From: an uncultured bacterium
Lineage (GTDB): Bacteria; Abyssobacteria; SURF-5
DNA: 64,000 nucleotides
Direction: 5' to 3'
Assembly: GCA_964607485.1 (NCBI GenBank)
Contig: CAZSKP010000002.1
Location: 82,520 to 146,519, forward strand
Under the pieces are notes generated by a model. That model saw nothing but the letters and a program-made list of their open reading frames with translations, was not told the DNA's origin and did no database searches. Shown one piece after another: positions 1 through 64,000 of this stretch (position 1 is its first letter; every line of letters begins with the position of its first letter). Position numbers and translations under genes: made by a program.

Positions 1-375
1 CACAAGCCGCGAAATTCGTTCCGGGTGCTGGGCTGCAAATGCCATGGAGACTACCGTCCCATCGTGAGCGCCAATCAAATCAAAATGCTCGATCTGAAGG
101 TCAGCGGCAACGGCACGAAGGTCGGCAACATGGGCTTCCAGCGAAATATCACCAATCCCATGCTGGGACAAACCAACTCCACGACGGTCCATCTGCACAA
201 AGAGGTGTTCCTGGGCCAAGCTTTGGCCGAAGTTGCGGAGTTGGGGATGTTTCCATTCGTGTTCGAGATTACCGCACCACGTAGGGACAAACAGGAGAGG
301 TGCACCCTCACCCGCAACGGCATACGCTATCTGAGTTCCATCAGCGCTGGTGCAGTAGCGAATCTGTGCTTCCAT
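1..375 (-). CDS. Alpha/beta-hydrolase-fold N-terminal domain protein; 3' end runs off the window
   Basis: Absent from the ORF track. Manual translation from the ATG at 375 gives MEAQIRYCTSADGTQIAYAVAGEGAPLLFVPTWCGNLEHEW...MDRRGVGLS...LIGAHDGTVVSMAFAAQHPERISRLV, paralogous to the N-terminus of 455..3610. Confidence 0.88.
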   Translation of the reverse strand, partial: MEAQIRYCTSADGTQIAYAVAGEGAPLLFVPTWCGNLEHEWKHPQLRNFGQSLAQEHLFVQMDRRGVGLSQHGIGDISLEAHVADLRAVAADLQIEHFDLIGAHDGTVVSMAFAAQHPERISRLV

Positions 376-458
376 CAGCCTTCTTCTCGTATCTTATGCA
401 CTACGCCCGTCCCGCGCTTTTCGAGGATCTTCTGGTGGGATGTGGTCTGGCCGATCAT
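375..458 (-). pseudogene. 27-aa mini-ORF, relic of a kinase N-terminus
   Basis: MIGQTTSHQKILEKRGTGVVHKIREEG*, compared with the array consensus MIGTTISHYKILEKLGEGGMGVVYKAE. Its ATG overlaps the upstream stop (ATGA) and its TGA overlaps the downstream ATG (TGATG). Confidence 0.75.
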
Positions 459-3400
459 GTGTCCAGGTTCATCCTCTCAAGCATCTCGATGTATCTCGGA
501 TCCGAGCGAACGGGATCCATCAATTGGTGCACTTTGAGTTGGCTCATGAATGGGTCGCGCATCTCATACCCCTTTTCAAGCCACTGAAACCCTTGATCGT
601 TCTCTCCGAGCGAAAAACATAAACACGCCATGTAAAATGGTGGTGTATATTCCTGGCTCGATCGTTCTGTCAGATCGCTCAGCACGTGCTTTGCTCGATC
701 CTTATCGCCGGTAATCGCATGGAGGCATCCAATAACAGCCTCTGTAGTGAAAGGTGCTCCGACTCTGCCTTTCCTCAGCCTTTTTTCTTCCTGCAATTCC
801 GCCAGTGCTTCTTCATACATTGATTTTCCCATGTATGCTAATCCGAGCACCCCATGGGTATACGTAAAGGCGGGATCCATCTCGACTGTTTTCTTCAATG
901 CTTCTATCGCCCTATCATACTTCCTGGCGAACATGAATATCATGCCGAGATTTCTGTGGAATACAATATGGAGGGGATCGAGTTGAATCGCCCGTTGCAT
1001 CTCATCGATGGCCTTGTTGAACCTCGCCGTGGCCATCAGAAAATTCGCATATATACCATGACCAACAGCATTGCCCGGATTCAACTCCATGGCTCGTTTG
1101 AGTCCCTGCTCTGCACCCTGCCAATCCCAATCATTCAAAGCTTTGATCATTGCCAGGGAGACATGAGCCTCGACAAGTGTGTCGTCAAGCTCCAGCGCTT
1201 TCTGTGCTGCCTCTCTTCCTTTCGTGAACATCTCCCGTGACGGTAATGCCAAATAAAGCGGAAGCGAAAAGTAGAGCTCAGCCAGCCCCGCATACGCTGG
1301 CGCGTAGTTCGGAAATTCTTCAATCGTCCGTTCATAGTACTCGATCGCCTTTTTCACGCCTTCATCCGTCCGCTTGCCCCAGAAATAGCGGGCCTTCAGA
1401 TACAAATTATAGGCGTCAAGATCCACGGTCCGGCGCTTCCCAAAATGTGCCTTGTCTTTTCCCAGCAGTTTGACCTTGAGCATGTCAACAATTGCCAGCG
1501 TGATCTCGTCCTGAATGGCGAACACGTCGTCCATCTCTCTGTCTAATCGTTCGGACCACAGGTGATAACCATCAGCCACTTTGACAAGCTGAGCTGTTAT
1601 TCGCAGCCTGTTTCCTGCTTTTTGAATGCTTCCCTCTAATACAGTTCCGACACCAAGCTTCCTTCCGATTTCGCGGATGTCAAGGCTCTGACCTTTAAAC
1701 GAAAATGCAGAGGTGCGGGCGATGACTTTCAAATCGCGGAGCTGCGTCAGTTCATTGATGAGCGATTCGGAGATGCCATCGCAGAAGTATTCCTGGTCTT
1801 TCGCCGGGCTCATGTCGACGAACGGCAGGACTGCAATCGACGGGCTAGGCTTCTCGCGTGTCTCTATCTTCGGCGCCGCACCCGCCCTGATCGCTCTCAG
1901 GTCTGAAAGCAAAGCCGCCGCATCCTCATATCGTTCCTGAGGATTCTTTTGGAGCATCTTGCGGATCGACTGTTCCAAAGCAGGCGGAATATCGCTCCGC
2001 AATTTCGATACCGGTTCCGGCTCCTCATAGATGATCTTATGAATCACGGCGGCATCGGATGGAGCGTCGAAGGGGGGATTTCCGGTCAGCATCTTGTAGA
2101 GCACCACACCCAGCGACCAGATGTCGGTGCGGTTATCAATTGTAGCTTCACCGCTCGCCTGTTCGGGCGACATGTAAGCCACCGTGCCCATAATGGTGGC
2201 GGTCTTTGTCAATCTTGTTCGTCCGGCTAGTTTGGCAAGACCGAAATCCATAATCTTTACCTGGCCCCTACTCGTTATCATTATGTTCGCGCTTTTTATG
2301 TCGCGGTGGATAATTCCCTTTTCGTGTGCTTCTCTGAGACCCTCGGCAATTTCTATCGCAATATCGATTGCTTCTTGTGTCTCAAGAACGCCGGCTCCGA
2401 CTTTCTCCTCCAGGCTTTGTCCATCGACATAGGGCATGGCGATGAATGTGTGCCCTTCGGCTTCATCAATTTCATAGACAGTACAGATGTTCGGATAGTC
2501 CAATGCCGCCGCAGCTTGCGCTTCGAGGATGAATCGGGTCTTATCCTCGTCGGTGCCCATCATTTGCGGGGTGAAAAACTTCAGTGCAATGGTGCGTTTG
2601 AGCTTTGTATCCTCGGCCTTATACACCACCCCCATCCCGCCCTCGCCGAGCTTTCCGAGAATCCTGTAATGAGAGATGACTTCTCCAACCATGTCCTTTT
2701 CGATGAGGCTCTGCGGCCGCGCCGGCATTCTGGCAGATTGCCGGTGCTTCCTTTCGTTCTCAAGAACCTCTTGGATGAATCTGTCGATTTCTATTCCCAT
2801 AGTCAGCAGTTCGGGCTCATGCGGCAGGATGGCGTGATTATTTCCTTCCAGCGGGAGAAAACGGGCGCCGGGTATTGTGGTGGCAAGCTCTCGGCCCAAT
2901 TCGAACGGCACGATACCATCGCCCTTACGATGGATGACCAAAGTGGGAACGCTGACTTTGGGGAGGAGATCCCTCACATCGACATTTATTTTTTCGGCGA
3001 AAAGCGCTGCGGCGGTCTCGGCAGAAGTGGAGGCCCGCTGCATCTCATTGAACTCACGAATCGAATCTCCGTCGGCCTCGGGCATGAACAGGCCGGTGAA
3101 CATCTGCCGAAATGCTGGATTGTCTCTGCCCCATCCATGCCGCATAAGGGTAAGCATGGCCTCGAATTGCGCTCGCCCTTCTGCTGTGTCCAAATCCAGC
3201 CCCGCAGGCTTCAGGCGCGCATATGAGCCATACAGCACAATATGGGTAACCCTTTCGGGATGGCGCACGGCGTAAGTGATTGCCGTGGGTCCTCCCTGTG
3301 AGATACCACTGAGACCGAATCGCTCGATACCCACGGCGTCCACAACAGCCTCAAGGTCGCGCACATGGGCTTCAAGCGAGAAATCGCTCACCTTATGGTC

Positions 3401-3610
3401 CGAGAGCCCCATCCCGCGCCCATCGTAACGGACATTGAGATACTGGGAGGCTGCAACTTCCAAAAGTGGACGCCAATACTGGCTTTTCCACTCATACTCA
3501 AGGTGGGTGAACCAACCCAGCACACGTATGATTGGCGGGCCCTCACCTACAACCGCATAGGCAATGCGCACACCGTCTGAAGTCGTGCAGAAGCGGATCT
3601 GCTGTTCCAT
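455..3610 (-). CDS. Alpha/beta hydrolase - Ser/Thr kinase - TolB_N-like - TPR fusion protein
   Basis: Hydrolase GISQG elbow and GNNH. Kinase motifs GEGGMGVVY, ALK, HRDIKSAN, DFG, YMSPE. SIAVLPFVDMS...DGISESLINELT domain followed by TPRs. Confidence 0.93.
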   Translation of the reverse strand: MEQQIRFCTTSDGVRIAYAVVGEGPPIIRVLGWFTHLEYEWKSQYWRPLLEVAASQYLNVRYDGRGMGLSDHKVSDFSLEAHVRDLEAVVDAVGIERFGLSGISQGGPTAITYAVRHPERVTHIVLYGSYARLKPAGLDLDTAEGRAQFEAMLTLMRHGWGRDNPAFRQMFTGLFMPEADGDSIREFNEMQRASTSAETAAALFAEKINVDVRDLLPKVSVPTLVIHRKGDGIVPFELGRELATTIPGARFLPLEGNNHAILPHEPELLTMGIEIDRFIQEVLENERKHRQSARMPARPQSLIEKDMVGEVISHYRILGKLGEGGMGVVYKAEDTKLKRTIALKFFTPQMMGTDEDKTRFILEAQAAAALDYPNICTVYEIDEAEGHTFIAMPYVDGQSLEEKVGAGVLETQEAIDIAIEIAEGLREAHEKGIIHRDIKSANIMITSRGQVKIMDFGLAKLAGRTRLTKTATIMGTVAYMSPEQASGEATIDNRTDIWSLGVVLYKMLTGNPPFDAPSDAAVIHKIIYEEPEPVSKLRSDIPPALEQSIRKMLQKNPQERYEDAAALLSDLRAIRAGAAPKIETREKPSPSIAVLPFVDMSPAKDQEYFCDGISESLINELTQLRDLKVIARTSAFSFKGQSLDIREIGRKLGVGTVLEGSIQKAGNRLRITAQLVKVADGYHLWSERLDREMDDVFAIQDEITLAIVDMLKVKLLGKDKAHFGKRRTVDLDAYNLYLKARYFWGKRTDEGVKKAIEYYERTIEEFPNYAPAYAGLAELYFSLPLYLALPSREMFTKGREAAQKALELDDTLVEAHVSLAMIKALNDWDWQGAEQGLKRAMELNPGNAVGHGIYANFLMATARFNKAIDEMQRAIQLDPLHIVFHRNLGMIFMFARKYDRAIEALKKTVEMDPAFTYTHGVLGLAYMGKSMYEEALAELQEEKRLRKGRVGAPFTTEAVIGCLHAITGDKDRAKHVLSDLTERSSQEYTPPFYMACLCFSLGENDQGFQWLEKGYEMRDPFMSQLKVHQLMDPVRSDPRYIEMLERMNLDT

Positions 3611-3673
3611 CTATATCCCGCCCTCATTGAGCTTTTCGAGGATTTTGTAGTGGGATATGGTCTAGCCGATCAT
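3611..3673 (-). pseudogene. Relic kinase N-terminus with two in-frame TAG stops
   Basis: Reads MIG*TISHYKILEKLNEGGI* and continues directly, in frame, into the ATG of 455..3610. Confidence 0.78.
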
Positions 3674-6063
3674 TTGTCCAGGCCCATGTTTTGCAGCATC
3701 TCATCGCATCTGGGGTCAGAGCGAATGCTGTCGAATGTTCTTTCGATTTTGAGGTAACGGAGGAAGAAGTCGCGCTTTTCATATGCTTTTTGCAGCCACT
3801 CAAAGCCCTTCTCTTTCTCGCCCAGGACGAGGTAGAGCCTTGCCATCCCCGACGGAGGGACATACCCTTTCTCCAAGTGTTTCAGCAAATCGTCCAGCGC
3901 TTCCCGCGCTTTGTCTTCCTGGCCGGCATACGCATAGGCGATCCCGATCCACGTTGCCACGACGGGATTCCAGCCTTTCGACAGGGCCTCCTCTTTCTTG
4001 AAGGCTTCCAAGGCCTCTTCGGGCATCGACTTTCCCAGATAGGTCAGACCGAGGTCGAGATGCGTATAGATGTAGTTCGGGTCCATCTCGATCGTCTTCT
4101 GTATAGCGTCGAGCGCACGGTCATACTCGCCTGCGTAGTAATACACGTGCCCGACCGTCCTGTTGGTCACGAGGGATAGCGGGTCCAAGTCGCGGGCCGT
4201 TTGTATCTCATCTATGGCCTCGTCGAACCGTCCGGTAAGAAGCAGCACGAATGCGTACCAGCGGTGCGCGATCGCATAGCCGGGATTCAGCTCGATGGCT
4301 CGCTTGCATTCCGCTTCGGCGCCTTCCCAGTCCCATTCGTAATTCATTTTTATCCAGGCCAGTGAGGCGTGCGCCTCGGCAAGCGTATTGTCGATCTCCA
4401 GCGCTTTTTCAACCGCCGCCTTCGCCTTCACATATGCCTCTTTGGGCGAAAACGTGCTGTAAAGCGGGAGATTCATGTAGGCGTCGGCCATGCCGGCATA
4501 GGCCGGAGCATAGTCCGGCGCTTTCTCTATCGCCTGCTCGAAATATCTGATTCCATCCTGCAGCCCTTCCGCCGTCATCTTGTTCCAGAACCAGCGCCCC
4601 TTCAGGTAGAGCTTGTAAGCTTCAATATCCACGGTCGGACGGCCCGCGAATCTGGCCTGCTCTCCTCCCAGGAGCTTGACCTTCAGCTTGTCCACAATCG
4701 TCAGGGTGATCTCGTCCTGAATCGCAAAGATGTCTGCCATGCCGCGGTCGTATCGTGCGGACCAGAGATGGTAACCGTCGGCCACGTTGACGAGCTGTGC
4801 CGTCACCCGCAGTCGATCTCCCACTTTGCGCACGCTGCCTTCCAGCACCGTTTCCACATTCAATTCCCTGCCGATGTCGCGAATGTCGCGTTTCTCGCCC
4901 TTGAACGAAAAGGCCGACGTCCGGGCAACCACGTGCAGGCCCTTGAGCTGGGTTAACGCGTTAATGAGTTCCTCCGCCAATCCGTCACAGAAGTACTCCT
5001 GGTCTCGTTCCGCGCTCATATCGACGAAGGGCAAGACGGCGATGGAAGGCAAACGGTCCGCTGCCGGCGTACGCGCTCCGGCGGCAGGCGGGGCGGGCTC
5101 GGACTTCGGGAGGAGAAGAACGGCCGCGGCGACCAGGCAGGCCAAAACGATAACGATGGCCGCGGCGACCACAATTCGCCTCGAGAATTTCGGTTTTGCG
5201 ATCCTTATCGTTCCCGTGCTCGGGCGCTTCTTGGTGATGCCGGCTCGTGTCTGCGGGTCCTGGAGAAGGCGAAGATCCTCAAGGAATTCACGGACGCTCG
5301 CATATCGGTCTTCCTTGTCCTTGGCCATTGCCCGGGCCACAACGGCGTCCAGCTCGGGAGGCAAACCCGGTTTAGCAGGACTCAGAGTGGCCGGTTCCTC
5401 GTTGATGATTTTGTAGATTACCGAAGCGGGATTATTTCCCGTGAAGGGGGTCTCCCCCGTGAGCATCTCGTAAAGCACGACCCCCAGCGACCAGATGTCG
5501 GTGCGCTCGTCCGTGGCTTCGCCGCGTGTCTGCTCCGGAGACATATATTCCACCGTGCCCATGATCGTGGGCACTTTGGTGAGCCTCGTTCGACCGGCCA
5601 ATTTGGCCAGTCCGAAATCCATGATCCGGGCCCGGCCCTTTTCGGTTATCATGATATTGGCGCTCTTTATGTCGCGGTGGATGATGCCCTTCTCATGCGC
5701 CTCCTGCAAGCCTTCGGCCACTTGGATGGCAATGTCCAGCGCCTCGTCCTGAGCCAGTGGACCGGACCTCAGTTTTTCCTCCAGATTCTGCCCGTCGACA
5801 TAGGCCATCGCAATGAACGTCTGTCCCTCGGCCTCATCGATTTCGTATAGAGTGCAGATGTTGGAATGATCCAGCGCGGCCGCGGACTGCGCTTCATAGA
5901 CAAATCGCATCCTTTCTTCTTCGTTGCCCAGGCTTTGAGGAGAGAGGAATTTTATCGCGACCGTCCTCTTAAGCTTCGTATCCTCGGCCTTATACACCAC
6001 GCCCATTCCGCCCTTGCCGAGCTTTTCAAGGATTTTGTAATGGGATATGGTTTTGCCGACCAT
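3670..6063 (-). CDS. Ser/Thr kinase - TM - TolB_N-like - TPR protein
   Basis: All kinase motifs present, then hydrophobic IVVAAAIVIVLACLVAAAVLLL, SIAVLPF domain and TPRs. Start set at MVGKTISHY (6063) by homology; the ORF track extends to 6099. Confidence 0.92.
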   Translation of the reverse strand: MVGKTISHYKILEKLGKGGMGVVYKAEDTKLKRTVAIKFLSPQSLGNEEERMRFVYEAQSAAALDHSNICTLYEIDEAEGQTFIAMAYVDGQNLEEKLRSGPLAQDEALDIAIQVAEGLQEAHEKGIIHRDIKSANIMITEKGRARIMDFGLAKLAGRTRLTKVPTIMGTVEYMSPEQTRGEATDERTDIWSLGVVLYEMLTGETPFTGNNPASVIYKIINEEPATLSPAKPGLPPELDAVVARAMAKDKEDRYASVREFLEDLRLLQDPQTRAGITKKRPSTGTIRIAKPKFSRRIVVAAAIVIVLACLVAAAVLLLPKSEPAPPAAGARTPAADRLPSIAVLPFVDMSAERDQEYFCDGLAEELINALTQLKGLHVVARTSAFSFKGEKRDIRDIGRELNVETVLEGSVRKVGDRLRVTAQLVNVADGYHLWSARYDRGMADIFAIQDEITLTIVDKLKVKLLGGEQARFAGRPTVDIEAYKLYLKGRWFWNKMTAEGLQDGIRYFEQAIEKAPDYAPAYAGMADAYMNLPLYSTFSPKEAYVKAKAAVEKALEIDNTLAEAHASLAWIKMNYEWDWEGAEAECKRAIELNPGYAIAHRWYAFVLLLTGRFDEAIDEIQTARDLDPLSLVTNRTVGHVYYYAGEYDRALDAIQKTIEMDPNYIYTHLDLGLTYLGKSMPEEALEAFKKEEALSKGWNPVVATWIGIAYAYAGQEDKAREALDDLLKHLEKGYVPPSGMARLYLVLGEKEKGFEWLQKAYEKRDFFLRYLKIERTFDSIRSDPRCDEMLQNMGLDK

Positions 6064-6105
6064 TTGTTCGGGCCTATCTCTATAGGCAGCGCGGGCCATA
6101 CTTCA

Positions 6106-6915
6106 TTATGATTTCACGCGCCTCAAGTCGGAGATTACTTCTGCCATGCTTTTGTGCCGGTCTTCGCTGTCCTTCGCCATCATCTTACGGACACAGATTT
6201 CCAATGTCTCAGGCACATCTTTTCGCAGCCTCCGTATCCTGACGGGCTCATCCTTTGTGATTGACTTTATCATCTCGCCCACGTTGCGACCCGTGAACGG
6301 ATGCGTGCCGGTCAGCATCCGATACATCACAACACCCAGCGACCAGATGTCTGTCCCGTAGCTAACAGGCTCGCCGACGGCTTGCTCGGGCGACATGAAG
6401 GGAACCGTGCCCAGAATTGCACGGGGCTTCGTGATGTCCTCCTTTTCGAGGGGTTTCGATAATCCGAAATCCAGAATCTTTACGACTCCTTCTTCATTGA
6501 TCATGATGTTGCCGTCTTTGATGTCCCGGTGAATAATCTTCTTCTTGTGCGCCGCGTTCAAACCTCGTGCAGTCTGAAGTCCGATGCTGAGCGCTTCCTT
6601 TATGTCGAGCGGGCCCAGTTTGGTCATCTCACTGAGACTCCGGCCTTCAACATAAGCCATGGCTATGAATGTGTGACCTTCCACGGCATCGACTTCATAG
6701 ACGGTGCAGATGTTGGGATGATCCAGTTGCGCAACGGTCTGCGCCTCGCGCAAGAACCTCAGTCGCGCCTTTGGGTTCTTGAGCAGCTTCTCCGACATAA
6801 TCTTGATGGCAACCGTCCTCTCCAGCCTCACGTCTTTCGCCTTGTAGACAGTGCTCCTGCCGCCGTCGCCGAGTTTCTCGATGATTTTGTAGCGTGATAT
6901 GGTCTTTCCGATCAT
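6106..6915 (-). CDS. Stand-alone Ser/Thr kinase domain with a divergent Gly-rich loop
   Basis: GDGGRSTVY, AIK, HRDIKDGN, DFG, FMSPE. The protein ends right after the kinase domain. Confidence 0.88.
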   Translation of the reverse strand: MIGKTISRYKIIEKLGDGGRSTVYKAKDVRLERTVAIKIMSEKLLKNPKARLRFLREAQTVAQLDHPNICTVYEVDAVEGHTFIAMAYVEGRSLSEMTKLGPLDIKEALSIGLQTARGLNAAHKKKIIHRDIKDGNIMINEEGVVKILDFGLSKPLEKEDITKPRAILGTVPFMSPEQAVGEPVSYGTDIWSLGVVMYRMLTGTHPFTGRNVGEMIKSITKDEPVRIRRLRKDVPETLEICVRKMMAKDSEDRHKSMAEVISDLRRVKS

Positions 6916-9134
6916 TTGTCCAGTCCAATTTTCTTGAGGATTTCAATGTATCTGGGATCATGGCGCAAGTCAAGAATGTCCACGAAGGGGTGCACTTTGA
7001 GATAGCAGAGGTAAACATCGCGTTCCTCATATGCCTTGTCCAGCCACTCAAAACCCCGGTCATTCTCACCAAGGAATAAAGACAAGAACCCCAGAAAGAA
7101 AGACGGCACATATTTTCGTCTTGATTGTTCCACCAGGCCTTCCAGCGCTTGCTGGAGCCCCTCTCTATTACCCATCATGCCCCATGTAAGGCCAACCCAT
7201 GTCTCCACAAGTGGGTCCAGTCCAGTCGCACTCTCTTTCTCTTTTTGGAATTCCGACATTGCTTCTTTATACATCGACTTGATCCAATATGCTATCCCGA
7301 GCAAGAAGTGTGTAATGCTGTAGTCCGGATACAGTTCGCTGGTTCTCGTCAGCACATCAATTGCCATATCGGGTTCGCGCGCAAACCAGAACAGAATAGC
7401 CGCGTCCCTGTTGACGAAGGGAGAAAGCGGATCCAGTTGGAGAGCCCACTTCATTTCTGCCATCGCTTCCTCTAGTCGGCCCGTGTACATCAAATTGAAG
7501 GCATAGTCCGAATGGGAGAGTGCATTGCCGGGGTTGAGGTCCAGGGCTTGCCTGAACTCCTTGTCGGCGCCTTCCCAGTCCCAGTCGTACAGCTGTTTGA
7601 TCATTCCCAGCGATTCATGTGCTTCGCCGAGAGTGTCATCCAGTTCGAGCGCCTTGAGGGCCGTCTTCCGCGCTTTCGGGAAAACTTCCTTCGGCGCGAA
7701 ACCGAAGAATGAAAGCGCTCCCTGTGATATAGCAAGGCTGGCAAAGGCTGCTGCATAGTCCGGCTTCTCTTCTGTTGCCCGCTCGAAATATCCGATTGCG
7801 GTCTCTAAATCGCTTCTTGTCATCCTATTCATATACCAGCGGCCTTTCAGATACAAGTTATAGGCTTCAAGGCCCACAGTATGGCGTCTGGCAAGTTTCG
7901 CTTTCTCCTCTCCTAGGAGCCTGGGCTTCAATTTATCCACTATCGCCGACGCTATTCCATCTTGGATCGCAAAAATATCATCCATTTCCCGGTCGTATCG
8001 TTCCGACCATAGGTGGCGACCACGGGTAGTTTCGACAAGCTGTGCAGTTATCCTCAACCTGTTGCCTGCTTTCCGCACGCTCCCTTCTAGCACGTTTTGC
8101 ACATCCAATTCCCTGCCAATGTCACGAACATTCACGTTCTTACCCTTGAATGAGAAGGCGGATGTCCTGGCAATAACGTGCAAGTCTTCAAGCTGGGTCA
8201 ACGCATTGATGAGCTCCTCTGCCAGACCATCACAGAAATATTCCTGCTCCGGGTCCGCGCTCATGTTGACGAAGGGAAGAACAGCAATGGAAGGAGAGGA
8301 TTTGCCTGCCATACTCACCATCCTTGATTTTGCGGTTCGAAGATCAAAAAGCAATGTCCGCATGTCCTCATGCCGCTCCCGAGGATTTTTTTGTAGCATT
8401 TTCCGGATTATGTTTTCCAATCCAGACGAGATGTCGTTCCGCAATTTCGATATCGGCGTCAGTTCTTCATAGATAATCTTATGAATCAGCGCGGCGTCCG
8501 ACGGGGCATCGAAGGGTGGATACCCGGTGAGCATTTTGTAGAGCACTACGCCCAATGACCAGATGTCGGTGCGGTGGTCGATGGCCGTTTCCCCGCTGGC
8601 CTGCTCGGGCGACATGTAGGCCACCGTACCCATGATGGTGGATGTCTTGGTTAGCCGTGTGCGTCCCGCAAGCTTCGCGAGACCGAAGTCCATGATTCTT
8701 GCCTGGCCATCTTCGGTCACCATGATGTTCGCCGATTTGATGTCTCTGTGAATAATTCCTTTCTTGTGCGCTTCCGTCAGCCCTTCGGCAACCTGCATCG
8801 CAATATCGAGCGCTTCATGAACTTCAAGAACGCCGGATTCAACTTTCTCTTCCAGGCTCTGGCCATCCACATACGCCATGGCAATAAATGTTCCTTCATC
8901 CGCTTCATCAATTTCATATACGGTGCAGATGTTCGGGTGGTCGAGTTTGGCGGCAGCCTTCGCCTCAAGGATAAAACGGGCCTTATCTTCCTCGGAACCT
9001 ATCGCCTGCGGCGTGAGAAACTTTAGGGCAACCGTCCGCTCCAGCTTCGTATCCTCAGCCTTATACACCACACCCATCCCGCCTTCGCCGAGCTTTTCGA
9101 GGATCTTGTAGTGGGATATGGTTGTGCCGATCAT
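6912..9134 (-). CDS. Ser/Thr kinase - TolB_N-like - TPR protein (no TM)
   Basis: Kinase motifs, SIAVLPFVNMS, TPRs, C-terminal DPRY...GLDK. Confidence 0.93.
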   Translation of the reverse strand: MIGTTISHYKILEKLGEGGMGVVYKAEDTKLERTVALKFLTPQAIGSEEDKARFILEAKAAAKLDHPNICTVYEIDEADEGTFIAMAYVDGQSLEEKVESGVLEVHEALDIAMQVAEGLTEAHKKGIIHRDIKSANIMVTEDGQARIMDFGLAKLAGRTRLTKTSTIMGTVAYMSPEQASGETAIDHRTDIWSLGVVLYKMLTGYPPFDAPSDAALIHKIIYEELTPISKLRNDISSGLENIIRKMLQKNPRERHEDMRTLLFDLRTAKSRMVSMAGKSSPSIAVLPFVNMSADPEQEYFCDGLAEELINALTQLEDLHVIARTSAFSFKGKNVNVRDIGRELDVQNVLEGSVRKAGNRLRITAQLVETTRGRHLWSERYDREMDDIFAIQDGIASAIVDKLKPRLLGEEKAKLARRHTVGLEAYNLYLKGRWYMNRMTRSDLETAIGYFERATEEKPDYAAAFASLAISQGALSFFGFAPKEVFPKARKTALKALELDDTLGEAHESLGMIKQLYDWDWEGADKEFRQALDLNPGNALSHSDYAFNLMYTGRLEEAMAEMKWALQLDPLSPFVNRDAAILFWFAREPDMAIDVLTRTSELYPDYSITHFLLGIAYWIKSMYKEAMSEFQKEKESATGLDPLVETWVGLTWGMMGNREGLQQALEGLVEQSRRKYVPSFFLGFLSLFLGENDRGFEWLDKAYEERDVYLCYLKVHPFVDILDLRHDPRYIEILKKIGLDK

Positions 9135-11467
9135 TTGTCCAGGTTCATCCTCTTCAGCAGTGCCTCATAACGAGGGTCCGAGCGGAAATCGTCGTATAGT
9201 GTATCTCCTTTGATTAAAGAGAGCCAGATATCGCGTTCATCGGCCGCCTTGTTCAGCCAATGGAAGGCCTGATCCGTTTCCCCCAGCCTGAGGTATAGCT
9301 CCGCTATGACGTTTGCCGGCACATAGACTTCCTCTGATCGCTCCAGCAAATCATTTAACACTTTCCGAGCTTCGTCTTTTCTGCCAATGCGTGCATAGAA
9401 ACTTGCGACAGCGCCCTCATCACGCGGATTCAGGGTGCCTGCGATCTTCCTTTCATACTCCATCTCCGCGACGGCTTCTTCATACATAGATTTGCAGTAG
9501 TACATCCATCCAAGCCAGTAATGTGTGGCGGGATAGTCTGGGTCCATCTCTATGCCCTTCTTCAAGACCTCTATCCCTTCGTCGAACCGAGCGGCATAGA
9601 GAAACATTATCCCCATGCCTCTGTTAATGAAAAGCGAGAGAGGATCGAGTTCGACGGCTTTCTGCATTTCCTCGACGGCTGCGTCGACCCGCCCCATGCT
9701 CAGCAGATAGAAGGCGTGCCAATGGCGAGCCATCGCGCCTCCGGGGTTGAGTTCGAGCGCCCTCTGAAACTCTCTTCCTGCATTCTCCCAGTCCCAGTCG
9801 AAAAACATCCTGATGTTGCCCAGCGAGACATGTGCTTCCGCGAGCGTATCGTCAATCTCGAGAGCCGTCAACGCGGCCTGTTTCGCCTTGGGATAGACTT
9901 CGCTTGTAGGCACATAGCCAAAAATCGGAAGATAATGGTAGCAGTCGGCCAAACCGGCGTAGGCCTGCGCATAGTCCGGGGCTTTCTCTATTGCCTGTTC
10001 GAAGTACTGTATCGCTTTTTCTATATCCTCTTCCGTGCCCTTGTGGAAGAAGAAGCGGCCTTGGAGATACAAATCATAGATTTCATGATCTACGACAGGC
10101 CGCTTTGCAAGGACCGCCTGTTCTCCGTCGGCAAGCCTGACCCTCAATTTCTTCACTATAGCCCGGGAGATTTCCTCCTGAACGGCAAAGATATCTTCCA
10201 CATCTCGATCATATTGCTCCGACCAGAGGTGAAATCCGTCACTCACTTTTACGAGCTGCGTCGTGATGCGCAGCCGATTGCCCGCCTTTCGGATGCTACC
10301 CTCAAGCACAGTATCGACGTTGAGCTTCTTCCCAATATCACTAATCGTTACGTTTCTCCCCTTGAATGAAAAGGCGGACGTCCGAGCGACGACCTTCAGG
10401 TTTGTGAATCTCGCGAGCGCATTGATTAGCTCTTCCGATATTCCATCACAGAAATATTCCTGGTCCTTTTCGGCACTCATGTCAACAAACGGGAGCACTG
10501 CAATCGAGGAGAAAGCTTTTTCTTCCTTTTGTCGTCCGAGGAACGCTATGGCCGCAATGCAAATGCCCATCGCTGCAATTCCCATTGCTACGGGTCTCAC
10601 GCCAATCCGTTTCGATTTCCAGGAAGGAGCCAATCTCAGACGTCTCCCATCTCCGCGTTCCTTCTTACCCAGGCCGTCCAGGAACTCGGAGGTCGTGCGG
10701 AATCTACTATCCCTGTCTTTTGCCATTGCGCGGGAGACAACGGCAGTCAATTCAGATGGGACGTCCGGCCTCAGCTCTTCTACAGGGATGGGCTCTTCGC
10801 TGACAATCTTGTGAATCATCGCCACTTCATTCGGTGCGTCGAAAGGGGGTTTGCCGGTGAGCATCTCATAGAGGACCACGCCGAGAGAATACACATCTGT
10901 CCGGAAATCGAGTTCCTCGCCGCGGCATTGTTCGGGCGACATGTAGCCAAGTGTGCCGATGAGTGTGCCCGACTGCGTCACCTTCGAGCGGTCATCGGCG
11001 GCTCTCGCCAAACCGAAGTCCAGGACCTTTGCATTGCCGGAGCCGTCGATAATCACGTTTGATGGCTTGACGTCGCGGTGGATGATGTTGTGCTTGTGGG
11101 CATGTTCCAGGGCCAGCGCTACCTGAGAAATGATCCGCACCGCCTCGCTCGGCTCGAATTTGCCTTTCTTCTCCAAAACTTTATCAAGAGTTTCCCCCTC
11201 CACGTATTCCATGCTGAAGAAGTGGAGATCGTTGTCCTCCGCGATGTCGAATATCTGGATGATATTGGAATGGCTGAGTTTTGCCACCGCGCGGGCTTCT
11301 CGCTTGAATCTCTTAAGGAAAGACGCATCCGAACTCAGATGAGGAGGCAGGATTTTCAAGGCAACCGTCCGCTCCAGCTTCGTGTCCTCGGCTTTATACA
11401 CCACGCCCATCCCGCCCTCGCCAAGCTTTTCGAGAATCTTGTAATGGGATATAGTTGTGCCGATCAT
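9131..11467 (-). CDS. Ser/Thr kinase - TM - TolB_N-like - TPR protein
   Basis: Kinase motifs HRDVKPSN and DFG, hydrophobic VAMGIAAMGICIAAIAFL, SIAVLPF, TPRs. Start moved to MIGTTISHY (ATGA overlap with the upstream stop). Confidence 0.92.
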   Translation of the reverse strand: MIGTTISHYKILEKLGEGGMGVVYKAEDTKLERTVALKILPPHLSSDASFLKRFKREARAVAKLSHSNIIQIFDIAEDNDLHFFSMEYVEGETLDKVLEKKGKFEPSEAVRIISQVALALEHAHKHNIIHRDVKPSNVIIDGSGNAKVLDFGLARAADDRSKVTQSGTLIGTLGYMSPEQCRGEELDFRTDVYSLGVVLYEMLTGKPPFDAPNEVAMIHKIVSEEPIPVEELRPDVPSELTAVVSRAMAKDRDSRFRTTSEFLDGLGKKERGDGRRLRLAPSWKSKRIGVRPVAMGIAAMGICIAAIAFLGRQKEEKAFSSIAVLPFVDMSAEKDQEYFCDGISEELINALARFTNLKVVARTSAFSFKGRNVTISDIGKKLNVDTVLEGSIRKAGNRLRITTQLVKVSDGFHLWSEQYDRDVEDIFAVQEEISRAIVKKLRVRLADGEQAVLAKRPVVDHEIYDLYLQGRFFFHKGTEEDIEKAIQYFEQAIEKAPDYAQAYAGLADCYHYLPIFGYVPTSEVYPKAKQAALTALEIDDTLAEAHVSLGNIRMFFDWDWENAGREFQRALELNPGGAMARHWHAFYLLSMGRVDAAVEEMQKAVELDPLSLFINRGMGIMFLYAARFDEGIEVLKKGIEMDPDYPATHYWLGWMYYCKSMYEEAVAEMEYERKIAGTLNPRDEGAVASFYARIGRKDEARKVLNDLLERSEEVYVPANVIAELYLRLGETDQAFHWLNKAADERDIWLSLIKGDTLYDDFRSDPRYEALLKRMNLDK
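10797..11358. repeat. About 560-bp near-identical direct repeat (copy 1; copy 2 at 13025..13586)
   Basis: The kinase-coding DNA aligns without gaps at offset 2228 with only scattered substitutions. Confidence 0.9.
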
Positions 11468-13710
11468 GGTTCGAGGCCCATTTTTTTCAGAATTGCTTTG
11501 AACCTGGGGTCCGAACGCAAGGGAGCGACCATTGGAGCTGCCTGAAAATAACCAAGCCAAATGTCACCGCTCTCGCAGGCCTTCTCAAGCCATTCGAACC
11601 CCCTATCGATGTCTCCAAGCGCAAAATAGAGCAATCCAGTAAAGGTCGGAGGCACATATTCCGTTTCACTACGCGTCAAAAACGTGTTGAGAATATCCAG
11701 GGCTTTCTCCCGCTTTCCAACGAGCGCATGCCAGACAGCGATACTCCATTCCGCGGCAGCATCCAATACGCCCGAAACTTCCCTTTCCCTTTCAAACTCC
11801 AAAAGCGCCTCGTCGTTCATTGACTTCTGTAAATATGCCAACCCCAGAGCCAGGTGAGCATAAGGATGATTCGGGTCCAACTCGATAGTTTTCCGTAATA
11901 CTTCTATTGCCCTGTCATTTTGACCTGCCCAATATAAGATCATCCCCAGCCCTATATTTATCTGCAGAGAAAGAGAATCCAGCTTGTGAGCTTCTTCTAT
12001 TTCAGCAATTGCTTCATCCAACCGATTCACGCGCACCAGATGATAGGCATAGGTCCAGTGAGCTATTGCATAGCCGGGGTTCAGCTCAATTGCTTGTTTC
12101 AGCTCCCTCTCCGCTCCTTTCCAGTCCCAATCATACGCCGATTTGACCGTGCCCAATGATATATGGGCTTCAGCCAAAGTGTTATCAATCTCCAGCGCCC
12201 TGAGTGCCGCCCTTCTCCCTTTTTGGTATGTTTCCTGTGGCCGGGACGAAGAAAAAAATGGGAGAACAAGGTGGGCGTCGGCCAACCCGGCATACGCCTG
12301 TGCATAGTCCGGGTCTATCGCCAATGCCTGTTCGAAATAATCGACGGCCTTCTTCAACGCTTCCACTGAAGATTTATTAAAGAAATAGCGCCCCTTGAGG
12401 TACAGGTCGTATGTTTCAATTGGCACTGCTTGCCGGGCGCCGAGCTTTGACTTTTCTGATTTGAGCAGAGTGGGCTTGAGCTTGGTCACGATCGCTTCGG
12501 AGATTTCGTCCTGTATCGCGAAGATATCGTCCATGTTCCGGTCATACTTCTCGGACCACAGGTGATATCCGTCGGCAACATTAACGAGCTGGCCGGTTAT
12601 TCGAAGACGGTTCCCGGCCTTTTGGATGCTTCCTTCCAACACCGTCGCCACATTCAGCCTCTTTCCGATGTCGCGGACATCCAGACTCTGTCCTTTGAAT
12701 GAGAAGGCGGATGTTCTGGCAACAACTTTCAGGTCTTTGATCTGCGTCAATGCGTTTATCAGTGCCTCGGCCATGCCGTCGCAGAGATATTCCTGATCTC
12801 TGGAGGAGCTCATGTCGACAAAAGGCAGCACAACAATCGAAGGCGAAGATTCTTCCTCGATGTGTTTTTCTGAGGAAGATGAGACAGGGAGTTTCCTGAG
12901 GCTTTCCATAAATTCGGTCATGTTCCCGTGCCTTGCCATCCTATCTTTCGCCATTGCCCGAGATACGACAGTGTTGAGCTCTTCTGAGATGTCCGCTGTG
13001 AACTCTCTGACACCGGGAGGTTCCTCGCTGACAATCTTGTGAATCATGGCCACTTCGTTCGGCGCGTCGAATGGGGGTTTGCCTGTCAGCATTTCGTAGA
13101 GCACCACGCCGAGGGAATAGATATCCGTGCGGAAATCGAGTTCCTCGCCGCGGCATTGTTCGGGTGACATGTAGCCAAGTGTACCGATGAGCGTGCCCGA
13201 TTGCGTCACCTTGGAGCGGTCATCGGCGGCTCTGGCCAGACCGAAGTCCATGACCTTTGCATTGCCGGAGCCGTCGATAATTATGTTTGATGGCTTGACG
13301 TCGCGGTGGATTATGTTGTGCTTGTGGGCGTGTTCCAGGGCCAGCGCGACCTGAGAAATGACCCGTACCGCCTCTTTCGGCTCGAATTTGCCTTTCTTCT
13401 CCAAAACTTTATCAAGAGTTTCCCCCTCCACGTATTCCATGCTGAAGAAGTGGAGATCGTTGTCCTCCGCGATGTCGAATATCTGGATGATATTGGAATG
13501 GCTGAGTTTTGCCACCGCGCGGGCTTCTCGCTTGAATCTCTTAAGGAAAGAAACATTCGAACTCAGATGAGGAGGCAGGATTTTCAGAGCGACGGGACGG
13601 TCGAGGTTCACCTGGCGGGCCTTATATACCACACCCATCCCACCCTGACCGAGAAGGGACTCGATCTCGTAGTTGCCGAGCCTTGTGCCTGCGAGCCGTT
13701 CGATATCCAT
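11464..13710 (-). CDS. Ser/Thr kinase - TolB_N-like - TPR protein (first gene of the array)
   Basis: GQGGMGVVY, HRDVKPSN, DFG, SIVVLPF, TPRs. GAGGTAGG RBS upstream. Confidence 0.93.
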   Translation of the reverse strand: MDIERLAGTRLGNYEIESLLGQGGMGVVYKARQVNLDRPVALKILPPHLSSNVSFLKRFKREARAVAKLSHSNIIQIFDIAEDNDLHFFSMEYVEGETLDKVLEKKGKFEPKEAVRVISQVALALEHAHKHNIIHRDVKPSNIIIDGSGNAKVMDFGLARAADDRSKVTQSGTLIGTLGYMSPEQCRGEELDFRTDIYSLGVVLYEMLTGKPPFDAPNEVAMIHKIVSEEPPGVREFTADISEELNTVVSRAMAKDRMARHGNMTEFMESLRKLPVSSSSEKHIEEESSPSIVVLPFVDMSSSRDQEYLCDGMAEALINALTQIKDLKVVARTSAFSFKGQSLDVRDIGKRLNVATVLEGSIQKAGNRLRITGQLVNVADGYHLWSEKYDRNMDDIFAIQDEISEAIVTKLKPTLLKSEKSKLGARQAVPIETYDLYLKGRYFFNKSSVEALKKAVDYFEQALAIDPDYAQAYAGLADAHLVLPFFSSSRPQETYQKGRRAALRALEIDNTLAEAHISLGTVKSAYDWDWKGAERELKQAIELNPGYAIAHWTYAYHLVRVNRLDEAIAEIEEAHKLDSLSLQINIGLGMILYWAGQNDRAIEVLRKTIELDPNHPYAHLALGLAYLQKSMNDEALLEFEREREVSGVLDAAAEWSIAVWHALVGKREKALDILNTFLTRSETEYVPPTFTGLLYFALGDIDRGFEWLEKACESGDIWLGYFQAAPMVAPLRSDPRFKAILKKMGLEP
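13025..13586. repeat. About 560-bp near-identical direct repeat (copy 2)
   Basis: Matches 10797..11358. Confidence 0.9.
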
Positions 13711-13778
13711 GGCTACCTACCTCTGAATCTTACGGGAGTTGATCCGACGTAGGTGCTTCCGGTTCTTTCGGAAAGACC

Positions 13779-13809
13779 AGTATATCAAAAAAAGCTGGGA
13801 TTTTGCCAA
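13779..13809 (-). promoter_or_regulatory. Candidate sigma70 promoter for the kinase array
   Basis: TTGGCA-N19-TATACT with an extended -10 TGn. The spacer is long. Confidence 0.4.
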
Positions 13810-14073
13810 TGACGCTCGCAAATTTGAGCGGTCAAGTGCTGTCCTGGAAAATCCCAATATTCTTGACTTCTCGGAGGCGGCGAATTCGCCTTTGGGGAAG
13901 CAGAAATCAGTGCAGAATTGAAAAGGGATCATTCACCCCTGAGAGAACGGCCCTCAAACGATCCGATGCGCATACCGACGTGAGACGATAAGAATCGAAG
14001 TCCCCCTTGTGCACAGGCCCGCAAGGTGGGACTGGCACACATTCACGGGGACAGCGGCCGGCATGACAAATTA

Positions 14074-14105
14074 GGGAACCGACGCAAGTCATGACGTCGG
14101 TTCCC
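14074..14105 (-). terminator. Stem-loop downstream of msrAB
   Basis: GGGAACCGACG-N10-CGTCGGTTCCC, an 11-bp perfect stem 9 nt after the stop. Weak U tract. Confidence 0.55.
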
Positions 14106-14114
14106 CTCGTTACT

Positions 14115-15257
14115 TTATTTCGCGGGAGTGGCGTGCGCTTCGGCGAACAGGCGCATATACTTGCCGTATCCCGCCTTTTCAAGGTCCTCTTTGGGGATGA
14201 ATCGCAGCGCGGCGGAATTGATGCAGTACCGAAGCCCTGTGGGTTTGGGGCCATCGTTGAACACGTGTCCAAGGTGAGAGTCGCCGTGTTTGCTCCTCAC
14301 CTCGGTTCGTTTTATGAAGAAGTAGCTCCTGTCTTCTTTCTCCACGATGTTGTTCGGTTCGAGCGGCCTGGTGAAGCTCGGCCAGCCCGTGCCCGACTTG
14401 AACTTGTCCGTCGAGCTGAACAGGGGCTCGCCGGAGACGACATCGACGTAAATCCCCTCTTTTTTGTTATCCCAGTATTCGTTGTGAAACGCCGGCTCGG
14501 TGCCGTTCTCCTGCGTCACCTCGTATTGCAGAGGAGTCAGCTCGCTCCGCAGGGTTGCGTCGTCGGGCTTCGAGTAATCTCCGGCCTTCGGAGAAGCCTT
14601 GGCTCCCCCCTTTTCTCCCCATTCCTTCTTCAGGAACTGGTCGCGGCCGGAGGCGCTTCTGTAGGCCTTGTACCTCACGGGAGACTTCTTGTAATAATCC
14701 TGGTGATAGTCCTCCGCCTTGTAGAAGGTCGTGAACTTGACTATTTGCGTGGCGATCGGCTTGTCGAACTTTCCGGATTCGGCGAGCGCTTCCTTCGATT
14801 GTTCCGCCAATCGTTTCTGCTCGGCATCGTTATAGAAGATGATGGAGCGATACTGCGGTCCCCTGTCGACAAACTGCCCGCCGGCGTCGGTCGGGTCGAT
14901 ATGCCTCCAGAAATAGTCGAGCAATTCCTTGTAGCTGAGCCGGAGTGGGTCGTAGTACACCTGCACGGCCTCGACGTAGCCCGTCGTGCCCGAGGAAACC
15001 TCTTTGTAGGTCGGGTTCTCCTTGGTGCCGCCCGCGTAGCCTGAGATGACTTTCACGACACCCGGCAGCTTTTCGAAATCCGCCTCGGTGCACCAGAAAC
15101 ATCCTCCGGCGAATGTCGCTTTGCGCAGTGTGCTATCATCTATGGTCATTGTACTCTTCTCCTGCTGCTGCATCGCTGTGCTGTCCGAACAACCCACCAA
15201 CGCCAGAGGCGCCAGTGTTGCAAATAGCAGCAATATCTTCGTGATGGTATGTGTCAT
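14115..15257 (-). CDS. msrAB: Exported (lipoprotein-like) peptide methionine sulfoxide reductase MsrA/MsrB fusion
   Basis: MsrA GGCFWC and AEDYHQDYY. Msr[24 protein letters not shown]-terminal LVGC lipobox-like signal. Confidence 0.95.
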
Positions 15258-15413
15258 TTAATCTAACCTCCCTCTTTATCTAATTGTGTCCGAGGACATC
15301 TTCCTTGTAAAGGAACAGCGCCAGACTTTCTTTGATCCGGGCCGATTTCGTCCAAGCTATTGTTCGTCGGGAGGCGGAGGCTCCTCCAGATAGTCATTGC
15401 AACTTTCTCCGAT

Positions 15414-15457
15414 TTGTGACATTTGTCAAAGCGTTTCCCTCTTCAGGAATGTATGGT
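15414..15457 (+). promoter_or_regulatory. Crp/Fnr-family (HcpR-like) site and -10 element upstream of hcp
   Basis: TTGTGACATTTGTCAAA contains TGAC-N4-GTCA. TATGGT at 15452 puts the site centre near -41.5. Confidence 0.6.
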
Positions 15458-15542
15458 TATAGTATGAAACGGTCGCATGAGCTTGAACAAGGAATGAATC
15501 CGTACCAGCAAGACCTGGAGACCGAAAAGAGGAGGACGTAAG

Positions 15543-17186
15543 ATGGCGACAACACAGATGTTCTGTTACCAGTGTGAGCAGACGGCCAAGGGCGAGGCGT
15601 GCACGAAGGCCGGAGTATGTGGCAAGCAGCCCGATGTGGCGGCCCTGCAGGACCTGCTCGTCCATGCGCTCACGGGATTGTCCGTTTATGCCGTCGAGGG
15701 CCGCAAGGTGGGCGTGAACGACGGCGATGCGAACGTCTTCACCTGCGAGGCCCTGTTCGCGACACTTACCAATGTGGATTTCGACCCGGAGAGGTTCGAC
15801 CCCTTGATCCGGCGCTCCGTCGAACTACGGGAAAGCCTCAAGAAGAAAGTCAAGGCCGCGGGCGGGAAAGTCGACTTTCCCGACGGCCCCGTCACCTTCC
15901 AGCCCAAGCCAACGTTGGAGGGCCTGGTGGAACAGGGCAAAGCGGTGGGCCTGAAGTCCGACCCGTCCATCAATCCGGACATCCGTTCGCTCCAACACAC
16001 GCTTCTGTTCGGAATCAAGGGTGTCGCCGCGTATGCCGACCACGCCAAGATTCTCGGACAGGCCGACGACGCCGTGTATGCCTTCATCCACGAAGGCCTG
16101 GCCGCAACCCTGCGGAAAGACCTGAGCCTCGACGACTGGGTCGGCCTCGTGCTGAAATGCGGCGAGATTAACCTGCGAACGATGGAACTGCTCGACGCCG
16201 GCAACACCGGAGCCTATGGACACCCGGTACCCACCAAGGTCCCCCTCGGCGCGAAGAAGGGGAAGGCCATCGTCGTCTCGGGCCACGACCTGAAGGACTT
16301 GGAAGAGCTCCTGAAACAGACCGAGGGCAAGGGCATAAACGTCTATACCCACGGCGAGATGCTCCCCTGCCACGGCTATCCCGGCCTGAAGAAGTACCCC
16401 CATTTCTACGGGCACTACGGAACCGCCTGGCAGAACCAGGCGCGGGAGTTTGCGGATTTCCCCGGCGCGATACTGATGACGACGAACTGTATCCAGAAGC
16501 CGAGAGACTCATACAAGGACAACATATTCACTAGCGGCCTGGTCGGATGGCCGGGCGTGCCCCACATTTCCGACCGCAACTTCGCGCCTGTCATCGAGAA
16601 GGCGCTCGCGATGCCCGGCTTTGCAAATGACACGAACGGCAAGACGGTCATGGTCGGTTTCGCGAGAAACGCGGTGCTCGGCGTCGCCGACAAGGTGATC
16701 GACGCGGTCAAGAACAAGGCCATCCGCCACTTTTTCCTCGTGGCCGGATGCGACGGAGCCAAGCCGGGCCGGAACTATTACACCAAGTTCGTCGAACAAG
16801 TGCCCGACGACTGTGTCGTGCTGACGCTGGCGTGCGGCAAGTTCCGCTTCTTCGACAAGGACCTCGGCGACATCGGGGGCATACCCAGACTCCTCGACGT
16901 CGGCCAGTGCAACGACGCTTACTCCGCCATTCAAATCGCGGTGGCGCTGTCGAAGGCGTTCAACGTGGGAGTCAACGACCTGCCTCTGTCCATGGTGCTT
17001 TCGTGGTACGAGCAGAAGGCCGTGGCCATTCTGCTGACGCTCCTGCATCTGGGCATCAAGGACATTCGCCTCGGGCCGAGCCTGCCGGCGTTCATCACTC
17101 CCGCGGTGCTTGACACGCTCGTGAAGACTTTTGACATCAAACCGATCACGACCCCCGAGGAGGACCTGAAGGCGATTCTGGGATAA
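15543..17186 (+). CDS. hcp: Hybrid cluster protein (hydroxylamine/NO reductase)
   Basis: MFCYQCEQT...C...GVCGK, SGHDL, THGEMLP, GCDG, GQCNDAY, WYEQKA. Confidence 0.97.
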   Translation: MATTQMFCYQCEQTAKGEACTKAGVCGKQPDVAALQDLLVHALTGLSVYAVEGRKVGVNDGDANVFTCEALFATLTNVDFDPERFDPLIRRSVELRESLKKKVKAAGGKVDFPDGPVTFQPKPTLEGLVEQGKAVGLKSDPSINPDIRSLQHTLLFGIKGVAAYADHAKILGQADDAVYAFIHEGLAATLRKDLSLDDWVGLVLKCGEINLRTMELLDAGNTGAYGHPVPTKVPLGAKKGKAIVVSGHDLKDLEELLKQTEGKGINVYTHGEMLPCHGYPGLKKYPHFYGHYGTAWQNQAREFADFPGAILMTTNCIQKPRDSYKDNIFTSGLVGWPGVPHISDRNFAPVIEKALAMPGFANDTNGKTVMVGFARNAVLGVADKVIDAVKNKAIRHFFLVAGCDGAKPGRNYYTKFVEQVPDDCVVLTLACGKFRFFDKDLGDIGGIPRLLDVGQCNDAYSAIQIAVALSKAFNVGVNDLPLSMVLSWYEQKAVAILLTLLHLGIKDIRLGPSLPAFITPAVLDTLVKTFDIKPITTPEEDLKAILG

Positions 17187-17279
17187 GGAATGTTGCCCTC
17201 GGCCTCGCAGAAAGGCCGAGGGCAATTTCTCTCAAAACGTGAGGAGGACGTATGGCTGGATTTTGGAAGGAGGGACAAA

Positions 17280-17894
17280 ATGAATAAGATAATAATTCTC
17301 GTTGCGATATGCGCCGGTTTTCTGTTCCTTGTTCCGCACGTGGCCGTCGCTCACTGCGACACGCTGGACGGCCCCGTTGTAACGACCGCGAGGGCGGCTC
17401 TGGACAAGGGCGACGTGACACCCGTGCTCAAGTGGGTGAAACCGGAGCACGAGTCCGAAATTCGCGAGGCTTTCAACAAGACACTGGCCGTGAGGGCCAA
17501 GGGACCCGAAGCAAAAGAGCTGGCGGACATGTACTTCCTCGAAACGCTGGTGAGAATTCACCGTGCCGGCGAGGGAGCGCCTTACACCGGCCTCAAGCCC
17601 GCCGGCACCGACCTCGGACCGGCCGTGACAGCGGCCGACAAAGCCCTCCAGACGGGCGAGAGCGAAGCTCTCGTGAACCTGGTGACAGCGGAAGCGGCCG
17701 ACGGAATTCGCGAACGCTTTCGCCACGCCTTTGCGAAGAAGAAGCATGCAGACGAGAGCGTAGAGGACGGGCGGGAGTTCGTGGAGGCCTACGTCGAGTT
17801 CGTACACTATGTCGAGCGACTTCACAACGACGCAGCCACCTCGGCCGTTCACCACAGCGAAGCGAAAGAATCCGAAGGCCATCACGCACACTAG
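17280..17894 (+). CDS. Exported DUF6448-like helical protein
   Basis: Signal peptide ending AVA, then HCDTLDGPVV; ETLVRIHRAGEGAPYTGLKP; His-rich tail. GGAGG RBS. Confidence 0.8.
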   Translation: MNKIIILVAICAGFLFLVPHVAVAHCDTLDGPVVTTARAALDKGDVTPVLKWVKPEHESEIREAFNKTLAVRAKGPEAKELADMYFLETLVRIHRAGEGAPYTGLKPAGTDLGPAVTAADKALQTGESEALVNLVTAEAADGIRERFRHAFAKKKHADESVEDGREFVEAYVEFVHYVERLHNDAATSAVHHSEAKESEGHHAH

Positions 17895-17923
17895 GCCGGA
17901 GCTAATGAAAAGAGGTGTTCGAC

Positions 17924-18667
17924 ATGCTGAAAACATTAAGTGAAGAGACAACTGTACGCGAATTGGTGGTGAAATATCCCCGCGCGCGCCCCGTGCTCGA
18001 ACGCTTTGGAATCGACTACTGCTGCGGCGGCGGCCACGCGCTGAAGGAAGCGGCGGCCGAAAAGGGAGTGAATCTGGAGGCGTTGTTTGAGGCTCTTGAA
18101 GATGCCGTCTCGGCCCCTTCTCCGGGCGGCGCCGAGAGGGATTGGTCTGCCGCGACGCCCACCGAATTGGCCGACCATATCGAAGAGCGGCACCACACGT
18201 TTATGAAGGAGCAGCTTCCGCGCCTGCGGAACCTCATGGCGAAAGTGCTCGACGCGCACGGCCCCCGACACGGGGATATGCTCGCGCAGCTTCAGGAAAC
18301 CTATGATTCGCTCAGAACGGAAATCGAGCAGCACCTCATGAAGGAGGAGCAAATCCTGTTTCCGGCCATCCGCCAGATCGACGCTTACGCGCGGGAAGGC
18401 GGTACGAAGCCCGCGCTTCATTGCGGGTCGGTGCAGAATCCCATCCGTCAGATGGAACACGAGCACGACAATGCCGGCGCGGCGCTGGCCAGGATGAGGG
18501 AGTTGACATCGGATTACACACTGCCCGACGACGCGTGCAACACGTTCGGCGCGCTCTACGATGGGCTGCGGGAGCTCGAGGACGACCTGCACGAACATAT
18601 TCACCTTGAGAACAATATCCTGTTCCCTGAAGTCATCGAGCTGGAGAAAACGAGTGGAATCGCCTGA
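17924..18667 (+). CDS. ric: Iron-sulfur cluster repair di-iron protein (ScdA/YtfE family)
   Basis: IDYCCGG, HLMKEEQILFP, MEHEH, HIHLENNILFP. Confidence 0.95.
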   Translation: MLKTLSEETTVRELVVKYPRARPVLERFGIDYCCGGGHALKEAAAEKGVNLEALFEALEDAVSAPSPGGAERDWSAATPTELADHIEERHHTFMKEQLPRLRNLMAKVLDAHGPRHGDMLAQLQETYDSLRTEIEQHLMKEEQILFPAIRQIDAYAREGGTKPALHCGSVQNPIRQMEHEHDNAGAALARMRELTSDYTLPDDACNTFGALYDGLRELEDDLHEHIHLENNILFPEVIELEKTSGIA

Positions 18668-18746
18668 CTGACAGTCGCCTCGGGCGATGAATTCAAGAGG
18701 CCGGGGCCGACGTCTCCCGGCCCTGATTGAAAGAAAGGCTGAGGCA

Positions 18747-19091
18747 ATGGCGGTCAAGACGAAATGCGTGTATGACAAGGCAGAAGCCGCCGACGGGTAT
18801 CGCCTGCTCGTCATGCGGTTCTGGCCGCGCGGGGTGCGCAAGGACAGCGTCGATGCATGGGAGAAGGAACTCGGCACGTCTGCCGACCTCATCAAGGAGT
18901 GGAAGAGCGGTTCGGTGACATGGCCCGAGTTTTCACGAAGATACCGGGCGGAGATGCGCTCGCAGAAAGATAAGATCGCCGAACTCGCCAAACGAGCGAA
19001 AAAGGAAACGATCACGTTGCTCTGTGGCTGCCGCGAAGAGAACCGTTGCCACCGCTCCCTCCTCAAACAGCTCATTTCAAAGCACGAATAA
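18747..19091 (+). CDS. DUF488/YeaO-like protein
   Basis: DGYRLLVMRFWPRGVRK, TLLC...CHRSLL. Confidence 0.85.
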   Translation: MAVKTKCVYDKAEAADGYRLLVMRFWPRGVRKDSVDAWEKELGTSADLIKEWKSGSVTWPEFSRRYRAEMRSQKDKIAELAKRAKKETITLLCGCREENRCHRSLLKQLISKHE

Positions 19092-19115
19092 CCGCTTCCC
19101 GACCGACCTCGCCTT

Positions 19116-20378
19116 TTACGAAGCCGGCGCCCTCGCAGGACGCGCGAAAAATATCGTGGCCGCGGCAACGAGTTGAAGCAGGGCGATTGTCATGAAACCC
19201 GTCGTGTACGTCTTCTGTATGTCGAACAAGTAGCCGACCAGCGGAGGCCCCAACACGCTGCCCATCATCGTGATCGGCGCCATGGATCCCTGAATCTTCC
19301 CAAATGCCGCGCGGCCGAAGTATTCGCCCCGTATGGCCGGATTGAGCGGGATCGTGCCGCCAAACCCGATTCCGAACAAGGCGGCAAAGAGATAGAGAGA
19401 AATCGTGCCGTGGATGTTGACCAGGGCGAGAACGCCCGCGGCTTCGAGCGAGTAGGTGACCATGAAAAGGTAGCGCTTATCGACGAAATCGCCCAGCCAC
19501 CCGAAAGAAAGTCTCCCGATGATGCTCAGGAGCGTCGCGAGCCCGAGGCTGACAGCGGCTCTTTCGGCCGATATTCCGGCGTCGGTGAACGCGGGAACGG
19601 CGTGTACCGTGACCGTCGCGTGTGTCATGGCGGCAAGGAAAAACGCGAACGCGAGTATCCAGTATGTTCTCGACGTGAGTGCCTCGCGCAGGGTCCAATT
19701 TCTCTCGAGCGAGGGCGCTGGAACCGGTTCGTTCGGTACTGGGACGTTCCCTTCGTCATAATCTCCCGCAGACGGGTCGCCGTCCATCCTGAGGTTCATG
19801 TCTTCGGGCTTCTTCCTGAGAACCAGAGAGAGCGGCAGTACAACCACCCAGACGGTTATGCCAATGATAACGAATGAGACGCGCCATCCATACCGACCGA
19901 TGAGCGCCGCCGCCGCGGGCGCGCACACGAAGCCGCCGACGCCGGCCCCCACCGCGAGCAGCGACAGAGCCCTCGAGCGCATGCGGATGAACCAGTTCGC
20001 GATGACGGTCATCGCGGGTATGTACAACATCGCGCTCATCCCGATCGACAGCAGAGCGCCGTACACGAGGTAAAATGCCAGGAGCGAGTTGATGGTGTAC
20101 ATCAGCACGAAGCCCAGGCCCGCAACGACGCCGCCGCAGAACACCACGATGCGCGGCCCGTACTTGTCCACGGCCCAGCCGACCGCAGGGCCGGCGACAC
20201 CGCCCTGGATGCCCCTGAACGAATACGCGGCTGCGGTCATCGCGCGCGTCCAGCCGAACTCGTTCATCATCGGCTTGAAGAACACGCCGAAACAGTAAAG
20301 CCACGTGCCGTAGCCGAGCAGACAGATGAGGTTCGTGGCGGCGACGATCCACCATCCATAGAAAATCTTTCGCCTCAT
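19116..20378 (-). CDS. MFS transporter (MCT/OFA-like)
   Basis: FYGWWIV start, about 12 hydrophobic segments, GWAVDKYGPR motif A. Confidence 0.92.
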   Translation of the reverse strand: MRRKIFYGWWIVAATNLICLLGYGTWLYCFGVFFKPMMNEFGWTRAMTAAAYSFRGIQGGVAGPAVGWAVDKYGPRIVVFCGGVVAGLGFVLMYTINSLLAFYLVYGALLSIGMSAMLYIPAMTVIANWFIRMRSRALSLLAVGAGVGGFVCAPAAAALIGRYGWRVSFVIIGITVWVVVLPLSLVLRKKPEDMNLRMDGDPSAGDYDEGNVPVPNEPVPAPSLERNWTLREALTSRTYWILAFAFFLAAMTHATVTVHAVPAFTDAGISAERAAVSLGLATLLSIIGRLSFGWLGDFVDKRYLFMVTYSLEAAGVLALVNIHGTISLYLFAALFGIGFGGTIPLNPAIRGEYFGRAAFGKIQGSMAPITMMGSVLGPPLVGYLFDIQKTYTTGFMTIALLQLVAAATIFFARPARAPAS

Positions 20379-20698
20379 ACTTAAGAAAGCTCCCGCGCTC
20401 TTGCTGTCGAGAGGAAGACGATTCGGCTTTTTCCGGAAGGTTGAGGGCTGGGAAACACGACACTATTTTTTTATCACACGAACACTGCGAATGCAAATGG
20501 AAATTGGACATGACAGGACTGAACGGGGTAATATAGCAGTGGCAACCGCTGGATTGCAGAGGACCAAAGCATTCTTTCATATCCTTGTTGTTGCTAAACA
20601 CGGAACAAAATCAGGGCCTCGTAGCCTTGATGTAGTAAGATGTGGTAAAATAAAGTGATTTGGATTGGTCAAACTGAATTTCCTACTAGAGGATAGCA

Positions 20699-21895
20699 AT
20701 GGCAAGATCTGTCGAAGCCCTAGTGAAGCCTGACTTGCTTATTTGGGCAAGAAATAACGCTGGTCTAACCGTCGAGCAAGCAGCGAAGAAGGCACAGGTG
20801 AAACCTGAGCGGCTAGAAAGTTGGGAAACGGGCGAAAGACGACCGACCATCAAGCAGCTTCGCAAGTTGGGGAATGCCTACAAACGCCCCCTGGCAGTTT
20901 TCTACTTGCCCGAACCACCCAAGGATTTCCAGCCAATACGTGATTTTCGTAGTTTTCCTGGAATCGTTGCAGGCGTCGAATCACCGAATCTCAGATTTGA
21001 AATACGACAAGCTCGGGATCGGAGAGAGATCGCACTCGATTTGTACGAGGAACTCGAAGGTGAATTGCCGCAATTCTCCGCTGAAGCCAGTCTTTCCGAC
21101 AATCCAGAGAAGCTAGCAATACAGATTCGGAACCGTCTTGGCATAACTCGAGAGATTCAATGTGGATTCAAGGACGAGTATAACGCGTTCAACTGGTGGC
21201 GGTCAGCGGTTGAAGATGCCGGAGTATTAGTTTTCCAGGCAACCGGCATCGACCTCTCTGAAATGAGAGGGTTTTCCATTAGTGAAACCCCTTTGCCCGC
21301 GATCGTAGTTAATGTAAAAGACCTACCTCGGGCACGCGTTTTTACGATGCTACACGAGTTTGTCCATATCATGCTGCAAGATGGAGGCTTGTGTGACTTA
21401 AGGGAAGAAGCTCGTCGCGCTCCCGGGGATGAGCGTATAGAAGTGTTCTGTAACAGAGTTGCAGGTGCAATGCTTGTTCCAAGAGATTCACTTTTGCAGG
21501 AAGACATTGTGCTACAGAAGGGGCGAGGTGCCGAATGGTCAGATGAAGACATCTTAACCCTTGCTAGGCGGTATCAAGTAAGCAGTGAAGTACTGTTGCG
21601 TCGTCTGTTGATTTGCGGGCGCACAACCAGAGAATTCTACCAGAGGAAGCGGAGAGAATTTGAGCAACAGTATGAGATGCTTGGTAGGCGCATTCGAAGT
21701 GGTCATGTACCTCCGTATCGCGTTGCAATAAGTAAGGCGGGTCCTATGTTTATTCGTCTGGTGTTGAGCAACTACTACCAAGAGAATATCACAACAAGTG
21801 ATCTTTCCGATTTCCTTAACATCAAGCTCAAACACTTGCACAGGATTGAGGGAGAGATACTGGGCCAGTCGACTGAATTTGGGGCCGCTAGTTGA
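20699..21895 (+). CDS. Xre HTH + ImmA/IrrE (peptidase M78) metallopeptidase
   Basis: N-terminal HTH (LESWETGERRPT), FTMLHEFVH (HExxH), EVFCNRVAGAML. Confidence 0.92.
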   Translation: MARSVEALVKPDLLIWARNNAGLTVEQAAKKAQVKPERLESWETGERRPTIKQLRKLGNAYKRPLAVFYLPEPPKDFQPIRDFRSFPGIVAGVESPNLRFEIRQARDRREIALDLYEELEGELPQFSAEASLSDNPEKLAIQIRNRLGITREIQCGFKDEYNAFNWWRSAVEDAGVLVFQATGIDLSEMRGFSISETPLPAIVVNVKDLPRARVFTMLHEFVHIMLQDGGLCDLREEARRAPGDERIEVFCNRVAGAMLVPRDSLLQEDIVLQKGRGAEWSDEDILTLARRYQVSSEVLLRRLLICGRTTREFYQRKRREFEQQYEMLGRRIRSGHVPPYRVAISKAGPMFIRLVLSNYYQENITTSDLSDFLNIKLKHLHRIEGEILGQSTEFGAAS

Positions 21896-22356
21896 GATAT
21901 AGTATTGACACCAGTGCAATCTTAGGTGCGTGGCGGAGACATTATCCTCCAGACGTCTTTCCGCTTGTCTGGAGAAAACTAGATGATTTGATTAGTCTGG
22001 GTGATTTGATTGCTACAGAAGAAGTGCTAGTTGAACTGAAAAGGAAAGATGATGAGGTTTACGAATGGGCACGGAGACGCGAACATATGTTCATCCCTAT
22101 CAACGAGGAAGTTCAATTAGCTGTTGAGGATATTCTCCGAGATCACAAGAAGCTAATCGACCAGCGCAAAAGCCGCTCTGGTAGTGATCCCTTTGTGATC
22201 GCTTTAGCCAAGGTCGAGAACTGTGTCGTCCTCACCGATGAGAAGCCTTCCGGCAGCTCAAAAAGGCCGCATATTCCCGATGTTTGCAATGCCCTCCGCA
22301 TACCGTGGCGCAATATGCTGCAACTCTTCCGAGACCAAGGCTGGGTCTTCGATTAG
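21892..22356 (+). CDS. DUF4411 family PIN-like protein
   Basis: YSIDTS, YPPDVFP, SDPFVIALA, VLTDE, IPDVC. The start overlaps the upstream stop. Confidence 0.85.
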   Translation: MRYSIDTSAILGAWRRHYPPDVFPLVWRKLDDLISLGDLIATEEVLVELKRKDDEVYEWARRREHMFIPINEEVQLAVEDILRDHKKLIDQRKSRSGSDPFVIALAKVENCVVLTDEKPSGSSKRPHIPDVCNALRIPWRNMLQLFRDQGWVFD

Positions 22357-22390
22357 GAAAAGTCAAGATATCAATACAGGGGGAAAGATT

Positions 22391-22966
22391 ATGAAAAAGT
22401 TCGCATTGCCGGCGGTAATGATGTTCTCTTTGTTTTTGAGTGCGTGGCTTCTGAGCGCATGCGGCAAGAAGGAACAGCCGGTCGAGGAAAAGACCGACGT
22501 ATCCGCTGAGGCGGTTGAACAGAAAGCCGAGCCGGATGTCCACACCGAGCCGGCCGAGGAGGCCCAACCGCAGGCCGAGGAAGTCGAACCGAAGGCCGAA
22601 GAGGTCTCGGCCGAGGATGTGAAAGAAAAGACCGAGGAGGCCCTCGAAGCCGCAAAGGCCTACACCGTGCAACAGAAGCAGGAGTATCAGCAACGGATGG
22701 AGACCGAGCTGCAGGAGTTCAATCGTCAAGCTGATGCCACAATAAGCCAACTGAAAGCAAAGGCCGAGAAGGCGGAGGCCGAGACCAGGGAAAAGCTCGA
22801 TAAGCAGATTGAGGAACTCCAGGAAAAGCAAAAGGACGCGCGGAAGAAACTCGACGAATTGAAGTCGGCGAGCGGCAAAGCCTGGGAGAACCTCAAATCG
22901 GAACTCGACGCCAAGATGAACGACCTGAAGAATTTCATCAAGGGCCTGATTCCGCCGAATGAATAA
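22391..22966 (+). CDS. Acidic coiled-coil lipoprotein
   Basis: MKK-hydrophobic-LSAC lipobox. E/K/A-rich helices ending LKSASGKAWENLK. Confidence 0.8.
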   Translation: MKKFALPAVMMFSLFLSAWLLSACGKKEQPVEEKTDVSAEAVEQKAEPDVHTEPAEEAQPQAEEVEPKAEEVSAEDVKEKTEEALEAAKAYTVQQKQEYQQRMETELQEFNRQADATISQLKAKAEKAEAETREKLDKQIEELQEKQKDARKKLDELKSASGKAWENLKSELDAKMNDLKNFIKGLIPPNE

Positions 22967-23024
22967 ACGTAGCCGAAGGTCGAGCTATGCTTTCCACGGC
23001 ACATGCATTTTCAGGAGGTGAAAA

Positions 23025-23411
23025 ATGCTGAAAGTGTTGACGATACTGATCGGATTGCTCATACTCGTCACGCGGGGATTGGGCGTTGTATCCCTCCCGA
23101 AGATGAAGAGCCTTATAACAGTAATCACCTCCCCCGCTTCCAGGATAAGGATGCTGGGAATTTTTGTACTTATCCTCGGCGTTCTCATTTTCATTGCGCT
23201 CGGTGGCGACTGGGCCGGAGCGAGAGTGATAATGGGAATTTTTGGCATCCTGTGGCTGGTCGGAGGCGTCGTGCTCATTATTGTGCCGGAAAAATACGGC
23301 GCTTTGGTCGATTGGTTCATGAAGCTTCCCGACCAGACGTTGCGCATTCTCTTCGGCTTCGGAGTCGTCTTCGGCATACTCATCATCATTCTGGGAATCG
23401 TCTATTATTAG
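23025..23411 (+). CDS. Small multi-TM membrane protein (DUF2065-like)
   Basis: GGAGGTG RBS, four hydrophobic segments, two LP(D)xxxR-xxG-type halves. Confidence 0.75.
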   Translation: MLKVLTILIGLLILVTRGLGVVSLPKMKSLITVITSPASRIRMLGIFVLILGVLIFIALGGDWAGARVIMGIFGILWLVGGVVLIIVPEKYGALVDWFMKLPDQTLRILFGFGVVFGILIIILGIVYY

Positions 23412-23689
23412 AGGATAGAAGACGGGTGCTCGACGATCCGTGTTCCGCGCCCGGCCCAACGCGGACAACGCCGCATCCTGCATGGCGAAACCTCACCCGC
23501 GATGTCATACTATTTGAAAACCCCGCTCTCTCAATCTTCCAACGGCGAGATATGAATAAGAAGCTGAAAACGGAAATGGCTCGCTGTCTCTATGACAAGG
23601 GTGCGGACCTGGAAAACCTGGGCCAATGAGGCCAACAACTCGGCATCTGTCGAACACGACCGCCGACAAAACGCTATAAAGGGGGAGAG

Positions 23690-24145
23690 ATGAAGTACAG
23701 CGAGGGCAGCATCGGGAGAGTGTTCGTCGTAAGCCTTGACGACGGCGAGGAGCTTCCGCGCGCTATCGAGGAATTTGCGGCCCGGAAGGATGTCAGCCGC
23801 GCCATGTGCATCCTGATCGGGGGAATAGACGACGGAGGACAGATCGTGGTCGGCCCCAGGGACCGCGAGACGATGCCGCCGGAACCCGTCCTGTTCAGGC
23901 TCGCCGGAGTGCACGAGGTCGCCGCCGTCGGGACCATATTCCCCGACGATGCCGGTAAGCCGCGCCTCCACATGCATGCCGCACTCGGTCGCGACGGCGA
24001 GACGCGCGCCGGCTGCATCCGGCCCGGCATCGAGGTGTGGAAACTGGGCGAGGTGGTCCTGCTCGAGATTCTCAACAGCCCCGCACGCCGCAGGCGGAAC
24101 CCCGCCACCGGGTTTGACGTTTTGGAAGCGCAGCCCGACGCGTAA
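23690..24145 (+). CDS. PPC/DUF296 domain protein
   Basis: GRVFVVSLDDGEEL, HEVAAVGTIF, LHMHAALG. Confidence 0.88.
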   Translation: MKYSEGSIGRVFVVSLDDGEELPRAIEEFAARKDVSRAMCILIGGIDDGGQIVVGPRDRETMPPEPVLFRLAGVHEVAAVGTIFPDDAGKPRLHMHAALGRDGETRAGCIRPGIEVWKLGEVVLLEILNSPARRRRNPATGFDVLEAQPDA

Positions 24146-24157
24146 GGGCGGGCGGTC

Positions 24158-25306
24158 CTATCGTTTCTTCGCCATTTCGGTGATCGCGTCCCAGGCGTTA
24201 TCGATTTCCTCGTTCGTCTTCAACATCTTGAACAGGAAGTCGCGCGTCATCGTTCCCGCTTGTTCCTCGGCTTTGAGCAGGCGCCATGTGTCGGTGTCCT
24301 TCATAATCTCTATGCATCGGTCCATCGCCGCCCTGTCGGGAATGGATTTCTCTTTCGCCGTGTAAGCGCCCAGGAACTCGCCGGCCCTGTAGCCCATGCT
24401 CAATCCGCTCAGGATGCCCGAAGCTCCCTTCGCGCCCACTTGCCCGGCGGCGTCGCCGACCAGCGCCAGCCCGGGCCGCACAAAATCTTCCAGCATCCCC
24501 CCGAAGATGAGTTTGTCAACACTCGTCAGAACGTACGAGGCGTTCTCCAGCCGTTTGCTCAGGATCGGATGATTCTCCCGGTGTCTTTCCCAAACGGCGA
24601 CGATGTCTGCGCTCTGGACTTCGCGGCTCTGGTCCCACAGGGTTATGCCGCACTCGGCGGACCCGCCTCCCTTCGGAAAAATCCAGAGTGCGCCCGCCGG
24701 CTCGTTGAGCAAGAAGAACTCCAGCACGTCCTCGTCGGGGATGTCCGCGTTCTCGACGACCACCTTGTAAGTGGAACAGATGGTGGGTGCGGGCAGGTTT
24801 GCCTGCCGCCTCAGCAGCGAGCTGTGTCCGTCGGCCGCTATCACCGCTCTGCTCCTCAGCGAAACCGATTCGCCTGCCGACGCGCACGTAAGGCCGCACA
24901 CCTGCTCGCGGTCGTCGAGAATCAGTTCCGTCGCGCTGGTGTTCAGAACAAGCTCTGCGCCCGCCTCGACGCACGCCCTGGCGATCTCGTGCACGAACGG
25001 ACGATATTCGATCATCAACGATTCGGCGTCCGCCTTGAGTGTCATGTGCTTCTTGCACGACGGGCTGAAGATTCTTCTGCGCTTGCTCGTTCCGTTGATG
25101 AATGAGCTGGGCAGCGGCTTCCCCAACACCTTTGCGATTATCGTGTTGTCGCGCTTGATGACTTCGCCCTTGACCTTCGCGGCCACCTCGGGAGCGCCGT
25201 CGAGCACAAGCGTCTCCGCTCCCGCCCTGGCCGAAGCCGTGGCCGCCGCCAGTCCGGCCACACCCGCGCCCACGACGATCACGTCGTATTCAGGCTGGAA
25301 TTTCAT
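24158..25306 (-). CDS. FAD-dependent oxidoreductase, geranylgeranyl reductase-like
   Basis: VVGAGVAG, IAADG, WIFPKG, LVGDAAGQV. Confidence 0.85.
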   Translation of the reverse strand: MKFQPEYDVIVVGAGVAGLAAATASARAGAETLVLDGAPEVAAKVKGEVIKRDNTIIAKVLGKPLPSSFINGTSKRRRIFSPSCKKHMTLKADAESLMIEYRPFVHEIARACVEAGAELVLNTSATELILDDREQVCGLTCASAGESVSLRSRAVIAADGHSSLLRRQANLPAPTICSTYKVVVENADIPDEDVLEFFLLNEPAGALWIFPKGGGSAECGITLWDQSREVQSADIVAVWERHRENHPILSKRLENASYVLTSVDKLIFGGMLEDFVRPGLALVGDAAGQVGAKGASGILSGLSMGYRAGEFLGAYTAKEKSIPDRAAMDRCIEIMKDTDTWRLLKAEEQAGTMTRDFLFKMLKTNEEIDNAWDAITEMAKKR

Positions 25307-25368
25307 CGGCTCGTCTCATCCTGTCTATTTGAATGGGCGAGAACTTTTGCAGGGGCCTGTTCCGTCGC

Positions 25369-26130
25369 TCAATAATCCCTGCCCGCCATGTCGGTCCAAT
25401 AGTTAACCGTCTTCGATTCGTTGGGGTATTCAGTGGGCGGTTTGGTGGTGAACTGCTTATCCGAACGCTCCACCAGCTTCATCAGCTTATCTTCGAGCTC
25501 TTGCCGCTTGGCATCGACTACTTCCTGAGTGGCGTCGGGGGGGACGTGCACGGGTTCAGCGAAAAAGAATGCGAATTCGTTGAACGGGAGGGGAATGAGC
25601 GTGCGGTCCCACGTGGGCAGCAGTATCTTTCGCTTTGCGCAGACCCGCACGGGGTAGAGGGGCGCTCCGGACTCCTTGGCGATGACGATTATGCCTCTTT
25701 TAACCTTATACTTCGGCCCCCTGGAACCGTCCACGGTGAGGCCGAAAAGAATCTTCGGATGCGTGCGAACGTAATCGATGACCTCGGACAGCGCCTCGGT
25801 TCCGCCCATCGAGCTGCCGCCTCGGACGGGAACGAAGCCCATGCGCCTGACAATCAGCGCCATAATCTCGCCCTGGTCGCTCTTGCTCACCATCGTCACG
25901 ACGTTGTAGTTGCGAAATGTGAAGGGAACGAGTACGACATCCTGATGCCAGATAGCTCCGAGAATGGCGGCGTCGTCCTGGAACCGTTTCAATATCGAGT
26001 CGTAATTGTAGAAGACCCTCTTGCTGGTCAGGAAGACGAAGTGCATGTAAGCTTTGTAGATTGGCGGGAATATCCACACTATCGCCCTTACGAAAGGGTT
26101 TACTTTCCGCGTTTTCCCCTTTTCTCCCAC
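25369..26130 (-). CDS. DUF374 / lysophospholipid acyltransferase family protein
   Basis: WHQD, SKSDQGE, VRGGSS, TVDGSRGP, WDRTLIPLPF. Confidence 0.85.
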   Translation of the reverse strand: MGEKGKTRKVNPFVRAIVWIFPPIYKAYMHFVFLTSKRVFYNYDSILKRFQDDAAILGAIWHQDVVLVPFTFRNYNVVTMVSKSDQGEIMALIVRRMGFVPVRGGSSMGGTEALSEVIDYVRTHPKILFGLTVDGSRGPKYKVKRGIIVIAKESGAPLYPVRVCAKRKILLPTWDRTLIPLPFNEFAFFFAEPVHVPPDATQEVVDAKRQELEDKLMKLVERSDKQFTTKPPTEYPNESKTVNYWTDMAGRDY

Positions 26131-26139
26131 GAAATAGAC

Positions 26140-26652
26140 CTACTCCGTTTCTCCTAAATACGCGCGGCTCACCCTTACGTATTTCTCCGCCCAATACTTG
26201 TTGCCCGATGCCTCCGACTCCGGAATCTGTTTCGCCACCTTTGCGGGCACACCGATCACCAGGCTGCGGGGAGGGATCTTCGTGTTGGGCGGTATCAACG
26301 CCCCCGCTCCGATGACCGATTGGCGACCGACCACGACGCCGTTCATCACAATCGCGCCCATCCCGACCACGACCTCGTCCTCGATGGTGCACCCGTGGAG
26401 GTTGACCCCGTGGCCGACGGTCACATACTCCCCGACGATGCACGGCCATTCATCGGCCACGTGGAGCGTCGAGTTGTCCTGAATATTGCTGCATGCTCCG
26501 ATGCGCACGTCGTTGATGTCGCCACGCAGGACCGTGTTGAACCAGATGCTCGCCTTCTCGCCGATTTCGACTCCGCCGATGATCTGGACTCCTTCGGCGA
26601 TGAAGGCGGTGGGGGAGATGGATGGTTTGCGGTCGCCGTAGCTGTGTATCAT
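26140..26652 (-). CDS. Gamma carbonic anhydrase family protein
   Basis: Hexapeptide repeats, LRGD, NIQDNSTLH, TVGHGVNLHGC. Start moved to MIHSYG. Confidence 0.92.
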   Translation of the reverse strand: MIHSYGDRKPSISPTAFIAEGVQIIGGVEIGEKASIWFNTVLRGDINDVRIGACSNIQDNSTLHVADEWPCIVGEYVTVGHGVNLHGCTIEDEVVVGMGAIVMNGVVVGRQSVIGAGALIPPNTKIPPRSLVIGVPAKVAKQIPESEASGNKYWAEKYVRVSRAYLGETE

Positions 26653-26663
26653 TGCGAATTGAG

Positions 26664-28328
26664 TCAGGGGTTTGTCTCGGCGGCTTCTCCGAAGACCTCC
26701 GCGAGCGTCGAACAGATCTCTCCGATGGTCGTGTAATTCTCGACGCACTCGATGATGGGCGCCATCAGGTTCTCCTCGCCCGAGGCCGCGTTCCGAAGCC
26801 GGTTGAGAGACGCCTCGACCGCGGACCCGTCGCGTTCGGCGCGCAACTTCTTCAATCCTTCGATTTGCTCAGCCTGTATCGCCAGGTCCACTTCGAGAAG
26901 CTTATCCGGCGGCGGCTCTTCCGACTGGAACTTGTTGACGCCGACTATCACCTTTTCGCCGCTCTCGATGGCCTGCTGATAGCGGTACGAGCTGTCCTGG
27001 ATTTCCTTCTGCATGTATGCGTTCTTGATGGCGACGATGGCGCCGCCCATCGCGTCGATCTTCTTGATATATTCGTCGGCCGCCTCTTCGATCTCATCGG
27101 TGAGATTTTCGATCAAATAGGAGCCTCCGAGCGGGTCCACCACCTCGGCGACTCCGCTCTCGAAGGCTATTATCTGCTGGGTTCGCAGCGCGAGCCGCAC
27201 GGCCTCCTCGGTCGGCAGGCAGAGCGCTTCGTCGCGCGAGTTCGTGTGAAGCGACTGCGTCCCGCCCAGCACCGCCGCCAGCGCCTGCATGGCGACGCGG
27301 ACGACGTTGTTCTCGTGCTGCTGCACGGTGAGCGTGCAGCCGGCCGTCTGGGTGTGAAAGCGAAGCATGCCCGAGCCCGACTTCTTCGCACCGAACCGCT
27401 CCTTGACGATGCGCGCCCAGAGACGTCGGGCGGCCCTGAACTTCGCGATCTCCTCGATGAAGTTGTTGTGGGAATTGAAGAAGAACGAGAGCCGGCCCGC
27501 GAAAGCGTCCACATCCAGCCCCGACTCCACCGCCGCCTGCACGTATGCGATTGCGTTCGCAAGCGTGAACGCCACCTCCTGAACCGCCGTGGAGCCGGCC
27601 TCGCGTATGTGGTATCCGCTGATGCTGATCATGTTCCAGCGGGGCAGATTCTCGGTGCAATACTTGAAGACGTCGGTGACGAGACGCATCGACGGGGTTA
27701 TGGGGAACCGATGCGTTCCCCGCGCGACGTATTCCTTCAGGATGTCGTTCTGGATTGTGCCGCCGAGCTTGTCGAGGGGCGTTCCGCGCTTTTTCGCCAG
27801 CGCCACGTACATCGCCAGCAGGATCGCGGCGGTCGCGTTGATGGTCATCGACGTGGTCACCTTTTCCTGGGGAATCTCGTCGAAGAGTATTTCGATGTCT
27901 CTCAGGGAATCGATGGCGACGCCGACCTTTCCGACCTCGCCGTCGGCCAGCGGATGGTCGGAGTCGTAGCCTATCTGGGTGGGCAGGTCGAACGCTATGC
28001 TCAGGCCGGTCTGTCCGTGTTCGAGCAGGAACCGGTAGCGGCGGTTCGACTCGCGGGCGTTTGCGAAGCCGGCGTACTGCCGCATCGTCCACAGGCGGCC
28101 CCGGTACATCGTGGGCTGAATGCCCCGCGTGTACGGATACTCGCCGGGGAAACCGAGGTCATTCCGGTAGTCGATCTCCTGGACATCTAAAGGGGAATAG
28201 ACCCGGCGCAGCTCGATGCCCGAGTCGGTCAGGAATTTCACCGAGCGTTCGGGATATTTGCTCAGCACCTTCTGCAGCGTTTTCTCTTCCCACTGTCTGC
28301 GCTGCTTTTCGAGCTCCTCGATATTCAT
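26664..28328 (-). CDS. Methylmalonyl-CoA mutase, substrate-binding large subunit (no B12 domain)
   Basis: [18 protein letters not shown] (Tyr specificity residue), [31 protein letters not shown]. Confidence 0.93.
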
Positions 28329-28384
28329 CGCGTGTATCCTTTCGGGTGGTGAAACGAAAACGGAGGGACCGGAGCCCGGCCGAA

Positions 28385-28819
28385 TCAGTCGCCGATGACG
28401 ATGAGCGGGACGCCCTCGTTCACGCTCTGCTTCTTCGAAACCTTGATTTCCTTTACCGTGCCGGCGCGCGGGGAAACGACGTTGTTTTCCATCTTCATAG
28501 TCTCGATCACCAGGATCACGTCGCCCGCTTTCACCTTGTCGCCGACCGCCACCTTCACATCGATGATGAGACCTGGCAGCGGAGCCTTCACCGTCGTCAG
28601 GCCTCCGGCCGTCTCGACTTCCGCCTGGCGCTGAGCCGGTGCGGCTTGGGACTGCGGCGCGGCGGCCGTCATCATCTTCGGCAGGTCCATCCTCGACAGG
28701 TCGCTGATCCCGACCTCGTACTGCACGCCGTTGACGATGACCAGCGCTTCGTCGCCGCTGACCCTCGTGACTTCGACCAGGTACACTTTATCGTTGAGGA
28801 ACAGCTCGAATCTTCTCAC
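28385..28819 (-). CDS. Biotin carboxyl carrier protein
   Basis: Ala/Pro linker, APLPG, ETMKMEN biotinylation motif. Confidence 0.92.
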
Positions 28820-28849
28820 TGGCTAACGCCTCCTGTCGGACGCAACGAT

Positions 28850-30400
28850 TCAGAGGGGAATGTTTCCATGCTTCTTGGGCGGATTCGTGTCGCGCTTGTT
28901 CTGGAGCATCTCGAGCGCCTTTATCAGTTTCGACCTCGTCGTCTTCGGTTCGATGACCTCGTCTATGTATCCCATCTGGGCTGCAATGTAGGGGCTCGCG
29001 AACTTGTCCCTGTAATCGTCGATCAGCTTCTGGCGAGTCTCGTCGCGGTTTTCGGCCTCGCCGAGCTCCTTCCTGAACACTATGTTGACGGCGCCCTCCG
29101 GCCCCATCACGGCGATCTCGGCCGAAGGCCAGGCGTAGTTGATGTCGCAGCGAACGTGCTTCGACGACATCACGCAGTACGCGCCCCCGTAGGCCTTGCG
29201 GGTGATAACGGTCACGCGCGGCACCGTCGCCTCGCAGTATGCGTATATGAGTTTCGCGCCGTGAACGATTATGCCCCCGAACTCCTGGGCCGTTCCGGGA
29301 AGAAAGCCTGGCACGTCCTCGAATGTGATGATCGGGATGTTGAACGCGTCGCAGAACCGGACGAACCGCGCTCCCTTCTTGGACGCGTCGATATCCAGGC
29401 AGCCGGCCTGCACCATCGGCTGGTTTGCGACGATTCCGACCGACCTTCCGCCCAGCCGGGCGAACCCGACGATTATGTTCCGCGCATAGTTGGCGTGCAC
29501 TTCGAGGAACCGCTGGTCGTCCACGACCGAGCTGATAACCTGATGCATGTCGTATGATTCCTTGGGGCTGTCGGGGATGAGCGTGTTCAGTGAATCGTCC
29601 ATGCGGTCGTGCCTGTCGGCGGTCGGGACGAACGGCGGGTCTTCCATGTTGTTCTGGGGCAGGTAGGACATCAGCTCGCGCACCATCTGCAGGCAGTTCT
29701 TCTCGTCGGGCATCGCGAAGTGGCACACGCCGCTCCGGGTCGAATGGGTCTGCGGCCCGCCGAGGTCCTCCTTCGTCACCTCTTCGTACGTGGTGGCTTT
29801 GACGACCTCCGGGCCGGTTATGAACATGTAGCTCGTCTTGTCAACCATGAATATGAAGTCCGTGAGAGCGGGCGAATAGACAGCGCCGCCGGCGCTCGGC
29901 CCGAGGATGACGGAAATCTGGGGCACCACGCCCGATGCGAGCGTGTTCCTCAGGAATATGTCGGCGTATCCGGCCAGGCTCTCGACGCCCTCCTGAATGC
30001 GCGCGCCGCCGGAATCGTTCAGGCCGATGACGGGAGCGCCGTTGCGCATGGCCATTTCCATCAACCTGCACACCTTTTCGGCGAACGCGTGGCCGAGGGT
30101 GCCTCCGATGACGGTGAAATCCTGCGCGAACACGTACGCCAGCCTTCCGGCTATCGTTCCGTAACCGGTCACGACGCCGTCGCCGAGGAATTTCTTTTTC
30201 TCCATTCCGAAGTGCGTGCACTTGTGCGTGACGAAGGTGCCGACCTCCGTGAACGACCCCTCATCCAGCAGCAGGTCTATTCGTTCGCGGGCGGTGAGCT
30301 TTCCCTTCTCATGCTGGTTCTGGATGCGTTTCTCGCCGCCTCCGAGCGACGCCTCCTGCTGCAGCTTCTTGAGCTTTTCTATCTGTTCCAACGTTGACAT
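28850..30400 (-). CDS. pccB: Acyl-CoA carboxylase beta / methylmalonyl-CoA carboxyltransferase subunit
   Basis: [43 protein letters not shown]. Confidence 0.93.
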
Positions 30401-30470
30401 GCGAGTCTCCCTCGGCAATCCGGACGCATCTTTTCTATTACTATTAGGAACACTGACTACTTCACACTTT

Positions 30471-30554
30471 CGTCATCCTGAACAAAGTGAAGGATCTCTT
30501 CTTTCGCCCGACGTGCCGCAATCTTTGAGATTCTTCGCTGCGCTCAGGATGACG
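30471..30554. repeat. Palindromic extragenic element, family A (GTCATYCTGAGC...GCTCAGGATGAC)
   Basis: Imperfect terminal inverted repeats of about 27 bp. Related copies at 40638 and 42098. Confidence 0.8.
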
Positions 30555-30840
30555 ACTATTAGCTGCTCCGAGTGATAACTTTAAGTAGTTGACTTAAAGC
30601 AGCTTATGTCAGCTTCTTGGCTTAAAGATACAGTTGCATCTCGCCTTCATCTGCAGGCTTTTATCTTGTGCGCCAGAAATTGATTGCGGAATTCAAAAAA
30701 ACAGAGGGCGAGCGCGCTTCAGCATTCGGAAATTTGGCGTAGTCTATCACAAACCTCAGGACGTGTCAAGACGAGCCGCCTTGCGGGATGTGCGCCAGGA
30801 AAGGCGCCACTGGGAGCAAAAGTCGCGGGCGGGATGGGCC

Positions 30841-31443
30841 TCAGGAATCGCGTCCGTGAGGACGGTACACGCGGAGTTCGGTGACGACCGCATCGACGGG
30901 CATGTCCTTTGAGCCGGCGGGGACCCTCTCCACGAACTGGCCCTCGTAGCCGAGCGCGACCGCGGGTGCGTGCTCGCCGGCCAGAAGCCTGTCGTAATAC
31001 CCGCCGCCGAAGCCCACGCGGCGGCATTGCCTGTCGAACGCAACGCCGGGCACGATGATGACGTTGGCATCATTCGCGTCGGCGGGTCGGAGCGAGTCGG
31101 CTCGCGGTTCCAGCAGCCCGAACCTCACGCGGACCAGCTCTTCCACGCCTCTGATCTCGGAGAATGCAAGCTCGTTGCGGTCGAAATCGGTGACCGGCAC
31201 CAGCACCCTGACGCCCCTGGACAAGGCCTGGCGGATGAGTGAATGGGTGTCCACCTCGTTCGGCTTGGCGGAGACATAGAAGAGTATCGTCTTCGCGTTC
31301 GCATATTCGGGCAGCGTATTGAGAGTGGCCGCTATTTGTTCCGACTTGCTGCGGGCCTCATCTGGCGTCAGTGACGCGCGCCAGCGAAGCTTCTCTTTGC
31401 GGATGGAGCGCTTCGCTTCGGATAGTTCGGGGGATTCGCTCAT
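30841..31443 (-). CDS. 5-formyltetrahydrofolate cyclo-ligase
   Basis: KRSIRK, EVDT, IVPGVAFD...RVGFGGGYYDRLL, DMPVDAVVTE. Confidence 0.93.
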   Translation of the reverse strand: MSESPELSEAKRSIRKEKLRWRASLTPDEARSKSEQIAATLNTLPEYANAKTILFYVSAKPNEVDTHSLIRQALSRGVRVLVPVTDFDRNELAFSEIRGVEELVRVRFGLLEPRADSLRPADANDANVIIVPGVAFDRQCRRVGFGGGYYDRLLAGEHAPAVALGYEGQFVERVPAGSKDMPVDAVVTELRVYRPHGRDS

Positions 31444-31468
31444 CTTTCGGGAACGCATGCGTCCGGGT

Positions 31469-32464
31469 TCAGCCGCCGATTGAACTCATGAAACTCTGGC
31501 AACGCGCCTCGCGCGCAGAGGGTTTGGACTCTATGGCCAGCCGGATGGCATCGGCTATTTTCTCGGCCGGCGCGCCCGACCGCAGCAGAGACTTGACCTC
31601 CACCGAGCGTCCGGAGAACAGGCAGGAGAGCAGGCGCCCGTCGGCCGTGAGCCTGATCCGGTTGCACGTGGGACAGAAGCTGTGACTCATCGCCGGTATG
31701 AACCCGACCGCGCCTCTGGCTCCTTCGAATTTGTATCGCTCGGCCGGGCCGCTGAGGCTCACGCCGTCGAGCCGCCGAAGATTGCCGAGTGCTCTGATGC
31801 GTTTCATCATCTCATCGGCAGGCACGTACTCGAACCTGCCGGAGATTTCCGCGGGGCCGAACGGCATGTATTCTATGAACCGCACCTCGAACGGGTGGTC
31901 TTTGGTGAATTGCGCGAAATCTTCTATTTCGTCGTCGTTCACTCCCTTGATGACGACCACGTTGAGCTTGATGGGGTCGAAGCCTGCGCTCCGGGCCGCC
32001 TCGATTCCCCTCCAGACCTTCGCGAGGTCGCCCCCGCGCGTGATGCGGCGGTATCGGTCGGGCCTGAGCGAGTCGAGGCTGACATTAATCCGGCCGAGCC
32101 CGTTGCGTCGCAGGGCGGCCGCGAATTCCTCGAGCAGCGAGCCGTTCGTCGTCAGATAGACCTCCTCGATGCCCGGCAGACGCGCGAGCATTCCGACCAA
32201 ATCCGGCACTCCGCGTCTCACCAGTGGCTCTCCGCCGGTCAGCCGCACGCGGTTGATTCCCATCGGAATGGCCGCGCCAACGACCGAGCAGATTTCCTCG
32301 AAGGTGAGAATCTCCGAATGCGGAAGCCGCTCGACGCCCTCGGGCGGCATGCAGTAGGTGCACCTGTAGTTGCAGAGGTCGGTGACGGAAACGCGCAGGT
32401 AATTTATCGCGCGCCTGCGGCCTCGAGCCGGCTGGCGGTTTACGTCAGGAGTTTCATGCAACAT
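31469..32464 (-). CDS. moaA: GTP 3',8-cyclase
   Basis: YLRVSVTDLCNYRCTYC, TGGEP, FCPTCNRIRLT...C, C-terminal IGG. Confidence 0.96.
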   Translation of the reverse strand: MLHETPDVNRQPARGRRRAINYLRVSVTDLCNYRCTYCMPPEGVERLPHSEILTFEEICSVVGAAIPMGINRVRLTGGEPLVRRGVPDLVGMLARLPGIEEVYLTTNGSLLEEFAAALRRNGLGRINVSLDSLRPDRYRRITRGGDLAKVWRGIEAARSAGFDPIKLNVVVIKGVNDDEIEDFAQFTKDHPFEVRFIEYMPFGPAEISGRFEYVPADEMMKRIRALGNLRRLDGVSLSGPAERYKFEGARGAVGFIPAMSHSFCPTCNRIRLTADGRLLSCLFSGRSVEVKSLLRSGAPAEKIADAIRLAIESKPSAREARCQSFMSSIGG

Positions 32465-32556
32465 TGTTCGACACGCTTTCTTGGAACAGGAACTTTATCA
32501 GTAACCATCACATTCTGGCATAATCTCGTCTCGTTTGCAACAAATGACGAAGCCTT

Positions 32557-33159
32557 TCAGCCCGCCCCCTGCTCCTTGAGCCTCGCCATTGCAAGCTCGT
32601 ATTTTTCTTGTGTGTTGATGTTGAAGTACGACATCTCCTCCGGGTCGCACGTGCGCACCTCGTCGAGCGTGACTTCTCGCACGCGGACGTGACGGAAAAA
32701 ATCTATCACCTTCAGGTTTCCGCTCTCAAGCTGCTTCTCTATATGCGGGATGCAGCCGCGTGAATAGAACGAATGAAGCGGTTCGAGACCGGCCTTGCTC
32801 AAGGGGATGACCACGTCGTAATCGCTCGCGAAGCGGTCGAGGTATCGGACCAGCTCGATATTGACGAAAGGCATGTCGCAGGCGGCGAAGAAGCAATGCT
32901 CCGCCCGCGAGCGCAGCAGGCAGGAATGGATTCCCGCCAGCGAGCCCCCGTCGGTGAAGACGTCCGGAACGACGGGCGCACCGAGAAACTCGTAGGTTTC
33001 GGCATCGTTCGCCGATATGAGCACCTCCCGAAAAGCCTCCTTCAAGATTCGGTGGAGCCGTCCGATGAGGGTTTCACCCCCGAAATCGAGCAATGCCTTG
33101 TTGCGCCCCATCCGGGTGCTCTTGCCTCCGGCGAGGATGACCGCTGATTCCATCTTCAC
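32557..33159 (-). CDS. mobA: Molybdenum cofactor guanylyltransferase
   Basis: ILAGGKSTRMGRNKA, ACDMPF, EPLH, FNINT. Confidence 0.93.
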   Translation of the reverse strand: MKMESAVILAGGKSTRMGRNKALLDFGGETLIGRLHRILKEAFREVLISANDAETYEFLGAPVVPDVFTDGGSLAGIHSCLLRSRAEHCFFAACDMPFVNIELVRYLDRFASDYDVVIPLSKAGLEPLHSFYSRGCIPHIEKQLESGNLKVIDFFRHVRVREVTLDEVRTCDPEEMSYFNINTQEKYELAMARLKEQGAG

Positions 33160-33171
33160 TTTGCCCGCTGC

Positions 33172-34653
33172 TCAGCCCGACTTCTTCTTTTCCGGCTTCT
33201 TTTTCGGTTCCGGCTCCGGCTCGGGCTCGGGCGGGGGCTGGTCCCACCAGTTCGGGTCTTTGAGATACGCGTCTATCGAGCGGGCCGCGACCTTTCCGTC
33301 GCCCATCGCCAGAATCACCGTGGCGGCGCCCCGAACGATGTCGCCGCCCGCGAACACGCCCCGCTTGCTGGTCTTGCACGTGCGGAGGTCGGCCGAGATG
33401 TTGCCCTTTCGATTGACATCGAGGTCGGGCGTCGTGCTGGGCACGAGCGGGTTCGGGCCGTTTCCGATTGCGACGATGACGGTATCGACGTCCTTGCGGA
33501 ACTCGGACCCCTTGATGGGAATGGGACGCCTGCGGCCCGACTGGTCGGGCTCGCCGAGTTCCATCTTCTGGCATTCGACCGCGACGACTTTGCCCTGTTC
33601 GTTTCCGATGTACTGTATCGGGTTGGTGAGCAGGTTGAAGATGATTCCCTCTTCCTCCGCGTGGTGTACCTCTTCGGCGCGGGCGGGCATCTCTTCCTTC
33701 GACCTGCGATAGATGATGTTCACTTCGTTCGCGCCCAGCCTGAGAGCGGTGCGGGCGGAATCCATCGCGACGTTGCCGCCACCGACGACGGCGACGACGT
33801 TGGAGGTCGCTATCGGAGTGTCGTATTCGGGGAACAGGTACGCCTTCATGAGGTTCGAGCGGGTGAGGTATTCGTTGGCCGAGTACACGCCGCTCAGGTT
33901 TTCGCCCGGTATGTTCATGAACAGCGGCGCACCGGCGCCCGTGCCGACGAAAATCGCGTCGAACCCGTTCTTGAGCAGTTCGTCGAGCGTGTCGGCCTTG
34001 CCGACGACGGTATTGAGGTGAATCTCGATGCCGAGGTCGGCCAGAAAATCGACTTCCGCCTGCACGATCTCCTTGGGCAAACGAAATTCGGGTATGCCGT
34101 ACACGAGCACGCCGCCCGCCTTGTGAAGCGCCTCGAAGATGACCACCTTGTGGCCCATGCGAGCGAGGTCGCCCGCGACGGTGAGCCCCGCCGGCCCGGA
34201 GCCGACGACGGCCACCCTCTTGCCGGTTGAAGGCGCGAGCTTCGGCTTGGTGACTTTGCCCGACCTGCGCTCGAAGTCGGCCAGGAAGCGTTCCAGCCTT
34301 CCGATGGCCACCGGCTCACCTTTCTTGCCGACGATGCAGTAGTTCTCGCACTGGTCCTCCTGCGGGCACACGCGTCCGCACACGGCGGGCAGGCTGTTGG
34401 TTTCCTTTATCTTCGCGATGGCTTCCCAGTGGTGGCCCTCGGCGACGAGATTAACGAAGCTGGGGATGTTTATCTCCACCGGGCAGCCTTTCATGCAGCT
34501 CGGCTTCTTGCACTGGAGGCATCGTTTGGCCTCGAGCATCGCCGTCTCTTCCGAATAGCCGTACGGGACCTCGTCGAAATTCCTGGCGCGGTCCTTGGGT
34601 TTCTGCTCCGGCATCTTCTGCCGCGGAATTTTCATTCTCTCTTTTGGGTCCAT
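33172..34653 (-). CDS. nfnB: NfnB/SudA-type NADPH-dependent flavo-FeS subunit (homotetrameric GltA-like)
   Basis: RCLQCKKPSCMKGCPV, CGRVCPQEDQC, GSGPAGL, GGGNVAMD. Adjacent to nfnA. Confidence 0.88.
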   Translation of the reverse strand: MDPKERMKIPRQKMPEQKPKDRARNFDEVPYGYSEETAMLEAKRCLQCKKPSCMKGCPVEINIPSFVNLVAEGHHWEAIAKIKETNSLPAVCGRVCPQEDQCENYCIVGKKGEPVAIGRLERFLADFERRSGKVTKPKLAPSTGKRVAVVGSGPAGLTVAGDLARMGHKVVIFEALHKAGGVLVYGIPEFRLPKEIVQAEVDFLADLGIEIHLNTVVGKADTLDELLKNGFDAIFVGTGAGAPLFMNIPGENLSGVYSANEYLTRSNLMKAYLFPEYDTPIATSNVVAVVGGGNVAMDSARTALRLGANEVNIIYRRSKEEMPARAEEVHHAEEEGIIFNLLTNPIQYIGNEQGKVVAVECQKMELGEPDQSGRRRPIPIKGSEFRKDVDTVIVAIGNGPNPLVPSTTPDLDVNRKGNISADLRTCKTSKRGVFAGGDIVRGAATVILAMGDGKVAARSIDAYLKDPNWWDQPPPEPEPEPEPKKKPEKKKSG

Positions 34654-34657
34654 GAGA

Positions 34658-35509
34658 TCATCCCCTGCCTATCTTGCATTCGTCTTTTGAATGTTTATGT
34701 CGTTCGTACGACTCGGCTTCCTTGTCTCTGTAGGTGGCGAGGCGCTTGGTGAGCAGCTCGAAGTCCACCTGGTGCGCGTCGAACTCCGGCCCGTCCACGC
34801 ACGCGAACTTCGTCGCGCCGCCGACCACCACGCGGCAGCAGCCGCACATGCCCGAGCCGTCTATCATGATCGGATTCAGGCTCACGATGGTGGGAATGGT
34901 GTATTCCTTCGTCATTCTGGCCACGAACTTCATCATCGGAACGGGGCCGATGGCGACGACCAGCTTCAGGTCTTCGCCCCGGTCGATGAGCTGTTTGAGC
35001 ATTTCGGTGACGAGGCCCTTCTGGCCGTAACTGCCGTCGTCGGTGCAGACAACGAGCTCATTGCTTATCTTTCGCACCTCATCCTCGTAAAACAACAGCT
35101 CCTTCGTGCGCGCTCCGAGGATCGAGATGACTTTGTTGCCCGCCTTGCCGAGTGCCTTGGCTATCGGGTATGCGATTGCGATGCCGGTGCCCCCGCCGAT
35201 GCAGCATACGGATCCGAATTTCTCTATGTGCGTGGGCTTGCCCAGCGGGCCGGCGATGTCGAGGATGGTGTCGCCGACGCGAAGGCCCGACATCTGGTCG
35301 GTCGTCTTTCCAACGACCTGATAAATGAGCGTGATGGTCCCGCGCGCTGTGTCCGAATCCGAAATGGTGAAAGGCACCCGTTCGCCCGTCTCGTCTATCC
35401 TGAGGATTACGAACTGGCCCGGCTTGCGTTTTTCCGCAATCTTGGGCGCCTCGACTTCCATCAGGAACATGGAAGGAGCGAGCGTGTCTGTCCTGACTAT
35501 TTTGTGCAT
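34658..35509 (-). CDS. nfnA: NfnA/SudB-type ferredoxin-NADP reductase subunit
   Basis: PGQFVILR, ERVPFTI, GGGTGIA, DGSGMCGCCRV...CVDGPEF. Confidence 0.88.
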   Translation of the reverse strand: MHKIVRTDTLAPSMFLMEVEAPKIAEKRKPGQFVILRIDETGERVPFTISDSDTARGTITLIYQVVGKTTDQMSGLRVGDTILDIAGPLGKPTHIEKFGSVCCIGGGTGIAIAYPIAKALGKAGNKVISILGARTKELLFYEDEVRKISNELVVCTDDGSYGQKGLVTEMLKQLIDRGEDLKLVVAIGPVPMMKFVARMTKEYTIPTIVSLNPIMIDGSGMCGCCRVVVGGATKFACVDGPEFDAHQVDFELLTKRLATYRDKEAESYERHKHSKDECKIGRG

Positions 35510-35582
35510 TTCTCCTCTCCTGTGGTGGCAATGGGCTTGTTGAGAATTCGCCCCATAAAGACTTCCGGCGGCATGGCCGGCG

Positions 35583-36092
35583 TCACGACTCCCGCTGCGC
35601 GGATTTCAGAAAACGCTGCTCTATGAAGTCCGCTATTCCGTCCACATCGTTTATGTCAAAACACGGGCAATCGGCCTCGATCGGCGTGTCGCTGGCCAGA
35701 GCGATGCGATTGTCCGCGGCAGTGCAGAGCGGCCGGGAATGCGCTTGGGAACGAAAAACCTCTATCTTGGGCTTGTCCAGCCGCTTGAATCCCTCCGTTA
35801 TGACGATGTCCATGTCGTGGTAGTACCGCTCGACAAGCTCGTCGAGCGGCGGCGTCTGTTCCTCGCGCTTGATGAGCGCCATCTTCTTCGGAGACGATAT
35901 GAGCACGGCGTCGGCGCCGGCGTGAAAATGCCTGTACGTGTCCTTCCCCTCGCGGTCCATCTCGAATCCGTGGACATCGTGCTTTATCGTGCCGACCCGG
36001 TGGCCCCGGCGCTTGAGGACGGGAATTAATTTCTCTATCAGCGTCGTCTTGCCGCTGTCGCTCTTTCCCACGATGCAGACCACGGGCACCAC
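35583..36092 (-). CDS. mobB: Molybdopterin-guanine dinucleotide biosynthesis protein B
   Basis: GKSDSGKTT, IKHDVHGFEMDREGKDT, EGFK. Confidence 0.93.
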   Translation of the reverse strand: MVPVVCIVGKSDSGKTTLIEKLIPVLKRRGHRVGTIKHDVHGFEMDREGKDTYRHFHAGADAVLISSPKKMALIKREEQTPPLDELVERYYHDMDIVITEGFKRLDKPKIEVFRSQAHSRPLCTAADNRIALASDTPIEADCPCFDINDVDGIADFIEQRFLKSAQRES

Positions 36093-36093
36093 C

Positions 36094-37317
36094 TCACTCG
36101 ACCTCCGGCATGGCGATGAGCTGGACCTTCACGCGCTCGCCTTTCTTCTGCTGCTTCGTTCCGCGCGGGAACAGGATGATTGCGTTCGCGAGGTCCATCG
36201 AGACGAGTATGCCCGAACCCTGCGGGCCGGTGGTGGATGCGAAGTAGTCCGCGCCTTCCTTGCGCACGACGGCGCGAATCAGGTGCATCCGCTCCGGCTT
36301 CTTCTTGATGTCCTCGTCGAGCACGGCCTCGACGACGGGACGAAACAGCCTGCGCCTGCCCATCATCTTCAACAGCGCGGGCCTGACAAACTCCTCGAAG
36401 GACACCATCGAGGACACCGGATTGCCCGGAAGCCCGAAGACCGGCTTGTCCCCTGCCAGCCCGAACACGGTCGGCTTGCCGGGCTTTATGGCGACCTTCG
36501 TGAACTTCAGCTCGACGCCGAGTTCCTCGAGGACGTCCTTGACATAGTCGTAATCGCCCACCGAGACGCCGCCCGAGCTCACTATCATGTCGGCCGAAAG
36601 TCCCTCTTTCAGGTGAGCGCGCACGTCGTCTATCGTGTCGCGGGCGATGCCGAGATATTTCGCCTCGGCGCCGCATGCGCGCGTCTGCGACACCAGTGTG
36701 TACGAGTTGCTGCTGCGAATCTTCCCGGGCGCCGGTGGCTCGTCGGCGTCGAGAAGCTCGTCGCCGGTGGCGAGAATGGCGACGATCGGCCTGCGGACGA
36801 CCTTTATCACGGCCCTTCCGACCGACGCGAGCAGCCCGATTTTTGCCGGTGTGAGCTCCTCTCCCGCGCGCATCACCGTCTGGCCGTCGGCGATGTCCTC
36901 GCCCGCCAGCCGGATGTTCCAGCCCTTTTCGTGCTCCTTGAGAATGCGGACGCGGCCGTCGGCGACTTTCTCGGTGAGCTCGACCTGCACGACCGTGTCG
37001 GCTCCGGGCGGAACGGGCGCGCCCGTCATGATGCGGATGGCCTGGCCGGGGCCGACGGCCTTCTCGGTGTGCCGGCCGGCGGGCAAATCCATCAACACAT
37101 TCAGCTCGACCGGGCTCTTTTCGGATGCGCCGCTCGTGTCGTCAGCCCGGAGGGCATAGCCGTCCATCGCGGAGTTGTCGAACGGCGGAATGCGCTCGGT
37201 CGAGGTCACGTCCTCAGCGGCGACCAGCCCGAGCGTATCCAATATCGGCATCTCCACCGTGTCGAGGACACGGACCGAATCGAGCACAATCTTTTGGGCT
37301 TCCTCGAAGGTAACCAT
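36094..37317 (-). CDS. moeA: Molybdopterin molybdotransferase
   Basis: PPFDNSAMDGYA, IMTGAPVP, TGDEL, SGGVSVGDYD, LPGNPVS. Start moved to MVTFEEA. Confidence 0.95.
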   Translation of the reverse strand: MVTFEEAQKIVLDSVRVLDTVEMPILDTLGLVAAEDVTSTERIPPFDNSAMDGYALRADDTSGASEKSPVELNVLMDLPAGRHTEKAVGPGQAIRIMTGAPVPPGADTVVQVELTEKVADGRVRILKEHEKGWNIRLAGEDIADGQTVMRAGEELTPAKIGLLASVGRAVIKVVRRPIVAILATGDELLDADEPPAPGKIRSSNSYTLVSQTRACGAEAKYLGIARDTIDDVRAHLKEGLSADMIVSSGGVSVGDYDYVKDVLEELGVELKFTKVAIKPGKPTVFGLAGDKPVFGLPGNPVSSMVSFEEFVRPALLKMMGRRRLFRPVVEAVLDEDIKKKPERMHLIRAVVRKEGADYFASTTGPQGSGILVSMDLANAIILFPRGTKQQKKGERVKVQLIAMPEVE

Positions 37318-37423
37318 GACTGAATCGCAAAAATATACCCTCTTTGGGGTGTCAAGAGGGCACCGAATTTCGCTACCGGACGCGCTCAAAACGCGCCCGC
37401 TGTGGTCCAACGCTATCCGCTAG

Positions 37424-37452
37424 ATAATATCAGAATTTCAGCGGCCAGTCAA
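37424..37452 (-). promoter_or_regulatory. Sigma70 promoter for the moeA operon
   Basis: TTGACT-N17-TATTAT. Confidence 0.65.
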
Positions 37453-37487
37453 GGCATTTAGCCGAGGCGCTTCCCAGCTTTTTTTCT

Positions 37488-37525
37488 CTTCTTTTTCTCT
37501 CTTTGCGGAAAGAGAGAAAAAGAAG
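37488..37525. terminator. Polypyrimidine/polypurine hairpin downstream of the TIR gene
   Basis: Stem of about 17 bp, CTTCTTTTTCTCTCTTT-GCGG-AAAGAGAGAAAAAGAAG. Either a terminator or a repeat element. Confidence 0.5.
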
Positions 37526-37608
37526 CAAGAAGAGAGAAACGAGGGAGGTCTTTATCTTCTTAACCTTATAATTCAAAATCTGACTCGCCTCTTTATATCA
37601 TCTGCTCA

Positions 37609-38748
37609 TTAACTCTGCTCGATCAATCCCTCGCGCTCCAATACGCGTCGGACTTCCTCGAACGCAGCGGAGATGTTTCCGCGAGGAAATCGAATCTGGC
37701 CTAAGCCCTCGATATTGCTGAACTGCTCGCAGTCTTCCTCTAGCATGACGATTGCCCTGCTGAATCCGAGTCGCCCTTGAAACAATCCGGCCTCGTGAAC
37801 CACATTCATTCTTGCTTGGAGCGCCCCGTCAGCCATTTCATCTTCAGCAGTCATCACTAAGAAGGCGATCGCAGCAGCGTCGAGCATTTCTGACAATCTG
37901 GCAATGTTCGTGACGCCGGCGACAGGCACGCGATTGAATTCGTCCCAAGGCAATTTCAGTCGATCCTGGATAAAGTCTTTAAGGTCGCGCCATACGGACG
38001 ACCCGCCATGGCCGATGAAAACGTTTGTCCCGATTCTCTCTGCGGCTTTGCGTCTACGAGCTTTACGTTCCAGATGCGATGCCGCCTTCGTCGCAATGCC
38101 GCTGGCAACATCGCAGATAGCGAACGCATGGCGAATAGACTTTACCTCCGCGATGAGGTCCATATGGGGTGGTATTTGCGTTCCTTGTCCCAAGACGATT
38201 GTATCGCGGGTCATGATCTGGCCCTTTGGGGAAAGATGTTCCGCAACTTTGAATGGGGATAGCGGACTTAGCTTTTCGATTTCCTTCTTCACGTTCTCTA
38301 AAAATCCATCGTTGCGCTCTTCGATCTCGTTCTGAAGGACGGAAATAATCTCCGACTTGACGTACTCGAAGGTCTCTGATGCTGCTTCGGCTGCCTTATG
38401 AGCAACATCAAGATCAGGCTCTCCGGCTAGCTTGCGGATACGCGCCTTAACGTCTTCGGCATCATATTCCCGCCAATCTCCACGCGACCCGAGATTTGAT
38501 ACACATGTATCCATCAGCCCCCACTCCTGGCTGAAGTGTGCCCCGGGCGGCGGAGGCGAAAAATCCACGTAATACACGCATGAGTGATACCCCTGCCATG
38601 AGCCGGAGAACGAACGCCCAATCATTAGTGCAGCGTCCTCTAAGGCGCTAAGCGGCTTAGCTATGTCGTCACTGTCCGCACCGCTAACGGCTTCCTTCAA
38701 CTTCTCGGCAAGTGCGAAGAGTTCTTCATGCGGAGTCAATGCAAGCAC
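37609..38748 (-). CDS. Protein with a C-terminal CAP12/Pycsar-type TIR (PF10137-like) domain; integron cassette gene
   Basis: VFIGHG, AFLVMTAED, ARMNVVHEAGLFQGRLG, FSNIEGL. Begins directly after the attC. Confidence 0.88.
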   Translation of the reverse strand: MLALTPHEELFALAEKLKEAVSGADSDDIAKPLSALEDAALMIGRSFSGSWQGYHSCVYYVDFSPPPPGAHFSQEWGLMDTCVSNLGSRGDWREYDAEDVKARIRKLAGEPDLDVAHKAAEAASETFEYVKSEIISVLQNEIEERNDGFLENVKKEIEKLSPLSPFKVAEHLSPKGQIMTRDTIVLGQGTQIPPHMDLIAEVKSIRHAFAICDVASGIATKAASHLERKARRRKAAERIGTNVFIGHGGSSVWRDLKDFIQDRLKLPWDEFNRVPVAGVTNIARLSEMLDAAAIAFLVMTAEDEMADGALQARMNVVHEAGLFQGRLGFSRAIVMLEEDCEQFSNIEGLGQIRFPRGNISAAFEEVRRVLEREGLIEQS

Positions 38749-38766
38749 TCCCAGAGACGAAATGAC

Positions 38767-38838
38767 ACATAACGATTGAACTCACTGTTTTTTACGGAGC
38801 GTAGCGGAGTAAAAATCCAGTGCAGTGATTTGTTATGT
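38767..38838 (-). mobile_element. Integron attC site (72 bp)
   Basis: Minus strand: R'' ACATAAC, 5 nt, L'' ACTGCACT, central TTTTTAC/GTAAAAA stem, L' AGTGAGT, 6 nt, R' GTTATGT. There is one extra base in L''. It lies immediately after a stop codon. Confidence 0.88.
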
Positions 38839-38839
38839 T

Positions 38840-39745
38840 TTAATACAGGTCAACACTTTTTATTTCACATTCAGCTGAACTTATTTTCACCTTGGTAATC
38901 TCTCTGTAAGAACTAAATGAAAAATTAAAGCTCATTGACCCCGTTTCGCTACCATGGGCGTATAGACTATGTGTTTCACTTTCATAGTTTGAATCTGATT
39001 GTGTCGTGTATGTTTGCCTTCCCTTATATTCGATTTCGACGGTGCATTCCACTTCAACATCGATATATGAACCACCTTTGTAGTCTGTCTGAATTTCGTA
39101 GTCCAACGTCACATCACAATCCCGATAATAATTACCAGTGTAACTTTCATTACAGTCTATATCGGCTCCAGTAATTTCGACACAAACCTCTGCCCCAGTT
39201 TTATATTCGGTTTCACAATCATCACCACTGACACCCTGAAGCTTTCTTCTCTCCATCTCAAGTTTAAACGCCTTCTCAACTTCTTTTTGCTCTTGGATTT
39301 CCTGTGGTGTCATGGCAACACATATATTGCCTGATTTTTTAAAACCACTTTCACATTCCCAACCATTACCCAAAGAATTTAATTTACCGTTTTTAGGAAT
39401 TCTGACTGCTTTACATTGACCGCCGGATTTATAGTATCCTCTATTACAGTCCCAGCCATTACCCAGGTAGTTCAATTTGCCATTTTCGGGAATTTCAACT
39501 TTAAGACATTGATCGCCTGATTTATAAAAGCCCCTCTGACAATCCCATCCGTTACCCAAATAATTCAATTTGCCATTTTGAGGAATTTTTACGGCAATAC
39601 ATTTTCCTCCTGATTTGTAGAAACCTCGATCACAAGACCAACCATTCCCATAGGGATTTTTATGGGCATTATCCGGTAAGGATTGTGCTACGGAGGAGGA
39701 AGGTATCATTAATAGTAAGCTGAGAAACCAAAATAGTAATTTCAA
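38840..39745 (-). CDS. Secreted Cys-rich repeat protein; integron cassette gene
   Basis: Signal peptide, then four 31-aa repeats PxNGKLNxLGNGWxCxRGFYKSGxxC. AT-rich. Likely TTG start after GGAGG; the ORF track starts at 39763. Confidence 0.85.
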   Translation of the reverse strand: MKLLFWFLSLLLMIPSSSVAQSLPDNAHKNPYGNGWSCDRGFYKSGGKCIAVKIPQNGKLNYLGNGWDCQRGFYKSGDQCLKVEIPENGKLNYLGNGWDCNRGYYKSGGQCKAVRIPKNGKLNSLGNGWECESGFKKSGNICVAMTPQEIQEQKEVEKAFKLEMERRKLQGVSGDDCETEYKTGAEVCVEITGADIDCNESYTGNYYRDCDVTLDYEIQTDYKGGSYIDVEVECTVEIEYKGRQTYTTQSDSNYESETHSLYAHGSETGSMSFNFSFSSYREITKVKISSAECEIKSVDLY

Positions 39746-39759
39746 TTTAACCTCCAAAA

Positions 39760-39791
39760 ACATAACAATGTTTATATGGTTTATTCATAAC
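39760..39791 (-). mobile_element. attI-like site
   Basis: TAAACATTGTTATGT, compared with attI1 TAAAACAAAGTTRRRY. A second GTTATG lies 25 nt upstream. The core GTTATGT is the exact complement of this cassette's R''. Confidence 0.6.
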
Positions 39792-39863
39792 ACCTTTGGG
39801 CTGCGACATCGCGGCACAGGTCCCCGCCGGCAATGTTCGCATAAGGTTAATCGCAATGGCTAT

Positions 39864-39893
39864 AAAATACTACTTTCAGTTAAACAAAGTCAA
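39864..39893 (-). promoter_or_regulatory. Candidate Pc-like promoter driving the cassettes
   Basis: TTGACT-N18-TATTTT about 100 nt upstream of the attI-like core. Confidence 0.4.
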
Positions 39894-39904
39894 GGGAAAC
39901 AAGA

Positions 39905-40711
39905 CGGTCCAAAGTCGGGAGTCCGGAGTCCTGAGCTCAAAGACCATAACAGATTACGAAACGTCTTGAGAGTTCTTCCTTGCACCTTGGTGGCTTGGCG
40001 TGAGGAGAGATTGCTTCGGTCGTTACTCTCCCTCGCAATGACAACCAGGAAAAGAAAGAAAAAGAAATTCGCGTTTATCTGCGTTCATCCGCGGTGAGAA
40101 GAGGTTGTCTGTCGTTCTGCGAATAAATTCGCACCTACCTCATGTATTTCTCCGTGATCCCCGTGGTGAAAGAGGCTCCGCCGGGGCAAAAGGGGAAAGG
40201 CTCAAAAGGCGAAAAGGGAGAATCTGCGCTAATCCGTGTGCATCCGTGGTTCCCGTGGTGAAAGAAAGTCCTGAGTCAGGAGTCCTGAGTCTAGAGTTTA
40301 GACCACGAATTACACAAATTACACGAAATATCCTAAGAGTTCTTTTTTGCGTCTTGGCGTCCATTCGGCCTCGCTCATGGCGGGCCTGGCGTGAGGAGAG
40401 ATTGCTTCGGTCGTTACTCTCCCTCGCAATGACAGCCAGCAAAAGAAAGAGAAATCTGTGTTAATCCGTGTGCATCTGTGGTTCCCGTCTTTTTTCTGCT
40501 TCCTGTGGTGAGTTTTCTTCGCGGTCCTTCGTGCGCTTGGTGGATAAGACTGTTTTTGGGCGCTGCATGCGCTCCCTCTACAGAGATTTGTGTGATTCGT
40601 GGTCATGGAATCCTCGTATCTCGTTCACCCGCGCTAAGTCATTCTGAGCGTAGCGAAGAATCTCATATCTAACTGGCCAACAAGGAGATGCTTCGCTGCG
40701 CTCAGCATGAC
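39905..40711. repeat. Non-coding mosaic of several repeat families, including a duplicated module
   Basis: Identical 48-mer at 39996..40043 and 40387..40434, AGTCnGG heptamers, ATCYGTGTKCATCYGTGG-type nonamers, GTAG-type REP-like hairpins and a family A element at 40638..40711. Confidence 0.85.
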
Positions 40712-40772
40712 AACTGACTGGCTGATACCAGACAGTCACAGAGGGCGGTGAACCCTCTCCAGAGCCTGGGGC

Positions 40773-40801
40773 TTGACAAGAATAAAATTCTAGAGTATAA
40801 T
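40773..40801 (+). promoter_or_regulatory. Consensus sigma70 promoter with an overlapping palindromic operator
   Basis: TTGACA-N17-TATAAT. Near-palindrome TAGAGTATAATTCTA over the -10. Confidence 0.85.
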
Positions 40802-40807
40802 TCTAAT

Positions 40808-41428
40808 ATGCCGAGGAAAGCACGGAGCAGACATGCAGGGTCAACGAAGCGCAGGCGGGAGATTGTCCGGGCGGCGCTGGAGTGTTTTGCGGAGTTCGGG
40901 CTCGCCAACGCCACGATGGAGGATATCCGAAAGCGCTCGGGAGCGAGCAACGGCAGTATCTATCACCATTTCACGAGCAAGGAGTTGCTGGCCGCGGCGG
41001 TGTATGTCGAGGGACTCATCGAGTACCAGCGGGGGCTGCTGGCGGAGCTCGAGCGCCATCAGGACGCGCGGGCCGGCGTGCGCGCAATCGTCGGCTACCA
41101 CCTGCGTTGGGTGAACGAGCATCCGGACTGGGCGCGGTACCTGCTGGAGATGCGGCACGCCGAATTCGTCGCGACGACGGAGGCGGCCATCGCGGAGGAG
41201 AACCGGCGGTTCGTCGCGCGGCTGGTCGGGTGGCTTCAGCCGCACATCTACGCGGGGGCATTGAGACGCCTGGCGCCCGACCTCTTCATCTCGATGATTA
41301 TCGGCCCAAGCCAGGAGTACACGCGGCTTTGGCTCGCCGGCCGGGCGCGCACGGAGCTTTCTGCGGCCGTCGAGGAGTTGGGCCGGGCGGCGTGGCTGGC
41401 CGTTCGCGGCGGCGAAGGTGATGAATGA
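40808..41428 (+). CDS. TetR/AcrR family regulator
   Basis: AALECFAEFGLANATMEDIRKRSGASNGSIYHHFTSKE HTH. Start moved to MPRKARS. Confidence 0.93.
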   Translation: MPRKARSRHAGSTKRRREIVRAALECFAEFGLANATMEDIRKRSGASNGSIYHHFTSKELLAAAVYVEGLIEYQRGLLAELERHQDARAGVRAIVGYHLRWVNEHPDWARYLLEMRHAEFVATTEAAIAEENRRFVARLVGWLQPHIYAGALRRLAPDLFISMIIGPSQEYTRLWLAGRARTELSAAVEELGRAAWLAVRGGEGDE

Positions 41429-41533
41429 ATGCAACCTGTGAGAGAGCTACCAGCGTGGCATGCTGTGGGGACAGTCCCCGTCGCTCACCGCAACCGTGCG
41501 AAAAATTCGCAGTCCCCACCGTTGCGGTATTTC

Positions 41534-41563
41534 TGTACAGGCGCACGGCCGTGCGCCCCTACA
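41534..41563. repeat. GTAG-type REP-like hairpin
   Basis: TGTACAGGCGCACGGCCGTGCGCCCCTACA, whose reverse strand begins GTAGGGGCGCAC followed by a palindrome. Confidence 0.6.
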
Positions 41564-41635
41564 AGATGCGGCATAAGAATCACGGCAGAATTTCAGGAAT
41601 CTGAAGGTGAGTAACACAAACTTAGGCGGAGGGAA

Positions 41636-42028
41636 ATGACCATGGACGAAGCACGTATGCGTGAGCTTGCCGACCAATTCTTGAGCGCGTGGAACACTCA
41701 GGAAGTCGAGCGCGTCGTCGGTGTGTATACGGACGACGTGACCTACGTGGACCCGAACACGCGCGGCCCGGTGAAGGGGGCGGATGCGCTGCGCCGCTAC
41801 CTGACCAAGCTGTTCGCGAACTGGAAGATGCACTGGTCGTTCCGTGAGGGGTATGTGTTCGAAGGCGGGAACGGGTGCGCCGTGTTGTGGCACGCCACCT
41901 TTCAGAAGCCCGAGGGCGGGCCGAAAGTGGAGGCCGACGGGATGGACTTCGTCAGCGTGCGCGACGACCGCATCGCGCGCAACGAGGTGTATTTCGACCG
42001 GGCCGTTCTTGCGCCGCTCATGGGGTAG
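41636..42028 (+). CDS. SnoaL/NTF2-like protein
   Basis: FLSAWN...YTDDVTYVDP...GMDFV...NEVYFD. GGAGG RBS. Confidence 0.88.
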   Translation: MTMDEARMRELADQFLSAWNTQEVERVVGVYTDDVTYVDPNTRGPVKGADALRRYLTKLFANWKMHWSFREGYVFEGGNGCAVLWHATFQKPEGGPKVEADGMDFVSVRDDRIARNEVYFDRAVLAPLMG

Positions 42029-42097
42029 GCGTTGCTGCTCGTGTCGCGTTTCACGAGCGATAGGCCATACACATGAGACCGGGACTGTGACACCGGC

Positions 42098-42215
42098 TGT
42101 CATTCTGAGCGCATAGTTGTCATTCTGAGCGCTGCGAAGAATCTCTCTTACTCAACGATTTGCATCGAAACCGAGATCCTTCACTTGGGCCTGCGGCCCT
42201 TCGTTCAGGATGACA
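42098..42215. repeat. Palindromic extragenic element, family A, with a duplicated left end
   Basis: TGTCATTCTGAGCGC twice, then ...TTCAGGATGACA. Lies between convergent genes. Confidence 0.78.
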
Positions 42216-42272
42216 TCGAGAAGTGTACTCCGCCTTTCCGGAGGTCTATGCGGGGCTCAGGAAACGCAACGT

Positions 42273-42746
42273 CTAGAAGGTCACGTCGAGGACTTCGTAG
42301 CGGAGTTTGCCGGCGGGGACCTGTATTTCGGCGACGTCGCCCTGTTTGAGACCGAGGAGCGCCTTGCCGACGGGAGACGCGATGGAAATGCTGCCCGTCT
42401 TCGCGTCGGCTTCTTCGGCGCTGACCAGCTTGTATTCGAACTCTTTGCCGCGGGCGAGGTCCTTCAGTTTGACACAGGAGCCGAGGTACGCCTTGCCGTC
42501 GCCCGCCTGGCCGGGCTCGTAGATGCGGGCGCGCGCGAGTTTTCCCTCCAGTGTGGAGATCCGGTTTTCGAGAAGCATCTGCTGGTGCTTGGCGCTGTCG
42601 AACTCTGCGTTCTCGCGGAAATCGCCGTGCGCCCTCGCCCTTTCGAGCACACGCGCCATCTCCGGCCGTTTGACGGTTTTCAATTCTTCCAGCTCGGCCC
42701 TGAGTTTTTCGTAGCCCTCCTGGGTAAGCCATTCGATTTCGGTCAT
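42273..42746 (-). CDS. greA: Transcription elongation factor GreA
   Basis: LTQEGYEKL, ARAHGDFRENAEF, ISIASPVGKALLG. Confidence 0.95.
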   Translation of the reverse strand: MTEIEWLTQEGYEKLRAELEELKTVKRPEMARVLERARAHGDFRENAEFDSAKHQQMLLENRISTLEGKLARARIYEPGQAGDGKAYLGSCVKLKDLARGKEFEYKLVSAEEADAKTGSISIASPVGKALLGLKQGDVAEIQVPAGKLRYEVLDVTF

Positions 42747-42766
42747 CTTGATACCCCCTCGGGGAA

Positions 42767-42795
42767 ATGATACTGCTCTGCATGGGCATTGTCAA
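42767..42795 (-). promoter_or_regulatory. Sigma70 promoter of greA
   Basis: TTGACA-N17-TATCAT. Confidence 0.75.
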
Positions 42796-42926
42796 GGCCG
42801 GCGGCCAAGGGTCTTGCGTAATTCCCGGACCTCTCGGTCGAGGTAAGGCGGCCGGGGGCGAAACCCTCCCTCAGAATTTCGATAACCTTGGGCGCGAGCG
42901 CCGCAGCGATTCTTCTTTTACCGAGC

Positions 42927-44327
42927 TCAGAATTGAAAGTATATGAAACGCTGTTCAGTCGTGAAGAAGAGGAATATCGCTATTGTCGCGCACGAATACC
43001 CGAACGCCTGGACGGGGGCGGGAAGCCTGACGTACCATTCTTCCATGTTCCATCTGCTTCTGACGATATGACTGAGCGACGCGAGCGCCAGCATGAGCAC
43101 AATGGTGATCTGGACCGTGTGCGGGTCGAAGCCGGCCTTGAAGATGTTGTGGAGTATATCGCCCACCTTCGATAACGACTCCGCCCTGAACAGAACCCAG
43201 CCGAGACACACGAAGTTGAACGTGAACAGAGCGGTCAGGCCGGACAACACAAACGAAGTCGGCGAGAATATCCTTTTCACAAACTCGAACTTTTCTTCCA
43301 GCCACCTTTGCACCGCTATCAAGACGCCGTGATAGAATCCCCACAGCACGAACGTCCAGTTCGCCCCGTGCCAGAGCCCGCCCAGCACCATCGTGGTCAT
43401 CACGTTGAAATAGGTTCGTCCCCTCGTCTTCCGGTTTCCGCCCAAAGGAATATAAAGATAATCGCGCAGCCACGTGGAAAGCGAGATGTGCCACCGCCGC
43501 CAGAACTCGCGCGGACTCTTCGAGATGTAGGGAAGGTCGAAGTTGATGGGTATCTCAAACCCGAACAGCTTGCCGCACCCGATAGCGATGTCGGTGTAGC
43601 CGGAGAAGTCGAAATATATCTGAAAAGCGTACGCATAGACGGCGACGAGTGTCGCAATGCCGGAATAGTCCCCGGGCGTGGCAAACACCTTGTCCACATA
43701 GCCGCCAAGGAAATCGGCGAAGACAATCTTCTTGACAAGCCCTTGCGCCACCAGGAAAATCCCCCTGACGGCTCGCTCCGCGTCGTAAACGCGCCTCCTC
43801 TTGATCTGCGGCAGGAGCGTCTTCGGCCTGACGATCGGTCCGGCAACAAGCTGCGGGAAAAAAGAAATGTATGCCGCAAAATTCCAGAACGACCGCTCCG
43901 CCTGCTCTCCCCTGTAGGTATCAACGATGTAGCTCATCATCTGAAACGTGAAGAACGAGATCCCCAAGGGGAGCGTTATCTCAGCCAAACCGAAGTTGAG
44001 ATTGATTCCGTAAAGGTTCAGCGTCCACTTCAAAGATTCGGCGGCAAAGTTGGCATACTTATAGAAACCGATGCTGAGCAGGTCGAGCGAAATGGCCAGG
44101 CAGAGGAAGTGACGGGCGTAGCGGGGCCTCCTTGCAATCTCCAGCGCGAGCCCGAAATTCAGCACGGTGAGAACAGCCAACAGGAAGAAGTAGATGGGGT
44201 AGGAGTACATGTAGAAGAAGTAGCTCAGCCCCACCAGAAGGAACACTCGGTGGGAACGAGGAGACGACCAGAACAGAATCAGCGCAATCAGGAGAAATAC
44301 GCCAAACGCACCGCTGTTGAATAACAT
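42927..44327 (-). CDS. MBOAT O-acyltransferase (AlgI/DltB-like)
   Basis: MLFNS, LPLGISFFTFQ, FFPQLVAGPI, DFSGYTDIA, FWRRWHISLS, GLWHGA. Confidence 0.95.
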   Translation of the reverse strand: MLFNSGAFGVFLLIALILFWSSPRSHRVFLLVGLSYFFYMYSYPIYFFLLAVLTVLNFGLALEIARRPRYARHFLCLAISLDLLSIGFYKYANFAAESLKWTLNLYGINLNFGLAEITLPLGISFFTFQMMSYIVDTYRGEQAERSFWNFAAYISFFPQLVAGPIVRPKTLLPQIKRRRVYDAERAVRGIFLVAQGLVKKIVFADFLGGYVDKVFATPGDYSGIATLVAVYAYAFQIYFDFSGYTDIAIGCGKLFGFEIPINFDLPYISKSPREFWRRWHISLSTWLRDYLYIPLGGNRKTRGRTYFNVMTTMVLGGLWHGANWTFVLWGFYHGVLIAVQRWLEEKFEFVKRIFSPTSFVLSGLTALFTFNFVCLGWVLFRAESLSKVGDILHNIFKAGFDPHTVQITIVLMLALASLSHIVRSRWNMEEWYVRLPAPVQAFGYSCATIAIFLFFTTEQRFIYFQF

Positions 44328-44339
44328 TATCGGTTCCTG

Positions 44340-44654
44340 CTACTCACGCTCCGGCTGGTGCCGCGAGGCGCTGTCAATCGCTTGTTCGTCATCGTCTTCT
44401 TCAGGCGTGTCCGCCGGTTCGATTCTCTTCCTGACGGCCATGATGGCCGCGTACAGGAGCGCCAGTACGAGGCCGGGCAAGAGCGCGTCTTCTACCGCAT
44501 AACGCGGAAGAACATTCCCAACGCGAAACAGCCGCATTTCGCGACCAATACGGTCGGCAAGCGTCGTAGCCGGAAAGTAGAGAACCATCAGCCCGAAGAC
44601 GACGTAGATAGCCCGCGTCGCCCACCGTAAGAGCAGTTTCAGTACCCGCATCAT
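44340..44654 (-). CDS. Small two-TM membrane protein
   Basis: Two hydrophobic segments and an acidic tail. GGAG RBS; co-oriented with the MBOAT gene. Confidence 0.6.
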   Translation of the reverse strand: MMRVLKLLLRWATRAIYVVFGLMVLYFPATTLADRIGREMRLFRVGNVLPRYAVEDALLPGLVLALLYAAIMAVRKRIEPADTPEEDDDEQAIDSASRHQPERE

Positions 44655-44848
44655 TGCAGCGATTTCACTCCATCGACACGTCGGGAAAACCTCAGCCCAT
44701 GGGAATTAATCATAGTATAGTAGCGGAAAAAACAAAAATCAAACCGCATGCGAACGACCCGGCACGAGACGCCTTCCTCAAGAGCGAAGCCGCAAGACAC
44801 CTTTGCCTGGGGGCCATAGGATGAATGCGAGTCGAGCGGGAGAATGTC

Positions 44849-45760
44849 CTACGGAGATATTCCGTAATTTCTTTGCAGGTGGTCCTTTATTATGTCGGCA
44901 ACAACGTTCACTCCATGCTCGTTCAAGTGGACGAAGTCATGAAAATTCTCGGGCTCAACATCATCGGAAAGATCAATGTAAGGCAGCTTCGATTGTTCGA
45001 ATAATGAACGGAATCTCTGACGGCTCGCATAGATGGCATTCATCTTTTCCGCCGCCACGGTGCTCGACCGCACAATCTTCCGGGGCAAACTGGGATGGAT
45101 AACGTAAAGGGTGTTTGGGTGATTCCTATGCAGTTCGACAAAAGGACCGAGGTCAATATCCTGAGGCGATAATTTCGAAAGAGCGGAAAGCTGGTATCCT
45201 GCCATGTCCAGATACAGTTCGGGCTCGCGCGTGAAATCTGCGCACTCGGCAAATTCAGACTTGTCGATATTGGCTTTCGCAAAGGCGAATCCCTCTTGGG
45301 GCGGTTTAAGAAAGGTTCTAATCGCTGCTCTCGTTACCGTTAATAGACGAGCTCGCCTGGATTTTACTTCCCTTCTGACAGGCTGATTCATGGTGAGGAT
45401 TTCGTTAATAGTGATGACGTAGACTACGAGATCATCCGGTCTGCAATAATTATTGATAATAAAGGAACATTCGGGGAGACGACCCGCATCCAGCGTAAGG
45501 TTGTGCCCGAATTTCTCCCCAATTGCCCTCGCATAGGAGGGACCGACGATCACGACCTGCGGTTCGGATTTTCTCAACTCGTCTATTTGACGGTCAAGAT
45601 TCAAAAGGGCGCGTTCGGGAAAATATGTCTTGGAGAACCTGACAAAGGCGATGACAAAAATGCCGAATCCGACGGCGATACAAGACACAAAAAAGATATA
45701 CCAGACTCCAATTCTCAGAGGAGTCATCCGACCTATCTTTCGGAGAGAAACTTCTCGCAT
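44849..45760 (-). CDS. Membrane-anchored SGNH-like (AlgJ/DltD-like) protein
   Basis: N-terminal TM, VIVGPS block I variant, C-terminal FHDFVHLN (DxxH). Close to the MBOAT gene. Confidence 0.6.
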   Translation of the reverse strand: MREVSLRKIGRMTPLRIGVWYIFFVSCIAVGFGIFVIAFVRFSKTYFPERALLNLDRQIDELRKSEPQVVIVGPSYARAIGEKFGHNLTLDAGRLPECSFIINNYCRPDDLVVYVITINEILTMNQPVRREVKSRRARLLTVTRAAIRTFLKPPQEGFAFAKANIDKSEFAECADFTREPELYLDMAGYQLSALSKLSPQDIDLGPFVELHRNHPNTLYVIHPSLPRKIVRSSTVAAEKMNAIYASRQRFRSLFEQSKLPYIDLSDDVEPENFHDFVHLNEHGVNVVADIIKDHLQRNYGISP

Positions 45761-45908
45761 ACCGTGGAATCATATCATACAGGGGCGACTTCACGCCAAT
45801 ATACTCACACCTCGTCGTACCCTTCTGTCAAAGCCCCGATTTGGCCAATGTCATTCTGTATCCGGCGCCTTTGACTCTCGAAGAAAGGACCCATGCAGCG
45901 AGACGGTC

Positions 45909-47096
45909 TCAGCGCAGATAGCCAAGCGACTTTAGAATAAAGGCTTGGGAAGATTCGGGAGTTTTTGTCGTGGCGGCGGGCTTGGGTTCGATCGTCAAGT
46001 ACATTGCCCGATTGAACCGTTTAGGTGCAACATCCGCAGCGAATGGGTTCGGCTGGACGCTGATCTCTATGGTTGTTCTTCTGTGTCGGAAATCGGCTCC
46101 CTCAAGTATCAAGAAAGGGATGTCGGAAAGCTGTAAATACTCTAGATTTTCCCCGGTTCGGGCGCTGTGCGGATATTTGACGAGACAAGGAACGTGAACG
46201 AGATGCTCTTCGAGAAGCACGCCATGCCTCAAGTAATTGCTCTCGCCGAAGCTTTCGCCGTGGTCGGAAACGAGTACAACAAGCGCGGAATCATAAAGGT
46301 CATGGTCCTTGAGGTAGCGAATAACTTCTGCGACGCCGCGGTCAACAGTGCGGATTTCCTCGCAATAGGCTTCTACCAAGGCTGCATGCTGAGCTTCGCT
46401 CAGCGACTGTTCGTCGCGCATAACAGGCGAAAAATACGGCTCCTCCATTGGATTCAAGTCTCCGTAAGGGGAATGAAGTTCACAGTAATGGATGTAAGCA
46501 AAGACCTTTTCATGTTTCTTTTTGAGGTTTGCGAGAACAAATCTATTAATGTCGGACGCAGCCTTACCATCGCTCGAGGATGAATAAGCCTGAAAGCCCT
46601 GCAAGAAATCCTTTACTGCCTTAACAACCGAAATGCCAATGCTTGCAAACGTAAAATAGCCGTGCTCCGAAAGCACCTCGGCAATTGTCGTTTGTTCGGT
46701 CCCGAGCACGCCGCAAGGCATGCCTTCCAGTAAAGCGTCGCCCTCGGAATTCCAATCTACCCCGTGCTCCCGCGCGAGAAGTCAGGTGAAGAGCGAGGCT
46801 ACGGCAGGAACAGTCCATGAGGAGTTGGAATAGGCATTTTCATAGGAGAGGCAGTCGGGCTTAAATTCATTGCAGATAAAAGGCGCATTCGCAGGCCTAA
46901 GAAAATCTTTGCGAAGCGTATCAATCAGAATGACGACGATAGTATCCGGCACATTGCGCCATTCAGGGGAAGTCTCGACCAAACTCTCAGCAGCAGTCGC
47001 TTTTGACTTTTCCGATTGCGACCAGAGATACATCACACCCACGGCGCCAAGGACAAGAATGGTTACAAGAACAATGGCAAAGGTTGAGCGCTTCAT
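45909..47096 (-). pseudogene. Sulfatase/alkaline-phosphatase superfamily gene interrupted by one in-frame TGA (46782..46784)
   Basis: IDTLRKD, SSWTVPAVASLFT*LLAREHG, then YIHYCELHSPY, SDHGE, HVP, LKSLGY. Both ORF-track pieces are in the same frame. Confidence 0.85.
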
Positions 47097-47539
47097 GGCT
47101 TACCTCCCAGAAAAAGCTGCCCGCCGGGAGCCGGTGTTCGGGAACCAAGCGGAAGGTGCTCCTGAGGTACACAAGCAGGAAATCTATGCGTTCTCACTGT
47201 AGATAAGACTCCCTCCCGAATACCAACGACGCTATAGGGCAAAATTATACCATACAAAAGCGATTTCGCACCAGCACACTCGCGCGTCGTCTTACATTAC
47301 GAGCGAGATCTCTATCCGGCCGGTGTAATTCCACTCCCGGCGCCCTTGACCCCCGAAGAATGTACTCATGCAGCGGGACGTGAAATCGAGATCGAAGTGT
47401 GAGGCGTACTCTCTCCCTCACCCCCTCCCGGGTCGTGCATGTGCGACCCACATAATTCTTGACCCGCGTCGGAGTTTTCTGCTAACATTCCCTCATTGTG
47501 GCCGGAGGTTTCAGGGAATTAAGCTCCTCCGGCGGCTGA

Positions 47540-48595
<1,056 letters not shown>

Positions 48596-48671
48596 CCGCA
48601 GCCGGGACTTTCCCACCCGGACTCAGCACTCATCCCATGCCGGACCGCATTCATTTTCCCTCCCCTCTTTC

Positions 48672-48700
48672 TTGAAACTATCCCGCCTGCCGCGTATAAT
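48672..48700 (+). promoter_or_regulatory. Sigma70 promoter
   Basis: TTGAAA-N17-TATAAT. Confidence 0.7.
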
Positions 48701-48744
48701 AGCTCGGACTTTTCGGAGGAATATCCGGGCCGGAGACTCGATTG

Positions 48745-50199
48745 ATGGATAAGCAGAAGCTCGCCGCACACTTCGACGCCATGGCGTCTGAGCGCGACCG
48801 GTGGAAGCAAAAAAACAGGTATTACTATTCCGAACTCGAAAAAATCTGCGTCTCCCTCATCCCACCCCGCAAATCCGTTCTGGAGCTCGGCTGCGGCACG
48901 GGCGACCTGCTGAACAGCGTGAGGCCCGAGCGGGGCCTGGGCATCGACCTCAGCCGCGGCATGGTGGAGATAGCTCGCAACAAGTACCCGCATCTCGAAT
49001 TCCGGCAGGGCGACGCCGAGGCGCTGGACACCGACGAAACGTTCGACTACGTCATCATCTCGGACTTGATAGGCTTCCTCTCCGACATCTGGCAGGCCTT
49101 CACCGAGCTTCACAAGGTGTGCCGGCCCGACACCGCCATAGTCATCACACAATACAACTACTTCTGGGAGCCTGTGCTGAAACTGGGCGAGAGGCTGCGC
49201 CTGAAGATGCCCCAACAGCACCAGAACTGGCTCGCCTTCCAGGATTTGAAGAATCTGCTGATGCTCACCGGCTTCGAGGTGTCTCGGGAGGAGTTTCACC
49301 TCCTGCTGCCGAAGAAAGTTCCCGTCATCTCCACGCTGGTGAACGAATACATCGCCAATCTTCCCGGCCTGCGCAATTTCTGCCTGCTCGAGGTGCTGGA
49401 GGTGCGCCCGCTCCAGCGGCCCCGCGAGAGGAAGGACTATTCGTGCTCCATAATAATTCCCACGAGGAACGAGGCGGGCAACATCGACGGCTGTGTCGAA
49501 CGCACTCCGGAGCTCGGCCTCTGGACGGAGCTCATCTTTGTGGACGGCGAATCGAACGACGGGACCGTCGAGAAGATCGAGGAGCTGATGGCCCGGTATG
49601 ACGGCAAGCGCCCGATTCAGCTCATTCGTCAGAAGCCGGCCGTCGGCAAGGCCGATGCCGTGCGCCAGGGTTTCGACGCCGCCACCGGCGACATCCTCAT
49701 GATTCTCGATTCGGACCTCACGGTGCCTCCCGAGGACTTGCCGAAATTCTACGCGCCGCTCTCCGAGGGAACGGCCGAGTTCGTGAACGGCTCTCGGCTG
49801 GTGTATCCGATGGAGAAGGAGGCGATGAGGCTGCTCAACGTCATCGCCAACAAGCTGTTCAGCTATGCGTTCGCCTGGCTGCTCGAGCAGAGGATAACCG
49901 ATACCCTGTGCGGCACGAAGGTGCTCTTCCAAAAGGATTACAAGCGAATCGAGGCGAACCGTGAGTTCTTCGGCGATTTCGACCCGTTCGGCGACTTCGA
50001 CCTCCTGTTCGGAGCGTCGCGCCTGGGGCTCAAGTTCGTCGAGATGCCCGTCAGGTATCGGGCGCGCACGTACGGCGACATAAAGATACAGCGCTTCAGG
50101 CACGGCTGGCTCCTGCTGAAAATGACCGTGATCGCATTCAGGAAGCTGAAGCTCGTGAAGTGGCGTGAGTCCATAGGCCGCATGTTCAAAACGGGGTGA
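48745..50199 (+). CDS. Class I SAM methyltransferase-like + GT2 glycosyltransferase fusion
   Basis: LELGCGTG, then IIPTRNEAGNI, VDGESNDGT, ILDSDL, DTLCGTK. Confidence 0.9.
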   Translation: MDKQKLAAHFDAMASERDRWKQKNRYYYSELEKICVSLIPPRKSVLELGCGTGDLLNSVRPERGLGIDLSRGMVEIARNKYPHLEFRQGDAEALDTDETFDYVIISDLIGFLSDIWQAFTELHKVCRPDTAIVITQYNYFWEPVLKLGERLRLKMPQQHQNWLAFQDLKNLLMLTGFEVSREEFHLLLPKKVPVISTLVNEYIANLPGLRNFCLLEVLEVRPLQRPRERKDYSCSIIIPTRNEAGNIDGCVERTPELGLWTELIFVDGESNDGTVEKIEELMARYDGKRPIQLIRQKPAVGKADAVRQGFDAATGDILMILDSDLTVPPEDLPKFYAPLSEGTAEFVNGSRLVYPMEKEAMRLLNVIANKLFSYAFAWLLEQRITDTLCGTKVLFQKDYKRIEANREFFGDFDPFGDFDLLFGASRLGLKFVEMPVRYRARTYGDIKIQRFRHGWLLLKMTVIAFRKLKLVKWRESIGRMFKTG

Positions 50200-50212
50200 G
50201 GAGAAAAACGCA

Positions 50213-51268
50213 ATGTCAAAAGCGAGAGTCGGAGTGATAGGATGCGGCGTGATCGCCGATCTCACCGTCTGCGGTTACCGGGAGGACGAGCGCGTCGAGA
50301 TCCTCGCGGTGTGCGACTCGGACCGGCAGAAAGCCAAAACAAAAGCGGAACTGTGGGGCGCCGCGAAGGTGTACGGCGACTACCACGAGCTCCTGGCCGA
50401 CAAGGAGATCGACGCCGTCGAGATTATCACTCCCCACCATCTCCACCACCCGATGGCGGTCGAGGCCGCGCGCGGGGGCAAGCACATATCCGTCCAGAAG
50501 CCCATGTCGCGCACAGTGTCAGAGGCGCGCGACATGATTGCGGCGGCGAAAGATGCCGGTGTCATCCTGCGCGTGAACGACCCATACATGTTCTACCCGC
50601 CGGTCGTGAAGGCGAAGGAGTTGATCGACGCGGGCGAAATCGGCACGCCCAGCATGGTGCGCGTGCGGACCACCGTCGGCAGCATGGACTGCGGCTGGAA
50701 CGTTGACCCGCAGGCGTGGGTGTGGCGGTTCGACAAGGAGCGCAGCGGCGGCGGCAACATGCTCGACGACATGCACCACAAGTTCACCGTAGCGCTGTTT
50801 CTGGGCGGTGACGTGGAGAAGGTCTCCGCGTTCATCGAGAACCGCGACTTCTTCGTCGACGCTCCCGCGACCGTGATGTGGAAGTACAAGGCCGACCAGC
50901 GCTACGGCGTCATGGAATGCGTCCACGCGAACGACCTTCACATCAAGACGAAGTACTACAACTGCGAGGAACGGTTCGAGGTCACCGGCTCCCGGGGCAT
51001 CCTCTGGATAACCCGCTGCACCGGCCAATTGATGGACATTCCTGCCCTCATCATGTACCGCGACGGCGAGACACGCGGCTACGACAACGTGCCCGCCGGG
51101 TGGGAAGAAGGGTTCAAGCGGTCGAACTGGCACTTCATCGATTGCCTGCTCGAAGGAACGACGCCCCATCTGACGGGAGAGGAAGGCATCAAGGTGATAC
51201 AGTTCGCGCTCTCGACCTACGCCTCGGACGACTCACAAGCGGCCGTCGAACCAGACTCGATTTCGTGA
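50213..51268 (+). CDS. Gfo/Idh/MocA oxidoreductase
   Basis: VGVIGCG, TPHHLH, VQKPM, GGGNMLDDMHH. Confidence 0.92.
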   Translation: MSKARVGVIGCGVIADLTVCGYREDERVEILAVCDSDRQKAKTKAELWGAAKVYGDYHELLADKEIDAVEIITPHHLHHPMAVEAARGGKHISVQKPMSRTVSEARDMIAAAKDAGVILRVNDPYMFYPPVVKAKELIDAGEIGTPSMVRVRTTVGSMDCGWNVDPQAWVWRFDKERSGGGNMLDDMHHKFTVALFLGGDVEKVSAFIENRDFFVDAPATVMWKYKADQRYGVMECVHANDLHIKTKYYNCEERFEVTGSRGILWITRCTGQLMDIPALIMYRDGETRGYDNVPAGWEEGFKRSNWHFIDCLLEGTTPHLTGEEGIKVIQFALSTYASDDSQAAVEPDSIS

Positions 51269-51321
51269 ACGTGCCAATCCTCGATTCCCGCCCGGGAAAC
51301 TCATGAAGAAGCGGGCTGTGC

Positions 51322-53742
51322 TTAAGGCCTCTTTCCTCCCCGGCGCGGCTCCGAGACAGCGGCGGTCTTCTCCCACGGAGCCATTTTCTTCGTTCGCCTG
51401 CGCGCAATGTCGAACGTGAGCGACAGCGACAGGAGCACAGCCGCACCGAAGCTGATGAGCGCGCCCGCTCGGAAGCCGCTCGGCTTGTATCGAACCTCGA
51501 CCGAATGCTTTCCCGCCTCGACCGGGATGGCCATAAACAGGTAATCCGCCCGATATATGTTGGAATTTTCCCCGTCCACCCTGGCGCGCCAGCCGGGCAT
51601 GAAGATGTCGTCGAGGAAGATGAACCCCGGTTCCGGCGCATCGACGATTACGTCGGTCTCGCGCTCGCTTTTCGGCTTCACGATGACCTCCGGCGACGAC
51701 GTCTCGGCCGGGTGTTCGGCGGGAGCGGGCGGCGATTCGGGCTCTTCTTCGAGTATGATTGTTTTCCGATAGTCGAACGAGCTGTCGGCAAGCCTCTCGA
51801 GCACCTTGCTCTTCTCCCCTGTCACCTCGACGTCCTTTACGTAAAACGCACGGGGCAGCGCATCCGGATTCTCATATATCTTCAGCTCCTTCGAGAGCAC
51901 TCTCTTCAGGTTGAATCCCTTCGGCATCTTGTTTTCCGGAGCCTGCTCGGGATAAAGCTCGCGCCCCGGGTCATCGACGATGTAGCGCGCCCCCAGAAGA
52001 TTCAGCATGCGAGGATGCGCGCTGTCGGATGCCCACCGCAGCCCGCCGGTGAAAGGCAACTCGTACGACGGCGCGCCGCCCGTGTCCAGGTAAGCGCAGA
52101 ACTCGGCATACCTCTGGAGCGAGAGCGATTCGTATCCGCTCGTGCCGCGAATTTTTTCCACCATCCCAAAGTTGGCGTTCAGCAGGAAGTTCTTCCAGTC
52201 GTGCTTCCTGCGGAACACGTGCACGCGGTCGAGCCCGGCGTTTTCCCGCAGAAATTCCTTTTCCACCTTCAGCTCGGGGAAGACCTCGCGGGTTATCCAC
52301 GGGTAGGTGACCGGGTTGACCACGTAGAGCGTGAGGTCGAGCCCGACCAGCACAACGGCCAGGCAGCCCACCACCGACGCCGATTTCCCGCGCGCCCCCA
52401 GCAGGCACCCGATCAGCAACACAAAAACATACAGTCCGCCGCTCTTCGGCAGCAGCAATATGAAGGTCGCGCATATGCCGATGAAAATCCCGAAGCGGTT
52501 CAGCCCCTTTGGCGGCGGGCTCGGCTTGGTCAAAACCTGCTCGACCAGGTGACTGCAGCCCACGCCGGCCAGCGTGGCCACTGAGAAGGCGGTGAGTATG
52601 AGCAAAAGATTCGGGAGGCGAAACCAATCGCCGGTGGGCAGATACAGGTAGAGGTCGAAAAACGGCGTGTGCGAACCGAACGCGACCAGAGTCGAGACGA
52701 CGGCCATCGCCGAGAAGAAGGCGAGCTCGCGCCAGTGCTCCCGTTGAACGAACGCAAAAACGGCCATCACCAGTGTCAGTATTCCCGGGTACAGCGTGTA
52801 TTGCGCCCATCCGAACGAGTCGGGATTTGTCAGCGCGGCAAAAAAAGCCGACGGGTATAGCGAGCCGCCGACCACGACCGCCTGAGTCGCCAGCCCTTCG
52901 GGCGGTCGCGTGCTCAACTCCGATAGCTGAAACGTGGGTATCCACTGAAACGCCGTCAGCAGTGCGGGTATCAACGAGAGGCCCGCCAGCGTCAGCACGA
53001 AAGCGCGTCCGGACGGCCGCGACTCCCCCTCACGCCCCTTCAGCCCCACCAGGGCCGTGAATATCAGGTACGCGAACCCGCCATAGAGCGTGTACACGAA
53101 GCCCTGCATGTATCCGGCCAAAAACTGGCAGCCGACGACGACGCCCAGCAAAGCGGCGTCGGTCAGTCGCGCGCGAAACAGCGTGCGATGAATGAGGAGA
53201 AACACGAGCGGAATCCACGTGTGGCAGAGGATAACGTGCGGCCATGCAAGCATGTAGGTGACAAAGGAGCAGAGCATGTAAGCGGTTCCGCCGAATGCGG
53301 CGGCCACTTCCGCGGCGCCCAGTTCGCGCAGCCACAGGTACATGAACAGCCCTGCCAGAAAAATGTGTACAAGATACACGAGGCTGACGGCCGTGTCGGC
53401 CCGCAGAAACCAGTGTGGAAAATTCAGCGGATAGAACAGGCCCGCCTGGTACGTCGCGAGAAAGGGCATGCCGCTGTTCGTGTAGGGATTCCACAGCGGA
53501 ATCTCGCCCGCCCTCAGCCGACTGAAGCCGTACTCGCGCACGGGCAGGTGATACATGTACATATCGGCGTTCGCGCCGGCGAGTATCCTGTTCTCGGCCT
53601 CCGTGTGCTCAACGCGCGCCCACCAGAAGAACAGCGCAAAGGCGAGAATGCCTATCACGCTCAAGAAGGCCGGGCCAAGATAGAGGGAGGACCGGCCCTT
53701 CTTCTTCCGAGGGATGAAGGCGTCGTGCGCTGTTTTCGCCAT
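51322..53742 (-). CDS. YfhO-family (GT-C-like) membrane protein
   Basis: PLWNPYTNSGMPF, FYPLN, multiple TMs, NPDALPRAF, PGWRARVDG...Y.P. Start set at MAKTAHD. Confidence 0.88.
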   Translation of the reverse strand: MAKTAHDAFIPRKKKGRSSLYLGPAFLSVIGILAFALFFWWARVEHTEAENRILAGANADMYMYHLPVREYGFSRLRAGEIPLWNPYTNSGMPFLATYQAGLFYPLNFPHWFLRADTAVSLVYLVHIFLAGLFMYLWLRELGAAEVAAAFGGTAYMLCSFVTYMLAWPHVILCHTWIPLVFLLIHRTLFRARLTDAALLGVVVGCQFLAGYMQGFVYTLYGGFAYLIFTALVGLKGREGESRPSGRAFVLTLAGLSLIPALLTAFQWIPTFQLSELSTRPPEGLATQAVVVGGSLYPSAFFAALTNPDSFGWAQYTLYPGILTLVMAVFAFVQREHWRELAFFSAMAVVSTLVAFGSHTPFFDLYLYLPTGDWFRLPNLLLILTAFSVATLAGVGCSHLVEQVLTKPSPPPKGLNRFGIFIGICATFILLLPKSGGLYVFVLLIGCLLGARGKSASVVGCLAVVLVGLDLTLYVVNPVTYPWITREVFPELKVEKEFLRENAGLDRVHVFRRKHDWKNFLLNANFGMVEKIRGTSGYESLSLQRYAEFCAYLDTGGAPSYELPFTGGLRWASDSAHPRMLNLLGARYIVDDPGRELYPEQAPENKMPKGFNLKRVLSKELKIYENPDALPRAFYVKDVEVTGEKSKVLERLADSSFDYRKTIILEEEPESPPAPAEHPAETSSPEVIVKPKSERETDVIVDAPEPGFIFLDDIFMPGWRARVDGENSNIYRADYLFMAIPVEAGKHSVEVRYKPSGFRAGALISFGAAVLLSLSLTFDIARRRTKKMAPWEKTAAVSEPRRGGKRP

Positions 53743-53827
53743 ATTCCGCCCCGTTCGATGGCGAGGCTCATTGCCCGCCCGAAAAGAGAGAGAAGCCCAA
53801 GACAAAGCTGAATTATATCATACCACT

Positions 53828-56146
53828 TCACGTTTCGACCGTCTTGGCCGCGGCGGATTTCCTGAAACGAATCAGCCCGACTTGCACCAGGGCGGGGACG
53901 AGGAGGAGGTCGCCGAGCAGCGCGACGATGAGGCACATCGGCAGGAGCGTGCCCATCATCTCAGTGGTGTAGTAGTCGCTCAGCGCGAATGGGGAGAAAC
54001 CGGCCACGAGAATGACGCTCGTCATCACGATGGCCCTGCCCGCAAAGTCGAAGGTGCGGCCAATCGCAGTCGTCGTGTCCGGGCTGCGGGCCTCTTCGAG
54101 GCGGTAGCGAACGAGGAAGTGAATGGTGTCGTCCACTCCGATGCCGATCGCAATGATGGCTATCATCATCGTGTCCGAATCCACATAGTCCCACATGCCG
54201 CCGACGTATCCCCCCACCGCCAGCAGAGGGAGGATGTTGGGAATCATCGACCACAGTCCGGCCCGGGAGGAACGCAGCGCTATCATCATCATGAACGTGA
54301 TGGTCACTATCGAGAGTAGCAGGCCGTTGCGCTGGCCTGCGAGTATCTTGTCGAGCCAATCGCCGAGCAAATAGGTCAGGCCCGACGGTTCCACCGTCGC
54401 CGAGTCGCCCAGTATCTGCTTTGCGAGAGCTACCGCCTCCCTCGCCACCGACGCGCTCGCGCGAAAGCCCTCGTCGTTGAGACGCAGCGTTATGCGCATT
54501 GTGCGCCGCTCGAAGTCAATCAGCCTGTCGAGGTCGCGGCCGCCTCCCATCTCGAACAGCAGCAGGTATTGGGCCAGGGCCTGCCGGGTGGTCGGCAACG
54601 CCCCGGCGTCCACGTCGTCGGTGTTGAGTTCGTGATGGATTTCGCGCATCAGGTTGACGAGAGAGAGGGCCCTGTCCACCCTCGGCAGTTCAGTCACGGT
54701 ATCCTGAAAGCGGGCGATGCGCGCGAACGTCTCCGGGTCCAAGAGACCGTCCTCCTCCGGGACTTCGACGTAGAGGTCCAGGCCGGTGGTCCCGGCAAAG
54801 CGCTCCTCGAACCACTTCAGGTCCCTGCGGATGGGGCTATCTTCCCGGAACCGGCGGGCGAAGTCGGCCTCGATGTGAAGGTGAAACACGCCCAGCAGGG
54901 ACAGCACGAGAATCAATCCGGAGCAGATTATTATCGTCCATGGCCGCCGGGTGGCCAGCCGCTCGGCTCCCTCCAGCAGACGGTCCAGCCAATCATGCAC
55001 ACGCGAGGTCGGCCCCTCCCGCAGAGGCTTCGGCTCCGGCATCAAAGAGAAGAAGATCGGAACCATTGTCATTGCGATCAGCAGCGCGCTCGCCACGCCG
55101 AAGCCGAGAATCAAACCCACGCTCCGAAAGACGGGCGTCGGAACCAGCGAGAGACAGACAAAGCCCACAAAGGTGGTCAGCGAGGTGTAGAAACAGGCCC
55201 TGCCGACATCTTCGGCGGATTTGATTATGGCCTGCTCCTTGCCGAGCCCCTTGCTCAACTCCAACAGGTAAGCGGAGCAGAGATGTACGATGTCGGAGAA
55301 TCCCACGATGATGATCACGGCAGGCACGGTCGCCATCAGGATATTGACCTCGCGGTCGAGCTGAACCGCGAAGCCCATCGTCCAGATCACGGCCACCAGC
55401 GAGGCCAGTATCGAGATGAGCGCCGGCCAGAGCCGCCGAAACAGCAGCCACACGGTCAGCAGCAATACCATCACGACGAACGGAAAGATCGTCCTGAGGT
55501 TGTAGTGGGTCTGGTTTACCACTTCGGCGATTGTGACCAGGAATCCCGCCCGGTGTATCTTGGACAGCGCAAAGCCCTCGTCCTCGAAGATGTGAAGCAT
55601 ATCGTGGATAAGCTCCGGGCCGCGCTCGGCCGGCAGGACGGGCTGCACCTCGGGGTCCACCTCGTGGAGAACCGCCAGACATCGGCCATCGGTGGAGACG
55701 ACCAGGCCGCCCGCGAGCGGGTCTTCCCGGAGGGCGGCGAGAAGCTCGGGAATCCGCGACGGGTCCTCGCTCGCCTCGTCGGCATAGTTGGCGATGTACA
55801 GCATCCCGTCCCTTCCCTCGATTCTCTGCGCGTCGAGAATGCTGTACACCCGGCCGACGTCGTCCATCCGCTCGATTCGGTCCAGTACACGCCGGAGCCG
55901 CTCCTGCTGCTCCTCCTCCAGCAGATGGTCAGACTCGAAGGCGAAGACGTTCACTTCCTCCGTGCCGAACTCTTTCAGGCGTTCGAGGTAGGTTGCATAG
56001 GCGGGACTGTCGCCGAAAAAGAGCTTCTTTATCGAGGAAGCCACGACGGCGCGCGACACGCTCAGGAGAGACAGCGCCGTTAAGGCGACGAAGATTAGTC
56101 CAACTATCAGGCGGTGGCGGAGGACGAAACGGAAGTAGGCGCTCAT
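53828..56146 (-). CDS. MMPL/RND family transporter
   Basis: Two repeats of TM, extracytoplasmic domain and five TMs. GFSDIVH and GIGVDDTIH. Confidence 0.9.
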   Translation of the reverse strand: MSAYFRFVLRHRLIVGLIFVALTALSLLSVSRAVVASSIKKLFFGDSPAYATYLERLKEFGTEEVNVFAFESDHLLEEEQQERLRRVLDRIERMDDVGRVYSILDAQRIEGRDGMLYIANYADEASEDPSRIPELLAALREDPLAGGLVVSTDGRCLAVLHEVDPEVQPVLPAERGPELIHDMLHIFEDEGFALSKIHRAGFLVTIAEVVNQTHYNLRTIFPFVVMVLLLTVWLLFRRLWPALISILASLVAVIWTMGFAVQLDREVNILMATVPAVIIIVGFSDIVHLCSAYLLELSKGLGKEQAIIKSAEDVGRACFYTSLTTFVGFVCLSLVPTPVFRSVGLILGFGVASALLIAMTMVPIFFSLMPEPKPLREGPTSRVHDWLDRLLEGAERLATRRPWTIIICSGLILVLSLLGVFHLHIEADFARRFREDSPIRRDLKWFEERFAGTTGLDLYVEVPEEDGLLDPETFARIARFQDTVTELPRVDRALSLVNLMREIHHELNTDDVDAGALPTTRQALAQYLLLFEMGGGRDLDRLIDFERRTMRITLRLNDEGFRASASVAREAVALAKQILGDSATVEPSGLTYLLGDWLDKILAGQRNGLLLSIVTITFMMMIALRSSRAGLWSMIPNILPLLAVGGYVGGMWDYVDSDTMMIAIIAIGIGVDDTIHFLVRYRLEEARSPDTTTAIGRTFDFAGRAIVMTSVILVAGFSPFALSDYYTTEMMGTLLPMCLIVALLGDLLLVPALVQVGLIRFRKSAAAKTVET

Positions 56147-56366
56147 CTATTGAACAATCCCCGACCTCAGGAATTCACCGTTCGTTTGTCGTTCAGGCAT
56201 TCTTCGGGGTGAGGCCCACTATATGTATTTCCGGCGCCACTGTCAAGCGGCCTCTTGGTTGAACTGCTCCGCCGCCGCTTTGACTGTTACCGGCTGGGGC
56301 AGCTATGATGGTTCTGTTCGGCGTCTTGCGCGGCAACAAGTGAAGAAGGAAACGAGGCAGCCGCAA

Positions 56367-57506
56367 ATGGCACAAAGAGCGGATGCGGTGATCATCGGCG
56401 GGGGGATTGTGGGCGCAAGCGTCGCGTATCATCTCGCCGCCGGCGGGCTGAAGGATGTCATCTTGCTCGAAAAGGAGCCGCTCCTCGGCATGGGCTCCTC
56501 TGCCGCCAGCGCGGGCGTCATCTACCATCACCATCCGGAAAAGGTCAACCTGCAGATGAGCCGGCACAGCCTGCGCGCGGTGCTCGAATTTGAGGACGAA
56601 TTCGACACGAAGATAGATTTTCGCCAAAGCGGCTGCATCCAGACGACCGGCACGCCCGAAGACCTCGCCGGGCTGAGAGAGATCGCCCGGGAGCTCGGCC
56701 GCATGGGCGTCGTTGCGCACCTGCTCGAGCCCGAGGAGCTGAGGGAGTTTTTCCCCGGCATGGTCGTCGAAGACCTGCTGGGCGCAATCCACACGCCCGA
56801 TGACGGCCATTTCGACCCCCACGGAATGCTCCAGGGCTATGCCGCACGGGCGAGAACGCTGGGAGCGAGAATCCTCACCCGCGTGCCCGCAACCGGGTTG
56901 AAGACCGAGCGCGGGAGGGTCGTGGGCGTGAAGACGCCTCAAGGAGATATTGACACCGAAATAGTCGTCAATGCGTCGGGCCCGATGGCCGCCGAGGTCG
57001 CGCGGCTCGCCGGACTGCCGGAGCTGCCGGTCGTGCCGTTCAAGCGGCAGATATTCATCACCTCGCCCACAAACATCGTTCCTCCCGACGCCCCCTTTTA
57101 CTTCGACAAAAATCCTCCTCTGTACTTCAGGCCGGAGAGCGGCGGACTGCTCATGAGCATCGCGGAAATGCAGGAATGCAGGACGCGCGACCTGAGCGTC
57201 GATTGGCGGAGCGCGGCGGTCCTGGCGGAGCGGGCGACGCACAGGCTCCCGGAAATGGATTCGCTCCAGCTCGTGAGGGGATGGGCGGGCCTGCGCTGTA
57301 TGACCCCCGACCACACGGCCATCCTCGGCCCGACGCCGGGACTCGCGGGCTTTTACTGCGCCGTCGGATTCAGCGGCCACGGAGTCATGCACGCGCCCGT
57401 CACCGGCAGGATACTGGCGTCGATTATCATCGACCGCACCCTCGACCGGTACGAGGACATCGACCTTGCGTCGTTGAGATACGACAGATTCCTCCAAAAA
57501 GAATAG
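56367..57506 (+). CDS. FAD-dependent oxidoreductase (DAO / sarcosine oxidase beta-like)
   Basis: IIGGGIVG, WAGLRCMTPD, GFSGHGVMHAP. Confidence 0.9.
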   Translation: MAQRADAVIIGGGIVGASVAYHLAAGGLKDVILLEKEPLLGMGSSAASAGVIYHHHPEKVNLQMSRHSLRAVLEFEDEFDTKIDFRQSGCIQTTGTPEDLAGLREIARELGRMGVVAHLLEPEELREFFPGMVVEDLLGAIHTPDDGHFDPHGMLQGYAARARTLGARILTRVPATGLKTERGRVVGVKTPQGDIDTEIVVNASGPMAAEVARLAGLPELPVVPFKRQIFITSPTNIVPPDAPFYFDKNPPLYFRPESGGLLMSIAEMQECRTRDLSVDWRSAAVLAERATHRLPEMDSLQLVRGWAGLRCMTPDHTAILGPTPGLAGFYCAVGFSGHGVMHAPVTGRILASIIIDRTLDRYEDIDLASLRYDRFLQKE

Positions 57507-57573
57507 CCCCGCGCAGCGTGGGCAAGAACCGCCCGCACGCAGGCAGCGTGAAGACGGCCTGCTCCCGTGCTTC

Positions 57574-57688
57574 GTCATTGCGAGGAGCAAAGCGCTGCAA
57601 GCTCGGGCGACGAAGCAATCCCGACGGGAAGGGGAAAAACGCCTCAGAGATTGCTTCGGTCGAGTCAGCGACTCTCCCTCGCAATGAC
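57574..57688. repeat. Palindromic extragenic element, family B (GTCATTGCGAGG...CCTCGCAATGAC)
   Basis: Terminal inverted repeat plus inner GAAGCAATC/GATTGCTTC. The right half recurs at about 40007 and 40398. Confidence 0.82.
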
Positions 57689-57717
57689 TCCGGACGATTT
57701 GGGCAGGCCGATGATTT

Positions 57718-57747
57718 TTGACTCTCCTGTACGCAACGATATATACT
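57718..57747 (+). promoter_or_regulatory. Candidate sigma70 promoter
   Basis: TTGACT-N18-TATACT. Confidence 0.55.
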
Positions 57748-57787
57748 CGTACCGGTTGACCGCCCAGAGTCGCGCATTCAATAACTT

Positions 57788-59392
57788 GTGCCGGCGAGGG
57801 AGATCTTGACGGAGATTGCGCACGACAGAGTTGCCGAGGGTCAGGAGTCCGAGGCTTCGATCTGGTCCGCGGGAATGGAGGCTGGGGAGAAGGCCACGGA
57901 CTCGGCCCTGAAAGCTCTTCAGAACCGCCCGAAATTCAGCATCAGCATGCAGATATACCTCGCGGTTGCGCTTTCCGTCATCATTTTCTTCGGCGTCGCG
58001 ATGTCACTGCTCATCGCGACCTACATGATCGAGAGCAAGGTTCGCTTCCTCGAGATATCCAACAGCTATCTCTTCGAAATTCAACAGGCACGCCGCTTCG
58101 AAAAAAACTATTTCTTGTACGGAACCAATCTCGCGGATGCCGTGGACAATATCGTGGCCGCGAGGAAGATCCTGTTGGAAAACGCCGACGGGCTCAAAGA
58201 GGTGATGGGCGAGGATTTCTTCGGGCTCATTCTGCCGCCGCTCGAGCAATATCAACAGTCGCTGAAGAAGCTGGAGGAGATAGACCGGAACAAGGAAGCG
58301 GACGACTATTATTGGAATAAGAAGGACGCCGAGGCTGAGGTCCGACGGCATGGGCAGGATGTCGTTTCGCTCGCCGAGGATTTGATGCGAAAAGAGAAGA
58401 TCGCGCTCGACAGGATGATCCTGCTCTCGCGCAAGGTGCACATCTACTCTTTCCTCTTCCTGTTCCTCTTCTTCGCCTTCAACACCTACTTCCTCGGCCG
58501 GAGGGTGCTGAGACCCCTGTGGCGGTTCGTCGCCTACGCGGAACGCATCGCCACCGGCGACTATTCCCCCATCTTCCCCGTCCGGCGGTATCGCGACGAA
58601 TTTTCCAATCTCGCCGTCGCCATCAACAGGATGATCAGGGAAATCGAGGCCAAGCAGGACCAACTCATCCAGTCTCACAAGGTGGCTGCCATCGGTCTTC
58701 TCACCTCCGGCGTCGCCCATGAACTCAACAACCCCATAAACAACATCAACATCACGGCCGAATTTATCCTCGAGAACTTCGAGGAAATGGGCAATCAGGA
58801 GAAGAAGAGGCTGCTGAACGACATCATGCAGCAGGGCGAGCGGGCGAGCACCACGGTCAAAGAGCTTCTCCATTTCACCCGGGCCAAACCCGACGCGCTC
58901 GAGGAACTCGAGATAATCACCGTGATCAACGATACTCTGAGAATTCTTCAAAACCAGTTGAACCTGAACAAGATCGTCGTCAAGAAGGAGTGTCCCGACA
59001 TTGTTCCGCCGGTGAGGGGCAACCGCAACAACCTTCAGCAGGTATTCCTCAATCTGTTCACGAACGCGATACAGGCGATGCCCGGCGGCGGAACTCTGCG
59101 GATTGTGGTGAGCGATACACACGTCGGCCTCCTGAAGGTCGATGTCATCGATACGGGAATGGGAATCAAGCCGGAGCACCTCCAGAGGATCTTCGACCCC
59201 TACTTCACGACGAAGAACGTCACCGAGGGCACCGGCTTGGGATTATCCGTCTGTTTTGGTATTATTAAGAAACACGGCGGCAGAATTCTGGTGTCGAGCG
59301 AAATAGGAAAGGGTTCGACATTCAGCGTTTTTTTCCCCTGCTCCGGCCGGGAGATTGAACGCTCGGCGGAGGCGCCGAGCATCAGCACGTAG
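57788..59392 (+). CDS. Membrane sensor histidine kinase (2 TM, HAMP, HisKA, HATPase)
   Basis: GVAHELNNP, QVFLNLFTNA, DTGMGI, FDPYFTTK, GTGLGL. Start uncertain. Confidence 0.93.
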   Translation: MPAREILTEIAHDRVAEGQESEASIWSAGMEAGEKATDSALKALQNRPKFSISMQIYLAVALSVIIFFGVAMSLLIATYMIESKVRFLEISNSYLFEIQQARRFEKNYFLYGTNLADAVDNIVAARKILLENADGLKEVMGEDFFGLILPPLEQYQQSLKKLEEIDRNKEADDYYWNKKDAEAEVRRHGQDVVSLAEDLMRKEKIALDRMILLSRKVHIYSFLFLFLFFAFNTYFLGRRVLRPLWRFVAYAERIATGDYSPIFPVRRYRDEFSNLAVAINRMIREIEAKQDQLIQSHKVAAIGLLTSGVAHELNNPINNINITAEFILENFEEMGNQEKKRLLNDIMQQGERASTTVKELLHFTRAKPDALEELEIITVINDTLRILQNQLNLNKIVVKKECPDIVPPVRGNRNNLQQVFLNLFTNAIQAMPGGGTLRIVVSDTHVGLLKVDVIDTGMGIKPEHLQRIFDPYFTTKNVTEGTGLGLSVCFGIIKKHGGRILVSSEIGKGSTFSVFFPCSGREIERSAEAPSIST

Positions 59393-59472
59393 AAAGCCCG
59401 GAGGAGAGGATGAGCGGTTGCTGAAAGCGTTTCGGTGAACTTGCCAGAGCTCACGGGAGGACGGAGGAGAGG

Positions 59473-60408
59473 ATGAGCGCATACCTGTATCTTCCAATAG
59501 CCGGAAATAGCTTGAACCTGTTCCTGCTCGTCGGACTTGGCGGCCTCGTCGGATTTCTTTCCGGTCTGTTCGGGGTGGGAGGAGGATTCCTGCTGACACC
59601 CCTGCTCATCATGATAGGGATACCTCCGACCGTCGCCGCCGCCTCGGACTCAAACCAGATAGTGGCCGCGTCATCGTCCGGCACGTATGCGCATTGGCGG
59701 CTGGGCAACGTAGATTTCAAAATGGGGCTCTATCTGCTCGTCGGCGGAGTCGTCGGCGGGACGGTGGGAGTCCAGCTCATCAAGATACTGCGCGCCCTCG
59801 GCAACGCCGACTTCGTCATCAAGATCACATACGTCGTCATGCTCGGCGTCGTCGGCGGCTACATGTTTCAGGAAAGCCTGCGGAATCTTCGGGCCGGCAG
59901 GCGTCCGGTGGAGATCGAACCTGGAAGGGAAGTGAAAGTCTCGTGGTTCACGAGACTCAATCGGTCGCTGCCGCTGCCGACGCACTTCGAGAAATCCGGT
60001 GTCACGATGTCGCCGGTGATGCCGCTGGCCTTGGGAGTTCTTGTGGGCGTTCTGGCGGCCATCATGGGAGTCGGGGGCGGCTTCATCATGGTTCCCGTCA
60101 TGGTGTATATGCTGCGGATGCCCATGCACGTCGTCGTGGGCACCAGCCTGTTCCAGATCCTCTTTACCTGCGTGAACGTGACCTTCATGCAGGCATTTGT
60201 GAACCACACCGTCGATTTCATGCTGGCGGTGCTCCTCCTGATCGGCTCGACGATAGGCGCGCAGGTGGGCGCGCGTGTGAGCAGAAAGCTGAAGGCCGAC
60301 CAGTTGAAGATTCTGCTCGCGACCATCGTCCTTGCGGTCATGCTCAAGATGCTGACGGAACTGCTGATGAAACCCGGCATCCTCCTTTCTCTGAAGGGAG
60401 GCCATTGA
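59473..60408 (+). CDS. TauE/SafE (TSUP) family transporter
   Basis: SGLFGVGGGFLLTP and AIMGVGGGFIMVP repeats. Confidence 0.93.
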   Translation: MSAYLYLPIAGNSLNLFLLVGLGGLVGFLSGLFGVGGGFLLTPLLIMIGIPPTVAAASDSNQIVAASSSGTYAHWRLGNVDFKMGLYLLVGGVVGGTVGVQLIKILRALGNADFVIKITYVVMLGVVGGYMFQESLRNLRAGRRPVEIEPGREVKVSWFTRLNRSLPLPTHFEKSGVTMSPVMPLALGVLVGVLAAIMGVGGGFIMVPVMVYMLRMPMHVVVGTSLFQILFTCVNVTFMQAFVNHTVDFMLAVLLLIGSTIGAQVGARVSRKLKADQLKILLATIVLAVMLKMLTELLMKPGILLSLKGGH

Positions 60409-61199
60409 TGCGGTCCGTCCTGTCGAAATATGGCTTCGTCTTCGCGGCGACCTGCTTCATCTTCGTGGGCGCGTGCCGGGTTTGGGCGTCGGACAGCGAG
60501 GCCGCCCTCGAGCTTTCGTCTCAGCAGATCGAAATCGGCTCGTTCTATCACGGCACGAGCCTGACGCTGAAGGGAACCGTGCCGGCCGATTGCGGTGTCG
60601 CTCTGCTCCTGTCGGGGGAGAGAGAGAAGCAGGTGCTCAATCAGAAAGGGAGGGTCGGGCCGCTGTGGATGAACGTGGGCACGGTGACGATAACAAGCGC
60701 GCCGGAGATGTATTATCTCCTCACCTCCGGCGGCGACCTCGCGGGTTTGGCCGCGTCCGACGTTCTGGACGGGCACAGCATCGGCTACGACGCACTGCGG
60801 AAGGAAATAGCCATCGAACAGGAAGGCTCGGACCTCGATGCCACGTTCCGCGAGTTCGTGAAGCTCAAGGAAAGCATGGGGCTGTATGAGATTTCTCTGA
60901 ATTCGGTCGAGCCGCAACGTAGCGGCGGAGACTCGGCGACCTTCAAACTCTCCGTTTCCATCCCCGCGTTGGCGCCTGTCGGCGAATACAATGTCCACCT
61001 GTTCTGTTTCCGTGACGGCCGGCTCGTCTCGGATGCGGACGGCGCCTTCGTGGTAAAAAAGGTCGGGTTGCCGCAGTGGCTCTCAAGGCTTGCCTTCAAT
61101 CATGCGGCCATCTACGGCATACTTGCCATCGTTGTCGCAGTCGCCGTCGGATTGTTCATGGGTCTCCTTTTCGGCTCGAAGGGCAAAGGAGGCCATTAG
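60408..61199 (+). CDS. TIGR02186-like transmembrane protein
   Basis: Signal peptide, KGRVGPLWMN, C-terminal TM. TGATG coupling to TauE. The ORF-track start at 59694 is too far upstream. Confidence 0.85.
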   Translation: MRSVLSKYGFVFAATCFIFVGACRVWASDSEAALELSSQQIEIGSFYHGTSLTLKGTVPADCGVALLLSGEREKQVLNQKGRVGPLWMNVGTVTITSAPEMYYLLTSGGDLAGLAASDVLDGHSIGYDALRKEIAIEQEGSDLDATFREFVKLKESMGLYEISLNSVEPQRSGGDSATFKLSVSIPALAPVGEYNVHLFCFRDGRLVSDADGAFVVKKVGLPQWLSRLAFNHAAIYGILAIVVAVAVGLFMGLLFGSKGKGGH

Positions 61200-61300
61200 G
61201 TGCGGGGCTTTGAGCGCGGGAAGAGTGTGTCCTCACGGTTTACATAGCCAATGATGTCGCTTGACGAAATACGGGAAAGCGCGGCGACAAGGGGTCAGCA

Positions 61301-61708
61301 ATGGACAAGAAGATAGAAATCATGGTTCTCGACGACGAGGCAATCGTCGGCGCCCGGCTTCAGCCGTCCCTGGAAAAGGCCGGATATGTCGTCGAAAGCT
61401 TCGTGGACAGCAGGGAAGCTTTGAAGAGGCTCCGTGAGAAACGTTACGACATCGTCGTCACCGACTTGAAGATGGCGAATGTGGACGGCATGGAAATTCA
61501 CCGTTTCGCCAAGGAGCGCTGGCCCGACACGGTGGTTATCATCATCACGGGGTTTGCCACGGTCGAGACGGCGCGTGAGGCCCTGCAGAGCGGCGTGTAC
61601 GATTTCATCGCGAAGCCCTTCAAGATAAGCCACCTGCGCGAAGTGATAGAAAAGGCGGCCGCTACGATTGAAAGGCCTCGGAGCGAAAAGGGAGGGGAAT
61701 CCACTTAG
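61301..61708 (+). CDS. Stand-alone response regulator receiver
   Basis: VLDDE, VTDLKM, IITG, AKPF. Confidence 0.92.
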   Translation: MDKKIEIMVLDDEAIVGARLQPSLEKAGYVVESFVDSREALKRLREKRYDIVVTDLKMANVDGMEIHRFAKERWPDTVVIIITGFATVETAREALQSGVYDFIAKPFKISHLREVIEKAAATIERPRSEKGGEST

Positions 61709-61832
61709 GGATGGAGGGCCGCCCGGACGCTTTCCGTCCGGACTGCGCGGGTCTGCCGTGACCTGAGGCGGTCGGATGCCGCGACGACCCGCCGAGGCGG
61801 GCGAGGCGGTCTGACAGCAAGGGGGTGGATAC

Positions 61833-62657
61833 ATGTCTATCATAACCATTTCGAGGGGCACGTTCAGCGGTGGGATGATGCTGGCCGAGGAGCTGTCGAG
61901 CAGGATCGGCTACCACTGCGTCGGCAGGGAAGAGCTCGTCAAGACGACGGCGGAAAAATACGGCGTGTCGGAGGAAAAGCTCCGCAGCGCGATCCTGAAA
62001 AGGCCTTCCGCATTCAGGCGATTCACGTATGAGCGGGAACAGTACCTTGCGTACATCCAGGCGGTCTTGTGCGAGCACGCGAGCGTCGATAATATCATCT
62101 ATCACGGAAACGCGGGCCACTTCCTCCTGAAGGGGGTGCCGCATGTGTTGCGCGTGCGCATCGTCGCCCCTGTGGAGCTTCGGGTGAAGTTCGTGATGGA
62201 ACGCGAGCAGGTGTTACACGACGAGGCCGTCAAGCACATCGAGAAGGTGGACAAGGAACGAATCAAGTGGACCAAGTTCCTTTACGGGGTGGACTGGAGG
62301 TCGCCCGAGCTCTACGACATCGTCTTCAACCTGGAAACGGAGAACATCCACTTCATCAGCATGATGATTGAATATGCAGTCCAGCAGGAGCCGTTCAAAA
62401 CGACGCCGGAATCTAAAAAATTAATGGACGACCTCACGCTGAGCAGCCTGGTGAGAGCGGCGATCGCCTCAAACCCGGACACGCGAGATGCCGATATCGC
62501 CGTCAAGGCCGACGGCGGAGAGGTGAGAATCATCGGGAAGGTGAAGACACAGGAAGTCGTTGATCTGGTTCAAGGGATTGCGGAGACCGTTCCCGGTGTG
62601 AAGGAAGTGAAGAACGAGGTTATTCTCAACTACCGCTATCAGCACATTGAAACATGA
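61833..62657 (+). CDS. Cytidylate kinase-like protein with a C-terminal BON domain
   Basis: IITISRGTFSGG, LRVRIVAP, LYDIVFN. BON-like IAVKADGGEVRIIG...VPGVKEVKN. Confidence 0.85.
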   Translation: MSIITISRGTFSGGMMLAEELSSRIGYHCVGREELVKTTAEKYGVSEEKLRSAILKRPSAFRRFTYEREQYLAYIQAVLCEHASVDNIIYHGNAGHFLLKGVPHVLRVRIVAPVELRVKFVMEREQVLHDEAVKHIEKVDKERIKWTKFLYGVDWRSPELYDIVFNLETENIHFISMMIEYAVQQEPFKTTPESKKLMDDLTLSSLVRAAIASNPDTRDADIAVKADGGEVRIIGKVKTQEVVDLVQGIAETVPGVKEVKNEVILNYRYQHIET

Positions 62658-62854
62658 TTCCCCTCGCCCGGTCGCTTACGCCGCGCATTCCACTCTGCCG
62701 GGCGATGTGACTGCCGCAACCGCCTATCCGGAAATTGTACCGGCGGCCATACTCCTTCCTCTCGAGCTTCGATAGTTTCGGGATACCTTTTGTGAAGGCA
62801 GTTCGCAAGGTCAAACCCCCCTTGAATTCCCGGCGATCCGGTCACCCTTGACAT

Positions 62855-64000
62855 TTACTCCGTTCGGCTGGGGGCAAAGGTGTCAATATGGGGGAGTCGG
62901 TCTTCCAGGATGAGCATAACGGCTTTTTCGTCTCTTTGCGCGCGCAAATAGACCCTCACGGCGTATCCCAGCATGGCTATTCCAGTCCCGATTATGACAC
63001 CGTCCAGAACGGTCCACAAGCCGAAACCGAAGTAGCGAATGAGTCCCGTGCCCAGAGCTATCAGTGCGAGGCCCGTGCGGATGAAAGCGAGCAGGGTGCG
63101 TTCCTTGGCCATAATGGTTCTGTGCGACGACAGGTGCGTCCGTATGACGGCGAGGTGGTTTCGGCCTTTTGCGAGTTCCGAGCGTTCCGCTGAGTATTCG
63201 GTTCTCGTGTGGGCGAGGTCTGTGCGGGTGTCGGCGAGCGTCGTACGTCTGTCGGCCAGTTGTGTGCGCTTGTTGGCAAGCTCCGTTCGGTCCGATGCGA
63301 GCGCCGTCCGTTTGTCGGCGAGTGTCGTTCGCCTGTCGGCCAATTGAGTTCGCTTGTTGGCAAGCTCCGTTCGGTCCGACGCGAGCGCCGTCCGTTTGTC
63401 GGCGAGTGTCGTTCGCCTGTCGGCAAGCTGGGTGCGTTCCTCCGCCAGGTTCGTTCTCTTGTTCGCCAGGTCGGTTCGCCGGTTTGCCAGGCTGGTGCGG
63501 TCGTTTGCAAGTTCGGTCCGCCTCTTTGCCAGACCCGTTCGCTCGTGAGCCATCCCGGTTCGTTCTTGCGCCAGCTCCGTACTCTTGGTTGACAGTCGTG
63601 TCTGTTCACGGATCAGCTTCGTGCGCACGTCGGCCATTTCGGTCCGCTGCTGAGCGAAGGTGGTCTGTTGGTCCGCGTTATCCACCAATCGCTTCGACAT
63701 GTCGGTGCGACTCGCCGCCAGTTCGGTGCGCAGGTCCGAGTTCTCGACCAGCTTCGCATTCAATTGAGTTCGTTCGTGCGCAAGGGTGGTTTGCTTGTCG
63801 GCGTTCTCGAGCAGCGTGGCCGACATCTGGGTGCGTTCCCTGGCGAGCTGAGTGCGGAGGTCGGAATTTCCCACCAGTCGCATATTCAGTTCCGTTCGAT
63901 CACGGGCCAACTGCGTTCTCAGGTCCGAGTTCTCGACCAGTTTCACATTCAGTTTCGTTCGATCACGGGCCAACTGCGTTCTCAGGTCCGAGTTCTCGAC
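62855..64000 (-). CDS. DUF202/YidH-like membrane protein with a long heptad-repeat N-terminus (5' end off the window)
   Basis: RTIMAKERTLLAFIRTGLALI followed by two TMs, preceded by dozens of RTxLAxx heptads. The frame is open to the window edge. Confidence 0.85.
   Translation of the reverse strand, partial: VENSDLRTQLARDRTKLNVKLVENSDLRTQLARDRTELNMRLVGNSDLRTQLARERTQMSATLLENADKQTTLAHERTQLNAKLVENSDLRTELAASRTDMSKRLVDNADQQTTFAQQRTEMADVRTKLIREQTRLSTKSTELAQERTGMAHERTGLAKRRTELANDRTSLANRRTDLANKRTNLAEERTQLADRRTTLADKRTALASDRTELANKRTQLADRRTTLADKRTALASDRTELANKRTQLADRRTTLADTRTDLAHTRTEYSAERSELAKGRNHLAVIRTHLSSHRTIMAKERTLLAFIRTGLALIALGTGLIRYFGFGLWTVLDGVIIGTGIAMLGYAVRVYLRAQRDEKAVMLILEDRLPHIDTFAPSRTE

Follow-up and report, generated by a model that had tools for sequence, protein, structure and literature searches.

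Results

A lineage-specific insertion between moeA and tetR

The window (the whole stretch of DNA analysed, 64,000 nucleotides) lies on contig C2 of a draft genome of 93 contigs (97.5% complete, GC 0.574). The divergent moeA-tetR intergenic region of this window carries a 3.3-kb insertion, made up of two putative cassettes and host repeats. In a related genus (G006) only about 260 nt separate moeA from tetR and the insertion is absent, which provides an empty site. The features of the insertion are as follows (positions are those of the window).

37463-40771, no strand: lineage-specific insertion in the moeA-tetR spacer; relatives, G006 among them, are similar up to 37462 and again from 40772
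37478-37550, no strand: REP-A, a palindromic host repeat between the TIR gene and the moeA promoter, with copies on C7, C17 and C40 and in relatives G001 and G008
37609-38772, minus strand: putative cassette 2, truncated; bounds from similarity to the nine closest loci, own attC missing
37609-38748, minus strand: TIR gene, 376/379 aa, starting 19-28 nt past R'
38767-38838, minus strand: predicted attC of cassette 1 (covariance models R1 and R2, folds)
38773-39765, minus strand: putative cassette 1; its first letters are the TTATGT of the 5' junction and its last is the G of R'
38840-39763, minus strand: open reading frame of cassette 1, 301/307 aa; likely start TTG at 39745 behind a GGAGG ribosome-binding site
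39760-39766, minus strand: core GTTATGT of the 5' junction, complementary to the R'' of the same cassette
39767-39798, minus strand: AT-rich attI-like stretch directly before the junction, with the layout GTTATGA (39791-39785), then ..ATATAAAC-ATT
39849-39942, minus strand: rep-B, a copy of a host repeat module that points into the cassettes (promoter scan, nhmmer)

GC is 0.37-0.41 in cassette 1, about 0.50-0.56 in the TIR gene and 0.60-0.68 in the flanks. Positions 39800-40770, where intI would be expected, are occupied by host repeats with dispersed copies in this genome and its relatives. An Rfam search of 36500-41500 (E up to 10) returned nothing at the attC and only chance miRNA-type matches on the REP-A palindrome. 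Contigs from four sequencing runs/samples of one study have the same arrangement and an identical locus. None of the contigs from these four samples joins across a cassette at the att sites. A join 37542>39859 was considered as an empty site and rejected, because its shorter side has 29 letters and it links two repeats.

A predicted attC site between two foreign genes

With the minus strand read as top, the predicted attC is 72 nt long and runs from R'' (ACATAAC, 38838-38832) through a 5-nt spacer, an L'' stem from which one G bulges, an inner stem of 7 bp with its loop, an L' stem and a 6-nt spacer to R' (GTTATGT, 38773-38767). The boxes are complementary at 7/7 positions, and their spacing of 72 nt is within the 57-141 nt of the attC criterion (inverse core R'' ending in AAC, core R' beginning with GTT). 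The fold is a single imperfect hairpin, in which the bulged G follows 3 bp of the L stem and is accompanied by a 2x1 loop. Unpaired bases number 11 in the 5' arm and 10 in the 3' arm; the 5' arm also has more in 16 of 22 reference attC sites. R'' begins one base past the stop codon of the Cys-repeat gene of cassette 1, and the site is on the same strand as both genes.

Folded as single-stranded DNA, the plus strand reaches -12.0 kcal/mol (z -2.58, 1/200 shuffles as good) and the minus strand -11.0 kcal/mol (z -2.43, 3/200 shuffles as good). Perfect 7-bp boxes of the form NNNNAAC..GTTNNNN occur at 465 places in the genome, 64 of which fold as closed single hairpins, and among these the site ranks 18th. 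Fold energy alone does not discriminate it from other genomic hairpins.

What raises the site above chance is the agreement of two covariance models, together with positional homology with attC sites behind homologous genes. R1 was made from 10 attC sites of other genomes and R2 from 8 other attC sites. RNAalifold found no hairpin in a MAFFT alignment of 13 attC sites, and the attC structures were therefore set by hand. The sole match of R1 on both strands of the 64 kb was 38767-38838 on the minus strand, at full length (18.8 bits, E 0.0084), and the same interval and strand were the sole match of R2 in the window (24.3 bits, E 0.0011); the models were home-built from cassettes homologous to the two genes, so that some dependence remains between the tested site and the R-box consensus (ACATAAC..GTTAT), and these E-values are rough. 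With filters off, the minus strand scored 24.4 bits versus 5.7 for the plus strand, and no second attC appeared in the island. Across 43 R2 matches, 85.3% of cells pair; shuffles reach 67.8%, and sliding the partner lowers the value to 28-37%. Compensatory change is seen in 17 of 21 pairs. By sequence and modelled fold, 38767-38838 is predicted to be a genuine attC. The initial annotation, which described a canonical attC between two co-oriented foreign genes, is upheld by the R1 and R2 matches, the low GC and the cassette homologues.

Cassette 1 encodes a secreted Cys-repeat protein

Cassette 1 is predicted to encode a protein that is secreted and combines four EGF-like Cys repeats with a helix and a beta-sandwich (structure model pLDDT 86). 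A fold search gave weak matches to ApaG/DUF1425-like beta-sandwiches and to EGF repeats (best E 6e-4, TM 0.15-0.3). The protein has 181 homologues across phyla. In 6 of the 18 closest loci an attC starts 1-8 nt past the stop codon, and the homologues flanked by attC are L021, L023 (an array of 6 attC sites), L024, L025, L026 and L028; the closest homologue, L022 (92% amino acid identity), has no attC hairpin past its stop. L028 is a complete chromosomal integron (Candidatus Poriferihabitaceae MAG), in which the Cys-repeat homologue is the first cassette beside an IntI (430 bits, cut-off 265). The claim that cassette 1 starts with G|TTATGT, complementary to its own R'', is confirmed, and GTTATGT or GTTATGC also stands at the 5' end of the homologous cassettes in L025, L026, L021 and L028. 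By its sequence context, the Cys-repeat gene is an integron cassette.

Cassette 2 encodes a TIR-domain protein

The product of the TIR gene combines an N-terminal helical domain with a C-terminal TIR domain of the CAP12/Pycsar type. Effectors of this type work with a nucleotide cyclase encoded next to them in a CBASS or Pycsar operon; in the list of open reading frames, the TIR gene has the Cys-repeat gene as its sole islet neighbour. PF10137 matched residues 242-354 (2.4e-19, 69.9 bits, cut-off 24.7). In PADLOC the gene matched models for a TIR effector, PycTIR and the candidate PDC-S35, in each case over the TIR half only, and the N-terminal 230 residues had no match by profile or fold search. 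Fold matches of the TIR half to the TIR domains of TIR-STING, SARM1 and SPARTA were weak (E 0.03-0.3; model pLDDT 40-68 there). With NCBIfam Cap12 equivalogs the protein scored 36 bits against a cut-off of 450, and hence it is not a Cap12 orthologue. It is probably of an anti-phage effector type and may have defence activity.

DNA similarity between the TIR gene and its nine closest loci starts at 38773-38780, coincident with the predicted crossover G|TTATGT, and ends at 37606-37618. R2 finds one or more attC sites in 20 of 55 TIR loci; of its 43 matches, 42 are on the gene strand. The relatives carry their own attC 28-45 nt past the stop, and in the window this site is missing. The second cassette had been noted as lacking a recognizable attC, and comparison with its homologues agrees. 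By these similarity bounds and its homologues, the TIR gene is an integron cassette that has lost its own attC.

The head of the array has an attI-like stretch behind a host repeat module

On the minus strand, AAC-ATT-GTT lies at 39772-39764 and is preceded by a second GTTATG-type motif, GTTATGA, at 39791-39785. The attI region of L028 has a similar layout (GTTATGT-N12-TTCATAAC-GTACT-GTTATGT). R2 gave only 5.7 bits at 39760-39798, where the attI-like core is short and where no general model of attI sites applies.

A promoter scan found TTGACT-18-TATTTT at 39893-39864, inside the rep-B copy. This module, with the core CTTGACTTnnnTTAACTGAAAGTAGTATTTTrTAGC, has nine strong copies in the genome (nhmmer) and occurs in three genomes (two genera) of the family. 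The cassette junction is 93 nt past the module end, where the sequence is not shared with the other copies. Thus the features proposed upstream of cassette 1 stand as regards the second GTTATG and the promoter-like site, whereas the candidate promoter proves to be a nine-copy host repeat and not an integron Pc.

A low-GC islet of 1-6 kb, in the same orientation, stands behind each of the nine strong copies; behind the copies in relatives GC is only mildly lower. Four islets contain defence-type genes (the TIR protein; a SIR2-STAND protein; a DEDDh exonuclease with BRCT; a GHKL ATPase with a methyltransferase). Two islets carry attC cassettes, the second being the single-attC islet on C7, and no attC was found behind seven of the nine copies (model scan of all but the C37 copy). 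A speculative and improbable reading is that foreign genes land at the dispersed copies of this lineage-specific module and are expressed from it. If the module or its 3' edge did attract insertion (for example, as a preferred genome site for IntI or another recombinase), it would be a multi-copy, integrase-less counterpart of attI plus Pc. Of the present findings, it is this promoter module, repeated ahead of nine foreign islets, that could open a new direction.

The assembled genome has several scattered attC sites and no IntI

The best genome match to TIGR02249 scored 86.6 bits (cut-off 265) and was not on C2, and tblastn with the IntI of L028 reached at best 34% identity, to Xer-like genes. 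PF00589 had eight matches in the genome and none on C2, C7 or C72. The 93 contigs of the draft assembly contain no IntI, although unassembled DNA might carry one, and neither profile nor tblastn searches detected an intI fragment in the island or the window. The absence of a tyrosine recombinase from the window, already seen in the initial annotation, is confirmed by PF00589 for the whole of C2; the search for intI gave the same answer across the assembled genome.

Further attC sites occur in this genome, likewise without IntI. C72 carries two about 400 nt apart, flanked by IS transposases, which qualify as a CALIN (by default at least two attC within about 4 kb and no IntI). The attC on C7 scored 30.2 bits by R2 with filters off and was missed with default filters. 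A weak candidate at C2:44089-44156 (R2 12.5 bits, E 0.23) was the only one of the 20 best unexplored candidates of an arm-alignment heuristic that R2 scored. The initial annotation named the absence of any related attC elsewhere as part of what would refute the integron reading; three to four further sites do exist.

BLAST found no second copy of the window attC. Genome-wide scans gave no match with R1, and R2 scored 150 of 1489 candidates; as both missed the window's own site, these scans are uninformative on absence. The arm-alignment heuristic returned 122 matches at a score of at least 11 versus 46 in a shuffled genome, mostly REP hairpins. Two earlier attC heuristics recovered about half of the known sites and were dropped.

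Discussion

A probable stranded fragment of a cassette array

On the minus strand the order is a junction of attI-like or secondary-site type ending in G|TTATGT, cassette 1 with an intact attC, and cassette 2 without one. The intI of a complete integron is lacking. We consider it very probable that the locus is an integrase-less, stranded fragment of an integron cassette array. In IntegronFinder terms it falls under SALIN (a single attC site lacking an integron integrase), as the island and window contain one attC and not the two of a CALIN.

The cassettes would have been placed, or left, by an integron integrase that has since disappeared. They may have arrived through recombination of attC with a genome site (attG-type insertion), or the attI-proximal end of an array may have been captured; the 3' attC would have been deleted later. 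The first route is not demonstrable because the locus has no right-hand junction (attC-G|WT-host). Both genes would now be fixed, with transcription predicted from the host promoter-like module about 100 nt upstream and with a predicted ribosome-binding site for each gene. The attC may still be usable, were IntI supplied.

The initial annotation offered two other origins. Under one, a complete intI-attI-cassette array stood between moeA and tetR, and deletion of intI and the distal cassettes reduced it to attI, cassette 1 and a truncated cassette 2. Indeed, the 30 nt ahead of the junction are attI-like and resemble the attI of L028, whose first cassette is homologous, and the missing attC of cassette 2 shows that a deletion has occurred at the locus. 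Nevertheless, decay in place is unlikely: profile and tblastn searches found no remnant of intI, dispersed host repeats fill its expected place, the related genus has only the 260 nt at this site and the other attC loci are scattered through the genome, likewise without IntI. Under the other, a solo attI beside a host promoter would still exchange cassettes, serviced in trans by an IntI from a plasmid or another cell. An attI-like core next to a promoter-like module directed into the cassettes, an intact attC and a C7 islet behind a copy of the same module would all fit. Such a platform is very unlikely here, and service in trans is unsupported in this genome as no IntI is present. In addition, the locus is identical in the four samples of one study with no contig joined across a cassette at the att sites, the junction lies 93 nt past the module in copy-unique sequence, and seven of the nine module copies (with C37 left out of the model scan) have no attC behind them.

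More sceptically, the hairpin could be unrelated to attC: a palindrome formed by chance, or a transcription terminator, that separates two genes of an ordinary genomic islet. Its fold energy is unremarkable (18th of the 64 closed hairpins with perfect R boxes), BLAST found no second copy, and the bulged base on its bottom strand is C, whereas that of attC sites is usually G. This is extremely improbable, however, given that two models match this site alone, on the correct strand and at full length, that it has no T-run and was not called as a terminator, that it occupies the position of the attC behind homologous genes, and that similarity of the next gene begins at the crossover base.

Comparison with known systems

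The stranded array fragment is a known kind of leftover or stray cassette and not a new system. The SALIN category and the route of cassette insertion are described in PMC9024848 and bioRxiv 10.1101/2022.09.11.507474, the latter giving 3400 SALINs in 2469 RefSeq genomes, so the kind is common. SALINs and CALINs, and a possible origin by insertion into the genome, are thus already published, and little is added to the concept. The locus is of value as a clean, well-bounded case of cassettes outside integrons in an uncultured sediment lineage, with crossover points readable to the base and an empty site in a related genus. It also reveals that cassettes carry two protein families across phyla, one of TIR-domain proteins and one, widespread and unstudied, of secreted Cys-repeat proteins.

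Like the SALINs of those accounts, the locus is a small element with an attC-bearing cassette, on a chromosome without IntI nearby or anywhere in the genome. In contrast to them, it has a single attC for two cassettes, the site of the second having been lost, and the genome also holds the IS-flanked two-attC cluster on C72 and the single site on C7. The locus shares two attributes with attG-type insertion as presented in bioRxiv 10.1101/2022.09.11.507474, namely the left junction G|TT and a cassette near a resident promoter, the authors' condition for expression. However, the window lacks the right junction expected of such an insertion (host WT directly behind the final G of attC), and the 30 nt before the left junction are closer to attI than to the GWT..CRGM motif reported there.

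Integron cassettes encoding anti-phage defence are reported in bioRxiv 10.1101/2024.07.02.601686, and cassette 2 resembles them in encoding a CAP12/Pycsar-type TIR protein. It differs in that matches cover the TIR half only, and its defence role is a prediction.

Another parallel is the complete integron L028. The first cassette there encodes a member of the same protein family and has an attC immediately past its stop; the crossover is again GTTATGT, and the GTTATG motif is likewise duplicated upstream of it. The inner attC sequence is unrelated, and where L028 has a divergent intI upstream (430 bits) the window has host repeats.

Two foreign genes between moeA and tetR

The moeA-tetR interval holds two minus-strand genes of foreign composition, against a GC of 0.574 for the genome and 0.60 to 0.68 for the flanks.

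36094-37410, minus: moeA (Pfam MoeA_N, MoCF, MoeA_C)
37609-38748, minus: gene 2, 379 amino acids, GC about 0.50 to 0.56, with a PF10137 TIR domain
38767-38838, minus: attC
38840-39763, minus: gene 1, a secreted Cys-repeat protein gene, 307-amino-acid ORF, GC 0.37 to 0.41
39849-39942: promoter-like repeat (the module)
40748-41428, plus: tetR, divergent from moeA

The true start of gene 1 is likely to be TTG 39745, with GGAGG upstream, giving the 301-amino-acid form found in the protein database entry. In a genome of the same family but another genus (G006), moeA, tetR and a SnoaL gene are adjacent and the moeA-tetR gap is about 260 nt. Similarity to this genome ends at 37462 and picks up again at 40772; the intervening 3.3 kb contains the cassettes together with dispersed host repeats of four kinds.

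Before tetR, at 40773-40801, stands a sigma-70 promoter sequence with a perfect consensus (TTGACA-17-TATAAT, 12/12), precisely at the point where the match to the related genus begins again. In addition to the module, three dispersed-repeat families occur in the spacer (37478-37550, 39980-40042, 40380-40433 and 40638-40715): a purine/pyrimidine-rich palindrome that draws chance miRNA matches in Rfam, a unit of about 100 nt with two copies in this spacer, and a unit of about 75 nt present on many contigs and in several relatives.

The attC between the genes

The 91-nt spacer between gene 1 and gene 2 contains, from 38838 to 38767 on the minus strand, ACATAAC, a 5-nt spacer, ACT-G-CACTG, a 7-bp inner stem enclosing a 13-nt loop, CAGTG-AGT, a 6-nt spacer and GTTATGT. 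GTTATGT recurs at 39766-39760, immediately 5' of the gene 1 ribosome-binding site, so the initial annotation had described both the intergenic attC and the repeated motif accurately. Fold energy is not decisive (z about -2.5 versus shuffles): the genome has 465 sites with such perfect 7-bp AAC/GTT boxes, of which 64 form a single hairpin, and this one ranks 18th among the 64. As BLAST found no second copy and Rfam no family, covariance models were built from attC sites of other genomes: R1 from 10 sites in arrays around gene 1 homologues and R2 from 8 sites 3' of gene 2 homologues, the window attC being excluded from both. Over both strands of the 64-kb window, the sole match of each of these home-built models was the window attC, at full length on the minus strand (R1, 18.8 bits, E 0.0084; R2, 24.3 bits, E 0.0011), which bears out the attC assignment. 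With filters off, the site scored 24.4 bits on the minus versus 5.7 on the plus strand, and nothing else in the island exceeded 6 bits. The seeds of both models come from cassettes homologous to gene 1 or gene 2, so common descent explains part of the R-box consensus; in their stems, the seed sites have no sequence in common with the window attC. Among 43 R2 matches from 64 sources, 85.3% of cells pair, versus 67.8% when shuffled and 28 to 37% when partners are slid, and 17 of 21 pairs show both-sided changes, in an alignment that is fitted to the model and so biased towards structure.

Three runs of one study carry a T>C variant in the attC loop, at 38802. In run X3, a low-depth contig follows cassette 1 as far as 38803 and then runs into a diverged attC arm, which hints that another genome from the same habitat has a related cassette.

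Homologues of both genes are cassette-borne elsewhere

Of 747 candidates from searches with gene 1, 181 were homologues at E up to 1e-3, all named 'hypothetical' and found in Idiomarina, Aeromonas, Pseudomonas, Sulfurovum and delta-proteobacterial bins. Scanning species-representative genomes yielded 79 loci. Among the 18 loci closest to gene 1, six (L021, L023, L024, L025, L026 and L028) have an attC-like hairpin that begins 1 to 8 nt past the stop, in four of them with the same ACATAAC as in the window. Six attC sites are arrayed in 4.7 kb at L023, and attC sites lie on either side of the homologue at L021 and L025. At L028 the homologue occupies the first cassette position, and an integron-integrase ORF (430 bits on the integron-integrase model, cut-off 265) lies divergently 195 nt away. 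The closest homologue (L022, 92% at the amino acid level) has only ACATAGCAAAT past its stop and no hairpin.

Gene 2 has more than 4600 homologues, for which 80 metagenome loci were fetched. Nucleotide similarity to the nine closest loci starts at 38773-38780, which is the G|TTATGT crossover, and stops at 37606-37618, which is the stop codon. Of the 14 closest loci, at least 8 have GTTATG at the similarity start, and 10 to 11 of the 14 have their own attC 28 to 45 nt 3' of the stop. A strict fold rule placed an attC downstream in 15 of the 65 loci with enough downstream DNA; R2 (E up to 0.05) found at least one in 20 of 55, several having two or three, with 42 of 43 matches on the gene strand. 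In the window this downstream attC is absent, as initially annotated: the stop is followed by 60 AT-rich bases and a host palindromic repeat.

The gene 1 product has a signal peptide and four Cys repeats of 31 residues. Its structure model (pLDDT 86) shows the repeats as EGF-like hairpins, along with a long helix and a beta-sandwich of six strands. As fold matches were only weak, it was assigned no function. The repeat number varies from one to seven in the family (L021-L038, L028:9674-10849), whose C-terminal beta domain is conserved; the family, often cassette-borne, spans Gamma-, Alpha- and Deltaproteobacteria, Nitrospinae and others. Gene 2 encodes a confidently modelled helical N-terminal domain with no match and a CAP12/Pycsar-type TIR domain (residues 242-354, PF10137, 2.4e-19), which matches the PADLOC TIR-effector, PycTIR and PDC-S35 models and, weakly in fold comparison, the TIR domains of TIR-STING, SARM1 and SPARTA. 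It is a plausible candidate for a single-gene NAD-depleting defence protein.

Integrase and other attC sites in the genome

No IntI is encoded in the assembled genome (4.70 Mb, 93 contigs, 97.5% complete). The IntI model scored highest, at 86.6 bits, on a 315-amino-acid Xer-like ORF of contig C18, and the L028 IntI, used as a tblastn query, had partial-length matches of no more than 34% identity. Phage_integrase has eight matches, on C18, C22, C56, C82, C24, C3 and C19, and none on C7, C72 or C2, the contig of the window, in agreement with the reported lack of a tyrosine recombinase in the window.

Related attC sites do occur elsewhere in the genome:

C72:6415-6471, minus: attC, R2 34.4 bits, R1 20.8 bits
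C72:6014-6092, minus: attC, R2 19.4 bits, about 400 nt from the preceding site
C7:98922-98987, minus: attC, R2 30.2 bits, overlapping the stop of a 328-amino-acid gene
C2:44089-44156 (L191 2090-2157), plus: weak candidate outside the window, R2 12.5 bits

This census is incomplete, as the whole-genome R2 scan scored only 150 candidates and missed the window attC, and our attC pre-screen recovers about four in five known sites. The C72 pair, a CALIN (two or more attC sites without IntI), separates three small ORFs on a 9.5-kb contig with open ends (C72:5262-7585, L181); the flanking ORFs look, by sequence, like IS110-, IS4- and IS3-type transposases. One of the small ORFs encodes an anti-TRAP/DnaJ-type zinc-ribbon protein. 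The C7 locus (C7:98922-99968; L182 6923-7969), a second single-attC islet, has a P-type ATPase gene on one side and secA on the other and holds a membrane-anchored protein gene (GC 0.37). The same two host repeats as in the window island flank this islet, the module upstream and the palindrome of 37478-37550 downstream. The weak C2 candidate lies 57 nt past a 272-amino-acid ORF, at a GC step from 0.50-0.54 to 0.63; it closely resembles the attC 3' of a TIR homologue in L103.

The promoter-like module and the possible origin of the locus

The candidate promoter initially noted upstream of cassette 1 is present as TTGACT-18-TATTTT (39893-39864), but it belongs to the module, of which the genome has nine strong copies:

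Module copies (nhmmer)
C2, window 39849-39942
C6:155202-155259
C10:20094-20149
C4:189161-189218
C78:5667-5721
C7:100100-100157
C62:11611-11664
C37:40684-40741
C26:4188-4244

The consensus is TTGACT..TTAACTGAAAGTAGTATTTTrTAGC, often with GGACTCC-type short repeats ahead. Three genomes of the family, from two genera, have copies with two to three mismatches, and a reversed-pattern control gave none. Since it is dispersed in this genome and in relatives, the module is host DNA and not an integron Pc.

All nine copies head low-GC islets of 1 to 6 kb in the same orientation, with defence-type genes in four of the nine and attC cassettes in two; this side observation is the less ordinary one. First genes behind the module include SIR2-STAND (C62), a DEDDh exonuclease with BRCT/PDC-S48 (C10), and a GHKL ATPase with a type II methyltransferase (C37).

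The window copy of the module extends to about 39859; the next 93 nt, up to the junction, are unique to it. The last 30 nt read GTTATGA..ATATAAAC-ATT-GTTATGT and resemble the attI of L028 (GTTATGT-N12-TTCATAAC-GTACT-GTTATGT), which we treat as a lead.

An IntI may have inserted the cassettes into a genome site, with the terminal attC lost afterwards, or an array's attI-proximal end may have been captured. A resident integron that decayed in place, losing intI as initially suggested, is less likely, since the locus retains no trace of the gene and host repeats occupy the stretch where it would be expected. Both genes are promoterless cassettes with their own ribosome-binding sites, reading away from the promoter-like site of the module. 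No terminator-like site was found between them, and they may be co-transcribed from the module, by analogy with genome-inserted cassettes expressed near resident promoters, as described in preprint 10.1101/2022.09.11.507474. Without IntI the pair is static. Its arrangement is identical in each of the four runs, all from one study, that contain it.

Comparison with known integron-derived loci

Integron cassettes carrying defence genes are already published (10.1101/2024.07.02.601686). The locus is neither a complete integron nor, within the window, a CALIN. It is a SALIN, a single attC lacking an integron integrase, as the term is defined in PMC9024848 and preprint 10.1101/2022.09.11.507474, and a new instance of a kind already described.
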